This document shows, in pieces, positions 1-64,000 of a stretch of DNA of 64,000 nt. Positions within the stretch are counted from its first letter, which is position 1. Every line of letters begins with the position of its first letter. Origin of the DNA: an uncultured Solirubrobacterales bacterium. Lineage in GTDB: Bacteria; Actinomycetota; Thermoleophilia; Solirubrobacterales; Solirubrobacteraceae. A program made the translations under genes and the position numbers. Below the pieces are notes generated by a model. It did no database searches, was not told the DNA's origin, and saw only the letters and a list, made by a program, of their open reading frames with translations. The DNA is taken from assembly GCA_963794825.1 (NCBI GenBank), contig CAWCFB010000001.1:737528-801527 (forward strand), read 5' to 3'.

Positions 1-446
1 TCGTGAGCACGCTGGCCGGCAACAACCGGCTCGGGTGGATCCCGCGGTCGGCGGCGAGGCTCAGCCGGGTGACCTACGAGATCAAGGTCTCACTGTCGGC
101 GCGTCGGCTGACCGTGCTCGACTCAGGGCGCCCGGTCAAGCACTACACGGTCGCGGTCGGCCGCCCGAGCGCACCGACGCCTACCGGGAGGTTCGCGGTC
201 ACCGACAGGCTCGCCACGGGCGACCCCACCGGACCGTATGGATGCTGCATCCTGGCGCTGTCGGCGGTCTCCCCGCACGCCATCCAGGGCTGGACGGGCG
301 GCAACCGGATAGCGATCCACTCCACGCCGGATACCTCCTCGATCGGACTCCCGGTCAGCCACGGGTGCATGCGGCTCACACTCCCCGAAGGTCGCTGGCT
401 GCTGTACCACATCCCGCTAGGCACGCCGACCGTCATAACCGGTTAG
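1..446 (+). CDS. L,D-transpeptidase (YkuD family), 5'-truncated by window edge
   Basis: VAVG...TPTG segment and catalytic motif IAIHST...SHGCMRL...GTPT. Confidence 0.9.
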   Translation, partial: VSTLAGNNRLGWIPRSAARLSRVTYEIKVSLSARRLTVLDSGRPVKHYTVAVGRPSAPTPTGRFAVTDRLATGDPTGPYGCCILALSAVSPHAIQGWTGGNRIAIHSTPDTSSIGLPVSHGCMRLTLPEGRWLLYHIPLGTPTVITG

Positions 447-456
447 CCTTCGCCGC

Positions 457-518
457 GGCGATGGGGTTCGCCGCGGCGCGAGTCGCCGGAACCGCCTACC
501 ACGGCTGATGGCTCCTAC
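457..518 (+). ncRNA. Fluoride riboswitch (crcB motif)
   Basis: GGCGATGGGGTTCGCC ... AACCGC ... GCTGATGGCTCCTAC matches the crcB aptamer consensus; directly upstream of crcB; -10-like TAGCCT at 444-449. Confidence 0.92.
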
Positions 519-537
519 GGACGTTTAGGAGCTAAAT

Positions 538-936
538 GTGTTTCGTGCGGATCAGCGTGAACTGCTAGCGATCTTCGCCGGGGGGGCGATTGGGGGGGGC
601 GTCCGGACGTGGCTGTCGAATGCGGCTCCGGTCCACCCGGGCCAGTGGCCCTGGGTGACATTCGGGGTGAACGTCGTGGGGTGCCTGCTGCTCGGCTACC
701 TCGTCACGCGGCTCGCCGAACGGCTGCCGATCACGGCGTACCGACGGCCGCTCCTGGGCACGGGCCTGTGCGGCGGGCTGACCACGTTCTCGACGTTCCA
801 GCTCGAGCTGGTGCGGATGCTCGATCGCGGCGACATCGGGCTGGCGGTGGCTTACGGCGGAGCCAGCGCTGTCGCCGGCTTTGCCGGAGTCTGGCTCGGG
901 ACTGCGGCGGTCAGGAGGGCGAGGCTTACGTGGTGA
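538..936 (+). CDS. crcB: Fluoride efflux channel Fluc/CrcB, subunit 1
   Basis: GGAIGG..R, PWVTFGVNVVGC, GLCGGLTTFSTF motifs; SD TAGGAG upstream. Confidence 0.95.
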   Translation: MFRADQRELLAIFAGGAIGGGVRTWLSNAAPVHPGQWPWVTFGVNVVGCLLLGYLVTRLAERLPITAYRRPLLGTGLCGGLTTFSTFQLELVRMLDRGDIGLAVAYGGASAVAGFAGVWLGTAAVRRARLTW

Positions 937-1289
937 CGGTCGTGCTGGTCGTGGCCTGCGCGGGGTTCGGAGCCATCGCTCGGTTCGTCGTCGACGGGGT
1001 CGTGCAGTCACGGCGGCTCGGCGAGTTCCCGCTCGGCACGTTCGTCGTCAACGTGACCGGTTCGCTCCTGCTCGGCCTGCTCACAGGCTTGGGCCTGGCT
1101 CACGACTCGTCGCTTGTGCTGGGCACGGCCGCCATCGGCTCCTACACGACGTTCTCGACCTGGATGCTTGAGAGTCACCGTCCCGCGCAGGACGGCGAGG
1201 GCCGATTGGCGTTGGTGAACGTGTCCGTGAGCTTCATCGTGGGCCTGGGAGCCATCGCGTTCGGACGTGCCGTCGGAGGTTGGCTGTGA
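933..1289 (+). CDS. crcB: Fluoride efflux channel Fluc/CrcB, subunit 2
   Basis: FPLGTFVVNVTGS and GSYTTFSTW motifs; GTG start (930 or 933) overlaps the previous stop. Confidence 0.93.
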   Translation: MTVVLVVACAGFGAIARFVVDGVVQSRRLGEFPLGTFVVNVTGSLLLGLLTGLGLAHDSSLVLGTAAIGSYTTFSTWMLESHRPAQDGEGRLALVNVSVSFIVGLGAIAFGRAVGGWL

Positions 1290-2332
1290 GCGAGGCCGGG
1301 ATCAAGCTCACGTCGTACTTCTCCGAGCGCGACCGCAGCGGCGAGCGGTTCCAGGCCGACGCGCTGTTCGATGTATATGAGCGCCATCGGCTGCGGACGA
1401 GCGTGCTGCTCCGAGGCGTCGGCGGGTTCGGCGAGCGCCATCGGCTGCAGACCGACAGCCTGCTCACGCTGTCCGAGGACCTGCCGGCCGTGTCCGTCGC
1501 GGTCGACACGGCCGAACGGATCGAAAGGGCGCTGTCCGACGTGCTGGCGGTGACCCGCCACGGACTGGTGAGCCTCGAACGGGCGCAGCTGTGGACCGGC
1601 GGGGTCCCCGCCCCCGAGCATGCGGATGCGCTGAAGGTGACCCTCTACGGAGGCCGCGGCGTCCGCTCGGCCGGTTCGGCCGGATACGTCGCCGCGGTGC
1701 AGGTCCTCCGGGAAGCCGGAGTGGCCGGAGCCTCGGTGCTGCTCGCGGTCGACGGGACGCTGCACGGGGAACGGCGGCGGGCCCGCTTCTTGGCGCGCAA
1801 CGCTCCGGTGCCGCTGATGTTGATCGCGGTCGGAAGCGCCGGGGCCTTCGCCAAGGCCCTGCCGGCCGTGGCCGGGCTCGTGGCCGATCCGGTGGTGACC
1901 GTCGAGCGGGTCCAGCTGTGCAAGCTCGCGGGCGAGACTCGTTCGGCGCCGTCTGCCATCGCCGCGCACGACGACTCAGGTCTGCCCGTGTGGCAGAAGC
2001 TGATGGTCCACGCCTCCGAACTCGCCCGCCTCGACGGCCATCCGCTGCACCGCGCGCTCGTCGCGCGGCTGTGGCGGGCCGGTGCGAGCGGTGTCACGGT
2101 GCTACGCGGCGTCCGTGGCTTTTATGCCGGCGGTCAGGTGCTGTCCGACCGAGTGGTGTCGTTGCGGCGCGACGTGCCGGTGCACGTCATCCTGGTCGAG
2201 CGCCCGGAGCGCGTCCAGGAGCTCTGGCCGCTGATCGACGAACTGACGGCGGGGGCGGGGATGGTCACGAGCGAGCTCGTTCCGGCCGCCGGTCAGCGAC
2301 TGTGGAAGAACCCGCCCTTGCAGGCCCGGTAG
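1286..2332 (+). CDS. DUF190 (PII-like) protein with three tandem repeats
   Basis: Repeated units SVLLRGVGGFG / GASVLLAVDG / GVTVLRGVRGF; GTGA overlap with crcB2; usual crcB neighbour. Confidence 0.85.
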   Translation: MSEAGIKLTSYFSERDRSGERFQADALFDVYERHRLRTSVLLRGVGGFGERHRLQTDSLLTLSEDLPAVSVAVDTAERIERALSDVLAVTRHGLVSLERAQLWTGGVPAPEHADALKVTLYGGRGVRSAGSAGYVAAVQVLREAGVAGASVLLAVDGTLHGERRRARFLARNAPVPLMLIAVGSAGAFAKALPAVAGLVADPVVTVERVQLCKLAGETRSAPSAIAAHDDSGLPVWQKLMVHASELARLDGHPLHRALVARLWRAGASGVTVLRGVRGFYAGGQVLSDRVVSLRRDVPVHVILVERPERVQELWPLIDELTAGAGMVTSELVPAAGQRLWKNPPLQAR

Positions 2333-2580
2333 GCCTCGATCGCGTTCAGCCCTGCGATCACCGGATGATGGTGGCGGAGGTCTACGAGCACCCGGTGACC
2401 GTGGTAGAGGCAGAACAGCTTGTTTGCGTTGCGCTTCCCGAGCACGTGGTTCAGCGCGTGGTGGGCGAGGACGCCGCCGATCAGGTGACCCGTGGAGCCG
2501 CAACCGGCGGCCCCCAGCGCGGTGCCGCCGATGCTCAGCACGGCAAGCATGATCGCGATCGTGCGCCTGATCGACCTCAT
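2293..2580 (-). CDS. Small His-rich putative lipoprotein
   Basis: Basic N-terminus, hydrophobic stretch, AAG-C lipobox-like site; 95 aa. Confidence 0.6.
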   Translation of the reverse strand: MRSIRRTIAIMLAVLSIGGTALGAAGCGSTGHLIGGVLAHHALNHVLGKRNANKLFCLYHGHRVLVDLRHHHPVIAGLNAIEAYRACKGGFFHSR

Positions 2581-2597
2581 CCGGCGCTGAGCTTAGC

Positions 2598-4581
2598 TCA
2601 CTCGGCCGCGCCGTCCGGACGCTGTACGCGGTTCCACTCGACCCACCCGCTGCCCCCGCGGCCGTCGCCTGCCGCGATCTCGCACATCGCGCGGGGGAAG
2701 AGCGAGACACGGCCGTCGGGCGCCTCGAGTCGCAGCGCTCCGAAGGCCAGCGGGGTGACCGTAAGGGCAAGCTCCGGAGGGCCGAGCTCGATCGCCGCTT
2801 GCTCGATCAACCCGTTGTCGCCGATCGTCTCGGTCGCGGTGACCGATTCGATCTCGGTTAGTTCCGCCTCGCGTTGGTTGTAGCCAACGCCGTATCCGGG
2901 CATCTGCGGCACGCCAACCGCGTGGAGGTGGGTCCCGTCGCTCAGATGGAGCCCGCTCCACATCCAGTCGACCGCCCACCAGTCGCGCGACCCCCACGAG
3001 TGGTCGCGCTGCCCCGGCCCGCTGAAATCGACCGTGTCATCCCCGACCCGTACCCTCCCTGACACGCGGCACGGGATCTCGTAGCGCGTCGACTGGCGCC
3101 AGGCGTACGGGATCCCGTCCGTGCTCCAGGTCAGGTCGAGCTCGATCTCGACCGGCTCCCCCGGCTCATTGCGGAGTGGGGCGGAATGGTCCTCGTGAGC
3201 CTGAGCGGTCCCCTGGAGCGTGACCGTGAACCGCTCGAGGGGCATCTCGCAGTGCTGCTCGGCCTGCAGCGTGGCCGTTTGGATCCGCTGCGCGTCGTCG
3301 TCCGCGGCGGGCAGGGGCGCATCCGGGTCGACGAGCATCACCGAGGCGCGGCCCGGCCCGCAGACGCACGCCGTGTACAGCGAGACGTCCTGATTGGGCA
3401 ATCGGCCGAGCCGAACGTACACGCCGAGCGTTTGGTCGTCGCTGACCGCGTCGAAGTACCAGCTCTCGTTCCACAGCGGTTCGGGACCGGGCTCGTGGCA
3501 CCCCTCGTCCGCGGGGTCTGGCTTCAGCGGCGCCGGCTTGCCGACGCCGGGGGCGGGGAGGAGGTCGACCGAGTCGAGATCGATGGCCTGCTGCGCCGAG
3601 CGCTCGACCGAAGCCATGAACATGTCGTCGCCGCGGTCGGTTCGCTGGACGATCATCGACGCGCAGATGGCCATCACCAGGTTGTGGAAGACCTGACGGC
3701 GGTACTCCTCCCAGCAGGTGTCCCAGCCGAACGACGTCACGCCGTTTGCCCTGAGCTCGTCGTAGTAGGTCCGCAGCAGGTCTTGCTCGTGCGCGCGACG
3801 GTCCTCGACAGTCAGGCCGTTGCCGAGAAAGTAGGAGGCGTCGAGCAGAGCCGGGCCCCAGCCGACCGTCTGCCAGTCGACGACATGGCAGGCGTCCGTC
3901 TCCGAACAGCAGATTGTCGAGCCGATAGTCGCCGTGGCTGAGACCGAGCGGCGGCCGGCGATCCTCATACCACCCGTCGACGCTGGGGATCAGCCGTTCG
4001 CAGACCTTGATGTGCTCGGGGTCCAGCCGCTCACCGTAGCGCTCCAGGAAGCCCCCGAAGACCGCCCTCAACAGCGCCTCGTTCAGCGGATTGGGCTGGT
4101 TCAGCCACGGCGCCGAGCCGACCGCGAGATCGCCGAGCACCGGAGCGTGCACCTGGGCGAGCGCTCGCATCGCGGTGTGGGCTTGCCCTGGCGAGCAACC
4201 CTTGATCTGGTCGCCCTGGACCGCTGGCGACACGTCGTCTAGAACGAGCGTGAACCACCCTTCGGCGTCGTCGTAGAGCGCGAGGTGGCAGGCCGGGATC
4301 GGGCCGCCGATCCGCGGCGCGAGCTGCTGGTAGAAGGTGATCTCTCGCAGGTAGGCGCCAAGCCCCACGCCGGTGGCGCGGCTGGTGGCGTCGTCGGAGG
4401 CGAGCTTGACCACGACTGTGCGCTCGGCGCCGTCCTCCCCGCGGAACGCGACGCGGTGGTTCTGGCTCATCTGCCCGGTCCCGATCCGCTCGACCGATGT
4501 GATCTCGAGCGCCCCATCGCCAAGGGCAGCCGACAGCCAGGCGGCCGTGATCTCGTCGGGTGTGCGGACGAGAGTGCTCAT
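2598..4581 (-). CDS. APH/choline-kinase-like phosphotransferase fused to a C-terminal beta-rich domain (WNESWYF, RDHSWG); frameshift near 3897
   Basis: IGTGQMS, VVVKL, HGDYRLDN in one frame continue as VVDWQT in the next frame; removing one base joins them. Confidence 0.85.
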
Positions 4582-4589
4582 CCCTCAGG

Positions 4590-4662
<73 letters not shown>

Positions 4663-4715
4663 GATGCGTGGAGACAGATTACCTGGGTGTTCGACCTGCG
4701 ACAGACTCCCGTTGG

Positions 4716-5556
4716 ATGGCCATACGGATCCCGCCTGCGCTGGCGAGGCGGCGGTCGACGAGGACGAGCTTCCCGGACGCCGCGCATGGCTTGCCGCGCT
4801 GCCCGGCGTGGTCGAGGAGATTGCGCGCGAGTGGGGGGTGAGGGTCGGTGACCCGTACGAGCCAGGTGGGGTCTGCGCCTGGGTCGCCCCGGCCGACGAC
4901 GATCTCGTGCTGAAGGTTTCCTGGCGGCACACCGAGGCCGAGCATGAGGCGGACGCGCTGCGGTTCTGGGACGGGGACGGCGCGGTCCGCTGCTTCGCGG
5001 CGCGGTCGGTTGACCCCGATACCAGCGCGCTGCTGCTCGAACGGTGTGTTCCCGGCGTTCAGCTCCACACGCTGCCCGAGCCCGAGCAGGATCTGGTGAT
5101 CGCGGAACTCGCCCGCCGACTGCACCGGCGCCGGCCGGCCGATCCCCACCCCTTCCGCACGCTGACCGAGATGTGCGACGTCTGGGCCGACTCACTCCCC
5201 GACCATGGGCTGGCGGGCGCGGGGGCGAAGCTGCTCCGTGAGCTGCCCCGGACCGCGGACTCCGAGGGCTGTTGTGCACGGACCTCCACGCGGGCAACGT
5301 GCTCGCCGCCGAGCGCGAGCCGTGGCTGGTGATCGATCCCAAGCCGTTCCTCGGCGACCCGGCCTTCGACGTGGTCCAGCACATGCTCAACTGTGACGAG
5401 CGCCTGGCCATTGACCCGCTCGGGCTGGTGACCCGGATGGCGGCGCTGCTCGACGTCGACCCCGAGCGCGTGCGGCTGTGGCTGTTTGCCCGCTGCGCAC
5501 AGGAGTCCGTCACCGATCCGGCGATGCTCGAGCTGGCCGAACGCATCGCGCGCTAA
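4716..5556 (+). CDS. APH(6)/hydroxyurea-resistance-kinase-family phosphotransferase; frameshifts near 4744 and 5268
   Basis: MAIRIPPALA + AWLAALP...VLKV...EADALRFWDG...LLLER, then TDLHAGNVL...IDPKP in the next frame. Confidence 0.82.
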
Positions 5557-5573
5557 GCGACCGCGTCAAGCAT

Positions 5574-5608
5574 GCACACTTCCAGCGACCCCTCCGCTGG
5601 AAGTGCGC
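5574..5608. terminator. Hairpin between convergent genes (bidirectional terminator or REP-like)
   Basis: GCACACTTCCAGCG-N7-CGCTGGAAGTGCGC, 13 of 14 bp paired. Confidence 0.65.
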
Positions 5609-6085
5609 TCAGCCGAGCGGGAGCGAGAACTCGAGCTCGTCGTGGACGGGAATTCCGTGGTCGCCAACGACCGGGATCGAAGGCTTCAACCGGCGCGCGT
5701 CGTCGACGGCGCCGGCGTGCACGGCAACCAGCCGGAAACCGCGGCGCTGGTAGAAGCGGATCGCGTCGAGGTTGTCGTTGGAGGTGATCAGCCACACCCG
5801 CCGGCACGCGCGCGCGCGAGCCTCGCTCACCACCCGCTCGAGCAGGGCGGAGCCGATACCCCGCCACTGGACCAGCGCATCTAGCGTCACCACCTCACAC
5901 GATCCGTCCGCCACCCGGTACGTCGCCAAGCCAACCACCGCTCCGCCCTCCCAAGCCAGGAACGCCGGCAGCTGCAATGCGTCCATCGACAGCCCGTGGC
6001 TGACCACCACGGTCGACCCCCACGAACCCACCAGCGTCCGTTCGATCCACGCACGATCATCAGGACCCGCCGAACGTATCTCCAC
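5609..6085 (-). CDS. GNAT acetyltransferase
   Basis: QWRGIGSALL motif A; NLDAIRFYQRRGF. Confidence 0.9.
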   Translation of the reverse strand: MEIRSAGPDDRAWIERTLVGSWGSTVVVSHGLSMDALQLPAFLAWEGGAVVGLATYRVADGSCEVVTLDALVQWRGIGSALLERVVSEARARACRRVWLITSNDNLDAIRFYQRRGFRLVAVHAGAVDDARRLKPSIPVVGDHGIPVHDELEFSLPLG

Positions 6086-6121
6086 GCCCGCGAACTATCC
6101 ACCACTGGCACACTGGACCAA

Positions 6122-7162
6122 ATGGATTTCTCCGTGTTCTTCGCCGGCACCGCCGGCTCGGTGCCGACGGCCCGTCGCGGGCTGCCGGCGCTGCTCGTGC
6201 GCCGCGGCGCTGACCGGATCCTGTTCGACTGCGGCGAGGGGACGCAGCGCCAGCTGGTCTCCTCGGTCGGGTTGATCGATCTGACCGAAGTGTTCATCAC
6301 GCATTTCCACGCCGACCACTGGCTCGGGCTGCCCGGCCTGCTCAAGACGTTCGACCTGCGCGGGCGCGACAAGCCTCTGACCGTGCATGGCCCGCGCGGG
6401 GTGCGCGAGTTCCTGACGCTCGGGCAGCGGGCCGCGGGCCGCGTCCGCTTCGAGCTGACGCTCTCCGAGCTCGAGCCCGGCCAGGTGCTCGAACGCGATG
6501 GTTACAGGATCGCCGCGGTGCCGGTCCAGCACCGCAGCCCAGCGTTCGGGTACGTCCTGTTCGAGCCCGAACGGCCCGGAACCTTCGACCCTGCCGCCGC
6601 GCAGGCGCTCGGGCTCACGCCAGGGCCCGAGTTCGGGCGCGTCCAGCGGGGCGAGACCGTCAACGGCGTTACGCCGGCGCAGGTCCTTGGCCCCGCGCGC
6701 CCGGGACGCAAGCTCGTGCTGTCCGGCGACACAGGGCCGTGCGAGGCGCTCAGAATCGCCGCGCACCAGGCAGACGTGCTGGTCCACGAGTCGACGTTCG
6801 CCCAGGACGAACGTGAGCGCGCTGCCGAGACCGGCCACTCGACCGCCGAGCAGGCGGCGGCGGTCGCCCGCGACGCAGACGTGCGACTGCTCGCGCTGAC
6901 CCACGTCTCGACCCGCTATCCGGTCGGGGTGCTCCGCGACGAAGCGCGCGCCGTGTTCGCCCGCACGGAGCTGCCGCGAGACTTCGACACGGTCGAGATC
7001 CCGTTCGCCGAACGCGGTGAGCCGGAGCTCGTCCGATGGCAGCCGGACCGCCCGACGACGGGCGCCGATCGCTCCGCGCCGGCAGACGTCGACCGCACCG
7101 CGCCGGTCGAGGAGGACGGTGTCGCGCCGGTGGAGGCGAGCGGGACGGCGAGGGGGGCGTGA
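6122..7162 (+). CDS. rnz: Ribonuclease Z
   Basis: GTAGSVPT, FDCGEGTQRQ, HFHADH, SGDT, HESTF, GHST, LTHVSTRY. Confidence 0.95.
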   Translation: MDFSVFFAGTAGSVPTARRGLPALLVRRGADRILFDCGEGTQRQLVSSVGLIDLTEVFITHFHADHWLGLPGLLKTFDLRGRDKPLTVHGPRGVREFLTLGQRAAGRVRFELTLSELEPGQVLERDGYRIAAVPVQHRSPAFGYVLFEPERPGTFDPAAAQALGLTPGPEFGRVQRGETVNGVTPAQVLGPARPGRKLVLSGDTGPCEALRIAAHQADVLVHESTFAQDERERAAETGHSTAEQAAAVARDADVRLLALTHVSTRYPVGVLRDEARAVFARTELPRDFDTVEIPFAERGEPELVRWQPDRPTTGADRSAPADVDRTAPVEEDGVAPVEASGTARGA

Positions 7163-7689
7163 GCGCGACCGCGAATGTCGAACGGATCGAGACGGTACGG
7201 CTGGTGTGCGTCCGCCCGACCGCGGACACCGACCCACTGATCGTTCGACACCTCCGCGATCCGCGAATCGCCCGGACGATGTCGCCAACGGGCGAGCCGC
7301 TGAGCGAGCTGGAGCTGGCCGCGGCCCTGCTGGTCAAACATGCACACTGGCGGCGCCATGGGTTCGGGCTGTGGGCGCTGCTCGATCGGGCCACCGGCGC
7401 GTTCCTCGGGCGCGGCGGCCTGCAACACACGAGCGTCACGGGACGGGACGAGATCGAGGTGGGGTGGTCGATCGTTCCCGAGCGATGGGGGGAAGGACTT
7501 GCCACCGAGCTGGCCCACACGTCGGTCAAGGCTGCCTTCCAGACGCTGGGCCTCGACGAACTGATCGCCTATACACGGGGCGACAACCTGGCTTCGCGCC
7601 GGGTGATGGAGAAGTCAGGATTCCGCTACGAGCGGGAACTTGAACACGCCGGCGGTCCGCACGTGTTGTACCGCCTCGCCCGCTGCTAG
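7159..7689 (+). CDS. RimJ/RimL-type GNAT acetyltransferase
   Basis: IETVRL, HGFGLW, WGEGLATE, NLASRRVMEKSG. Confidence 0.88.
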   Translation: MSATANVERIETVRLVCVRPTADTDPLIVRHLRDPRIARTMSPTGEPLSELELAAALLVKHAHWRRHGFGLWALLDRATGAFLGRGGLQHTSVTGRDEIEVGWSIVPERWGEGLATELAHTSVKAAFQTLGLDELIAYTRGDNLASRRVMEKSGFRYERELEHAGGPHVLYRLARC

Positions 7690-7706
7690 GCTGCGGCACG
7701 CAGTCA

Positions 7707-7737
7707 CCTTTAACCCGGTCCCGTGAGGCCAGGAAGG
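7707..7737 (+). promoter_or_regulatory. PyrR binding loop overlapping the pyrR Shine-Dalgarno
   Basis: CCTTTAA-CCC-GGTCCCGTGAGGCC-AGG-AAGG fits the PyrR site pattern (CUUUAA...RUCCNGNGAGGY); its 3' arm contains SD AAGGAG. Confidence 0.85.
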
Positions 7738-7743
7738 AGCACA

Positions 7744-8325
7744 GTGCCAGACTCGACGGTCGTCCTCGACCGCGACGATATTCGCCGCACGCTGGTGCGC
7801 ATCGCTCACGAGATCGTCGAGAAGAACCCGCCCAATGGGTCCGCCGACGCGCCCGATCGCGGCGTGGCACTAGTCGGCATCCACCGCCGCGGCGCGATCC
7901 TCGCCCAGCGGTTGCACGTGCTCACCAGCGAGCTGCTCGACACCAGCGTCCCCCTCGGGGACGTTGACATCTCCTTCTACCGCGACGACCTGGCGATCCG
8001 AAAGAGCACGCCGGTCGTGCTCTCCTCGCATCTCGACTTCCGGATCGACGGCCGCACGATCGTGATCGTCGACGACGTGCTGTACACGGGCCGCACCGTT
8101 CGCGCCGCGATCGACGCCGTGTTCGACTACGGGCGGCCGGCGAAGGTCCAGCTCGCCGTGCTCGTCGACCGCGGCCACCGCGAGCTCCCGATCCGCCCCG
8201 ACTACATCGGCAAGAACCTTCCCACCTCGCAACAGCAGCGCGTATACGTGCACGTGGAGGACCTCGACGGCCGCGACGAGGTAACGATCGAACCGGCGAC
8301 GACGGCAAGGCGGCAGGCCGCATGA
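7744..8325 (+). CDS. pyrR: Pyrimidine operon regulator / uracil phosphoribosyltransferase
   Basis: RIAHEIVE, DISFYRDD, VDDVLYTGRT, VDRGHRELPIRPDYIGKN. Confidence 0.97.
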   Translation: MPDSTVVLDRDDIRRTLVRIAHEIVEKNPPNGSADAPDRGVALVGIHRRGAILAQRLHVLTSELLDTSVPLGDVDISFYRDDLAIRKSTPVVLSSHLDFRIDGRTIVIVDDVLYTGRTVRAAIDAVFDYGRPAKVQLAVLVDRGHRELPIRPDYIGKNLPTSQQQRVYVHVEDLDGRDEVTIEPATTARRQAA

Positions 8326-9239
8326 AACATCTGATCAGCATCGACGAGCTCGACCGCGCCGCGATCGAGCGGATCCTCGACCGCGCGGAATCGTTCGCCG
8401 AGGTCTCCGGACGCCAGATCAAGAAGGTCCCCGCGCTCCGCGGCCGGACCGTCGTCAACCTGTTCTACGAGGCCAGCACGCGGACGAGCTCGAGCTTCGA
8501 GCTCGCGGCCAAGCGCCTGTCCGCGGACGTCGTCAGCGTCCGCAGCGCCGGCTCGTCGGTCGACAAGGGGGAGTCGCTCAAGGACACCGTGCAGACGCTG
8601 AGCGCGTACGACCCAGCGGCGATCGTGATCCGCTCGCCGCACGTGGGCGCGGCGCAGATGGTCGCCGCCTGGACGCCGGCCTCGGTGATCAACGCCGGCG
8701 ACGGCAAGCACGAGCACCCGACCCAGGCGCTGCTCGACGTGTTCACGCTGCGCCGCCGCCTCGGCGAGCTCGACGGCAAGCGAATCTGGATCATCGGCGA
8801 CGTGATGCACTCGCGCGTCGCCCGGTCGAACATCCTCGCGTTCACGCGGATGGGCGCAGAGGTGACCGTTTGTGGGCCGCCGACACTGATTCCCCGCGAT
8901 ATCGAGGCACTCGGCTGCACGGCGGCGACGACGATCGCCGACCTGGCGGAGGCCGACGTCGTGTACGTGCTGCGGATGCAGCTCGAGCGGATGCGCGAGT
9001 CCTACGTCCCCTCGCTCCGTGAGTACGCAGCGCGCTACCAGGTGACCGCGGGCCGCCTGAACCCGAACCAGCTGCTCATGCATCCCGGCCCCGTCAACCG
9101 CGGCGTCGAGCTGTCCGCGGACGCCATCGACTCGCCTCAGGCGCTGATCGGCGAGCAGGTCAAGGCCGGCGTCGCCGTACGGATGGCAGTCCTCTACGAG
9201 CTGCTGGTCGGCTCGCCGATCCTCCAGGTGGCCGCATGA
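8322..9239 (+). CDS. pyrB: Aspartate carbamoyltransferase
   Basis: FYEASTRTSSSFE, NAGDGKHEHPTQALLD, MHPGPVNRG. Confidence 0.97.
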   Translation: MKHLISIDELDRAAIERILDRAESFAEVSGRQIKKVPALRGRTVVNLFYEASTRTSSSFELAAKRLSADVVSVRSAGSSVDKGESLKDTVQTLSAYDPAAIVIRSPHVGAAQMVAAWTPASVINAGDGKHEHPTQALLDVFTLRRRLGELDGKRIWIIGDVMHSRVARSNILAFTRMGAEVTVCGPPTLIPRDIEALGCTAATTIADLAEADVVYVLRMQLERMRESYVPSLREYAARYQVTAGRLNPNQLLMHPGPVNRGVELSADAIDSPQALIGEQVKAGVAVRMAVLYELLVGSPILQVAA

Positions 9240-10582
9240 CCGAACGGCTCTACAACGCCCCGAGCGACCCGGCCGAGCTGGTGATCCGCGACGCCCACGT
9301 GCTCGATCCCGGCGCGGGCATCGATGAGCGGCGCGACATCGTGATCCGCGACGGGAAGATCGCCGAGCTCGCGCCCGCCGGGGGAGCGGCGGTACCGGAC
9401 GGCGCCGAGGTGATTGACGCCGGCGGCAAGCACGCCTTTCCCGCCTTCGTCGACCCTCACGTCCATCTCCGAACCCCCGGACAGGAGTACAAGGAGGACA
9501 TCGCGAGCGGCACGGCCGCGGCGGCCGTCGGCGGCTTCTGCGCGGTGATCGCGATGCCGAACACCGACCCGGTCGTCGACGACGCCTCGGTGTTGCGATC
9601 GCTGACCGAGACAGCGAGGCGCCAAGCGCGGGTCCCGGTCGGGTTCCTGGCCTCGATCACCCGCGGCCTGGCGGGCGACGAGCTGACCGAAATGGCCGAG
9701 CTGCGGGACACCGGCGCGCTCGGCTTCACCGATGACGGCAAGCCGGTCACCTCCGCGGGAATGCTCCGCAAGGCGCTGCAGTATCAGCGGCTGAGCGGCG
9801 GCGTGATCGCCCTACACGAAGAGGACCCGGCGCTCTCCGGGGACGGAGTGATGCACGAGGGGGCGGTATCGGCACTGCTCGGACTCGCCGGGATCCCGCC
9901 GATCTCGGAGTCGACGATGATCGCCCGCGACGCCGCGCTCGCTCGTTACGAGCAGGCCCGCGTCCACTTTCAGCACCTCTCGTGCGCCGAATCGATTGAT
10001 GCTCTGGCCGCGGCGAAGCAGGCCGGCGCGCGCACGACCGGCGAGGTCACCCCGCATCATCTGACACTGACCGACGATCTCGTGCGCACGCTCGACACGC
10101 GCTTCAAGATGAACCCGCCGCTGCGCACCGAGACGGACCGGCGCGCGCTCGTCGAGGCGCTCCGATCGGGCGTGATCGACTGCATCGCGACCGACCACGC
10201 GCCCCACGCCCACCACGAGAAGGAGGTGCCGTTCGAGCAGGCGCCGATGGGCACGACGGGGCTCGAGACGGCATTCGCCGCGATCTACACCGAGCTCGTC
10301 TTATCGCGCGAGCTCGAGCTCGACACCGTGATCCAGCGAATGACTGCCGGCGCGGCGCTGTATGAGCTGCCGACGCCGCTGATCGCGCCCGGAGAGCCGG
10401 CCAACGTGACCCTGGTCGACCTCGACGCAACCTGGGAGGTCGGTGCGCACGGTTACGCAAGCCGCTCGCACAACTGCTGCTTCCACGGCCGCTCCCTGCA
10501 CGGGCGAGTGCTGCTGACGATCGCCGCCGGCGCCGTCGCGCACAAGGCGCCGATGCTCGTCGAGGCGAGCCTGAGCCGATGA
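9236..10582 (+). CDS. pyrC: Dihydroorotase
   Basis: DPHVHLRTPG, MPNT, KMNPPLR, ATDHAPH. Confidence 0.97.
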   Translation: MTERLYNAPSDPAELVIRDAHVLDPGAGIDERRDIVIRDGKIAELAPAGGAAVPDGAEVIDAGGKHAFPAFVDPHVHLRTPGQEYKEDIASGTAAAAVGGFCAVIAMPNTDPVVDDASVLRSLTETARRQARVPVGFLASITRGLAGDELTEMAELRDTGALGFTDDGKPVTSAGMLRKALQYQRLSGGVIALHEEDPALSGDGVMHEGAVSALLGLAGIPPISESTMIARDAALARYEQARVHFQHLSCAESIDALAAAKQAGARTTGEVTPHHLTLTDDLVRTLDTRFKMNPPLRTETDRRALVEALRSGVIDCIATDHAPHAHHEKEVPFEQAPMGTTGLETAFAAIYTELVLSRELELDTVIQRMTAGAALYELPTPLIAPGEPANVTLVDLDATWEVGAHGYASRSHNCCFHGRSLHGRVLLTIAAGAVAHKAPMLVEASLSR

Positions 10583-11724
10583 GCGACGCGACGGCCTACG
10601 TCCTGCTCGAGGACGGAACGCGGTTCGACGGGCTCGCCTGCGGCGCGGACTCCCACGCGGTGGGAGAGATCGTGTTCACAACCTCGATGTCCGGCTACCA
10701 AGAGGCGATGACCGATCCGAGCTACGCCGGCCAGCTGATCGCCTTCACATATCCGCAGATCGGCAACTACGGCGTCTCCGCTGAGGCGATGGAATCAGAC
10801 CGGATCCACGCTCGCGCCGCGATCATGCGCGCCGGCGTCGACCGCGATGACGCTCCCAGCGCTCGACAGGGCTGGCTCAGCTGGCTGCGCGAGGGCGGGA
10901 TCCCGGCCATCACGGACCTCGATACCCGCGCGCTCGTGCGCCACATCCGTGACGAGGGCGCGATGCGCGGCGGCGTCTTCCCGGCGTCGGTTGCGGAGGC
11001 TCGCGCGCGGGAGTTGATCGCGGCTGAGCCGTCGATGAGCGGGCGCGACCTCGCGCGAGAGGTGACGCCGGCCGAGCTGCGTAGCGCCGGCGCCGGAGAC
11101 GGCCCTCGGATCGCGATGATCGACACCGGCGTCAAGCTCTCGATCGTCAACAACCTCCGTCAGCGCGGCGCGACGGTGGAGCTGCACCCGTGCACAACCC
11201 CCTCGAGCGAGCTGCTGGCCAACGACCCGGACGCGATCTTCCTGGCCAACGGGCCCGGCGACCCGGCCGCGCTCGACTACGTCGTCGAGACGGTCCGCGA
11301 GCTCGTCGGCAAGCTGCCCGTGTACGGAATCTGCCTCGGCCACCAGTTGCTGTGTCGCGCGGTCGGTCTGCAGACCTACAAGCTTCCGTTCGGTCACCAC
11401 GGCGCCAACCACCCAGTCAAGGACCTGACCACCGGGCGGACGGAGATCACCAGCCAGAACCACGGATTCGCCGTGCTCGGTCCGAACGGCGCCAAGACGA
11501 TCGACGACGATGACGCAGTCCGCTGGGAGACCGACTTCGGCGCCGCCGAGCTGACCCACGTCAACCTGTACGACCGCACCGTCGAGGGACTCGTCCTGCT
11601 CGACGTCCCTGGCGCGACCGTCCAATACCACCCCGAGGCGGGACCGGGTCCGCACGACTCGCTGTACCTGTTCGACAGGTTCATCCAGGCGATCGAGGCG
11701 CCTGCCAATGCCCCGACGGGATGA
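10579..11724 (+). CDS. carA: Carbamoyl-phosphate synthase small subunit
   Basis: [30 protein letters not shown]. Confidence 0.97.
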
Positions 11725-14700
11725 CCTCCACAAGATCCTGCTGATCGGCTCCGGGCCGATCGTGATCGGGCAGGCCGCCGAGTTCGACTACTCGGGGACC
11801 CAGGCCTGCCGCGTGCTGATGGACGAGGGCTACGAGGTCGTGCTCGTCAACTCGAACCCCGCGACGATCATGACCGACCCCGAGGTGGCGACGACGACGT
11901 ACATCGAGCCGCTGTTGCCGCGCACCGTCGCGCAGGTGATCGAGCGCGAGCAGCCCGATGCCTTGCTGCCGACGCTCGGCGGCCAGACGGCGCTCAACCT
12001 CGCCAAGGCCCTGAGCGAGGACGGGACGCTCGACCGGCACGGGGTGGAGCTGATCGGCGCCAACTACGACGCGATCGATCGAGCCGAGGACCGCGAGCGG
12101 TTCCGCGACACGATGACCGCGGCCGGCCTCCGAGTTCCGAAATCCGCGATCGCGCACACGCTCGAGGACGCCCGCACCGCAGTGACGGAGCTCGGCCTTC
12201 CGTTCATCGTGCGGCCCGCGTTCACCCTCGGGGGCACCGGCGGTGGCGTCGTGCACACCGAGGCGGACATCGACCGGGTCGTCGGGGCCGGGCTGGCGGC
12301 CTCGCCGATCGGTCAGGTGCTGCTCGAGGAGTCGGTGCTCGGGTGGGGCGAGTTCGAGCTCGAGGTGATGCGCGACCACTCCGACAACGTGGTGATCGTG
12401 TGCTCGATCGAGAACCTCGACCCGATGGGGGTGCACACCGGCGACAGTGTCTGCGTCGCCCCCCAGCAGACGCTCACGGACAAGCAGTACCAGGCGCTGA
12501 GAGACCAGGCGATCGCCGTGATCCGTGCCGTCGGGGTCGAGACGGGCGGCTCGAACGTTCAGTTCGCCGTCAACTCGGCGACCGACGAGATCGTGGTGAT
12601 CGAGATGAACCCGCGGGTCTCCAGGTCATCGGCGCTGGCCAGCAAGGCGACCGGGTTCCCGATCGCGAAGATCGCCGCCCGCCTCGCCGTCGGCTACACG
12701 CTCCAGGAGATCCCCAACGACATCACCAAGGCCACGCCGGCGAGCTTCGAGCCGGCGATCGACTACTGCGTCGTCAAGTGGCCGCGGTTCGCCTTCGAGA
12801 AGTTCCCCGGCGCGGATGACGTTCTCACGACCCATATGAAGTCCGTCGGCGAGGCGATGTCGATCGGCCGTACCTTCAAGCAGGCCTTCGCCAAGGCGCT
12901 CCGCTCGCGCGAGCTCGACTCCCAGGCCAAGCACCCCGACGACAACCATCAGCTGCTGGATCTGGCGGCCACTCCAGGCCCGGGGCGGTTCGATCACGTA
13001 CTGGAGGCGCTCCGGCGCGGCGTCTCGGTCGAGGAGCTCAACGCCCGCACGAGCATCGATCGATGGTTCCTGAGCGAATTCTCCGAGCTGGTTTCCGACC
13101 CGGACGCCCCGTTCAGCGGTGAGCGGACGTTCAAGTCGGTCGACACGTGCGCCGCCGAGTTCGCCGCGCAGACGCCGTACTACTACTCGGGCTGGGAGCG
13201 CGCCCCCGGCCACAGCGAGGTCGCCCGCGGCGACAAACCGAGCGTGGTCATCCTCGGCTCGGGCCCGAACCGGATCGGCCAGGGGATCGAGTTCGACTAC
13301 TGCTGCGTTCACGCCGCCCAGACGGTGCGCGCGTCCGGGCGCGATGCGGTGATGGTCAACTGCAATCCGGAAACCGTCTCGACCGACTACGACACCTCGG
13401 ACCGGCTGTACTTCGAGCCGCTGACGCTCGAGGACGTGCTCGGGGTGTGCGGGGTGGAGAACGCCGAAGGAGTGATCGTTCAGTTCGGCGGGCAGACGCC
13501 GCTGAAGCTCGCGGCTGGGCTCGACCAAGCGGGGGTCAGGATCCTCGGCACCGACATTGACGCGATCGACCTAGCCGAGGACCGGTCGCGCTTTGGCCCG
13601 CTGCTCGACGAGCTGGGCTACAAGGCGCCCCCATACGCCGCGGCAGGCTCGGCGCAGGAGGCGATCGACCGATCGCCGGAGGTCGGCTTCCCGCTGCTCG
13701 TGCGCCCCAGCTACGTGCTCGGCGGCCGCGCGATGGAAATCGTGTACGACGTCGACGGACTGCGCGACTATCTCGAACGCACCGGCGTCCACAACGGGAC
13801 CCAGACCCAGAAGATCTACCTCGACCGGTTCCTCGAGGACTCAATCGAGGTCGACGTCGACGCGCTGTGCGACGGCGAGGACGTGTGGATCGCGGGCATC
13901 ATGCAGCACGTCGAGGAGGCTGGGATCCACTCCGGCGACTCCGCCTGCGTGCTGCCGCCACACGCGCTCGGGGCGGAGATGCTCGACCAGATCCGCGAGC
14001 AGACGATCGGGATCGCGAAGGCACTGGGGGTGGTCGGACTGCTCAACGTCCAGTTCGCCATCCACGGGGACGAGGGACTGCACGTGATCGAGGCCAATCC
14101 GCGCGCTTCGCGCACGGTGCCCTTCGTGTCCAAGGCAATCGGCTTGCCGGTGGCAAAGCTTGCCTGCCGGTTACTGCTCGGCGAGCGGCTCAAGGACTTG
14201 GATCTGCCCGGCGACACCAGCAACGGTCATGTGTGCGTGAAGGAGGTCGTGCTGCCGTTCGACCGGTTCGCCGGCGCGGACTCGCTGCTCGGGCCCGAGA
14301 TGCGCTCGACCGGCGAGGTGATGGGGATAGCGCACGACTTCCCGACCGCCTTCGCCAAGGCGCAGGCCGCTGCGGGCTCGAAGCTCCCGGAGACGGGCAC
14401 CGTGTTCATCACCGTCGCCGACGGCGACAAGCCGGCGGCCGTACGGCATCGCCACGACGCTCCACGATCTCGGCTTCGAGATCGTCGCGACCCGGGGGAC
14501 CGCCGGGGCGTTCCGCCGGATGGGGATCCCGGCCACCGCGATCAACAAGATCGGCGAGGGGTCGCCGCATGTCGTCGACTGGATCGAGCAGGGCAAGGTG
14601 GACCTCGTGATCAACACCCCGATCGGTACTGGAGCGCGGACCGACGGATGGGAGATCCGGGCCGCGGCCGTGCAGCGGCGGATCCCCTGCATCACGACGA

Positions 14701-14792
14701 TGGCGGGCGGGATGGCCGCTGCCCGTGCGATCGCCGCCGCGCGGCGCGCGGAGCCCGGGGTGGTCAGCCTGCAGGAGATCCACGCTCACTGA
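11708..14792 (+). CDS. carB: Carbamoyl-phosphate synthase large subunit; frameshift near 14443
   Basis: [17 protein letters not shown] and two ATP-grasp domains; the MGS domain continues in the +1 frame (VATRGTAG...VINTP) to TGA 14792. Confidence 0.95.
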
Positions 14793-15580
14793 TGGATCGC
14801 GTTCTGGCCCCGCTCGGGCGGCGCCCGACGACGGTCCTGGCGCGGGAGACCTACGGCGCGTACGTCGTGCTGCGGACTGCGGACCTCGACGGCCCGCACC
14901 CCGATCCGGGTCAGTTCTACATGCTGAGCGCCGGCGAGAGGTGGGGAGGGGGAGACGGCGAACGGCCGTTCCTGCCGCGTGCCTTCAGCGTGCTCAGGGC
15001 TCCGGCGGCTAGCCATGAGCTCCAGTTCCTGATCGAGGACGTTGGCCCCGGCACCCGCCGCCTCAGCCAGCTGGATGCCGGCGACGAGTTGCTGCTGGTC
15101 GGGCCGCTCGGGGTCGGCTTCAGAGCCCCGCGCGCCGGCCGCCGGCCGCTGCTGGTGGGCGGCGGCGTCGGGATCGCCCCGCTCGCGATCTGGCAGGACG
15201 AGCTGGCCGCGCAGACCACACCCCTACTCGGATTCAGAGATGAGCGCCACGCGCACGGGGCGAGGTTGCTGGCCAATGCTCAAATCGCGACCGACGACGG
15301 AAGCGTTGGCCGCCACGGCCTCGTCACCGAGCTGCTGAGGAACGAGCTCGACGACGACCCCTCCGCCGAGATCTACGCATGCGGTCCGCCGGCGATGCTC
15401 GAAGCGGTCAGGGCGATCGCCGCGGCGACGGCCACGCCGGCCCAGCTCGCGCTCGAGTCGGGCATGGCCTGCGGATTCGGGGCGTGCTTCGGCTGCGTCG
15501 TCCCCACCAGATCCGGCTACGTCAGGTTGTGCGTCGACGGTCCCGTGCTCGAGGCCGACGAACTGGAGTGCGTCAGGTGA
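14792..15580 (+). CDS. pyrK: Dihydroorotate dehydrogenase electron-transfer subunit
   Basis: [30 protein letters not shown]...CVDGPV; ATG overlaps carB stop (TGATG). Confidence 0.92.
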
Positions 15581-16486
15581 CCGTCGACTTTTGTGGAATC
15601 GAGCTCGAGCACCCGATCATCAACGGCTCGGGGACGTTCGACGCGATCGCCGCGCACCGGGCCTTCGGAGACGAGCTGCTGCACCGCTTTCCCTTCGCGG
15701 CGTTCGTATCGAAGACGGTGACGCGTGCAGCCGCGCCAAGGCAATCCACCGCCCCGATTGTGGGAGGTGGCCGGGGGCTTGATCAATTCGATCGGACTGC
15801 CGAACAAGGGGCTCGACGGCTTCCTCTCCCGCGATCTCCCCGAGCTCGCCCAGCTACCCGTGCCGCTGATCGTCAACGTGATGGGGACGAGCACCGAGGA
15901 GTTCGCGAAGCTGATCACCGCGCTGGCTGGGCGCGACGAGGTCGCGGCGCTGGAGCTGAACGTGTCGTGTCCGAACGTCAAGACCGGGCTCGACATCGGC
16001 GCCGATCCTGAGGCGACGGCAGAGCTGGTTGACGCCGTCCGGCCGCTGACCGCGAAACCGCTGATCGTCAAGCTGACCCCGAACGCGACCGACGTCCCCG
16101 CGGTGGCCAGCGCCGCCGAGCAAGCCGGCGCCAGCGCCGTGTCGCTGATCAACACACTGAAGGGCATGGCACGCGATCCGAGCACCGGAGGGCCGTGGCT
16201 GGGGGGAACGACCGGCGGCGTCTCCGGCGCCGCGATCCGCCCGATCGCCGTCGCTCAGGTCAGCGCCGTGGCGGCCGCCGTCACCATCCCGATCGTCGGA
16301 ATGGGCGGCGTTCAGCGCGGTCGGGACGCGCTCGATCTGATCCGCGCCGGCGCGACCCTTGTCGGCGTCGGAACCGAGAGCTTCCGGGACCCTCTGGCGG
16401 GCATCCGCGTGGCTCAGGAGCTCGATGCAGCGCGCCACATTTCGGAAACTGCTGGATTTCCAGCGATAGTTGCTAACGGCACGTAA
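15577..16486 (+). CDS. pyrD: Dihydroorotate dehydrogenase type 1B catalytic subunit; frameshift near 15724
   Basis: PIINGSGT...SKTVT, then [32 protein letters not shown] in the next frame. Confidence 0.95.
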
Positions 16487-16575
16487 AAGACCCTGCAAAG
16501 ACACCCTATTCCCGTAACTATCCTCGACATCGCTAAACCTCAGGTTGAGGTGTAGTCGGATTTGCCGATTTGGTC

Positions 16576-16603
16576 TTGATCGCCCCGCCCCAAGATGTAT
16601 AGT
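16576..16603 (+). promoter_or_regulatory. Sigma70-type promoter of mIHF (near-leaderless)
   Basis: TTGATC-N16-TATAGT, 8 nt before the ATG, no SD. Confidence 0.6.
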
Positions 16604-16611
16604 CGCCGCCC

Positions 16612-16956
16612 ATGCCGCCGGTCAGCGAACCTCTGTCTAAGCCTATCGCTGCCCCGGAACGCTCGCTACATCAGCGCATGGAGGCTCTGGCTCGGGCGAA
16701 CGACGTTCGCAGCCGCCGCGCCCAGCTCAAGCGCGATCTGAAGGCCGGCCGCCAGCCGATCCACGAGCTGTTGCTCGACCCCCCGGAGTACCTGGAGACG
16801 GCGAAGGTCTTCGACCTGCTGCTCGCGGTCCCGAAGTACGGCCGCGTGAAGGTCAACAAGATTCTCGGGCAGTGCAAGGTCTCTCCGAGCAAGACGGTCG
16901 GCGGCCTCTCTCAGCGCCAGCGAGGCGAGCTCGTGACGCTGATGCGCCGCCGCTGA
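16612..16956 (+). CDS. mihF: Actinobacterial integration host factor (mIHF)
   Basis: RAQLKRDLKAG, KVFDLLLAVPKYGRVK, GGLSQRQR; conserved position before gmk. Confidence 0.88.
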   Translation: MPPVSEPLSKPIAAPERSLHQRMEALARANDVRSRRAQLKRDLKAGRQPIHELLLDPPEYLETAKVFDLLLAVPKYGRVKVNKILGQCKVSPSKTVGGLSQRQRGELVTLMRRR

Positions 16957-17006
16957 CGCTTCGGCTCGGAGTCGCACCGGCCGCCCCTGAAGTTACCTTC
17001 TCCGTC

Positions 17007-17561
17007 ATGGCGAAGGTGTTCGTGATCACAGGACCCTCAGGGGTCGGCAAGGGAACACTGATCCGCGGGCTGCGCGAGCGGCTCCCGGAAATCGAGCTGT
17101 CGGTCTCGGCCACGACGCGCCCGCCCCGGCCGGGGGAGCAGGACGGGGTCGATTACCACTTCCTGACCCCCGATCAGTTCGAGCGCCGCGTCGAGAGCGG
17201 CGATTTCGTCGAGCACGCCGAGTACTCGGGCAATCGGTACGGAACGCTCCGCCAAGAGCTAGACCGGCGGCTCGCCGAGGGCCTTCCGGTCGTGCTCGAG
17301 ATCGAGGTCCAGGGCGCGCGTCAGATCCGCGAGTCGATGCCCGAGGCGGTCCAGGTGTTCATCGCGCCACCTTCCACGGAGGCGCTACGGGCGCGCCTCG
17401 TCGGCCGCGGCACCGACGCCCCCGAGCAGGTCGCCGATCGGCTCCGCACCGCCGAGCGAGAGCTCGAGGCCCAGCCCGAGTTTGGCCACGTGGTCGTCAA
17501 CGACCGGCTCGAGCAGGCGACCGGTGAGCTGGTGGCAATCGTGCAGCAGGCGCTCTCCTGA
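17007..17561 (+). CDS. gmk: Guanylate kinase
   Basis: GPSGVGKGT, SATTRPPRPGEQDGVDYHF, YGT. Confidence 0.97.
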   Translation: MAKVFVITGPSGVGKGTLIRGLRERLPEIELSVSATTRPPRPGEQDGVDYHFLTPDQFERRVESGDFVEHAEYSGNRYGTLRQELDRRLAEGLPVVLEIEVQGARQIRESMPEAVQVFIAPPSTEALRARLVGRGTDAPEQVADRLRTAERELEAQPEFGHVVVNDRLEQATGELVAIVQQALS

Positions 17562-17607
17562 CCGGCGGACGCTACCCTGTGGGCACCGTCAACTCAGAGG
17601 ACTAGCT

Positions 17608-17835
17608 TTGATCTCACCCCGCATTGACAAGCTGCTCGACCACGTCGACTCCGACTACGCGAGCGTGATCGTCGCCGCCAAGCGCGCGCGCCAGATCAAC
17701 TCCTACTACCACAACCTCGGCGAAGGCACGTTCGACGAGTTCCCGCCGCCGATGGTCGACACCCGGTCGAAGAACTACCTGACGATCGCTCTGGAAGAGG
17801 TCGCTCAGGGCAAACTCAAGTACCACTACCGGTAG
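17608..17835 (+). CDS. rpoZ: RNA polymerase omega subunit
   Basis: IDKLL...YASVIVAAKRARQIN...IALEEV; TTG start after GAGGA. Confidence 0.93.
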   Translation: MISPRIDKLLDHVDSDYASVIVAAKRARQINSYYHNLGEGTFDEFPPPMVDTRSKNYLTIALEEVAQGKLKYHYR

Positions 17836-17853
17836 GAAGCCGGCCCCACGACA

Positions 17854-19116
17854 ATGGCGCGCTTGCTGCTCGGGGTTAGCGGCGGGATCGCGGCCTACAA
17901 GGCGGTCGAGACCGCCCGCCTCGCGATCAAGGCGGGCCATGCCGTGCGGGTCATCCAGACGCCGGCGAGCGCCAACTTCGTGGGCGCGGCGACGTTCGAA
18001 GGGATCACGGGCGCGCCAGTCCTGACCAGTGAATTCGAGCCGGACCCCGCGCGCGGCGCGTACCCGGGGGAGCCGGTACCGGAGCGCGCGCCGATCAGCC
18101 ATCTCGCGCTGGTCGAGCGGGCGGAGGTCTTCCTGATCGCTCCAGCGAGCGCGAATTCGATCGCCAAGCTCGCGCACGGCCAGGCCGACAACCTGCTGAC
18201 CACGGCGGCCCTCGCCGCCGCGTGCCCGGTGGCCGTCGCGCCGGCGATGAACAACCGCATGTATCTGCACCCCGCGACGATGGAGAACCTGGCCACGCTG
18301 GAGCGCCGCGGCGTGACGATCATCCCGCCCGGCGAGGGCGAGCTCGCGTCGCACGGCGAGCGTGGAGTCGGCCGGCTGGCCGAGCCCCCAGACCTGTTGG
18401 CCGCCTGCGAGGCGCTGCTATTCGGCCGTCGCACTTGGGACGGCGTCCGCGTGCTTATCACGGCCGGCGGGACGCGCGAGCCGATCGACAGCGTCCGTTA
18501 CATCGGCAACCGCTCCTCGGGGCGGATGGGGTATGCGCTCGCGGCGGCGGCCGCGGGCCGCGGGGCCGAGGTGACGGTGGTCGCAGCCAACGTCGCGCTC
18601 GAGCCGCCGGGCGGCGTGCGGGTGCTCACGGTGGGGACGGCCGCCGACCTGAAGGCGGTATGCGACGAGTGGTTCGATCAATGCGACGTTCTGCTGATGT
18701 CCGCCGCCGTGGCTGACTTCCGTCCGGCGGCTCCGGTGGACCACAAGATCAAGAAGACGAACCCACCCGCCCCGCCGGTGATCGAGCTCGAGCCAACTGC
18801 CGACGTGCTCACGGCGCTCGCGGCGCGACGCCGGCCGAACCAGATCCTCGTCGGCTTCGCGGCCGAGCACGGCGACGGGGCGGTCGAGTACGGGCAGGGC
18901 AAGCTGACTCGCAAGCAGCTCGATGCCGTCGTCGTGAACGACATCTCCGAGCCGGGCATCGGCTTCGACGCCGTCGAGAACGAGGTCACGATCCTCACCC
19001 GCGAGGGGAGGATCCGGCACGTGGAGCGAACCGGGAAGGATGCCGTCGCCCAGGCGATCCTGGACGAGGTCGAACGCCTGCGCCACGCTCCTCAGGAGTT
19101 GCATGGAGCCGCCTGA
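17854..19116 (+). CDS. coaBC: Phosphopantothenoylcysteine decarboxylase/ligase
   Basis: GGIAAYK, APAMN, GGTREPIDSVRYIGNRSSGRMG, VGFAAE. Confidence 0.97.
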   Translation: MARLLLGVSGGIAAYKAVETARLAIKAGHAVRVIQTPASANFVGAATFEGITGAPVLTSEFEPDPARGAYPGEPVPERAPISHLALVERAEVFLIAPASANSIAKLAHGQADNLLTTAALAAACPVAVAPAMNNRMYLHPATMENLATLERRGVTIIPPGEGELASHGERGVGRLAEPPDLLAACEALLFGRRTWDGVRVLITAGGTREPIDSVRYIGNRSSGRMGYALAAAAAGRGAEVTVVAANVALEPPGGVRVLTVGTAADLKAVCDEWFDQCDVLLMSAAVADFRPAAPVDHKIKKTNPPAPPVIELEPTADVLTALAARRRPNQILVGFAAEHGDGAVEYGQGKLTRKQLDAVVVNDISEPGIGFDAVENEVTILTREGRIRHVERTGKDAVAQAILDEVERLRHAPQELHGAA

Positions 19117-20086
19117 GCACGCCTCTGTGCCGCCTCAGCAGGCCGCCGTGCCGCCGGCCCCGCCCGGCTCGCCGACCGTCGCCCAGCGGCTCGCCGACAA
19201 CATCACGGCCGCGGTGCAGATCAGTCCCGAGACGCTCGAGCACGTCCTGGTCGCGCTGCTGGCCGAGGGCCACGTACTGGTCGAGGACTATCCGGGCGTC
19301 GGCAAGACCGCGCTGGCGCGCGCCTTGGCTCGCTCGATCGACTGCCAGTTCGCGCGGATCCAATGCACGTCGGATCTGCTCCCGGCGGACGTCGTGGGAA
19401 CCAGCGTCTACGACCAGCGCGAGCAACGGTTCGAGTTCCGCCCAGGCCCGGTGTTCGCCAACGTGGTGCTGGTCGACGAGATCAACCGCGCCACCCCGAA
19501 GACGCAGTCCGGGCTGCTCGAATGCATGCAGGAGCGCAGCGTCACGGTCGACGTCAACACGCACGAGCTGGCGCGGCCCTTCCTCGTGCTCGCGACACAG
19601 AACCCGATCGAGTACGAGGGCACCTACCCGCTGCCCGAGGCCCAGGTCGACCGCTTCATGATCCGCGTCTCCCTGGGTTACCCCTCACCCGAGGCCGAGG
19701 CGGGGATGCTCGCCGACCACGAGGCCGGTGACCGAGTGCTCGAGCTGACCCCGGTGGTGACCGCCGCGGAGATCCTTGACGAACAGCTGGCCGCCACACG
19801 CGTAACCGCCACGCAGCCCCTGCGCGATTACGTGGTCAGGCTGCTGTGGCGAACGCGTGAAGATCCCCGCGTTGATTTGGGCGCGAGTCCTCGGGCGGGA
19901 CTGATGCTGCTCCGCGCCGCGAAGGCGAGGGCGATGATGCACGGCCGCGACCACGCTCTGCCCGACGATGTCCAGGCGCTTGCGGTCCCGGTGCTCGCGC
20001 ACCGGATCGTGCTGGCCCCGGAGGCTTCGCGCACGCGCCCGCGCGACGTCGTCACCGACGCGGTATCGGCCGTTCCGGCCCTCTGA
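19103..20086 (+). CDS. MoxR-family AAA+ ATPase
   Basis: EDYPGVGKT, DEINRATPKTQSGLLE, ATQNPIEYEGTYPLPEAQ. Confidence 0.95.
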   Translation: MEPPEHASVPPQQAAVPPAPPGSPTVAQRLADNITAAVQISPETLEHVLVALLAEGHVLVEDYPGVGKTALARALARSIDCQFARIQCTSDLLPADVVGTSVYDQREQRFEFRPGPVFANVVLVDEINRATPKTQSGLLECMQERSVTVDVNTHELARPFLVLATQNPIEYEGTYPLPEAQVDRFMIRVSLGYPSPEAEAGMLADHEAGDRVLELTPVVTAAEILDEQLAATRVTATQPLRDYVVRLLWRTREDPRVDLGASPRAGLMLLRAAKARAMMHGRDHALPDDVQALAVPVLAHRIVLAPEASRTRPRDVVTDAVSAVPAL

Positions 20087-20130
20087 GACCCGCGCCGCCG
20101 CCGCTCCGAGCTGAGACAATCCACGCCTCG

Positions 20131-21249
20131 ATGCGCATGCTCGCCGGATCGTCGCGGGCCGTCGGCGTCCTCCTCGCGGGGCTCGTGCTGATGCTGATAG
20201 CGCTCGCCTTCGACGCCTCCCAACTGATGGTGCCGGCGATTGCCTTCGTCCTGCTGGGCGCCGGCACGATCGCGTCGGTGGCGGCGATCGTCTATGGCCT
20301 GACCGTCACGCGCCGGCTTGACGCCGAGCGGGTGCTCGAGGACGAGCCGCTTGAGGCGACTGTCGATGTGCGCGGCGGCGCGCTCGGCGTCCGCGGCGCC
20401 GAGCTCCACGACCCGATCGCCGGCGAGCCGCTGCGCCTGCGGGCAAAGGCCCGCTCGGCGACGATCCGGCTCGTCGCCCGGTTCGAGCGCCGTGGCCTGT
20501 ACACCGTGGCGGCGCCCGAGCTGGAGGTGAGCGATCCGTTTGGGTTGTGCCGCATGACCGTTCGGGGCGCGAGCCCCTCGCAGCAGGTGCTCGTGCTGCC
20601 GCGGACCGAGCGGGTGCGGTGGCTCGGCGCCGGCGGCGGCCACCAGCTCGATGGCCCGGCGAGCGCGCGGGCCCAGGCGCTGTTCGCGGTTGAAGTCGAC
20701 GGCCTGCGCGGCTACCAGCCCGGGACACCGGCGTCGCGGATCCACTGGCCGGCCTTGGCCCGCGGTGCGGGACTGCTCGAGCGCCGGATGCGCGCCGATG
20801 AGGATCGCCGTCCGCTCGTCGTGCTCGATGCGCGCGGCGAACTTCCCGCCGGCCAGCTTGACGCTGCGGTCCGTGCCGCTGCGTCGCTGACGGTGGAGCT
20901 CGCGCGGGCCGGCGGCTGCCTGCTCCTGTTGCCCTGGGAGCGGCGGCCCGTGGCCATCGAGCCCGACCTGATCGCCTGGGCCGGGGCCCATGCGCGGCTC
21001 GCGCTAGTGGGCGGCGGCCCGCGGACCCCACCGCCGATGCTCGCCTCCGCGCGCCAGCGGCCGGGCCCGCTGATCTACGTCTCGGCCGCCCCGCGCGAGC
21101 GGCTCCCGGCCGCTTTCGGGCTGGCCCAGGCGATGCTCGTGGTGCCGACGGAGGTCGCGCCGCCGTCGGTGCGCCCTAGCTTGTACGTCTCCGGTTGCGT
21201 CGGCGGGTTCGTCGGCCACCGCGCCCGTCCGCGGGAGGCGGTGGCGTGA
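20131..21249 (+). CDS. DUF58 membrane-anchored protein
   Basis: N-terminal TM helices, RRGLY...DPFGL, LRGYQPG...RIHWPA. Confidence 0.85.
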   Translation: MRMLAGSSRAVGVLLAGLVLMLIALAFDASQLMVPAIAFVLLGAGTIASVAAIVYGLTVTRRLDAERVLEDEPLEATVDVRGGALGVRGAELHDPIAGEPLRLRAKARSATIRLVARFERRGLYTVAAPELEVSDPFGLCRMTVRGASPSQQVLVLPRTERVRWLGAGGGHQLDGPASARAQALFAVEVDGLRGYQPGTPASRIHWPALARGAGLLERRMRADEDRRPLVVLDARGELPAGQLDAAVRAAASLTVELARAGGCLLLLPWERRPVAIEPDLIAWAGAHARLALVGGGPRTPPPMLASARQRPGPLIYVSAAPRERLPAAFGLAQAMLVVPTEVAPPSVRPSLYVSGCVGGFVGHRARPREAVA

Positions 21250-23462
21250 GCACGGGGACCCTCGCCGAGCGTTGGGGCCCGGTCGCGCCGAGTCGCGCGG
21301 TGCGCGCGGCGCGGCCGGGGATGCGGCTGGCCACGTTCTCCGCCTTGGCGCTGTACGGAATGCTGCGCTGGGAGACGCTGCTGACGCCGGCCCCGGATGG
21401 GCGGATGCTGGCGCTGCTGGGGCTGGCGATCGTGGTTGCCGCGTTCGGTTGGGTGCCGCCCGAGCACCGCCGCTGGATCGCCGTCGCTGTGACGGTCGTC
21501 GCGGTGATCGCGATGTTCCCGATCGCGGGTGTCCCGTTGGCTTGGGTTCGCCACGTCCGGCTCGAGGTGACCGCGAACGCGATCGGGCAGGGGTTGAGCG
21601 CGCTTCCGAACGTGCTCGTCCCGTACCTGGGGATCAACCATTGGGTCCGTGTAGTGATCGTGCTCGGAGCAGCGGTGCTGCTGCTTGACGCGGCCCTGTT
21701 GATGGCGTTCACCGGCGCCCGGACGGGGGAGCTGCGACGGGCCGCGACGGCGTTGCCGCTGATCGCGCTCGCGGTCGTGCCCTCGACGATCGTCAAGCCG
21801 CAGTTCCCATACCTCCAGGGGCTTGTGCTGTTCGCGCTCCTGGCCGCCTTCATGTGGGCTGATCGAGCGCCGGCCCGCGAGGGGGCGAGCACGATTCTCG
21901 TGCTGGCAATCGCGGGGGTGGGCGGCGTCCTCATCGCGCCCCGGATCGACTCGCACCGGGCGTGGTTCGACTATCGCGCGATCGCGACCACGCTCGCGCC
22001 GTCGCACGTGGCGCGCTTTGACTGGTCGCAGACCTATGGGCCGCTGGTGTGGCCCCACCGTGGCCTTACCGTGTTCGCCGTCCAAGCGGACCGGCCCGAA
22101 TATTGGAAGACCGAGAACCTCGACGATTTCAACGGCCGAGCGTGGTCGGACGCAGGACCGGGACCGCTCGTGCCCTCGCGGTACGTCTCCCAGAACGCCG
22201 TCGCCCAGTGGACGCAGACGATCCAGGTGACGATCCGGGCGATGCGGACGAACAACGTGATCGCGGCGGGCCAGGCGCAGACGCCGGCCGACGTCCCGGG
22301 AGGCGCCACCCCGGGCACCAGCCTCGGCACCTGGGTGGCGGGATCGACGCTCGCGCCGGGATCCAGCTACCGCGTGCGCATCTACGATCCGAGTCCCAGC
22401 GCCGCCCAGATGGCCTCTGCCGGTACGAGCTACGCCCCGGAGCTCACGCCGTACCTGACGCTGTCGCTGCCCGTCACGTTCTCGAACCTGACCATCGATC
22501 AGCAGATCACTTTCCCGGCCTTCACGGGGGCCAACGCGATCACGGTGGCCCAGAACCAGGCGCTGATCCGCCGCTCGCCGTATGCGCGGGCCGACGCCCT
22601 CGCGCTCAGGCTCAAGCGGGGCGCCGCGACGCCATACGCATTCGCCCGGCGGGTGCTGGCCTATTTCCATACCGGCTACACGTACTCCATCGATCCGCGC
22701 TCCGGCCTGCGGTACCCATTGGAAACCTTCCTGTTCAAGACGCGGGTCGGCTACTGCCAGCAGTTCGCCGGCGCCATGGCGATGCTCCTGCGCATGGGCG
22801 GTGTGCCGGCCCGAGTCGCCGTCGGCTTTACGCCGGGCAAACGCGACTCGGCCACGCACGACTGGGTCGTCACCGACACCGAGGCGCACGCGTGGGTCGA
22901 GGCCTGGTTCCCGGGTTACGGCTGGGTCACCTTCGATCCGACGCCTCCGGCGAACGCCACCACCAGCAGCACCCCGGCGCTCCCGGGTGGCTCGAACAAC
23001 CGTTCGGGGGTCGGCTCAGCCGCCGCCGGGAAGAACCGCGCCAGGCCGTCGCAGGCCGCACACGGGCGGCACGGCGGTCCGCTCTCGGCGTGGGTCGTAA
23101 TCGCGCCCGTGGCGCTCGTGCTCGCGGCGCTGCTCGGGCTCCTGTGGCTGCGGCGGTTTGCCACCGGGTCGAGCGACGATCTGCTCGTCGAGCTCGAGCG
23201 GGCGCTGCGGCGCTCGGGACGCCCGGTCGCGGACGGTGTCACGCTCGCGGCGCTCGAGCGGCAGCTCTACGGCTCACCGGATGCCAGCGCGTACATCCGC
23301 ACCCTTCGCCTGCGCCGATACGGCGACGCACGGGCTGTGCCCACAGGCAGTCAACGCCGCGCACTTCGGGCCGCGCTGGCCGGCGGACGGGGGGCGTTCC
23401 GGCGGCTGCGCGCGTGGTGGGCGTTGCCACCGCGGCGGTACGATCGGAGTAGCAATGGATGA
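21246..23462 (+). CDS. Membrane transglutaminase-like (TgpA-type) protein
   Basis: Multi-TM N-terminus; intact triad GYCQQFA, HAWVE, FDPTP. Confidence 0.9.
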   Translation: MSTGTLAERWGPVAPSRAVRAARPGMRLATFSALALYGMLRWETLLTPAPDGRMLALLGLAIVVAAFGWVPPEHRRWIAVAVTVVAVIAMFPIAGVPLAWVRHVRLEVTANAIGQGLSALPNVLVPYLGINHWVRVVIVLGAAVLLLDAALLMAFTGARTGELRRAATALPLIALAVVPSTIVKPQFPYLQGLVLFALLAAFMWADRAPAREGASTILVLAIAGVGGVLIAPRIDSHRAWFDYRAIATTLAPSHVARFDWSQTYGPLVWPHRGLTVFAVQADRPEYWKTENLDDFNGRAWSDAGPGPLVPSRYVSQNAVAQWTQTIQVTIRAMRTNNVIAAGQAQTPADVPGGATPGTSLGTWVAGSTLAPGSSYRVRIYDPSPSAAQMASAGTSYAPELTPYLTLSLPVTFSNLTIDQQITFPAFTGANAITVAQNQALIRRSPYARADALALRLKRGAATPYAFARRVLAYFHTGYTYSIDPRSGLRYPLETFLFKTRVGYCQQFAGAMAMLLRMGGVPARVAVGFTPGKRDSATHDWVVTDTEAHAWVEAWFPGYGWVTFDPTPPANATTSSTPALPGGSNNRSGVGSAAAGKNRARPSQAAHGRHGGPLSAWVVIAPVALVLAALLGLLWLRRFATGSSDDLLVELERALRRSGRPVADGVTLAALERQLYGSPDASAYIRTLRLRRYGDARAVPTGSQRRALRAALAGGRGAFRRLRAWWALPPRRYDRSSNG

Positions 23463-23823
23463 CCTTTATGACCTGTACCGCAAGGGCACGGAGCTGCTCG
23501 AGGCCGGCCACCACCACCAGGCGGTGATCCCGCTCACGCGCGCGCGAGATCTGGCTCCGGACAAGTCGTCAATCCGTGAGGCCCTCGGCCGCGCCCTGTT
23601 CGGCGCGCAACGCTACGAGCAGGCCGCGCGCGAGTTCGAGGCCGTTTGCGAGCACGCCCCGACCAACGACTACGCCCAGTTCTGTCTGGGCCGCTCGTTG
23701 CAGCTGCTGGGCCGCCACGCGGAGGCCCGCGGGCCGCTGGCGCTGGCGGCGAACCTGCAGCCGACGCGGCGCGACTACCGCGTCTACCGCGACAGGGCCC
23801 GCGCCGCCGCGGCCAAGTCCTAG
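23455..23823 (+). CDS. Tetratricopeptide repeat protein
   Basis: About three TPR units (LYRKG...; EALGRALF...; QFCLGRSL...). Confidence 0.8.
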   Translation: MDDLYDLYRKGTELLEAGHHHQAVIPLTRARDLAPDKSSIREALGRALFGAQRYEQAAREFEAVCEHAPTNDYAQFCLGRSLQLLGRHAEARGPLALAANLQPTRRDYRVYRDRARAAAAKS

Positions 23824-23827
23824 TCCC

Positions 23828-23897
23828 GCCGGGGCCACATGTGGCCCCGGCCCGGCGGCGCATGCGCCGCCGGCGGGTGCCTGCATGCAGGCACCCG
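23828..23897. repeat. Array of three abutting perfect palindromes centred on CATG, 23-bp period
   Basis: GCCGGGGCCACATGTGGCCCCGGC (23828-23851), CCGGCGGCGCATGCGCCGCCGG (23852-23873), CGGGTGCCTGCATGCAGGCACCCG (23874-23897). Confidence 0.95.
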
Positions 23898-23977
23898 TTC
23901 CCATTACCCACCTGGCAAATCTGGTGCTAACCTGGGCCTACAACTTTCGCGCCGGGAAGTGCCCGGCGGCAGTACCG

Positions 23978-24003
23978 AAAGTGGGCGCCCGCCCGCTTTT
24001 TTT
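23978..24003 (+). promoter_or_regulatory. rimP leader terminator-like hairpin (attenuator)
   Basis: AAAGTGGGC-GCCC-GCCCGCTTT then a T run, just before rimP; extended -10 TGCTAACCT at 23925-23933. Confidence 0.75.
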
Positions 24004-24026
24004 ATTGACCAGATGCAAGGTGTGTC

Positions 24027-24440
24027 GTGACCGCAATCCAGACTGAAATCGAGGACCGACTGCAGGCCGTCGAGCCGGACGTCGAGGTGTTGCTCGTCGA
24101 GATCGTCAATCGCTCGACCTTGCGGCTGTTCATCGACCATCCGGATGGCGTCACCCTCGCTCTCTGTGAGCGGGTGTCCGGGCACCTGAACGACTACCGC
24201 GACAGCTACTCGCTCGAGGTGTCCTCACCAGGGGTGGATCGCCCGCTGACCAAGCCCCAGCACTACAGCCGGTTCCTCGGCCGCCGCGCTCGCGTGCGCT
24301 TGCGCGACGCCGACCACAAGCAACTCACCGGCGAGCTCGTCGGGGCCTCCGAGCAGGACGTGACGATCGCCGCGCAGGACGGCGTCGTGACGATCCGGTA
24401 CGAGCAGATCGTCCGCTCCAACCTCGTCCCAGGAGACTGA
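24027..24440 (+). CDS. rimP: Ribosome maturation factor
   Basis: LRLFIDHPDGVTL..C, YSLEVSSPGVDRPL. Confidence 0.95.
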   Translation: MTAIQTEIEDRLQAVEPDVEVLLVEIVNRSTLRLFIDHPDGVTLALCERVSGHLNDYRDSYSLEVSSPGVDRPLTKPQHYSRFLGRRARVRLRDADHKQLTGELVGASEQDVTIAAQDGVVTIRYEQIVRSNLVPGD

Positions 24441-24444
24441 GCAC

Positions 24445-25833
<1,389 letters not shown>

Positions 25834-25854
25834 GCGACGTACACTGGCAGGCAT

Positions 25855-28143
25855 ATGAACAAACGCGTCCACGAGATCGCCAAGGAGCAGGGACTCCCGG
25901 CGAAAGAGCTGCTCGCCAAGCTGCGTGCCGCCGGCATCGAGGTGAAGGCCGTGTCCTCGAGCGTCGATGAGGCGGTGGCGCTGAAGGCGCTCGGCAACGG
26001 CGGCCCACCGGCGGCGCAGGACGGCAACGGCAATGCGCCGGCGCCCCAGCAGGCAGCCCCGGTCGCGCCCAAGGAATCCCCAACCCCGCCAGCGCCCAAG
26101 CCGCAGAGCTCGGATGGTGCTCCGCCGGAGGCCGGCCAGGAGCAATCCGCGCAGGGTGGCAAGCCCGAGGGTAGGCGCGAGCGTCCGACACGCGACTCCC
26201 TGCAGGGCGAGCGCGCCCCCGGCAACGCCGGCGGGCGGCGCCGCGTAGTGATCGACTCGCAGGCCTCGCGCCGCGCCGCGGGCGGTGGTCCGCAACAGAA
26301 CCAGCCGCCGCGCCGTCAGCGCCGCGGCCGACGGCGCCGGGCCGTGTACGACGAGGAAGCTGCCTCGCGGCCCGCGCATACTGCGCTCGCCGAGCCCGAC
26401 GTGATCCGCGTAAATTCGGGCTCGACCGTCAAGGACGTGGCCGAGTACCTCGACGTGCGGATCCCCGAGGTGATCGCCAAGCTGATGGCTCTCGGCGAGC
26501 CGGCGATCCAGACCCAGACGCTGTCCGACGAGACGATCACCGTGCTCGCATCGGAGCTCGGCAAGCAGGTCGAGATCGTGCACACCGAGGATGAGACGGT
26601 CTCCGAGCCGGTGTTCGCGGACTCCGAGGAGGATCTCGTCGAGCGGGCGCCCGTGGTCACGATCATGGGCCACGTCGACCACGGCAAGACTTCACTGCTC
26701 GACGCGATCCGCGAGACCGAGGTGGCGGCCGGCGAGGCGGGCGGGATTACCCAGCACATCGGGGCCTACCAGGTCCACCACGGCAACCGGCTAGTGACGT
26801 TCCTTGACACGCCCGGCCACGAGGCGTTCACGGCGATGCGCGCCCGCGGCGCCAAGGCGACCGACATCGCCGTGATCGTGGTCGCGGCCGATGACGGCGT
26901 CAAGCCGCAGACCCAGGAGGCCGTCGACCACGCCAAGGAAGCCGACGTGCCGATGATCGTGGCGATCAACAAGATCGACAAGGAGGGCGCCGACCCCAAC
27001 CGAGTCCGGGGCGAGATGGCGGCCATCGGGCTGCAGCCGGCTGACTGGGGCGGGGACACCGAGTTCGTAGATGTCTCGGCCAAGACCCAGGAGGGGCTCG
27101 ACAACCTGCTCGACACGATCACCACGATGGCCGAGCTGCTCGAGCTCCGCGCTAACCCCGACGCGGCCGCGTCCGGGACGGTCGTCGAGTCAAAGCTCGA
27201 CCCGGGGCGGGGTCCGGTCGTCACGATCCTGGTTTCACGCGGCACGCTCGAGGTCGGCGACGCGCTCGTCGCCGGCGCGAGCTGGGGCCGCGTCCGGGCG
27301 ATGCACGACTTCCTCGGCAACCGCGTCGGTCAGGCATTGCCGGGCGAGCCCGTGGAGGTGCTCGGCTTCAACGGTGTGCCCGAGGCTGGCGAGCGCGTCC
27401 GCGTGGTCGAGCACGAGCGCCGGGCCAGGCAGCTGGCCGGAGAGCGCGAGACGCGGCTGAAGACGGAGTCGCTGGCGCGGCGCAGCGGCAAGCGGATCTC
27501 GCTCGAGAGCATTTTCTCCAGCGACCTGGCCGAGCTGAACCTGGTGCTCAAGGCCGACGTCGCCGGTTCGCTCGAGGCGATCGGGGACGAGATCGCGAAG
27601 CTGCCGCAGGACGAGGTCTCGGTCAACGTGATCCGCGGCGCCGTGGGTGGCGTCACCGAGTCTGACGTCATGCTGGCCGCGGCCTCGGACGCGATCATCC
27701 TGGCCTTCAACGTCCGGCCGGTGGGCGATGCGCGCTCGGTGGCCGATCGGGAGGGGGTCGAGATCCGCCACTACTCCGTGATCTACAGAGTGATCGAGGA
27801 GCTGCGCTCGGCCATGCAGGGGATGCTCGCGCCCGAGGAGGTCGAGGAGACACTCGGCCAGGCCGAGGTCCGCCAGCTGTTCCGCGCGTCGCGCGTCGGC
27901 ACGATCGCCGGCTCGCATGTGACCGAGGGCAAGATCACGCGCGGCTCGAAGGTCCGCCTGATCCGGGACGGCCTGGTCGTCTGGGACGGTGAGATCGCCA
28001 GCCTGCGCCGGTTCAACGACGACGCACGCGAGGTCGCGGCGGGATTTGAGTGCGGGATCGTGCTGAAGGACTTCGCCGACGTGAAGGAAGGCGACGTGGT
28101 CGAGACGTACGCGACGCGCCAGGTCGAGCGCGAGCTCGCCTGA
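25855..28143 (+). CDS. infB: Translation initiation factor IF-2
   Basis: [38 protein letters not shown]. Confidence 0.98.
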
Positions 28144-28153
28144 CCCGGCGCCC

Positions 28154-28465
28154 GTGGCTGGAAGCGGCTTCGTCGCCGTGCTCGTGATCGACCTGCACTT
28201 CCCCGAAGCGGGGTCGCTGAAGGCCAAGCGCAAGGACCTGTCCTCGGTCAAGGCCCAGCTCCACGGCCGGCTCGGCGCAGCCGTGTCCGAGATCGACCAC
28301 CACGACACGTGGCAGCGGGCGACGCTGGCTGCGTCGCTCACCGGCGGTTCGCTGAGAGCGCTGTCCGCCCACACCGAACGGATTGAGCGGTGGCTGATCG
28401 GCCGTTTTCCAGACGGAATCTCAATCCGCCGCATCTTCGCGTCGATCGAGGACCTGGAGGGATAG
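28154..28465 (+). CDS. DUF503 (YlxP-like) protein
   Basis: SLKAKR...AAVSEIDHHDTWQR; located between infB and rbfA. Confidence 0.85.
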   Translation: MAGSGFVAVLVIDLHFPEAGSLKAKRKDLSSVKAQLHGRLGAAVSEIDHHDTWQRATLAASLTGGSLRALSAHTERIERWLIGRFPDGISIRRIFASIEDLEG

Positions 28466-28466
28466 G

Positions 28467-28841
28467 ATGGATCGCGGCCGAATACGGCGCGTCAACGAGG
28501 CCGTGCGAGCCGTGCTGAGCGACGCGATCGCAAAAGATCTGAAGGACCCTCGGGTGGGATTCGTGACCGTGACAGCTGTCAAGACAAGTCCAGACCTGCG
28601 ACACGCGCGCGTCTACGTGAGCGTGCTGGGCGACGAGGACGCGCGGGCGGCCTCGCTCGACGGCCTCCGCTCAGCGCACGGCTACCTGCAGGGTGCGCTG
28701 GCCTCGCAGCTGACTCTCAAGCACACGCCGACGCTGACCTTCCAGTACGACGACTCGGTCGATAAGGGGATGCGGATCACCGAGCTGCTCGCCTCCCACG
28801 ACCGCGAAGATGACGACGCCCATGGCGGGGTGCCGCGATGA
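28467..28841 (+). CDS. rbfA: Ribosome-binding factor A
   Basis: KDPRVGFVTVT, SPDLRHARVY, TPTLTFQYD. Confidence 0.96.
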   Translation: MDRGRIRRVNEAVRAVLSDAIAKDLKDPRVGFVTVTAVKTSPDLRHARVYVSVLGDEDARAASLDGLRSAHGYLQGALASQLTLKHTPTLTFQYDDSVDKGMRITELLASHDREDDDAHGGVPR

Positions 28842-29842
28842 CGACGAACGGCGATCGCGCGGACCGCCAGCTCGTGCTCGACGCGCTGCGCGCGTCCGGC
28901 AAGCTCGTCGTGGTCACGCACGAGAACCCCGACGGCGACGCGCTCGGGTCGCTGATCGCGATGCAAGAGATCCTGACCGCGCTCGGCAAAGACAGCGTGA
29001 TGTTCATCGCCGCCGCCGAGTTCCCGCTGCCCTACGAGTACCGGTTCTTGCCCCTGTCGGGCCTGGTCACCGAGCCGCCGGCCGACCTCGCCGAGCGGAC
29101 GATCGTGTTCCTCGACTGCGGCAACATCGAGCGCAATCCCGCCGAGGCGTTCCGGTCCGGAAACCCACCGAGCCAGCAGATCCTGAACATCGACCACCAC
29201 CACGACAACACCTTGTTCGGGACCGTCAACCTGGTCGTGGCGGATGCCTCGTGCACTGCCGAGATCGTGTTCGACCTGATGGAGTCGCTGGCCATCGAAC
29301 CGACCTCGACGATCGCCAACGCGCTGTACGTCGGGCTGATCACCGACACCGGCCGGTTCATGTACCAGAACACCGGCGCCGGCGCCCACCTGATGGCGGC
29401 AAAGCTGATCGAAGCGGGCGTCGATGTGCACGAGATCTACCGCCACGTGTACGAGGAGCTGCCATACGGCAAGCTGGTGCTGCTCGCCCGGGGGCTGGCG
29501 AACGTCCGCCGCTTCGACGGAGGCCGGCTGACCGTCACGTTGCTCTCACAGAGCGATTTCCAGGCCTCGGACGCCGAGGAGAGCTACTCCGAAGGTCTGA
29601 TCGACCATCTCCGTGCCGTCAAGGGGACCGCGGTCGCGGCGCTGATCCGCGACCGGATCGGCGAGGCCGACGGGATGCGAAAGGTTTCGCTGCGCGCCAG
29701 CGACGAGCGCGTCGACGTCTCCCGGATCGCGCGGGCGCAGGGGGGAGGCGGCCACCGTCAGGCCGCCGGATTCAGCACGTCCCTGGAGTGGGACGACCTG
29801 GTCGACTTCCTCCGCGACCAGGTTGCCGCGCAGCTCGGTTGA
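28838..29842 (+). CDS. nrnA: DHH/DHHA1 nanoRNase / pAp phosphatase
   Basis: HENPDGDALGS, IDHH, TDTGRF, GGGGH. Confidence 0.92.
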   Translation: MTTNGDRADRQLVLDALRASGKLVVVTHENPDGDALGSLIAMQEILTALGKDSVMFIAAAEFPLPYEYRFLPLSGLVTEPPADLAERTIVFLDCGNIERNPAEAFRSGNPPSQQILNIDHHHDNTLFGTVNLVVADASCTAEIVFDLMESLAIEPTSTIANALYVGLITDTGRFMYQNTGAGAHLMAAKLIEAGVDVHEIYRHVYEELPYGKLVLLARGLANVRRFDGGRLTVTLLSQSDFQASDAEESYSEGLIDHLRAVKGTAVAALIRDRIGEADGMRKVSLRASDERVDVSRIARAQGGGGHRQAAGFSTSLEWDDLVDFLRDQVAAQLG

Positions 29843-29849
29843 GGGCGCC

Positions 29850-30674
29850 TTGGCTTCGGACGGGGTGATCCTGTTCGACAAGCCGGCCGGGGTGACCTCT
29901 CACGACGTGGTCGCGTCGGTGCGCCGGGATTTTGGGCGCGGCGTCAAGGTGGGCCACGCGGGCACGCTGGACCCGTTCGCCACCGGGCTGCTGCTCGTCC
30001 TCGTCGGCCGGGCGACTCGCGTGCAACGGTGGCTGATGGCGCTGCCCAAGCGCTACGAGGCCGGCGCGCGGTTCGGGTTCGTCTCCACGACCGGCGATCC
30101 GGAGGGTGAGATCGCCTCGACCGGCGTGGTTCCCGACGGGGACCTGGTCCTCCCGGTGGGTGTGCTGCGCCAGCGCCCGCCGCCGTATTCGGCGGTCAAG
30201 GTGGGGGGGCGGCGCGCGTACGCGCTGGCCCGCGCTGGCGTCGAGGTTTCGCTCGCTGAGCGCGAGGTGTCGGTCTACCGGTTCGAGGAGGTGTGGCGGT
30301 CCGGGTCGGCTGATCGCCGGCGCTTCGCGATCGAATGCTCGAGCGGGACATACGTCCGCTCGCTGATCGCGGATCTCGGGGACGCGTACTGCGATGAGCT
30401 GCGGCGGACGCGGATCGGTCCGTTCGAGGTGGCCGACGCCGATCCCACGCGGGTGATCCCGCTGCGTGACTCCTTGTCCTTCCTCCCTGAGGTGGCGCTC
30501 GACCCCGAGGACGCACGGCGCGCCGGCCACGGCGTCGCGGTCCCTGGGGCCCAAACCGGCGGTGGAACCGGAACGGGCGGTGGGACCGTCCGCCTCGTCG
30601 ACGAGGACGGCCTGATCGCGCTCGCGGAGCCCCTGGCTGACGGGTTGCTCAAGCCGGTCGTCGGGTTCCGCTGA
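29850..30674 (+). CDS. truB: tRNA pseudouridine(55) synthase
   Basis: DKPAGVTSHDVV, GHAGTLDPFATG, PPYSAVK, CSSGTYVRS. Confidence 0.95.
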   Translation: MASDGVILFDKPAGVTSHDVVASVRRDFGRGVKVGHAGTLDPFATGLLLVLVGRATRVQRWLMALPKRYEAGARFGFVSTTGDPEGEIASTGVVPDGDLVLPVGVLRQRPPPYSAVKVGGRRAYALARAGVEVSLAEREVSVYRFEEVWRSGSADRRRFAIECSSGTYVRSLIADLGDAYCDELRRTRIGPFEVADADPTRVIPLRDSLSFLPEVALDPEDARRAGHGVAVPGAQTGGGTGTGGGTVRLVDEDGLIALAEPLADGLLKPVVGFR

Positions 30675-30697
30675 GGGCACACTAGGCTTCCGCGCCG

Positions 30698-31579
30698 ATG
30701 CGGGTCACGAATCTGTTCGACGCCGAGCCCCGCCCGCGCCGCGTGGCCGTGGGCGAGTTCGACGGCGTCCACCTCGGCCACCGCGAGGTGATCCGCGGCA
30801 GCGACACGGTTTTGACCTTTGAGCCCCACCCCCTCCAGGTGGTGCGGCCCGCGGCAGCGCCGAAACTGCTCACGACCCTCGAGGCCAAGGCCGAGCTGAT
30901 CGCGTCGCTCGGAGTGGACGAACTCGTGCTGATCCCGTTCGACGACGGCTTCGCACACCAGAGCCCGCAGGCGTTCATCGAGCACGTTCTCATCGAGCGG
31001 CTGCAGGCGACCAGCGTCTCCGTCGGCGAGAACTTCCGCTTCGGCCACCGGGCCGCGGGCGACCCCTCGATGCTCGCGGCCGACGGCCGGTTCGAAACCC
31101 GTGTCGTCCCGCTCGTCGAGGTCGACGGCGAGGTCGTTTCCTCGAGCCACATCCGGGCGCTCGTGTCGGCGGGCGAGGTCGATGTGGCCGCGCACTTCCT
31201 CGGCGCCCCCTTCCAAATGCGCGGAGAGGTCGTGACCGGCGACCGCCGCGGTCGCACGCTTGGGTTCCCCACCGCCAACCTCGTCCCCGACGAGGCGTTC
31301 GTGTGCCCGGGCCACGGGGTCTACGCGGCTCGGGCCGGCGTCGACGGCGTTGTCGATGCCTGCGCCGCGGTCAACGTCGGCGTGCGCCCGACCTTCGGCA
31401 CCGGTCGCGCCGTGCTCGTGGAGGCGTACCTGCTCGATACGGACGCCGACCTCTACGGCAAGACCCTGAAGATCGAGTTCCTGGCCCGCCTGCGGGGAGA
31501 GCGGCGGTTCGACACCGTCGAGGCGCTGGTCGAGCAGATGCACCGCGACGTCTCTGAGACCCGCGCGCGCTGCCCCTAG
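30698..31579 (+). CDS. ribF: Riboflavin kinase / FAD synthetase
   Basis: [32 protein letters not shown]. Confidence 0.96.
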
Positions 31580-31709
31580 GTTTCACACACCTGGCACTGG
31601 TTGCGCCTTGTTCGGTGACACCTTCCGCGCCACCGTGGGGGTAAACGGGGCGGCCGGCCGCTCGCCGCGTGTAGCGCCTCCAAATCGCTCTGCTACGCTC
31701 ACCGACCGC

Positions 31710-31979
31710 ATGACGATGACCCAGGAACGCAAGCAGGAGCTGGTCACCAAGTTCGGCGACGGCCCGGCCGATACCGGCAAGGCCGAAGTCCAGATCGCGC
31801 TGATGACCGAGCGGATCAACGAGCTCACCCAACACCTGCGCACCCACCGCAAGGACCACCACTCGCGCCGCGGGCTGCTGATGCTCGTCGGCCGCCGGCG
31901 CCGGTTCCTCAACTATCTCCAGCGCACGGACCTCGAGCGGTATCGCGCCCTCGTGCGCGAGCTCGGCCTGCGCAAGTGA
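31710..31979 (+). CDS. rpsO: 30S ribosomal protein S15
   Basis: [22 protein letters not shown]; 89 aa. Confidence 0.97.
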
Positions 31980-32428
31980 TCTCAGCGGGAGAGCCCGCGC
32001 CTCAGTTCACGCTCGCCCGGGCGGACGGCTCACAATTCACCAACGCCGACCTCGAGGGCCAGACGACGGTGTTCGTCTTCTACCCGTTCGCGTTCAGTCC
32101 GGTGTGCACAGACCAGCTCAACCTCTACCAGGAGGTGCTGGACGACTTTGCCGCGCACGGCGCGACGCTGTATGGAGTCTCGTGCGACGCCACCTGGTCG
32201 CAGACGGCGTTCAGGGACGCGCTCGGGGTAAGCATCGAACAGCTCTCTGACTTCGAGCCCAAGGGGGAGACGTGCCGTGCGTTCGGCGTCTACCACGCCG
32301 GCGGCTTTCCGCAGCGCGCGCTGGTGATCATCGGCCCGGACGGGATCGTCAAGTGGTCGTACGAGGCCGACTCTCCCGGCGACTTGCCGGGCGCCAACCT
32401 GATCTTCGACGGCCTGGCCACCGTCTGA
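31976..32428 (+). CDS. AhpE-like peroxiredoxin
   Basis: [28 protein letters not shown]. Confidence 0.88.
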
Positions 32429-32437
32429 GCGCCGCTG

Positions 32438-33002
32438 ATGGGGGCGGTTGATCTCGGGTCGGCGCCGGTCCCGCCGCCCTCGCCGGACGATCACACCCGC
32501 GGACCGGAGGGCGCCCCGCTGCTGATCGAGTACGCCGATTTCGAGTGCCCGTTCTGCGCAGCGCTCACCGTGCGCCTCGCGGGGCGCGGGTTGCGCCGCG
32601 TGTTCAGGCACTTCCCGGTGCGCTCGTCGCATCCGCGCGCTTGGGCGGCGGCCTGCGCGGCCGAAGCCGCCGGCCTTACAGGGGCGCTTCTGGGAGATGC
32701 ACGACTCGCTGTTCGAAGACCAGGGTCGGCTGGAGGATCCGCATCTGTGGGAACGGGCCCGGAGGCTGGGCCTGGACCTCGAGCGATTTGACCACGACCG
32801 CCGCAGCGACGCGGTCCACGCCCGGGTCAAGGCTGATTTTCAGTCGGGGGTGCGCGCCGGCGTGGTCACGACCCCGACGGTGTTCTGCTCGGCCGGGATG
32901 CACGCGGGGCAGATCGACGAGCGTGTGCTCGACCGTCTGGCCGAACTCTGTAATCAGGCCGTCTTCTGCGCGGAGGTCAACGACGCCCGCTCGAAGTCCT
33001 GA
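32438..33002 (+). CDS. DsbA-family thiol-disulfide oxidoreductase; frameshift near 32677
   Basis: [21 protein letters not shown] then QGRFWEMHD...GVVTTPT in the next frame. Confidence 0.85.
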
Positions 33003-33613
33003 ATCGTCGGCGCCCGCCCCCGGAGCGGCTGCTGGGACGCGGCCACGCTGATCGCCGCACGGACCAGGTCGAGCTGACGCTGGGCGATCTGCGGGTCGAC
33101 GTGGTGAAGCGCCACCGCCGCCTCGCAGGCGCCCTTGATCATCATCAGCAGGTCAACCGCGCCGACGTCGGTACGGATCGTGCCCGCCTCCTGCGCGCGC
33201 GCCACGAGCTGCTCGATCACGCCGACCAGGTCCTCGTAAGCCTTGAGGATCTCCGGGTTGGCCAGGAACGTGTCGTGAACGGCCTCGAACAGCGCGCGGT
33301 CGGTCTGCTGGCGGCCCACCATCTCCTGCATCAGCTCAAACAGAGCGTCTTCGGGGTCGGGCGCCGCCAGCAGCACCCGGCCCCGCTCGGTCACCTCGCG
33401 CATCTTCTCCGAGACGATCGCCGCGATCAGGTCCTCTTTGGTGGCGAAGTTCCGGAACAGCGTCCCGCGCCCGACCCCGGCCTGCGCGGCGATCTCGGCC
33501 ACGCCGACATCCAAGCCGCGCTCTGAGAACACGTCCTGTGCCGCGTCGAGCAGCCGCCGGCGGTTTCGCTCGGCGTCCGCCCGGAGGGGCCTTGTCTCTC
33601 CCATCGCATCCAT
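32954..33613 (-). CDS. TetR-family regulator
   Basis: LRADAERNRRRLL, IAAQAGVGRGTLFRNF. Confidence 0.93.
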   Translation of the reverse strand: MDAMGETRPLRADAERNRRRLLDAAQDVFSERGLDVGVAEIAAQAGVGRGTLFRNFATKEDLIAAIVSEKMREVTERGRVLLAAPDPEDALFELMQEMVGRQQTDRALFEAVHDTFLANPEILKAYEDLVGVIEQLVARAQEAGTIRTDVGAVDLLMMIKGACEAAVALHHVDPQIAQRQLDLVRAAISVAASQQPLRGRAPTIQDFERASLTSAQKTA

Positions 33614-33619
33614 ATTCTC

Positions 33620-35068
33620 CTACGCCGCGGCGGTAAGCGCGCTGACATCCAGATCGAGGTGCTCGATGTGCCGCCGCCGCAGCATCACGACCAGCAGCGC
33701 ACCGCCGGCGATGAGCATCCCGGCCGCGATCGTGAACGCGAGCTGGAAGCCGCCCACGCGGGCCGCCGCAGCCGCCGCGCCGCCGTGCAGCAGGCTGGTC
33801 GTGCGGCTCGCAGCGAACGTCGACATCAGCGCCAGTCCGAGCGAGCCACCGACCTGCTGGGAGGTGTTGAACAGGCCGGACGCCAGGCCGGCATCGTCGG
33901 ACTCGACGCCACCGGTCGCCAGCAGCGTGATCGGGACGAAGGTCAGCCCGATGCCGATGCTGAGCGGCAGCAGCCCGCTGAGCAGATCGCCCGCATAGCT
34001 GCCGTGGACGCTGACACCGGTCAGCAGCACCATGCCGACGGCCGCGAGCATGAACCCAGCGACCGCAACGGCGCGGGCGCCGAACCGCTTGATCAGCTGC
34101 TGGGAGAGGACCGAGCCGATGATGATGCCGACGGTCGCCGGCAGGAACGCGAACCCGGCCCGCAGCGGGCTGTAGCCGAGGATGTCCTGCACGTACAGCG
34201 AGGCGAAGAAGAACATCCCGAACATCGCCGAGGCGAGCAGCAGCAGCGCGCCGTCGGCCATCGCCAGCGAGCGCACGCGGAAGATCCCGAGCCGGATCAG
34301 CGGCGCGACGCTGCGGCGCTCGATCACGACGAACAGTCCCAGCACGGCGAGGCCACCGGCCAGCAGCCCGATCGTCCGCGGCGAGCCCCAGCCCCAGGGC
34401 TGGGCCTGAATGATCGCGAACACGATCATGACGAGGCCACCGGTGACGGTGATCGCCCCGGCCAGGTCAAACGCACGGTGGGCGTTCTGAGCGCGGGACT
34501 CCGGGACGAAGCGGGTCGCGAGCATCACGGTCAGTACCCCGACCGGGACGTTGACGATGAAGATCCACGGCCACGAGACGAGGTCGGTCAGGACGCCACC
34601 GAGGAGCAGCCCGGCCGCGGCGCCGCCGGCGGCGATCGCGCTCCAGACGCCGAGCGCGCGCGTGCGCTCGCTGTTATCGGTGAACGTGGTCGTGATGATC
34701 GACATCGCGGCCGGCGAGACGAGCGCGCCGCCGAGACCCTGGAGCGCCCGACCGGCGATCAGCATCCCGGAGGACTGCGCGAGGCCGTTGAGCAAGGAGG
34801 CGGCCGAGAACAGCGCGACGCCGATGATGAACAGCCGCCGGCGGCCGAGGAGGTCGGCGGCGCGCCCGCCGAGCATCAAAAAGCCGCCGAAGAAGAGCGT
34901 GTATCCGTTGATCACCCAGGGCAGCGATGACGCGGAGAAATGAAGCCCGCGCTGGATCGAGGGCAGCGCAACGTTCACGATCGTCGAGTCGAGCACGACC
35001 ATGAACTGCGCCAGGCAAGCGATAACCAGGACCAACCAGCGGTTCGACGGGGGTGATTCTGGGTGCAT
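33620..35068 (-). CDS. DHA2 (EmrB/QacA) MFS efflux transporter
   Basis: DSTIVNVALP, GGRAADLLGRRR, WIFIVNVPVG; SD AAGGAG before ATG 35068. Confidence 0.93.
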   Translation of the reverse strand: MHPESPPSNRWLVLVIACLAQFMVVLDSTIVNVALPSIQRGLHFSASSLPWVINGYTLFFGGFLMLGGRAADLLGRRRLFIIGVALFSAASLLNGLAQSSGMLIAGRALQGLGGALVSPAAMSIITTTFTDNSERTRALGVWSAIAAGGAAAGLLLGGVLTDLVSWPWIFIVNVPVGVLTVMLATRFVPESRAQNAHRAFDLAGAITVTGGLVMIVFAIIQAQPWGWGSPRTIGLLAGGLAVLGLFVVIERRSVAPLIRLGIFRVRSLAMADGALLLLASAMFGMFFFASLYVQDILGYSPLRAGFAFLPATVGIIIGSVLSQQLIKRFGARAVAVAGFMLAAVGMVLLTGVSVHGSYAGDLLSGLLPLSIGIGLTFVPITLLATGGVESDDAGLASGLFNTSQQVGGSLGLALMSTFAASRTTSLLHGGAAAAAARVGGFQLAFTIAAGMLIAGGALLVVMLRRRHIEHLDLDVSALTAAA

Positions 35069-35097
35069 TCGAGGCTCCTTAACCCTGGGGGTGTGTA

Positions 35098-35153
35098 AAC
35101 TGGACCATCCGGTCCGGTTACCGTACCACATAACCGGACCGTGCGGTCCGTTT
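35098..35153. promoter_or_regulatory. Two TetR-type operators flanking the -10 of the MFS-TetR operon
   Basis: AACTGGACC-ATCC-GGTCCGGTT (35098-35119) and AACCGGACC-GTGC-GGTCCGTTT (35132-35153); minus-strand TGG-TACGGT between them. Confidence 0.75.
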
Positions 35154-35285
35154 GTGTGGGCGGTTGCACACGACCCGGCGAAAGGCCGGTCCTAGGGCAG
35201 CCCGCTACCATCCCGTGGGTTCGGAACGAAACGAAGAAACGAAGCACTCTGCCGACCGAAGGGCGGAGCAAGAAGGGAACTGAAT

Positions 35286-37604
35286 ATGTCTGACGCCGTT
35301 ACGCGCGTGTCCGTCGAGATCGCGGGCAAGGAGATCTCGTTCGAGACCGGCAAGCTGGCCAAACAGGCCTCCGGCGCCGTTGTCGTCCAAACGGGCGACA
35401 CGATGGTCCTCTGTACCGCCACTGCGGGCAACCTCCGCGATGTGGATTTTCTGCCCTTGACGGTTGACGTCGAGGAGCGCATGTATGCCGCCGGGAAGAT
35501 CCCCGGCTCGTTCTTTAAGCGCGAGGGTCGCGCGGGGGAGAAGGCGACGCTCACTGCGCGCCTGATCGACCGGCCGATCCGGCCGCTGTTCCCCAAGGGC
35601 TGGCGTTATGAGACCCAGCTCGTGGCACTGCCCATGTCGGTTGACCACGTCAACCCGTACGACATGCTGGCGATGAACGGCGCCTCCGCTGCGCTGATGG
35701 TCTCCAACGTGCCGTTCCCCGCGCCGGTCGGCGCGGTCCGGATCGGCAAGGTCGACGGCAACTTCGTCGTCAACCCCGACGAGGAAGACCTAGTCGACGA
35801 CACCGACCTCGATCTGATTGTCGCTGGCACCGAAGACGCGATCCTGATGGTCGAGGCGGGGGCCAACGAGATTCCCGAGGCCGAGATCCTCGACGCACTT
35901 GACATCGCCCACGACGCGATCAAGAAGCTGTGCGCCGCCCAGCGCGAGCTCCAGGAGAAGGCCGGTAAGGAGAAGACCGCGGTCGAAGTTCCGCAGGTTG
36001 ACGAGAACCTCTACGAGCAGATCAAGGCCTCCCATGGCGAGGCGCTCGACGCCGCGACCCAGGTCGAGGACAAGCTCGAGCGCCAGGATGCGACCAAGGC
36101 GGTCGAGGAACAGGTGCTCGCGCAGTACTCGGGCGAGCCTGAGACCGAGACCTACGCGGAGTACCGCGCGAACGCGCAGCGCGCGTTCGACAAGCTCGAG
36201 AAGACGCTCGTCCGCGAGCGGATCGCCGTGCACAAGAAGCGTCCGGACGGCCGCTCGACCGATGAGATCCGTCCGATCTCGATCGAGGTCAGCGTCGCCC
36301 CGCGGACGCACGGCTCGGCGCTGTTCACGCGTGGTCAGACCCAGGCGTTCAGCGTCGCCGCGCTCGGCACGACGCGCGAGGAGATGCGGCTCGACACGCT
36401 CGGGCTGGAGACCACCAAGCGGTACTTCCACCACTACAACTTCCCGCCGTTCAGCGTCGGAGAGGCCGGCTTCATGCGCGGGCCCAAGCGCCGCGACATC
36501 GGCCACGGCGCGCTCGCCGAGCGGGCGCTCGTCCCGATGATCCCGAGTCAGGAGGAGTTCCCGTACACGATCCGGGTCGTCTCGGACATTCTCGAGTCCA
36601 ACGGATCGTCGTCGATGGCCAGCGTGTGTGGCTCGACGCTCTCGCTGATGGACGCCGGGGTACCGATCAAGGCGCCGGTGGCGGGGATCGCCATGGGCCT
36701 GATTAAGGAGGGTGACGAGTACGTCATCCTCACCGACATCGCCGGCGTCGAGGACCACCTCGGCGACATGGACTTCAAGGTCGCCGGCACCCGCGACGGG
36801 ATCACCGCGTTGCAGATGGACATCAAGATCACGGGCGTTACGTTCGAGATCATGCGCGACGCGCTCTCGCAGGCGAAGGTCGCGCGCGAATTCATCCTCG
36901 GCGAGATGACGAAGGTGATCGACGCGCCGCGCTCGGAGCTGTCTAAGTACGCCCCGGGAATCGCCAGTGTCCAGATCGACCCCGAGAAGATCGGCTTGCT
37001 GATCGGCAAGGGCGGCGAGACGATCCGCTCGCTCCAAGAGGAGTTCGAGTCCCAGATCGACGTCAACGACGAGGGCATGGTGCTCGTCTACGCCGCCGAC
37101 CGCGAGCGGGGCGACGCGCTGGTCGAGCGGATCCGCTCGATGACCAAGGAGGTCGAGGTCGGCGACTCGTTCAGCGGAAAGGTGGTCAAGACGACCACGT
37201 TCGGCGCGTTCGTGGAGCTCTCGAAGGGCACCGACGGCCTGCTGCACATCTCGAACGTGGCCCCGGGACGCCGGATCGACACCGTCGAGGAGGTCCTCAA
37301 CAAGGGCGACGAGATCGAGGTTCGCGTCGTCGAGGTCGACCGCGAGCGGGGCCGGATCGGCCTGCGGCTGGCGGACGACCCGGAGGTCGCCGGAAAGAGC
37401 GTCGAGGAGCTCTCGACGGTCGGTAGCGGCGGCTCGGGCCCCCCGCGGCGCGATCGCGGGGGTGACCGCGACCGCGGCCGCAATGGCCGCGGCGACCGCG
37501 GGGGTCGTGGCGACCGTGGCGATCGAGGGGACCGCGGTGACCGCGGCGGTGACCGCGAGGGCGGTCGCGTGCGCGACCGCGATCCGGACCGCCCGCGCTA
37601 CTAG
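35286..37604 (+). CDS. pnp: Polynucleotide phosphorylase
   Basis: FETGKLAKQA, LESNGSSSMAS, GDMDFKVAG, KH and S1 domains; RGD-rich tail. Confidence 0.98.
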   Translation: MSDAVTRVSVEIAGKEISFETGKLAKQASGAVVVQTGDTMVLCTATAGNLRDVDFLPLTVDVEERMYAAGKIPGSFFKREGRAGEKATLTARLIDRPIRPLFPKGWRYETQLVALPMSVDHVNPYDMLAMNGASAALMVSNVPFPAPVGAVRIGKVDGNFVVNPDEEDLVDDTDLDLIVAGTEDAILMVEAGANEIPEAEILDALDIAHDAIKKLCAAQRELQEKAGKEKTAVEVPQVDENLYEQIKASHGEALDAATQVEDKLERQDATKAVEEQVLAQYSGEPETETYAEYRANAQRAFDKLEKTLVRERIAVHKKRPDGRSTDEIRPISIEVSVAPRTHGSALFTRGQTQAFSVAALGTTREEMRLDTLGLETTKRYFHHYNFPPFSVGEAGFMRGPKRRDIGHGALAERALVPMIPSQEEFPYTIRVVSDILESNGSSSMASVCGSTLSLMDAGVPIKAPVAGIAMGLIKEGDEYVILTDIAGVEDHLGDMDFKVAGTRDGITALQMDIKITGVTFEIMRDALSQAKVAREFILGEMTKVIDAPRSELSKYAPGIASVQIDPEKIGLLIGKGGETIRSLQEEFESQIDVNDEGMVLVYAADRERGDALVERIRSMTKEVEVGDSFSGKVVKTTTFGAFVELSKGTDGLLHISNVAPGRRIDTVEEVLNKGDEIEVRVVEVDRERGRIGLRLADDPEVAGKSVEELSTVGSGGSGPPRRDRGGDRDRGRNGRGDRGGRGDRGDRGDRGDRGGDREGGRVRDRDPDRPRY

Positions 37605-37613
37605 AGCTCGGCC

Positions 37614-38900
37614 GTGGCCGCAGAGCATCGGCTGACCACGCTCCCATCCGGCGTTCGGATCGTGACGGAGGAGATGTCCTCCGTCCGATCCGTCTCGCTC
37701 GGGTTCTGGGTGGGGACCGGATCGAGGGCTGAGACCGATGAGCAGGCCGGGCTTTCGCACCTGCTCGAACACCTGCTGTTCAAGGGAACGGCCAGATACA
37801 GCTCGCTCGAGATCGATCAGATCTTCGATGCGATGGGCGCCGAGCTGAACGCTGGGACCGGCAAGGAGACGACGTCGGTTTACGCCCGCGTGATCGAGTC
37901 ACATCTGCCCGAGGCGTTCGACGTCATGGCGGACATGGTCTTCCGGCCGGCCCTGTCGGATATCGACTCCGAGCGGGAGGTGATCCTCGAGGAGATCGCG
38001 ATGTATGAGGACGACCCGCAGGAGAAGGTGTTCGACGTGCTCGGCGAGGCAGTGTTCGGCGAGCACCCCCTGGGGCGGGCGATCATCGGCCGGGCGCCAG
38101 TGATCGCGCAGACGCCGGCCGATCAGATCGCGTCGTTCCATCACGGTCGGTATGCGCCTGCCAACGTGGTGATCGCAGCCGCCGGGGCGATCGACCACGA
38201 CGCTTTCGTCGCGCTGGCAGCCGAGCGGGTCGGCGAGGTCGCCGGCGACCCGCCTGCATCTCCGTGGGGGCCGCCGGCGCCGGAATTCTCCGCCGCGCGC
38301 CGCCGCTTCGAGCGCAAGGACACCGAGCAGTACCACGTGTGCGTCGGCGGGCTTGGCCTCTCACGGCATGACGACCGGCGGTTCGCGCTCCGCGTGCTCG
38401 ACACGATCTTCGGCGGCACGAGCTCATCGCGCCTGTTCCAGCAGGTGCGCGAACAACGCGGGCTCGCGTACGCGGTGTACTCGTTCACCGCGGGGTACCA
38501 GGACTCGGGGCAGGTGGGGCTTTACGTCGGCACGCGGGGCGACAACCTCGCAGAGGCGATGACCGTCGTCGATGCCGAGCTCGCCCACGCGCTGTCCGAG
38601 CCGGCCACCGGGGAAGAGCTCGACCGGGCCAAGGAGAACCTCAAGGGACGTGTCGTGCTCGCGCTGGAGTCGACCGGCGCACGGATGAACCGGCTCGGAT
38701 CAGAACTGCTCGCCGGCGCGCCGTTGCAGTCGATCGACGAGGTCGTGGCGCGGATAGACGCGGTCACGATCGACGACCTCCGCCAGCTGGTGGAAGAGCT
38801 GTGGGCTCCCGAGCGGCTTTCGGTGGCGGGGATCGGCCCCGACGAGGACCGGTTCGACGAGGCGGTGGCGGGAATCGCCGGCGCCCGCGCAGTGGCGTGA
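37614..38900 (+). CDS. M16 family zinc peptidase
   Basis: HLLEH inverted zinc motif, SSRLFQQVREQRGLAY. Confidence 0.94.
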   Translation: MAAEHRLTTLPSGVRIVTEEMSSVRSVSLGFWVGTGSRAETDEQAGLSHLLEHLLFKGTARYSSLEIDQIFDAMGAELNAGTGKETTSVYARVIESHLPEAFDVMADMVFRPALSDIDSEREVILEEIAMYEDDPQEKVFDVLGEAVFGEHPLGRAIIGRAPVIAQTPADQIASFHHGRYAPANVVIAAAGAIDHDAFVALAAERVGEVAGDPPASPWGPPAPEFSAARRRFERKDTEQYHVCVGGLGLSRHDDRRFALRVLDTIFGGTSSSRLFQQVREQRGLAYAVYSFTAGYQDSGQVGLYVGTRGDNLAEAMTVVDAELAHALSEPATGEELDRAKENLKGRVVLALESTGARMNRLGSELLAGAPLQSIDEVVARIDAVTIDDLRQLVEELWAPERLSVAGIGPDEDRFDEAVAGIAGARAVA

Positions 38901-39559
38901 TCCGCGTAGCCGTCGCCGGCGCCGCCGGGAGGATGGGGGAGACCGTCTGCCGCGCCGTGCAGGACGCCGAGGACATGCAGTGCGTCGCACGCGCCGACCC
39001 CGCGCTGGGCACGTCGCTGGCGGATGCCCTCCAGAGCTCGCCGGACGTGCTCGTCGACTTCACCGTTCCGGACACCGCCATCGCGAACGCCCGCGACGCC
39101 GTGGCAGCGGGCGTCCATGTCGTGGTGGGAACGACCGGCTTCGACGTCGATCAGCTGCGGGGACTGACCGGGGCGAACATCTTCATCGCGCCGAACTTCG
39201 CGATCGGCGCCGTGCTGATGACCAAGTTCGCCGTCGAGGCGTTCGAGCACATGGCAAAGGCGGAGATCATCGAGCTCCACCATGACCGCAAGGTCGACGC
39301 CCCCAGCGGCACCGCCGCACGGACCGCCGCGCTGATGGCGGCGGCGGCTCCGGACAAACCCGTGCCGCCGATCCACTCCGTCCGCCTCCCGGGGCTGGTG
39401 GCCCACCAGGAGGTGATCCTCGGCGACGTCGGCCAGACGTTGACGATCCGTCACGACTCCATCGACCGCCAGTCGTTCATGCCCGGTGTGCTGCTGGCCA
39501 TCCGCAAGGTTGGATCGCTGACCGAGTCGCCGGTGATCGGGCTCGAGCGCCTGCTCTAG
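38897..39559 (+). CDS. dapB: 4-hydroxy-tetrahydrodipicolinate reductase
   Basis: GAAGRMG, GTTG, ELHHDRKVDAPSGTA. Confidence 0.96.
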   Translation: MIRVAVAGAAGRMGETVCRAVQDAEDMQCVARADPALGTSLADALQSSPDVLVDFTVPDTAIANARDAVAAGVHVVVGTTGFDVDQLRGLTGANIFIAPNFAIGAVLMTKFAVEAFEHMAKAEIIELHHDRKVDAPSGTAARTAALMAAAAPDKPVPPIHSVRLPGLVAHQEVILGDVGQTLTIRHDSIDRQSFMPGVLLAIRKVGSLTESPVIGLERLL

Positions 39560-39579
39560 CGGCTAAGGCCTTATCCAGC

Positions 39580-40242
39580 TCAGGCCTGGCGCCCGGTCTG
39601 AGACGCCGCGGCGGCCACGGCCGCCTGAACTAGGCTCACGTACCAGTCGACGACCATCTCCCTGGGTACTGACGGCTGCTCGAGCCACCAGTTGGCCAGC
39701 GATTCGCCCGCCCCGACGATCGCGTGCGCGATCCCATCGCTGGCGTGCGGGGCCATCTCGAAGCCCGCGGCGCTGGCCTCCTCGATCATCCGGCAGACCG
39801 CTGCGGCGATCCGCCGGCGCAGGTCGGCGACCTCCTCCGCGAGCGGCCGGTTCGAGGCGGCCTCGGCGAACAGTACGCGCCATCCGTCTCGGTGCTCGTC
39901 GACGAACTCGAGGAACTCCGTGATCCTGGCCCGCAGCCGCTCGAGCGGAGGGTCCTCAGGGCGCCCCGAGCGCTCGAGCCGGTCGAGCAGCTGGCGCCCG
40001 GTCCGCTCGATATACGCGAGGTACAGCTGCTCCTTGGAGCCGAAATACGCGTATACCACCGGCTTTGAGACCTCTGCGCCGGCGGCGATCTCGTCCATCG
40101 AAGCCGAGTGGTAGCCATCGCGCGCGAACGCGCCGCCGGCCACATCGAGGATCAGCTGCTCGCGTGCCGCTCTGGGCATCCCGTGCGTCCCCCGCTTGGG
40201 GGACGTGCGCCGGCGGGCTCGGCTCGCGGCCTTTGATCGCAT
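39580..40242 (-). CDS. TetR-family regulator (start 40242 or 40179)
   Basis: SMDEIAAGAEVSKPVVYAYFGSK; divergent from the desaturase operon. Confidence 0.9.
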   Translation of the reverse strand: MRSKAASRARRRTSPKRGTHGMPRAAREQLILDVAGGAFARDGYHSASMDEIAAGAEVSKPVVYAYFGSKEQLYLAYIERTGRQLLDRLERSGRPEDPPLERLRARITEFLEFVDEHRDGWRVLFAEAASNRPLAEEVADLRRRIAAAVCRMIEEASAAGFEMAPHASDGIAHAIVGAGESLANWWLEQPSVPREMVVDWYVSLVQAAVAAAASQTGRQA

Positions 40243-40285
40243 CTTGTTTTTCGAATGGTCCTTGTGGGAAGTTACTCTTGAGTAG

Positions 40286-41413
40286 ATGCCCGAACGTGGC
40301 GCGCCCCCAAACGTTCATCCGATCCAGCGGCGATTGTTGCGAGCGCTTTCAGCGTTCAGCTCACCGCTGCTTCCGGATGACTACCTCGAACTGATCAATC
40401 CGCTGTGGTCCACAAGGGAACTCCGTGGACGGGTCGAGGAGATCAGACACGAGACACCGGAAGCGGCGACCGTCATGATCAAACCCGGCTACCGGTGGAT
40501 GGGCCACAAGGCGGGCCAGTATCTGCGGATCGGCGTCGACATCAACGGCGTCCGCCACTGGCGCGCGTACTCGCTCACCTCCGATCCGTATCGCTCGGAC
40601 GGCATGATCAGCATCACCGTCAAGAGCGTCGACGAGGGCAAGGTCTCGTCTTATTTGGTGCGGCGAGGCGAGCCCGGGACGATCGTCGGACTCGGTGGTG
40701 TCGAGGGCGATTTCGTCCTGCCCGATCCGCCACCGCCGAAGCTGCTGTTCATCAGCGCCGGAAGCGGAATCACCCCGATCATGAGCATGCTCCGCCATCT
40801 CGACGGCGACGACGAGTTGAAGGACGCGGTGCTCCTTCATTCGGCGCGCCGCACCGATCTCGTGATCTTCGGCGACGAGCTGCGCGAGCTCGAGCGTCGG
40901 GTTGAGGGGTTCAAGCTGCATCTGCAGCTGACCGGTGAGTCCGGCCGGATGACGCCCGCCGACCTCGACCAGCTGTGTCCCGGATTGGCGGGAGCGCGAA
41001 ACGTACATCTCGGGCCCGAGCGACATGCTCGATGCGTTCGACCGCCACTACGACGAGTGCGGCGACTGCGATCGGCTCCACATGGAGCGCTTCCAGCCGC
41101 TAGCTTGGTCTCGGCGAGGCCGGGGAGGGGCGAAGGTGGCACGATCAAGTTCTGCAAGTCCAAGGCGGAGGCCGAGTCCGACGGCCACAAGCCGATTCTC
41201 GTGGCCGGCGAGGAGGCCGGGCTCGACCTGCCGTATGGGTGCCGGGAAGGGATCTGTCACACGTGCGTGGGCGAGCTCCGGACCGGCCGGGTGAGAGACC
41301 TGCGCAACGGCGAGGTTTACGGGCAGGAGGGCGAAGTGATCAGGACGTGCATCAGCGCGCCGGAGGGACCGATCGAGATCGATCTGTTAACCACCAGTAG
41401 GGGAGACCGATGA
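40286..41413 (+). CDS. Ferredoxin reductase, partner of a DesA3-type desaturase; several internal frameshifts, true stop probably 41390
   Basis: GQY, RAYSL, SAGSGITP, YGCREGICHTC...TC 2Fe-2S; segment DWRERETYISGP is out of frame between ~40981 and ~41130. Confidence 0.85.
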   Translation: MPERGAPPNVHPIQRRLLRALSAFSSPLLPDDYLELINPLWSTRELRGRVEEIRHETPEAATVMIKPGYRWMGHKAGQYLRIGVDINGVRHWRAYSLTSDPYRSDGMISITVKSVDEGKVSSYLVRRGEPGTIVGLGGVEGDFVLPDPPPPKLLFISAGSGITPIMSMLRHLDGDDELKDAVLLHSARRTDLVIFGDELRELERRVEGFKLHLQLTGESGRMTPADLDQLCPGLAGARNVHLGPERHARCVRPPLRRVRRLRSAPHGALPAASLVSARPGRGEGGTIKFCKSKAEAESDGHKPILVAGEEAGLDLPYGCREGICHTCVGELRTGRVRDLRNGEVYGQEGEVIRTCISAPEGPIEIDLLTTSRGDR

Positions 41414-42815
41414 CTACAGCCAGCGTAAACGGACACCAGACGAACGGCCACGTGGCGGCCAGTGAGCGGGAGAACCCCCTGCACACCCTGACCCCGGAGC
41501 AGATCGAGGAGATCGGAAAGGAGCTCGACGAGCTCCACGAGCAGGTCAAGGCGAGCCTCGGCGAGCGGGATGCGACCTACATCCGCTCGGTGATCGCGAT
41601 GCAGCGAAAACTCGCGTTGATCGGCCGGTTCTCGCTGATCTTCTCCCGCTGGCGGATCCCGTGGGCGATCGGCGCAGGCTCGCTGGGGCTGGCGAAGATC
41701 CTCGAGAACATGGAGATCGGCCACAACGTCCTGCACGGTCAGTGGGACTGGATGAACGACCCGGTGATCAACTCGCGCGCGTGGGATTGGGATACCGCGT
41801 CGACCGCCGAAGCGTGGCGGCACTCCCATAACTTCATCCACCACACCTACACGAACATCCTCGGCAAGGATCGCGACCTCGGCTACGAGATCATGCGGAT
41901 CGACCCGCAGCAGCCCTGGCATCCGGTCTACCTGTTCCAGCCCTTCTACAACATCCTGCTGTCGCTGTTGTTCGAATGGGGGGTCGCGGTCCACGACCTG
42001 GACCTCACGGCGATCCGCGCCGGCGAGAAGGACCTCAAGGAGGTGGGCAAGGAGCTCAAGGGGATCGCCGGCAAGGCGCGCACCCAGATCGTCAAGGACT
42101 ACATCGCGTGGCCCGCGATCAGCGGCGCGGTGATGACCGGCGCCGAGCTCGCGGCGATCGTGGCGCGGAGCAGAACCGGCGGCCGTCAACCGCGGCGCGG
42201 AGCCAAGTTGAAGCGCAAGGTCGCCAAGCAGGTGCTGCTCAATTCGCCCGCCGCGCGCCGGGCGGTGATCCGCTCACCGATGGACGCGGCGCGCGCTCAA
42301 GGAGCTGGTCGCTCGCCGCTCCTTCCGCGAGCCGTTCAAGCGGACGCTGATCGCCGACGCGACCGCAAACGTGATCCGCAACGTGTGGTCGTACGCGATC
42401 ATCTTCTGCGGCCACTTCCCCGACCAGACGTACACCTTCACCGAGGAGGAGACCGCCGACGAGACCCGCGGTGGGTGGTATGTCCGCCAGCTGACGGGTG
42501 CCGCGAACATCGACGGCGGCCCGATGTTCCACGTGATGAGCGGAAACCTCGGCTACCAGGTCGAGCATCACCTCTTCCCCGACATGCCGAGCACGCGCTA
42601 CGGCGAGATCGCGCCGCGGGTGCGCGAGCTGTGCCAGCGCTACGGCCTGCCGTACAACACCGGGCCGTTCAGCCAGCAGCTCGGGATGGTGCAGCGCACG
42701 ATCCTGCGGCTCGCCCTTCCCGGCGGCAGCCAGCGGCCCGAAGCCGGGTCCATACGACGGTCCGCTCGTCCGGGGCAGCGGCGAGCGTGCGGATGCCGTG
42801 CCGGCGCTGAAATAA
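41410..42815 (+). CDS. DesA3-like membrane acyl-CoA desaturase; frameshifts near 42292 and 42738
   Basis: His boxes HNVLHGQW, HNFIHH, QVEHHLFP; FCGHFPD. Confidence 0.88.
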
Positions 42816-42822
42816 CCCGTGC

Positions 42823-42852
42823 CCGGGCGCGCGTGTGCCAGCGCGCGCCCGG
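42823..42852 (+). terminator. GC-rich hairpin after the desaturase
   Basis: CCGGGCGCGCG-N8-CGCGCGCCCGG, perfect 11-bp stem, no U tract. Confidence 0.55.
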
Positions 42853-42886
42853 CCATGGCTCGCGGCGCCTGCGATAATCGCCCGCG

Positions 42887-43750
42887 ATGACCCTCGAGCT
42901 CGGCGCAATCCTGACCGCGATGGTGACCCCGTTCGACGCGCGGGGACAGCTCGACGAGGAGGCGATGGTGCGGCTGATGCACCACCTGATCGAGCACGGC
43001 TCGGACGGGCTGGTGGTCTGCGGCACCACCGGCGAAGCGGCGACCATGAACGACGACGAGCACCTCCGCGTGATCGAGCTCGCGGTGCAGGAGATGGGCG
43101 GCCGTTGCCCGATCGTTGCCGGCGTGGGCTCGAACGACACCCGCCACGCCGTGCACCTGACCGAGCGCGCGACCGCGCTGCGCCCAGACGCGCTGCTGTC
43201 GGTGAACCCTTATTACAACCGACCGTCGCCAGCTGGTCTCATCCGTCATTACGAGGAGATCGACCGCGCTACCGACCTGCCGATCCTGCTCTACAACATC
43301 CCGCAGCGGACCGGTCAGGATCTGTCGAACGAGTTCCTGGCCGAACTTGCGCAGATCGAGCACATCGTCGGGGTCAAGCAGGCCAACCCCGCGAACCTGG
43401 CGAAGATCGACGGCTTGCAGATCTATGCCGGTAACGACGACATGGTGGCCGACGTGCTCGATCTCGGCGAACCGGGCGGCATCTGTACGAGCACGCACGT
43501 GTTCGGCGACGTGTTTCACCGGATGGTCGACGAGGCCGAACGCCGCCGCGAGATCCACGAGTCGCTGGCCGACGTGTTCCGCGACATGGCGATCGCGCCG
43601 GCTGCATGTTCGAACAAGGCGGCGCTGAACCTGATCGGCGTCTCGGTCGGCGCGCCCAGGTTGCCGTACGTCGAGCTCGACGAGCAGGAGATCGATGTCA
43701 TCCGCGCCATGCTCGAGCGCCACGGAATGCTCGCCTCGACGGCGGCGTGA
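42887..43750 (+). CDS. dapA: 4-hydroxy-tetrahydrodipicolinate synthase
   Basis: AMVTPF, GTTGE, PYYNRP, LYNIPQRTG, GVKQA. Confidence 0.96.
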   Translation: MTLELGAILTAMVTPFDARGQLDEEAMVRLMHHLIEHGSDGLVVCGTTGEAATMNDDEHLRVIELAVQEMGGRCPIVAGVGSNDTRHAVHLTERATALRPDALLSVNPYYNRPSPAGLIRHYEEIDRATDLPILLYNIPQRTGQDLSNEFLAELAQIEHIVGVKQANPANLAKIDGLQIYAGNDDMVADVLDLGEPGGICTSTHVFGDVFHRMVDEAERRREIHESLADVFRDMAIAPAACSNKAALNLIGVSVGAPRLPYVELDEQEIDVIRAMLERHGMLASTAA

Positions 43751-43759
43751 GTCACCCGC

Positions 43760-45434
43760 GTGAGTGAGTCAATGCGGGTCCTGCCGCTCGGCGGGCTGGG
43801 CGAGATCGGCAAGAACATGACGGTCCTCGAGCAGGACGGCCGGATCGTGGTCGTCGACACGGGCTTGCGCTTCCCGACAACCGACATGCTCGGGATCGAC
43901 CTCGTGCTGCCCGACTTCAGCTACCTGCGCGACCGGGCCGACGACATCGAAGGGATCGTGATCACCCACGGTCACGAGGACCACCTGGGCGCGCTCCCGT
44001 GGGTCCTGCGCGAGCTCGGCCACTCGCACCGACAGGCTCCCGCCCGTATACGGCGGCCGGCTGACGATCGCCATGGCGCGCTCGAAGCTCGACGAGCACA
44101 ATCTCCGCGATGCGCCGCTGGAGGATCTCGCGCCGGGCGACGATGTATCGCTCGGCCCGTTCACCGTCGAGCTGATCCACATGACGCACTCGATCCCGGA
44201 TTCGTGCGCCGTCGCGCTCACCACGGGCCTCGGGACGGTGCTGGTGACCGGCGACTACAAGTTTGACCAGACTCCGGTCGGCGGCGTGCCCGCCGACGTG
44301 TCGCGGCTCGCTGAGCTGGGACGGGAGGGGGTTCTGTTGCTGTGCGGCGATTCGACCAATGCCGACCGGCCGGGGTTCTCGCCGTCCGAGCGGGTGGTCG
44401 GGCCCCATTTGGAGGAGGTGTTCGCGCGGGCGGAGGGGAGGATCGTGGTCACGAGCTTCGCCTCGAATATTCACCGCGTCCAGCAGGTGGTCGATGGCGC
44501 CGCGGCCCTCGGTCGCAAGGTCGCCCTGGTCGGACGCTCGATGCGCAAGAACGTCAACATCGGAAGGTCGCTCGGCCATATCGAGATTCCCGACGGCATG
44601 CTGATCCAGCCCCAGGAGGTCGAGGACTGGCCTGAGCACAAGGTCGTCGTGATCTCCACTGGATCACAGGGCGAGCCATTGTCCGCGCTGCGACGGATGG
44701 CGCACAACGACCATCGGCTGATCAAATTGCACAAGGGCGACACGGTGGTGTTCTCGGCCACGCCGATCCCAGGCAACGAGCGGGCCGTCAACGAGACCGT
44801 CGACCGGCTCTACCACATCGGCTGCAACGTGATCACGCCGCGCGACGCACCGATTCACGCCTCGGGGCATGGCTACGTCGAGGAGCTGAAGCTGATGCTC
44901 AACTTGGTCAAACCGCGCTACGTGATGCCGATCCACGGCGACCACAAGCGGATCCAGCTGCACGCCGAGCTCGCCGATGCGGTCGGGATCGACCCGGATG
45001 ACGTGTTCCGCTCCGAGAACGGGCTGCCGCTCGAGATCGACGGCAGCCGCGCGCGGTTCGGCGAACCTGAGCAGTCGGGGATGATCTTCGTCGACGGGGT
45101 CGACGTCGGTGACCCGGCGGACGCCGCGCTACGCGACCGGCGAATGCTTTCCGCCGACGGCATCTTCATCGTCGTTGCGACGGTCTCGGAGCAGAGCGGC
45201 GAGTCGGTCGCCCCGCCTGAGGTGATCTTCCGCGGCGTGCCCTTCATCGAGCAGGCCGACGAGCTCGTCGAGGACATCCGCGACGAGGTCGAACGGTCAC
45301 TGAACCGCGCCGCGCAGGACGGGGTACGCGCGATCGACCTGCTCCAGCAGGAGCTCCACGACGACCTCGCGGCGTTCGTCTATGACCGGCTTCGCCGTCG
45401 GCCGATGGTGCTTCCGGTAGTCGTCGAGGTGTGA
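43760..45434 (+). CDS. rnj: Ribonuclease J; frameshift near 44025
   Basis: PLGGLGEIGKN, THGHEDH, then HSIPD, DSTNA, GSQGEP, HASGH in the next frame. Confidence 0.95.
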
Positions 45435-46870
45435 CCGTTCGCCGCCGTCCCGCTGGCCGCAACCGCGGCTGGGTCGGCCGGGATGCGGATCACGAATCGC
45501 GTACCGATGCGGCCGGGCGCCGATGGCGGCGCCAGCGTGACCGTCCCCCCGTGGGACTCCGCGACCGCGCGGACGATTGAAAGCCCGAGCCCGGAGCCGC
45601 GCGCCCCCGTCGGGGCCACTGCGAACGAACCGGTCAAACAGCGTGTTGCGGAGCTCCTCCGGGATCCCGGGGCCATCGTCTTCGACGACCAGCATCGCGT
45701 CGTGATCCTCGAGTGACGTCGTCGCATGGATGTGCGTGCCCGGGGGGGTGTGACGGACGGCGTTCTCGAGCAGGTTGAGCGCCAGCCGGTGGAGATCGTC
45801 CGGCACACCTGCCACGACGGCCGGATGCACATCGATGGTCAGCTCGTATTCATCCGCCACCGGCCCGAGTTCCGCGGCCGCTTCGATCACGACGTCCGCG
45901 AGGTCGGTCGGGCGGCGCGGCTGCTCGCGCTCGGCGTCGGCGCGAGCCAGCAGCAGCAGGTCGCCGACCAGCCGCCGCATGCGACGCGTCGAGCGGAGCG
46001 CCGCCTGCGCCGTCTCCGCCTGCTCGCCGTGGAGCTCTTCGGCCAGCAGCTCGAGGTTCGCGAGCACGCTGGTCAGCGGCGTGCGCAGCTCGTGCGACGC
46101 ATCGGCGACGAACTCCCGCTGGCGGGCGAGCATCGCCTCGGTGTGGTTGCGCTCGGACGCCAGCGCCGCGAGCATCCTCGCCAGCGTGCGCGCCAACTCG
46201 GCGACTTCGTCGTCGGCCTCGGGATGGGGCAGGCGGCGGCTGGGATCGCGTGTCCGCTCGATCTCGCCGGCGACCGCCGTCAGCTCCCTAACCGGGCGCA
46301 TCGCGCGCTGCGCGGTGGCCAGGCCGGCGAGCAGGGCCAGGAAGGTGCCGGCGAGAACGCCGAGGATCAGGAAGAACCGGACCTTGCTCAGCGTGTGGTC
46401 GACGTCGGACAAGGGCCGGGCGTAGAGCAGCACGTAGTCGCCTTCCGGCTCGATCCGGAGCCGGCGGACAACGGCGCGGTAGCCGAGCTCGGTGAACGTC
46501 CCGGTCCGCAAGGGCAGCGAGAAGTTCGGCCCGGCTGCCGTCGGCCGGTTGGCGCCCGCGAGGACCTGTGACTGGTTGCAGAGAACCTCGCCGCTGCCAA
46601 GGTCGTAGACCCGGATCTGGGCGTGCTCCGGAGTCGCATAGTCGGCCAGATGAACGGTCTTGTTGCAGTCGAGCAACAGGGTGCTGGGATTCAGCTGCAG
46701 GTGCAGCTCCTGCTGGAGCTGCGTCGCGGCGGAGTCGACCTCGTTGTTGAACTGCGTCCTCACCTGCCGCGTCGTCAGCACGCCGACGATGGCCGCGAAG
46801 CCGGCCAGGATCACGAACGTCAGCACCGCCGAGCCGCCGGCCAGACCGCCAGCGAATCGGAACGCGCCTA
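45380..46870 (-). CDS. HAMP sensor histidine kinase; frameshifts near 46845 and 45606, start uncertain
   Basis: PIRWR+LAGGSAVL TM start, DASHELRTPLT, NLLENA, DDGPG; GSGLGLSIV in shifted frame. Confidence 0.85.
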
Positions 46871-47554
46871 TACGCGGAGTACGTAGCCCGCGCCGCGGAT
46901 CGTGTGTAGGAGCCGAGGCTCACCATCGGCTTCGAGCTTTCTCCGTAGGTTGGACACGAACACCTCGATCGTGTTCGTCATCGAGAACGGGTCGTATCCC
47001 CAGACCTCATCGAGCAGGCGCTGGCGCGAGACGACGATCCGCTCGTTGCGCATCAGGTACTCGAGCAGTTCGAACTCGCGTTGCGTGAGCTCGATCTGCC
47101 GACCGGCGCGCGACACCTCATGCGTGTCGGGGTTCAGCTGCAGGTCGCCGACCGCGAGTGCCGCCTGCCCGCGGGGCGGACGGCGCCGGAGTAGGGCCCG
47201 GAGTCGCGCGAGCAGCTCCTGGCGCTCGAACGGCTTGACCAGATAGTCGTCGGCGCCGGCGTCCAGCCCCTCGACGCGCGACTCGACCGCGTCTCGCGCC
47301 GTCAACACCAGGATCGGCACATCGTCGGTCTCGCGCAGGGTGCGCGCGACATCGACGCCATCCAGCCGGGGTAGACCGAGGTCAAGGATCACCAGGTCGG
47401 GGAGGTAGGCATGCGCGAGGTCGAGCGCGCTGACACCGTCCCCGGCGACCTTGACCTCGTATCCCTCCATCCGCAGCGAGCGCTGAAGCACCTGCGCGAT
47501 CGCGTCGTCGTCTTCGACGACCAGGACGCGGGGTGGGCGCTCGTGGTCCGGCAT
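46868..47554 (-). CDS. OmpR-family response regulator (MprA-like)
   Basis: VVEDD, LDLGLP, GADDYLVKPF, LTQREFELL, TIRGAGY. Confidence 0.95.
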   Translation of the reverse strand: MPDHERPPRVLVVEDDDAIAQVLQRSLRMEGYEVKVAGDGVSALDLAHAYLPDLVILDLGLPRLDGVDVARTLRETDDVPILVLTARDAVESRVEGLDAGADDYLVKPFERQELLARLRALLRRRPPRGQAALAVGDLQLNPDTHEVSRAGRQIELTQREFELLEYLMRNERIVVSRQRLLDEVWGYDPFSMTNTIEVFVSNLRRKLEADGEPRLLHTIRGAGYVLRV

Positions 47555-47685
47555 AGCTGTCTGAAAATGGTACGGCGGGTGCCCAGGACGCGCCGCCCAT
47601 CTTTACTCGGGCTTGATGCGCGGATTTCCCGGAGATACGGGCGGGGAGGAGCCAGACCACTGCCGTCGAAGCAGGTTCCTCGCAG

Positions 47686-50133
47686 ATGGCCACCGCAAAG
47701 AAGAAGCGCAAGCCGCCGCCCAAGCGCGCGCAACGCTCGCTGTTCGCGAGCCGTCCAACGCTGCCGAACTTTGAGCCGGCCCCCCATCAGGTCGACATCA
47801 TCGGCCTCGCGCTGGTCGCGATTGGAGCCTTCCTGGCGGCGGTCGGCTACTTCCACATCGCCGGTGGAACGCTCGGCAACGGAGCGGTCAAGTCGATGCG
47901 ATTCGTATTCGGCGTGCTCGGATATGCCCTGCCGGTGGTGCTGGGCCTGGCCGGTGGCCTGATCCTGATGCGCGAACTGCGCCCGCCGGCCCGCCCGATG
48001 CGGACCGGCGTGCTCTGCCTGACCGCGGCGCTGACCCTCGCCTGGGCCGCGGGGACGCTCGGGCTCGGCCCCGGCGAGGCCCGCACCGCCGTGTTCTGGC
48101 ACGCCTCGGTGTTCGAGGCCAGGGGCGGAGTAATCGGTCAGGCCGAGCTTTGGGCCACTTCACATCTGTTCTCGACGGTCGGCTCGGACTTCATCGCTGT
48201 GTTCCTGTTCATCGCCGGACTGATCCTGGTCAGTGGCGCGACCCTGGCCGGTGTGATCCGAGCCACCGGCGCCGGCGTCGCCGGGACCCATCGGGCGCTG
48301 CGGCGCTCCACCGAGGATTTCGCGTCGAACGTCGGGCGGCGGCCCCGGGCGGCGACCGCCGCCGGACGGTCCGAAGCCGTCTTTGACCCCTACGAGCCCG
48401 AGCCATTGCTTCCGCCCGAGCCCGACACCGCCGAGCTGGTGGTGCGCGCGACGCACGTCGAAGCGCCACCGATCGAGGGCGAGGTTCTCGAGCCGGAGGC
48501 GGAAGAGGAGTTCGTCGCGCAAGCGCCGGAGCAGACCGTCGCGGCGGGGATCCCGGTTGTCGGGCCCGAGGACCTGACGCCGCAGGGTCGCTACCGCGAC
48601 TCGGTCACCGACGATCCGGACTTCATCTGGCGCGTTCCCTCCGGCCGTTTCCTGACCCGGTCCACGGGTGACGCGGCCAAGCCCGACACCGCCGGCCAGG
48701 AACAGGTGGCCGCGACGCTGGTCGAGACGCTCGGACACTTCGGGATCGAGGCCAAGGTGGTCGGCCGGGTCACCGGACCACACATCACTCGCTACGAGCT
48801 ACGGCTCGCTCCGGGAATCAAGGTCGGGAAGGTGGCCGCCCTAAAGGACGACCTGGCGTACGCACTGGCCGCGACCGACATCCGGATCCTCGCCCCGATT
48901 CCGGGCAAGCATGCCGTCGGCGTCGAGGTTCCGAACGCGCGGCGGCGGATCGTCCATCTCGGCGACGTCTTCCAGGAGCCGCCGGCAGAGTGGTCGCCGC
49001 TCACGGTGTGGCTCGGCAAGGACATCTCCGGGCACGCGATCGGCGCCGACCTCGCGAAGATGCCGCACCTGCTCGTTGCCGGCACTACCGGCGCCGGAAA
49101 ATCCGCGTGCGTCAACGCAATGCTCTCCTCGATCCTGTTGCGGGCGACACCGCACGACGTTCGCCTCGTGCTGGTCGACCCCAAACAGGTCGAGCTCAAC
49201 CACTACGAGGGGATCCCGCACCTGCTCACGCCGGTGATCACGAGCCCGCGGATGGCAGCGAACGCCCTGCAGAACCTCGTCAAGGAGATGGAGCAGCGCT
49301 ACGGCATCATGTCGCTGGCGCGGACGCGGTCGCTCCCGGAACTCAATCGTGCGCGCGAGAAACGCGGCGAACCGGCGCTGCCCTACATCCTGTGTGTGAT
49401 CGACGAGCTCGCGGATCTAATGATGGTCGCTCCCGCCGACGTGGAAGACTCGATCATCCGGCTCGCGCAGAAGGCGCGGGCGGTGGGCATCCATCTCGTG
49501 CTGGCCACGCAGTCGCCGCGCGTCGACGTGATCACCGGGATGATCAAGGCAAATGTCCCGTCGCGGATCGCGTTCGCGGTCTCCTCACAGACCGACTCGC
49601 GCGTCATCCTGGATCAGAACGGCGCTGAGTCACTGCTCGGCCAAGGCGACATGCTGTTCTCGCCCGTCGGCTCGTCGAAGCTGCAGCGGATCCAGGGCGC
49701 GTACATTGACGAAGAGCAGATCCTCACACTGACCGATTCCTGGCGCAAGCAGGGCGAGCCCGAGTTCCACGAAGAGCTGCTCGAAGAGGTCGCATCCTCC
49801 GACGACGGCGGCTCCGACGGCGATGGCGAGCTGTCGGCCGACGAGGATCCGCTGCTCGAGGAGGCGATCTCGCTCGTCGCGCAGATGGGCACGGCGTCCA
49901 CGTCGATGCTGCAGCGCCGTTTGCGGCTCGGCTACACACGCGCGGGACGTCTGATCGACATGCTCGAGCGGCGGGGGATCATTTCCGGTTACGAGGGGTC
50001 CAAGCCACGCCAGGTACTGATCACAGAGGCGGACGTCCCGCGGATCCTCTCGCACCTAGCCGAAGCCGAAGCTGGCCATGCGCCGGTCGGCGCGCGCCCG
50101 GGACCGCCCGCGGGCGAGCCAGACGAGCTGTAG
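47686..50133 (+). CDS. ftsK: DNA translocase FtsK
   Basis: N-terminal TMs, AGTTGAGKS, IDELADLMM, gamma domain STSMLQRRLRLGYTRAGR. Confidence 0.97.
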   Translation: MATAKKKRKPPPKRAQRSLFASRPTLPNFEPAPHQVDIIGLALVAIGAFLAAVGYFHIAGGTLGNGAVKSMRFVFGVLGYALPVVLGLAGGLILMRELRPPARPMRTGVLCLTAALTLAWAAGTLGLGPGEARTAVFWHASVFEARGGVIGQAELWATSHLFSTVGSDFIAVFLFIAGLILVSGATLAGVIRATGAGVAGTHRALRRSTEDFASNVGRRPRAATAAGRSEAVFDPYEPEPLLPPEPDTAELVVRATHVEAPPIEGEVLEPEAEEEFVAQAPEQTVAAGIPVVGPEDLTPQGRYRDSVTDDPDFIWRVPSGRFLTRSTGDAAKPDTAGQEQVAATLVETLGHFGIEAKVVGRVTGPHITRYELRLAPGIKVGKVAALKDDLAYALAATDIRILAPIPGKHAVGVEVPNARRRIVHLGDVFQEPPAEWSPLTVWLGKDISGHAIGADLAKMPHLLVAGTTGAGKSACVNAMLSSILLRATPHDVRLVLVDPKQVELNHYEGIPHLLTPVITSPRMAANALQNLVKEMEQRYGIMSLARTRSLPELNRAREKRGEPALPYILCVIDELADLMMVAPADVEDSIIRLAQKARAVGIHLVLATQSPRVDVITGMIKANVPSRIAFAVSSQTDSRVILDQNGAESLLGQGDMLFSPVGSSKLQRIQGAYIDEEQILTLTDSWRKQGEPEFHEELLEEVASSDDGGSDGDGELSADEDPLLEEAISLVAQMGTASTSMLQRRLRLGYTRAGRLIDMLERRGIISGYEGSKPRQVLITEADVPRILSHLAEAEAGHAPVGARPGPPAGEPDEL

Positions 50134-50156
50134 GCGGGGGGTAGCCTTCCGGACCG

Positions 50157-50912
50157 ATGGCTGACATCGGCTCGACATTGCGAGAGGCGCGCATGCGCGC
50201 GCGCATCGACATCTCCGAGGTCGAGGCGCGCACGAAGATCCGGGCCAAGTACCTGCGCGCGATCGAGAACGAGGAGTGGGACCTGCTGCCCGGCCCCGTG
50301 TACGTCAAGAGCTTCCTGCGCACCTACGGGGAGTACCTGGGGCTCGACTGGCGGATGCTCACGGACGAGTACAAGCGCCAGTACGAGCGTCCGAGCGACC
50401 ACGAGCTGCGGCCGGTTGCGTCGCTCGGACGTGAGCGCGGCCCTCGCCGGCCAACTGTGCCGCCCTGGATCGTGATCGCGGGCGTGTTCGTGGTGATCAT
50501 CGTGGTCCTGATCGTGGTCGGTTTGGGCAACGGCAGCAAGCCGACACCGACCATCGGCGCTCGGACACGGCCGCTCCCCAAGCACCACCGGCACCGGCCC
50601 CATCGGGCGATCACGCTGCCGGCCAAGCCGAAGACGGTGAAGCTGGAGCTCACCGCGACGGGAACGGTTTACGTCTGCCTCGTCAACGCCGCGGGAACAA
50701 AGTTGATCCCCGGGCAGATCTTCGCCGCCGGCCAGGCGATCCCCACAGAGACCGCATCAAAGCTGCTGCTGACGCTGGGCAACGCATCGGTGACGATGAA
50801 GGTCAACGGGGCGCCAGTCACCGTGAGCCCGTCCGGGAGCTCGATCGGCTTTCTGATCCAGCCGAGCGGCACCACGCCGCTCTCGGCGGCCAAGCAACCG
50901 CGCTGCGCATGA
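50157..50912 (+). CDS. RodZ-like HTH membrane protein
   Basis: [21 protein letters not shown], one TM, C-terminal LGNA segment. Confidence 0.85.
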
Positions 50913-52246
50913 ACCCGCGCGCAGGAATCCTGATCACCGGGACCGAGGTCCTGACCGGAATCATCGCCGACCGCAATGGTCCGTGGCTGTCGGAGCGGCT
51001 GCGCGACGTCGGTGTCGATGTCGCCGTAATCGAGATCGTCGGGGACCGGCCAGACGACCTGCTCTCGGCGCTGGCCCACATGGCAGAGGAAGGGTTTGCC
51101 GTGATCGTGACGAGCGGCGGGCTCGGACCGACGGCGGACGATCTGACCGCCGCGATCGTCGGGCGCTTCAGCGGTCGCGAGATGGTCCTCGACCGCCGAC
51201 TCGAGCAGCGGATCGGCGAGATCCTCGCGCCGATGATCAGCCGATGGCCGGGACTCGACCTCGACGCGATCAAAGCTTCGAACCGCAAGCAGGCGTTGAT
51301 CCCGGAGGGCGCGACTGTGCTCGATCCGGTCGGGACTGCGCCCGGCTTGGTCGTGCCTCCGCTTTCCGGCCCGGGACCAACCGTGGTCGTCCTGCCGGGA
51401 CCGCCGCGCGAGCTGCGGCCGATGTGGGAGACGGCGATCAAAACCGATCCGTTCAGGGCGGCTATCGCCGGCGCCCCCACTTACCGGCGCAAGATTATGC
51501 GCCTGTTCGGCATTCCCGAATCCGAGATCGCGAACACGCTGCGGGCCGCCGAGGAGGAGAACGGTCTCTCGCTCCAGGGGCTTGAGATCACGACCTGCCT
51601 GCGCCGCGGCGAGATCGAGATCGCGACGACGTTCGAGCCGACCGCCGCCGACGCGTACGAGGCCTTCGCCGCCGTGGTCCGCGCTCGCCACAGCGAGACT
51701 CTGTTCTCGGAGGACGGATCGACGGTCGACGAGCAGATCGCGACGTTGACGGCCGGCAGGACGATCGCGGTCGCGGAATCTTGCACCGGCGGTCTGATGT
51801 CGGCGCGGCTGACCGACCGTGCAGGATCATCGGCGTACTTCGCTGGCGGGATAGTCGCTTATTCGAACGAGGCGAAGGTGTCTCTGGTCGGCGTCGATCC
51901 CGCGCTGATCGAGCGCGTGGGCGCGGTCTCCACCGAGGTGGCCGAGGCGCTGGCCGAGGGCGCTATGCGCCGTCTGGGCGCTGATATAGGCGTCGGGATC
52001 ACGGGGATCGCAGGCCCGGACGGGGGCACGGTGTCCAAGCCGGTGGGGCTCGTGTGCTTCTCGGTCGCGTCGGTGGCCGGGGAGCGCATCACCCGCGCGT
52101 TGCGACTGCCCGGGGACCGCGCCGACGTCCGGGACCGCTCGACGACTGTCGCAATGCATCTGGTGCGGAGGCTGTTGCTCGGCCAGGCTGGACAGCCGGT
52201 GCGGGGGCCGGGTGGCGACACGGTCGCCGAAGCCGTGAACCGATGA
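50909..52246 (+). CDS. cinA: CinA / NMN deamidase
   Basis: [31 protein letters not shown]. Confidence 0.95.
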
Positions 52247-52794
52247 TCGGCGAACGGGCGCGACTGTTCGTCGCGCTCGAGTTGCCCCACGGCCCAGTCG
52301 AGGCGCTCGTCCGGTGGCGCCAACGCGCCGTCGCCGGGATCGACGGGCTGCGACTGGTGGCGCCGGAATCGCTACATGTGACGCTCTGCTTTCTCGGATC
52401 GCTCCCCGGCGCCGAAATCTCCGCGATCGCGGGGGCGGTGGATGGAGCTGGTCCGCTTGAGGTCGCCCTGTCGCTCGGAGCGCCCGTGTGGCTGCCGCGG
52501 CGCCGGCCTGCGGTCCTGGCGGTCGAGATCGAGGATCTCTCGGGTGCGCTGGCCCGCATGCAGGCGTCGGTTGCCGCCGCCCTTGTCGCCGGTGGCTGGT
52601 ATGAGCCCGAACGGCGGCGGTTCCTGGCCCATGTAACGGCGGCCCGGGTGGCTCGTGGCGCGCGCATCCGCGCTGTCGAGCTCCCGGCCCCTGAGCCGTT
52701 CGAATTCACCGGGACGGCGGTGACGTTGTTTCGTTCCCGGCCGGGGCCGGGCGGCACGCGCTACGAGCGGCTCAGTGACCGACAAGGGCAATGA
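52243..52794 (+). CDS. thpR: RNA 2',3'-cyclic phosphodiesterase (2H family)
   Basis: [20 protein letters not shown]. Confidence 0.92.
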
Positions 52795-54388
52795 GGTCTC
52801 GTGCCATCACCGCAACGTCCGGCGAGCCAAGGCCGTCGACGTAGTTCCAGCCCGGAGTCACGCTGAACCTCCGGTTGCCGCCGCGGACGGGCTTGTGGAA
52901 CGCGTCCGCGGTCGCCGGGTTAGCTGCCAGGCGGTAGAGCAGCGGTGCGATGAAGCCGAGGTCGCGGGCTCCGTGGCGCTGTGCGTACTCGCGCATCAGC
53001 GCCAGCGAGCCCGCCCAGAACGGCGCCGCCGCGCTCGTCCCGCCGATCTCGGCCGTCCGGCCGCGCGTGAACACGACCATCCCGCTGGTCGGATCGGCCG
53101 GCCCGGCAACGTCGGGGAGCTGGCGGTGGCCGTTCGACTCCGCGTTGTCTACCCCGGGTCCTTGCTGCCACGGCGGCCGCGGCGTCACCGAGGCCAGACC
53201 GCCACCGCTGCCATCCCCCTGGAGTACGTCCTCCCAGCCGTACTCGGCGAGATATGACCCATCCGCGCGGACCGCGAGGCGCGTGCCCCCCACGGCGACG
53301 ACACTGTCGCTCGCCGCCGGCCAGTCCACGGACGGTCGTTGGTCTGACACGTCCGCGCTCTGGCAGTCATAGGCACCCTGATCCCCGCTCGCGGCGAAGA
53401 TGGTGATCCCCGCGGCGCGCGCCGCCGCCAGCGCGTTCTGCTCGGCGAGACGAATCGCGGGCGGCACGAGCAGATCGCACACACCCCAGGAGGTGCTGAT
53501 CACGCGCGCCCGGTGATCGGCGACGATCTGGTTGATGACGTCCGCATCGCCGGCGACTCCCGCCGGCGCCTCATAGTCGAGGATCTGCGCGCCGGGGGCG
53601 AGCCCCCGGAGGGTCTCGAGGTCCAGGTCGACCTCCGGCTCCTGGGAGCCGGGATGGGTACCACCGCTCACGAGCTCGCGGCGGATCTGCGGCCCGCGGA
53701 TGGAGAACTTCGATGCAAACGCCTCCAGGTCGCTCGGTAGGTAGCTGTCGTACGAGACGACCGCGATCGTCTGACCCGCCCCGTCGATCCCGGCCGCCCG
53801 CAGCGGCTGGATGTCGTAGGCCCGCGTCAGCGTCGACGGAGTCAGCCCGGCGGCCGGCACGTCGGCCGCGACCATCACCGGTCTCGTGTCCAGGCCGGCG
53901 ACACCGGCGACATCGACCCCGAGCCAGGCCGGCACTCGCGGCGCGCCCGTCGGTGCGAACCAGCGCCGGCCAGCGCTGTCGCCGCGGTTCTGCAACTCCG
54001 TTCCGAACGCACGCTCGAACGCGGCCGCGCTGCCGGCGACCCGGAGCGCAGTCCGCTGCGGATAGGTTTCGATGACGCTCAGGCCGTGCCTGCGCAGCGC
54101 GTCGGTGATCGTCGCGATCCGCGCCAGCGGCAGGCCGAAGCGGGCGCCGAATTGTCTGGGCGTCAGCCTGACCCCGGAGGCCGGGGACCCGCCGGCGGCG
54201 CTGGTGGCAAGAAAGCGCGACAGTTCGCGCCGATGCTCGAGGGCCAGAACCAGTGACGCTTCAATGCGCAGGCTCGGGTTCGTCGGCCCGAGCGCGCGCC
54301 AGGGAGTCGTCGGCGGGGGCGACGAGCGCAACGCCAGAACGGTGATCACCGCGGCCGCACAGGCCGTCAGCGCGCGACCGCGCCTCAC
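52772..54388 (-). CDS. Secreted S53 (sedolisin/kumamolisin) peptidase
   Basis: Signal-like N-terminus, prodomain, EVDLD, ASGDQG, GGTSAAAP, GLGSP. Confidence 0.92.
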   Translation of the reverse strand: MRRGRALTACAAAVITVLALRSSPPPTTPWRALGPTNPSLRIEASLVLALEHRRELSRFLATSAAGGSPASGVRLTPRQFGARFGLPLARIATITDALRRHGLSVIETYPQRTALRVAGSAAAFERAFGTELQNRGDSAGRRWFAPTGAPRVPAWLGVDVAGVAGLDTRPVMVAADVPAAGLTPSTLTRAYDIQPLRAAGIDGAGQTIAVVSYDSYLPSDLEAFASKFSIRGPQIRRELVSGGTHPGSQEPEVDLDLETLRGLAPGAQILDYEAPAGVAGDADVINQIVADHRARVISTSWGVCDLLVPPAIRLAEQNALAAARAAGITIFAASGDQGAYDCQSADVSDQRPSVDWPAASDSVVAVGGTRLAVRADGSYLAEYGWEDVLQGDGSGGGLASVTPRPPWQQGPGVDNAESNGHRQLPDVAGPADPTSGMVVFTRGRTAEIGGTSAAAPFWAGSLALMREYAQRHGARDLGFIAPLLYRLAANPATADAFHKPVRGGNRRFSVTPGWNYVDGLGSPDVAVMARDLIALVGH

Positions 54389-56196
54389 GACTGTCCCGGC
54401 CAGGTGATCGTGTTGACGACGCCGTCGGCGAGGCCGTACACCGCTCGCCTGACCCCGGCGTGCGTCTCATCCGTCAACGTGGTCGCGACAATCCCGACCC
54501 GCCCCACCGACGCCGCCTGAACGGTCGCGAGCACCTGATCGGTGACCCCCTCCGGGGTGTCCACGGCGCCGACGTAGGCTCCGCCCGCTCCGTAGCGGTA
54601 TCCGACCTCGGGGCCGAGGATCGTGTCCGCCGCAGAGGAGTCGGCCGTCAACCCGAGGATGTTCGATCGCAGCGAGGAGACCTTGTCGGCCACGAGCTGC
54701 GGCGGTGCCGCAGCGTTCGCGCCCTGCACGACGAGGTCGACCGGTGCGACCGTGCTCTTGAGCTCCACCCCGGCCGGGCCTTGCTGTGCGATCCGCCATT
54801 CCGCAGGCGAGTACTCGAGCGCGAATCCGAACGCCGAGCTCCGCCACACAGCCTCGCTGCGTAGCGGAGCCGCAAGGAGCGGCGGGGCGCCGCAGGGCTT
54901 TGTCGGGGAGCACCGGGCCTGCAGCCGGGGCGGGGCGATCGCGCCGATCAGGGCGGTCGCCACGACCAGCGCGGCGACGAACGCGACGAACGCGCGCACG
55001 CGCCCGCGGGTCAGCAGACGCGCACGGCGTGGATGGAGCGGACTGGGGGCGGCCGGCCCCGTCGCCGTCGCCGGAGCCTGGGGCCGCTTGGGAACGGCCC
55101 GCAGCGACACCCCGCACTCCGCGCAGTAGGACTGACGCGAAGTCTGAGCGTGGCAGTTCGGGCACTCGATATCGGGCCCGACCTCCAACTCGGCCGCCTC
55201 TTGGCGCAGACCGAGCTGCAGCATCAGCCGCAGCCATACGAGCGCGAGCGCGTCGAGCACGAGCAGCATCGCGAGCCAAGCCCCGATCGGCAACCACCGT
55301 TGGCCCGCAGCGGCGAGCATCAGCAGCCCGGCGCGGAGGGTCAGCGCGACGAGCGGATGTCCGAGCGGACCGAGCGCGCCACGCTCATCAGGCGGGCCGC
55401 GGAACCGCAGCCAGAGGGCGCCGCACGCCGCCCCGGTGGCGGCCATTGCGAGGATCGGCAATGCGACACGGATCGTCAGCAGCCGCAAGATCCACGGCAG
55501 CACGGCGCCGCCGGGGGCAAGTCCGTGCTCGAACAGCTGGTAGCCGTTGACGATCACTTCGGTCGCCGACAGCGCCGCCGCGGTTGCCGCCCCGAAAGTC
55601 ACGCCGTCCAGCACATCGTTGAAGCGCCGATGGGGGAGGAGCACGAGCGCGGGCCCGGCGACGGCGAGCAGGAGCTCGAGCCCAGGCAGCAGCACGATCG
55701 TCACCAGCGCGGTGGAGCGATGCCCGGAGGCGAGCTGATCGATCGAGGAGGACTCGAGGGCATGCCCGAGCACGGCGATGACAGCGCCGGCGATCGCACC
55801 CCAGGCGAGCGTGAACGCGATCACCAGGAGCGGCTCCTGCTCGTAGACGTTGACGTCGTGCAGATACAGCGCCGCGATGATCGGGACCAGTAGCGCCGCC
55901 GCGGTGAGCGCGACAGGGAAGAGACCGGCCGCGCCGAGGCCGAGCACGATCGCGGTCCCGATCGCCATTGCCCAGCGGTAGTGACGCATGTCGGCGCGGG
56001 GGAGGTGCGGGAAGAGGCTCGAGACGATAGACGGCAGCAGCCGATGCTCGTGGGGCGCGGCAGCAAACCCGCGCTCGGCGGCCGCCTGCTGGGCCCGGGC
56101 TGGGTCGTGCGTCTCGACCTGAGCGCGCAGCGGCGCTCCACAGCGGACGCAGAACGGGCGCTCCGGAACCTCCTGGCCACACTCGGGGCATTTCAC
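54385..56196 (-). CDS. Zinc-ribbon / PrsW-like multi-TM protein with C-terminal extracytoplasmic domain
   Basis: CPEC..FCVRC, about ten TM helices including LDGVTFGAA, second ribbon CPNC..YCAEC, TM, beta-rich C-terminus. Confidence 0.75.
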   Translation of the reverse strand: MKCPECGQEVPERPFCVRCGAPLRAQVETHDPARAQQAAAERGFAAAPHEHRLLPSIVSSLFPHLPRADMRHYRWAMAIGTAIVLGLGAAGLFPVALTAAALLVPIIAALYLHDVNVYEQEPLLVIAFTLAWGAIAGAVIAVLGHALESSSIDQLASGHRSTALVTIVLLPGLELLLAVAGPALVLLPHRRFNDVLDGVTFGAATAAALSATEVIVNGYQLFEHGLAPGGAVLPWILRLLTIRVALPILAMAATGAACGALWLRFRGPPDERGALGPLGHPLVALTLRAGLLMLAAAGQRWLPIGAWLAMLLVLDALALVWLRLMLQLGLRQEAAELEVGPDIECPNCHAQTSRQSYCAECGVSLRAVPKRPQAPATATGPAAPSPLHPRRARLLTRGRVRAFVAFVAALVVATALIGAIAPPRLQARCSPTKPCGAPPLLAAPLRSEAVWRSSAFGFALEYSPAEWRIAQQGPAGVELKSTVAPVDLVVQGANAAAPPQLVADKVSSLRSNILGLTADSSAADTILGPEVGYRYGAGGAYVGAVDTPEGVTDQVLATVQAASVGRVGIVATTLTDETHAGVRRAVYGLADGVVNTITWPGQS

Positions 56197-56389
56197 GATC
56201 AGCTCACCCCGGGATCAGTGGCCCAATCGAAACGACCAAGCCGCGTTGCGCTCATCCGCTGAGCGAAGGTGTAGCGCGCGAGAAACCTGGCCCATGGAAG
56301 CGACAACCGTAGCCTCGGTCCCCGACGGTTAAGCGGGATCGACCGCGAGCGGTGTACCCGGACCCGCCCACGCCGGTAGCCTCGGCCGG

Positions 56390-57136
56390 GTGTTCGACCA
56401 CGTCGGGATAGCGGTCTCGGACCTCGCGGCGTCCGAGCGGTTCTACCGCACGGTCCTCGCCGTGCTCGGCCTGCAGCCCAGCCATGCGGACGCCGAGCTG
56501 GTCGAGTGGGAGGATTGGGACATCGGGCCAACAGATCGCGAGCACGGGCTGACCCGTGGGCTCCACATCGGATTCCGCGCCTGCGACCGCGCCCAGGTCG
56601 ATGCGTTCTGGCAGGCGGGTCGCGACGCGGGGTATCGCGACGACGGCGAGCCGGGCCCGCGCACGCAATACAGCCAGACGTACTACGGAGGGTTCCTGCT
56701 CGATCCCGACGGCAACAGCGTCGAGGCGGTCCACAGCGACCGCGACAACCCAGTGCCCGCCGGCTGCATCGACCACCTGTGGATCCGCGTACGCGACCTC
56801 GAGGCCTCTCGGCGCTTTTACACGACGATCGCGCCCCAGGCCGGGCTCCGCGTGGTCCACGACGGGCCTGACCGCGTACAGCTGGCCGGCCCGGACAACA
56901 GCTTCTCGCTCGTCCGGGACCAGCGGCCGGTCACCGAGAACGTCCACCTCGCGTTCCCCGCGCGCGAGGACGCCACGGTGCGCGCGTTCCACGCCGCCGC
57001 GCTCGCCGCGGGCTACGAGGATCACGGCGCGCCGGGCGAGCGTGCGATCTACCACCCGGGCTACTACGGCGCGTTCGTGCTCGACCCGGACGGCCACAAC
57101 GTCGAAGTGGTCAACCACAACCGGGACCCGGATTGA
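56390..57136 (+). CDS. VOC/glyoxalase protein with two tandem domains
   Basis: FDHVGI...DPDGNSVE and IDHLWI...DPDGHNVE. Confidence 0.9.
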   Translation: MFDHVGIAVSDLAASERFYRTVLAVLGLQPSHADAELVEWEDWDIGPTDREHGLTRGLHIGFRACDRAQVDAFWQAGRDAGYRDDGEPGPRTQYSQTYYGGFLLDPDGNSVEAVHSDRDNPVPAGCIDHLWIRVRDLEASRRFYTTIAPQAGLRVVHDGPDRVQLAGPDNSFSLVRDQRPVTENVHLAFPAREDATVRAFHAAALAAGYEDHGAPGERAIYHPGYYGAFVLDPDGHNVEVVNHNRDPD

Positions 57137-57624
57137 GCTCGCTCGACTCGGCCTTCGCGGAGCTCGTCGCTCAGGCTGACTACTCGCTCTACATCGTGAC
57201 CGCGGCCCATGATGGCCAGCGCGCAGGCTGCCTGATCGGCTTCGCCACTCAGGTGTCGATTCGCCCGCCCCGGTTCCTCGCGTGTCTATCGGTGAAGAAT
57301 CGCACCTATCGGGTTGCCCGCGAAGCCGAGATCCTCATCGTCCACCCCGTCCCGGACGACGCAGAACAGCTCGCGGAGCTGTTCGGCGGCGAAACCGGCG
57401 ATGACATCGACAAATTCGCCCGCTGCGCGTGGAAGCCTGGACCAGGGGAGGGGCCTGTCCTGACAGACCTCGGCAGTTGGTTCGCTGGTCGGGTGCACGA
57501 CCGCGTCGCATTCGGTGATCACGTCGGTTTCGTGCTTGAGCCGATCGAGGTCCACGGCGGCGACCTGGCCGAGGCGCTCAGTTTCCGGCGCGGCCGCTGG
57601 ATCGATCCCGGGCACGAGCCCTAA
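57133..57624 (+). CDS. Flavin reductase-like protein
   Basis: IVTAA..GC, SIRPP, DKF, GDH. Confidence 0.85.
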   Translation: MSSLDSAFAELVAQADYSLYIVTAAHDGQRAGCLIGFATQVSIRPPRFLACLSVKNRTYRVAREAEILIVHPVPDDAEQLAELFGGETGDDIDKFARCAWKPGPGEGPVLTDLGSWFAGRVHDRVAFGDHVGFVLEPIEVHGGDLAEALSFRRGRWIDPGHEP

Positions 57625-57709
57625 CCACCGTTCGTGGGCCGACATGCCCCACCACGGGCTGGCGCATCCGGGTAGGCTCGCCTCCACATCAAGGTTGAGG
57701 AGGCCAGCT

Positions 57710-58069
57710 GTGCAGCTCGAGAAGAAGAATTTCGCTTCACCGGATGAGGTACGACCGATGGCCGACCGAGGCCGAGTCGAGCTGGTCAAACTCGGCGACG
57801 GTGTAGTCGGCAAGGCCACGTTCGAACCAGGCTGGCGCTGGTCTGAGCACGTCAAGCCGATCGCTGGGACCGACAGTTGCCAGGCAGCGCATCTCGGCTA
57901 CGTGATCTCGGGTCATCAGGCTGTGGCGATGGACGACGGGACCGAACTCGAATTCGGGCCTGGCGATGTGATGGCGATTCCTCCCGGCCACGACGGATGG
58001 GTGGTGGGCGATGAGCCCTGCGTGATGCTCGATTTCGCCGGGATGGAGCATTACGCCGAACCGCGCTAG
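57710..58069 (+). CDS. Cupin domain protein
   Basis: [30 protein letters not shown]; SD GAGGAG. Confidence 0.88.
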
Positions 58070-58245
58070 CTCGAGCGTCTGACCCCGAACTGCTCGAGGA
58101 TGCGTTCGGCGTACCACTGGGGCCAGGGAACCTCCGGGCCTGCCGTCGCGTAGTCCTTGTCGAGATCCACGATGCGATAAACGAGGTGGTGGGTTTCGCC
58201 GGCCTCATGGAGCAGCGCGGCGACACGGGAGGAATGGTCGGTCAT
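58066..58245 (-). CDS. Small hypothetical protein, possibly a remnant
   Basis: 59-aa [23 protein letters not shown]...[11 protein letters not shown]. Confidence 0.45.
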
Positions 58246-58461
58246 GCGGGAGAGTGTCGCGAATCCACCCGTCATCGCTCGGAGCCGCATCCGCAGCATC
58301 CGCAGCGGGCGGTTTTTTCAGTCTCGGCACGCATTTGTCCGGCTTGCGTGAAGAATGTGTCTTGTTCCGTTACAGCACCTCGTCGTACGGTCTCCATTCC
58401 GTCCGCCGCCCGCCCTACCGTGAGTGGTTCAAAGAGAGCACAGACAAGGAGCCGACGCGAG

Positions 58462-59586
58462 ATGACCGATCAAGATGCCAAGGCAGACGCCAAGCGCCAG
58501 GCGGCGCTGCAGGGCGCGCTAACGCAGATCGAGCGCCAGTTCGGCAAAGGCAGTGTGATGAGGATGGGCGATCCGGGTGCCCGCGTCGCGGTCGACGCGA
58601 TCCCCACCGGCGCGCTGTCGCTCGACATTGCGCTCGGGATCGGGGGCGTGCCCCGCGGCCGGATCATCGAGATCTTCGGCCCCGAGTCGTCCGGCAAGAC
58701 GACGCTCGTCTACCACATTCTCGCCGAGGCGCAGAAGCTCGGCGGCGTGTGCGCGTTCGTCGACGCCGAGCACGCGATGGACCCGATCTACGCGCAGAGG
58801 ATCGGCGTCGACATCGACGAGCTGCTCGTCTCGCAACCGGACTTCGGCGAGCAGGCGCTCGAGATCGTCGACATGCTGATCCGCTCGGGCGCGGTCGACG
58901 TGATCGCCATCGACTCGGTGGCCGCACTCACGCCGCGCGCCGAGCTCGAGGGCCAGATGGGCGATCAGAGCGTCGGGCTGCAGGCACGCATGATGTCCCA
59001 GGCGATGCGCAAGCTGACCGGCAACCTCAACCGGACCCAGACGCTGTGCGTGTTCACGAACCAGATCCGCGAGAAGGTCGGCGTGATGTTCGGCTCGCCC
59101 GAGACGCAGCCGGGCGGTCGCGCGCTGAAGTTTTATTCCTCCCAGCGGCTCGACATCCGCCGGATCGAGACGCTCAAGGACGGAACCGAGGCGGTCGGCA
59201 ATCGCGTCCGGGTCAAGGTAGTCAAGAACAAGGTGGCAGCCCCGTTCAAGCAGGCCGAGTTCGATATCGAGTTCGGTAAGGGGATCTCGACCTCGGGCTG
59301 CCTGATCGACTTCGGCATCGAGCACAACATCATCACGAAGTCGGGCTCGTTCTTCTCGTATGGCGATGAGCGCCTCGGACAAGGACGCGGCAACGCGAAG
59401 GCGTTCCTCGATGAACATCAGGAGCTGGCCAAGGAGATCGAGGCGAAGGTCTACGCCACGCTCGGCATCGGACGCGACCTCGTCAAGCCGATCGAGCCGC
59501 GGGATGGCCAGGCCGACGGCGACATCGCCGAGGAGGTCGACACCATCTCGAACGGCGCTGCGCCTGTCGAGGCGCAGGCCGCCTGA
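58462..59586 (+). CDS. recA: Recombinase A
   Basis: [31 protein letters not shown]; no intein. Confidence 0.99.
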
Positions 59587-59587
59587 G

Positions 59588-60097
59588 GTGGACGACCGTC
59601 CGGAAGCGCCGCCGCGCGAGGCGGGCACCGAGGATCCGCTCCAGCACGCGCTGGGGATCGCGCTCAAGTACCTCAATCGCCGCGACCGGACGGTGCACGA
59701 GGTGCGGGTCAGGCTCGAGCGCTCGGCGGTGGATGAGAGCGTCGCCCGCGAGGTGATAGCTCAACTGACCGATCAGAGATTTCTCGACGACGCCCGCTTC
59801 GCGCGCCTGTTCGCCGAGGACAAGCGGACGCTCGAGGCCTGGGGCAACGAGAGGATCGAGCGTGGCCTGCGCGCGCGCGGCATCTCTGCCGAGCTCGTCC
59901 AGGAGGCGATCGGCCTTGCCTGCGGAGAGTCCGAGCTCGACCGCGCGCTGACTTTGCTGCGCCGGCGGTTCCCGGCCGCGCCCGAGAATCGCCGCGACCG
60001 CGACCGCGCTCTGGGCGTGCTGCTCCGCAAGGGGTACGACTCGGAGCTCGCGCTGGACGCGCTCGCGGCCCACCGCCGCGAGGCACAGGCGGCCTGA
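59588..60097 (+). CDS. recX: Regulatory protein RecX
   Basis: YLNRRDRT..E, LDDARFA, WG..RI...L..RG, LLRKGY. Confidence 0.92.
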   Translation: MDDRPEAPPREAGTEDPLQHALGIALKYLNRRDRTVHEVRVRLERSAVDESVAREVIAQLTDQRFLDDARFARLFAEDKRTLEAWGNERIERGLRARGISAELVQEAIGLACGESELDRALTLLRRRFPAAPENRRDRDRALGVLLRKGYDSELALDALAAHRREAQAA

Positions 60098-60144
60098 CCG
60101 ACTGCCCGCTGTTTGCGCCGACCGGCCCCCGGTACTACGATTCC

Positions 60145-60367
60145 GGGAGCGAACGAATGGCCCACGGGCCACGAAAGACCAGCAAATTTCATCAATCTTG
60201 GATCCCGGACTTAGAAACTTGGCGTTGATGGCAAACGACGACGGGCACCCCAGACCGCCCAGCTCACCACCCGACACCGCCAGCTAGCCGTCGCCTGAAC
60301 CGGCCCCCTGTGGTCGCGATGCCGGGCATCCGTTCGTGAGTCCCGAACGGGCCAGTCGGTCGCTCCC
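60145..60367 (+). ncRNA. Candidate structured RNA (stand-alone sRNA or rny 5' leader)
   Basis: Promoter TTGCGC-N17-TACGAT (60113-60141); the two ends pair over a long closing stem. Confidence 0.6.
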
Positions 60368-60423
60368 AAATCACATAGCAGTGGAAAGGCCCGGACTCCC
60401 GGACCTTCAGGAGAGGAACGACC

Positions 60424-61815
60424 ATGGAAATCATCGGAGCCGCAGCGCTGATCGCGGTCGCGCTGGTACTGGCCGCGATCGTCTACGCGCGCGGGCACAG
60501 CGGCGGCGCTCGGCCTCCCGTCGCGAACCGTGACGCACCGAACGGTTCCAACCTGCACGCGGAGCTGTCCGAACGCGAAGCGGCGCTCGTACGCCGTGAG
60601 GAGGCGCTGGCCCGCAAGGAAGCCGAGCTCAACCAGGGTCGGGAAGCTCTGTCGGCCGACCGCGGTGAGCTCGAGCGGTCGCTGGAGCGCGTGTCGGGAC
60701 TGTCCGCCGCCAAGGCCAAGCAGCTCCTGCTCAAAGAGATCGAGGACCAGGCCCGCCACGACGCGGCCCGGCTGATCCGCCAGATCGAGGAGGAGACCAA
60801 GCGCGACGCCGAGCGGCGCGTACGGAACATCCTCTCGGTCTGCATGCAGCGCCTCGCCGCGGGCCACGCCGCGGAGACGACCGTATCGGTCGTGCAGCTG
60901 TCCGCCGACGAGATGAAGGGGCGGATCATCGGCCGCGAGGGTCGCAACATCCGCGCCCTGGAGAACCTCACAGGGGTTGACTTCATCATCGACGACACCC
61001 CGGGCGCGGTCGTGCTCTCGGGGTTCGACGGTGTCCGCCGGGAGATCGCGCGACTCACGCTCGAGAAGCTCCTCCAGGACGGCCGCATCCACCCGGCCCG
61101 GATCGAAGAGATGTACTACCAGGCGAAGTCTGAGCTCGAAAACCACATCATCGAGGTCGGCGAGCAGGGAGTGTTCGACGCCGGGGTCCAGGGGCTGAAC
61201 CCGGAACTGGTCAAGCTGCTCGGCCGGCTTCAGTTCCGAACCAGCTACGGACAGAACGTGCTGGCCCACTCGATCGAAGTTTCGCGGCTCGCAGCGATGA
61301 TGGCCGACGAGCTGGGCGCCAGCGCCAAGACCGCCCGCCGCGCGGCGCTGCTCCACGACATCGGCAAGGCGGTCACACACGAGATCGAAGGCCCGCACGC
61401 GCTCGTCGGCGGGGAGCTGGCGCGCAAGTACGGGGAGCCTGAGGCCGTCGCGCACGCGATGGAGGCTCACCACAACGAGGTCGAACCGCAGACGATCGAA
61501 GCGGTAATCGTCCAGGCGGCCGACGCGCTCTCCGGAGCGCGTCCCGGGGCGCGCGGCGAGTCGCTTGACCAGTACGTCAAGCGGCTACGTGACCTGGAGC
61601 AGATCGCCACCCGTCATGTGGGCGTAGACAAGGTCTACGCCATGCAGGCTGGGCGCGAGATCCGCGTGATGGTCTCGCCGGGCGCGATCGACGACGACGC
61701 AGCGACGCTGCTCTCCTACGAGATCGCCCGCGAGATCGAGAAGGAGCTCGACTACCCCGGCCAAATCAAGGTGACCGTGATCAGGGAGTCACGGGCGGTC
61801 GAGTACGCGCGCTGA
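60424..61815 (+). CDS. rny: Ribonuclease Y
   Basis: N-terminal TM, coiled coil, [31 protein letters not shown]. Confidence 0.97.
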
Positions 61816-61821
61816 GCGCCA

Positions 61822-62463
61822 TCAATGGTGGTGGAAGTGGTGTGGGAGCGCGCCCGGCGCTGTCCAGGAATGGAAATCCGGGATCAGCACGATGGCCAGC
61901 ACGAGACCCGCGACTAGCGCGCCGGCGAGCGTGATCCAGCGGCCCGAGTCTCCCGGAGTCCCGCCCGTTCCGTAACGACGCACAGACGCGCTCAGCATCC
62001 TCGGCATCTCCAGCAGGTGACCGAGGAAGTGGATCGCGAACATGGCCCCCCAGACGATGAACGTGATCTTGTGGATCTCGACCCAGTTGCCGCGGTCCAC
62101 GGGCCCAAGGAACAGCAACACCACCCCGGTCCCAAATACCGCCACCGTCGTCACGACGAGAACCGGGGCCGACAGGCGGAGGTACAGGTCAGGTGGGCCC
62201 CGGCGGACGTACTCGGGGTTGCGCATGTAGTAGCGGATGAATCGGTAGCCGGTGCTCCCGAGCTTCGCCACCACCGGACCGATCAGCAGGAGGCCGATGA
62301 ACAGGTGCAGCCAGGTCAGCTGTCCGATCCGGATGATCGTGACTCCGATCACTAGGAGCAGAACCGTCAGCACGACGGCGACGATCGCGGTCAGCTGCTC
62401 GTTGCCGTCGGTGCCACCACCGAGCAGCCGCAGCCTGCGCGACTCATCCGCGGTTTGATGCAT
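61822..62463 (-). CDS. Membrane protein with His-bearing helices (cytochrome b-like)
   Basis: About five TM helices; WLHLFIG, EIHK, IHFLGH; His-rich C-terminal tail. Confidence 0.65.
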   Translation of the reverse strand: MHQTADESRRLRLLGGGTDGNEQLTAIVAVVLTVLLLVIGVTIIRIGQLTWLHLFIGLLLIGPVVAKLGSTGYRFIRYYMRNPEYVRRGPPDLYLRLSAPVLVVTTVAVFGTGVVLLFLGPVDRGNWVEIHKITFIVWGAMFAIHFLGHLLEMPRMLSASVRRYGTGGTPGDSGRWITLAGALVAGLVLAIVLIPDFHSWTAPGALPHHFHHH

Positions 62464-62564
62464 CGGGCGATCGTGCAACGGATGGATCAACTCTCGCTCA
62501 GCACGTGATGAGAAACCTCTTCGCGATCTCGCTGACCGGTCGAGACGCACCATATGATCGGCGC

Positions 62565-63239
62565 ATGGAACGGATCCTGGTGGTCGAGGATGAAGCTGGA
62601 ATCGTCGACTTTCTCGAACGCGGCCTCAGCGCCGAAGGGTTCAGCGTCGTCTCCGCCGCAGATGGCAACGAGGGGCTGGAGCTCGCACTGCGCGACGATA
62701 TCGACCTGGTCGTCCTCGACCTCATGCTCCCCGAGCGGAGCGGCATGGAGGTGCTCGCCGCGCTGCGCGAGTCCAAGCCGGCGCTACCGGTGATCGTGCT
62801 GACGGCGAGGGGGGAGATCGAGGATCGAGTGGCCGGTCTCGACGCCGGCGCTGTTGACTATCTCGTCAAGCCGTTCTCGCTCTCGGAGCTGGCGGCGAGG
62901 ATCAGGGCGCAGCTCAGGGTCGCCGCCCAGACGCCCGCGACGACGCTGGCGGCGGCCGGCATCGCGGTCAACCTGCTGAGCCGAGAGGTCCACCGCAACG
63001 AACAGCTGGTCCGGCTCTCGACCACCGAGTTCGAGCTGCTGGTGTACCTGATGCGCAACCGCGGGCGGGTCGTCTCCCGAGAGCAGATCCTGCGCGCCGT
63101 GTGGGGCTACGGCTATGACCCGGGTACAAACGTAGTCGACGTGTACGTCGGCTATCTGCGTCGCAAGCTGGGCGATGGCGGCAAGTCCCCGATCGTCACG
63201 GTCCGCTCGGTCGGCTACATCTTCGACGGTGACAGCTAA
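62565..63239 (+). CDS. OmpR-family response regulator
   Basis: ILVVEDE, LDLMLP, DYLVKPF, NVVDVYVGYLRRKL. Confidence 0.95.
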   Translation: MERILVVEDEAGIVDFLERGLSAEGFSVVSAADGNEGLELALRDDIDLVVLDLMLPERSGMEVLAALRESKPALPVIVLTARGEIEDRVAGLDAGAVDYLVKPFSLSELAARIRAQLRVAAQTPATTLAAAGIAVNLLSREVHRNEQLVRLSTTEFELLVYLMRNRGRVVSREQILRAVWGYGYDPGTNVVDVYVGYLRRKLGDGGKSPIVTVRSVGYIFDGDS

Positions 63240-64000
63240 GCGTGCCGACCGGCGCTTCCGTCCGATCGGACTCCGGTGGCGCCTCACAGCGTGGGTGGCA
63301 AGCGTGCTGTTGTTCTCCGCCGCAGTGGTCTTCCTGGTCGTTTACAAGAGCACCGGGTCGCAGCTGACAGGACAGATCAACCGGGCGGTCACGGTCGACA
63401 CGAACCAGCTGGCGCAGGCGCTCCGTACACGCGCCGGCGCCACGCCACGGGAGCTCGCCGCCCGCGCTGACCGATACCTCGCGGCGCAGCCATTCAGCGC
63501 CACATCGACGTTGCTGTTCGTGATCATCCCGGGAGCTGCCACCGTCAGCAACCATCCCGAGCTGTTCTCCGCGGCGAGGACCGACACCGACGAGTCTCCG
63601 CATGACCAGGTGACCGAGGCCCAGCAGACAGAGCGGCTGGGGACCCCGCGGCTCGGCCTGTCCACCCAGTACGTCCCTGACCTCGGACACGTCCGGATCC
63701 ACGAACGCGCGGTGACCGTCGGCGGGATGCGCGTCGTCGCCGGCGCCGGCCAGCCGCTCGCGCAAGTGGAATCCGCCCAGCACAGCGTCGGGCGTGCGTT
63801 CCTGATCGCCGGGGCGGCAGCGATCGTGATCGTGCTGCTGGCCTCCTACCTCGCCGGCGTGCGCGTGTCGGCGCCGCTGCGGCGGATGGCCGCGGTGGCC
63901 TCGCGCGTCGACGCCGGCGACCTGAACCCCCGGATGGACGTCAACTCGAGCCGCGGCGACGAGGTCCAAGTGCTCGGCGATGCGTTCAACCACATGCTCG
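63229..64000 (+). CDS. HAMP sensor histidine kinase, 3'-truncated by window edge
   Basis: GTG 63229, LRWRLTAWVA TM1, TM2, HAMP APLRRMA...DEVQVLGDAFNHML; absent from the ORF track because it has no stop in the window. Confidence 0.9.
   Translation, partial: MTAKRADRRFRPIGLRWRLTAWVASVLLFSAAVVFLVVYKSTGSQLTGQINRAVTVDTNQLAQALRTRAGATPRELAARADRYLAAQPFSATSTLLFVIIPGAATVSNHPELFSAARTDTDESPHDQVTEAQQTERLGTPRLGLSTQYVPDLGHVRIHERAVTVGGMRVVAGAGQPLAQVESAQHSVGRAFLIAGAAAIVIVLLASYLAGVRVSAPLRRMAAVASRVDAGDLNPRMDVNSSRGDEVQVLGDAFNHML

Follow-up and report, generated by a model that had tools for sequence, protein, structure and literature searches.

What are three perfect palindromes, set end to end, doing in the short spacer between a gene for a TPR protein and the rimP-nusA-infB operon? 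The question is raised by an array in the window, which is the whole 64,000-nucleotide stretch of DNA analysed here. A first-pass annotation of the window had proposed that the array is an unrecognised palindrome-array element, a phased protein-binding site or a triple RNA hairpin. We followed up these proposals in the genome itself (G000), in its relatives and in a species-wide collection of genomes.

Layout and fold of the array upstream of rimP

The annotation had described three loop-less, CATG-centred perfect palindromes of 24, 22 and 24 bp, and this description is confirmed. The units abut over positions 23828–23897, and their centres are 23 bp apart (Table 1). The array begins 4 nt past the stop codon of the TPR gene, as annotated, and 27 nt separate its end from the TG of TGCTAACCT (23925–23933), the extended −10 that had been placed about 30 bp away. 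The downstream genes encode RimP, NusA and IF-2, in this order. The sequence of unit 2 is found as an identical unit at three further loci in the same genome.

Table 1 Features of the palindrome array and its immediate flanks in the window.
Feature	Position	Strand	Description
TAG stop, upstream TPR gene	23821–23823	+	Ends ORF 23158–23823; 4 nt 5' of the array
Unit 1	23828–23851	.	Perfect 24-bp palindrome (12+12), core ACATGT; predicted 10-bp stem, CAUG loop
Unit 2	23852–23873	.	Perfect 22-bp palindrome (11+11), core GCATGC
Unit 3	23874–23897	.	Perfect 24-bp palindrome (12+12), core GCATGC
TTCC flank	23898–23901	-	Reverse complement of the GGAA motif bordering many copies

As a single strand of RNA or DNA, the array is predicted to fold into stems of 10, 9 and 10 bp with the central four bases as the loop of each. 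The predicted fold is very stable in both cases (RNA, −64.3 kcal/mol, z = −6.3; DNA, −40.8 kcal/mol, z = −7.0). The 3' flank of the array is UUCCCAUU and contains no U-tract. A promoter/terminator scan reported no terminator-like site at the array, and the sole site of this kind that it reported lies in the rimP leader. A search of Rfam gave a single match to the array, BjrC68, whose 26 bits fall short of the gathering score (39). The RNA contigs assembled from one soil metatranscriptome do not extend over the array.

The TPR–rimP spacer was recovered from 29 relatives. CATG units are present in 3 of the 29 orthologous spacers, and the only relatives that have them are G068 (three units with other arms) and G076 (one unit). 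The extended −10 and a leader of ~90 nt are kept in all of the spacers, while the stretch from the TPR stop to the promoter is not. Judging from this alignment, the array is not part of the rimP promoter, because few spacers have units and the promoter and leader are kept in all of them; the annotated link between the two is not upheld. Nor does the TPR–rimP site need the array, because most relatives lack it. Significant structure was found in about 8 of 24 orthologous TPR–rimP spacers, and a conserved requirement for a hairpin at this place is not supported, most of the spacers having no significant structure. Strong hairpins unrelated to the array are present in three of these spacers (L132 of G021, L134 of G013 and L144 of G018), with stems of 15 to ~38 bp and z-scores of about −4 to −5, as if this gene end collects inverted-repeat insertions.

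A family of hairpin arrays in Solirubrobacterales

The genome (3.73 Mb in three contigs, 89% complete) was scanned whole for perfect palindromes. Their numbers by arm length were 222 (8 bp), 67 (9 bp), 19 (10 bp), 11 (11 bp), 56 (12 bp) and 2 (13 bp). The window array is far beyond chance expectation, because the 56 palindromes with 12-bp arms compare with 0–3 in each of three Markov-simulated genomes of equal size and dinucleotide content. The long palindromes (the 12-bp-arm set, n = 56) are nearly all centred on CATG and occur in runs at 23- or 24-bp intervals. They belong to 22 loci distributed over all three contigs, comprising 19 triplets, 2 doublets and 1 single unit, and 62 of the 63 units are perfect. 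Individual unit sequences recur at up to 6 loci. Four loci have decayed: the third unit is imperfect, the core has a deletion or one unit stands alone.

The triple-core pattern is present in 22 of 61 sampled genomes of the genus, with 1–48 matches apiece, and a control pattern read backwards had no match in the same 61 genomes. A sample of the family (151 genomes, 51 genera) contained arrays in four genera, the highest count being 117 matches in a 2.6-Mb genome; in other families of the order, no arrays were found in 16 genomes. A species-wide scan of 185,579 species, with one genome each, gave at least 119 loci, and the 80 records listed are nearly all MAGs of Solirubrobacterales/Solirubrobacteraceae. 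The matches in Ekhidna, Chloroflexota and Acidimicrobiaceae have no palindromes inside them and are chance matches. A viral origin was rejected in the same way: ten pattern matches in IMG/VR are without palindrome arrays and are also due to chance. In a NusA+RimP tree, array-positive genomes are interspersed among negative ones. The tallies include three unpublished genomes (G041, G046 and G075), all array-negative, which make up 3 of the 29 rows of the leader alignment; no central claim depends on them. In another genome (G182), at least four three-unit blocks are nearly identical despite unrelated flanks, which implies either copying by an agent or homogenisation of copies.

The array in the window is thus, with near certainty, a copy of a dispersed family of REP-like hairpin arrays. 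Full-text searches of an incomplete literature collection found no description of these arrays or of close analogues, and the family, which occurs in soil Solirubrobacterales, is apparently undescribed. The scan of this genome and its Thermoleophilia relatives that the first-pass annotation had outlined thereby recovered a whole CATG-centred family, and its proposal of a palindrome-array element with shared symmetry and core but differing arms is supported.

The annotation had itself named an artefact of assembly or fold-back sequencing as the result that would overturn its proposal. In favour of such an artefact, the short-read contigs of the likely source sample end at the array: the X1 contigs (23300–24500) break there and join the flank of another copy (C1:303422), which shows that arrays fragment and mis-join short-read assemblies. 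However, contigs from two other soil studies (X3 and X4, from strains ~95% identical) span the locus together with an array, arrays of like kind are present at over 100 independent loci in MAGs, some assembled from short reads and others not, and orthologous arrays lie at matching gene junctions in several species. These independent assemblies refute an artefactual origin, whose probability we regard as negligible, and the array stands as genuine sequence.

The arrays are found mainly at gene ends. At 18 of the 22 loci in this genome, a gene end is 0–12 nt away on at least one side, and about seven arrays lie between convergent genes; 37% of the arrays in other MAGs are within 12 nt of a gene end. 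The stop codons within 12 nt of an array (n = 25) are TAG (16), TAA (6) and TGA (3), and TAG/TAA therefore account for 22 of 25 stops beside arrays compared with 44% genome-wide (TGA, 56%). This depletion of TGA is pronounced in this genome (p = 1.6e-5) and weaker in the other MAGs (p = 0.02). No U-tract follows the arrays on either strand. The orientation of the arrays shows no consistent bias with respect to the replication strand, because the ratio of 13:5 in this genome is reversed at the loci of other MAGs (29:43). The neighbouring genes are ordinary and unrelated, and encode TetR, MarR, GuaB/GuaA, TrpF/TrpB, a proton pyrophosphatase, glutamine synthetase III, a cold-shock protein, a sigma factor/EF-G pair, two AdoHcy hydrolases, an MFS protein and others. 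No gene consistently adjoined the arrays among the neighbourhoods inspected.

Copies also occur within operons, namely between guaB and guaA and between trpF and trpB. At the latter junction (L164:3001–3072 = G000:C1:255078–255149), the reading frame of trpF runs on through a three-unit array, which encodes the C-terminal tail of the protein. The array forms the last ~24 codons of the gene, whose stop overlaps the start of trpB (ATGA). The in-frame array is present at this junction in four genomes, namely G000 and three other species of the genus, and 26 other relatives examined have no such array there but mostly plain variable tails. In two genomes, the trpF-trpB junction (L193 of G018 and L189 of G009) has paired perfect-stem hairpins with other loops (GGGG and TAAA, respectively), which may be decayed or sister hairpin modules.

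Symmetric stems and one-sided loops

The inner 11 pairs are perfect in 423 (96%) of 441 units taken from other MAGs, and the 441 comprise 343 distinct sequences. Information content peaks at the centre (Y-R-CATG-Y-R, followed mostly by G/C), the outer six positions being nearly free, and the core of most units fits RCATGY. Arrays consist of 2–7 units with 0–2 nt between them. Their spacing is 22–26 bp, mostly 24 bp, and the exact 23-bp phasing noted in the first-pass annotation is a property of the window copy but not of the family. Many copies, though only part of them, are flanked by GGAA on one side, and GAAC or AACAGC borders the other. The block thus has polarity, because its two borders differ. 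The TTCC flank of the window array is GGAA reverse-complemented, which suggests that this copy is in the minus orientation of the element (GGAA-units-GAAC/AACAGC).

The stems of orthologous arrays differ extensively while remaining symmetric. In eleven comparisons of orthologous arrays, the inner stems have 71 mirrored double changes, transversions included, and no one-sided change. In one orthologous pair, whose flanks are 93% identical, 9 of 66 inner stem positions are changed, and the window array differs from its positional counterpart in G068 at 13 of 33 positions. In strains ~95% identical, on contigs of the two other soil studies, one arm of unit 3 departs from the window array by two indels (an insertion and a deletion) and a substitution, and each indel is mirrored in the opposite arm. 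Unit number varies between orthologous arrays, and whole units are swapped. Mismatches of the G/T type number only 3 in ~4,850 pairs of the 441 units, so that wobble pairing is not accepted in the way expected of a structure under selection on one RNA strand only.

The loops behave differently from the stems. At the edges of arrays, we found 13 extra units in which 8–9 of 9 stem pairs are kept and the loop is altered (CGTG, CACG, CAAG or CCTG), mostly by one-sided changes from CATG; about 0.1 such changed-loop hairpins would be expected at array edges by chance. The central four bases thus behave as an unpaired loop, because their changes are one-sided while the stem pairs are kept. Array-edge variants aside, the CATG loop is strongly conserved. 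The combination of mirrored stems and one-sided loops is the signature of a folded single strand.

Template switching during replication at quasipalindromes is an established mutational process that makes them perfect or more perfect (PMC7202029). Hotspots of this kind predict mirrored substitutions and indels in the stem with an uncorrected loop (PMC7202029), and the array data match this prediction. These hotspots are known as a source of mutation at single sites, whereas the arrays would extend the process to the upkeep of a repeat family. Such hairpin-templated correction probably keeps the stems symmetric, because they change rapidly and without visible intermediates, as it predicts. In principle, very strong selection by itself could also suffice for perfect stems.

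Known repeats, candidate agents and competing explanations

The closest known kind of element is the REP/BIME/REPIN group of Proteobacteria, which is mobilised by RAYT transposases and, like the arrays, consists of short GC-rich palindromes at tens to hundreds of extragenic sites (PMC3116915, PMC3337134, PMC5581495). Both kinds cluster head to tail past the ends of genes, in the spacers of convergent genes and within operons; both also have a genome-specific consensus and persist in lineages with variable copy number. However, REP sequences are imperfect palindromes with a conserved stem and a GTAG head, whereas the arrays are perfect palindromes with hypervariable stems and no GTAG. The conserved part of the arrays is the centre, i.e., the CATG loop and its closing pairs, and their units abut. 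In addition, REP has a cognate RAYT, while the array-bearing genomes searched, which are MAGs, have none. We set the arrays apart from REP proper because they have neither a RAYT nor a conserved imperfect stem with a head motif.

Other known systems resemble the arrays in part. Hairpin-only ("I-shaped") 3' structures and intrinsic terminators of high-GC Actinobacteria are stable GC-rich stem-loops after stop codons. The arrays likewise place hairpins directly after stops and might act in both directions to end transcription or to stop 3' exonucleases, but they differ from these structures in their shared loop, in their dispersed near-identical multi-unit blocks, some of them in coding sequence, and in the absence of a U-tract. 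A canonical intrinsic terminator was rejected on the last ground; the hairpins are present, and the family is flanked by AACAGC and GGAA. The attC sites of integrons are imperfect hairpins with extrahelical bases that flank gene cassettes and need an integron integrase. They resemble the arrays only by analogy of working, in that conservation is limited to a folded single-strand hairpin and a short core, the sequence being otherwise widely variable, and the array has no imperfection, extrahelical bases, gene cassettes or integron integrase. The Correia elements of Neisseria, like other MITEs, are bounded by terminal inverted repeats and duplicate their target site (TA in the case of Correia). 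Like the arrays, they are small, non-coding, gene-adjacent dispersed repeats that form RNA hairpins, and their mobilising enzyme was long unknown. A MITE was rejected, because the near-identical copies in G182 and G000 showed neither terminal inverted repeats nor target-site duplications. The arrays are not CRISPR arrays either, since their units differ and abut and the sole constant is a centre of 8–10 nt.

No agent of spread was recognised among the gene families searched. Linkage to HUH enzymes, which the first-pass annotation had proposed, was tested and failed: Y1_Tnp/RAYT (PF01797) is absent from G000 and from the 21 other array-positive MAGs of the genus, and its matches are confined to 4 array-negative genus genomes, including the unpublished G046. 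There was no match in this genome to IS110, TnpB, reverse transcriptase (RVT), rve, DDE_Tnp_1 or DDE_3; one weak resolvase-like match and two putative tyrosine recombinases were found. An all-against-all comparison of the proteins of this genome revealed no multi-copy mobile gene or transposase. At a genome completeness of 89%, these absences are provisional. Two proteins without a Pfam match, each with three copies of at least 85% identity inside 12 kb, make up the largest paralogue cluster (L221, G000:C3:127001–139500); the genome otherwise has almost no repeated genes and none of seven searched transposase/reverse-transcriptase families. In G182 and G000, near-identical copies extend only ~3 nt beyond the units, with no target-site duplication (TA or other) and no terminal inverted repeat. 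Transposition is therefore not demonstrated, and concerted evolution of old copies could mimic it.

Candidate readers of the core were also considered. The sole DNA methylase found is an orphan N6_N4 methyltransferase, ~70–85% identical in 60 of 61 genus genomes irrespective of arrays, so that neither a link between methylase and arrays nor the gating by CATG methylation suggested in the annotation is supported. Its gene (L160:1513–2280 = G000:C3:859262–860026) sits between those for a glycosyltransferase and an AMP-binding enzyme. Genome-wide, GCATGC occurs at 759 sites, 0.6 of expectation, and is neither enriched nor strongly avoided. A DNA-uptake sequence was rejected: the arrays are not an uptake signal, because GCATGC is not over-represented. 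Two adjacent, near-identical pilin genes with a ComP domain, the receptor of DNA-uptake sequences, are present elsewhere in the genome (L226, G000:C1:377001–379000).

With moderate confidence, we explain the array as a copy of a dispersed, lineage-restricted Solirubrobacterales repeat that consists of hairpin modules, spreads as a block, has corrected stems and here caps the 3' end of the TPR transcript. We infer how it spreads, why it is symmetric and what it does in the cell. The repeat consists of 2–7 abutting hairpin modules (three in this genome), each with a GC-rich stem of 9–10 bp and a CATG loop. A module would fold in single-stranded DNA or in the transcript and would read alike on both strands. 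The element, which is probably mobile, would spread or be homogenised block-wise within the genome via an agent other than the known REP transposase. The symmetry of its stems would be kept mainly by hairpin-templated correction through template switching, together with selection that favours the hairpin. An alteration of one arm would either be undone or be transferred to the other, and the arms would drift nearly neutrally while the stems stay perfect. The CATG loop and its closing pairs would be under selection, probably through recognition by some factor. At the window locus, the array probably caps the TPR transcript. Three stable hairpins would form the end of this transcript, shielding its 3' terminus and hampering read-through into the rimP-nusA-infB promoter, similar to the role of REP/BIME in enterobacteria.

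Much of the same evidence bears on whether the arrays are instead purpose-built bidirectional terminators or insulators, arisen or kept locally, that stop transcription from either side in short spacers. Their position 0–12 nt past stops, often between convergent genes, fits this role, as do their strand symmetry and great stability and the unrelated strong hairpins in the TPR–rimP spacer of some relatives. In E. coli, the ribosome represses a terminator placed a few bp past a stop codon (PMC4824070). Such repression would favour several hairpins in series, and the triple layout may leave the middle hairpin free when terminating ribosomes cover the outer ones. However, a U-tract is lacking on both strands, and the copies inside the gua and trp gene pairs, including the in-frame copy in trpF, count against termination because termination there would be harmful. 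Most orthologous spacers are without significant structure, near-identical blocks lie at unrelated loci, the distribution is patchy within one genus, and a terminator has no need of an invariant CATG loop. We therefore consider purpose-built terminators unlikely, and the same low probability applies to the part assigned to the middle hairpin. The triple RNA hairpin terminator/insulator of the first-pass annotation agrees with the fold and with the location past stops, but a U-tract is missing and copies are also present between operon genes and in frame in trpF.

An enzyme specific for the CATG-tipped hairpin (a nuclease, a transposase or a fold-back polymerase) might instead build, copy and symmetrise the units, in line with the first option of the annotation, and the arrays would then be the footprint of a new mobile or DNA-editing system. 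This would account for an invariant loop on free stems, for whole units gained, lost or replaced between orthologous arrays, and for a range from 0 to more than 100 matches among related genomes. The absence of RAYT from the array-positive genus genomes, and of the IS families searched from this genome, also speaks for it. We rate it as quite improbable: there is no candidate gene, no multi-copy mobile gene in this genome and no gene that consistently adjoins the arrays, and template switching, a known host process, already explains the symmetry. Even less probable is a site in duplex or cruciform DNA for a dimeric binding protein, a topoisomerase or a restriction-modification/methylation system reading RCATGY. 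The BIMEs of E. coli bind gyrase and IHF, and this analogy and the RCATGY core of most units speak for such a site. Against it, the spacing varies from 22 to 26 bp, for which reason the phased protein-binding array proposed in the annotation is not supported either; a duplex binder needs no palindromic arms beyond its site; the one-sided loop mutations with paired stems point to a folded single strand; GCATGC shows no genome-wide enrichment or strong avoidance; and the only methylase is the orphan present regardless of arrays. An array of operators or methylation sites was rejected on the same grounds of spacing, free arms and a methylase common to array-negative genomes.

Returning to the preferred explanation, the dispersed hairpin repeat would be an actinobacterial counterpart to REP/BIME without the only enzyme known to move REP. 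The arrays provide a clean natural record of palindrome upkeep, in which hundreds of stems diverge and are never half-changed while loops mutate one-sidedly. The spread of palindromes without a transposase and the reach of template switching in shaping genomes become testable in one system. In a bolder and rather doubtful version, an as-yet-unrecognised system, either an enzyme for CATG hairpins or hairpin-driven template switching alone, makes, copies and symmetrises the arrays; if true, this would be a new class of bacterial repeat dynamics and not a variant of REP. On the practical side, short-read assemblies break at the arrays, which can also be taken wrongly for regulatory sites of a single locus, as at rimP.

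The leader of rimP-nusA-infB downstream of the array (23925–24005) is conserved in all 29 of the genus genomes examined. No Rfam family matched it. It comprises the extended −10 (TGCTAnnnT), a hairpin (GCCGGG..CCCGGY) and, just before rimP, a canonical terminator (GGGCG..CGCCC followed by 7–8 U). From its sequence the leader looks like an attenuator, because CUUUCG, which lies upstream, is able to base-pair with the CGAAAG at the terminator's foot, and it is perhaps a site of NusA autoregulation.
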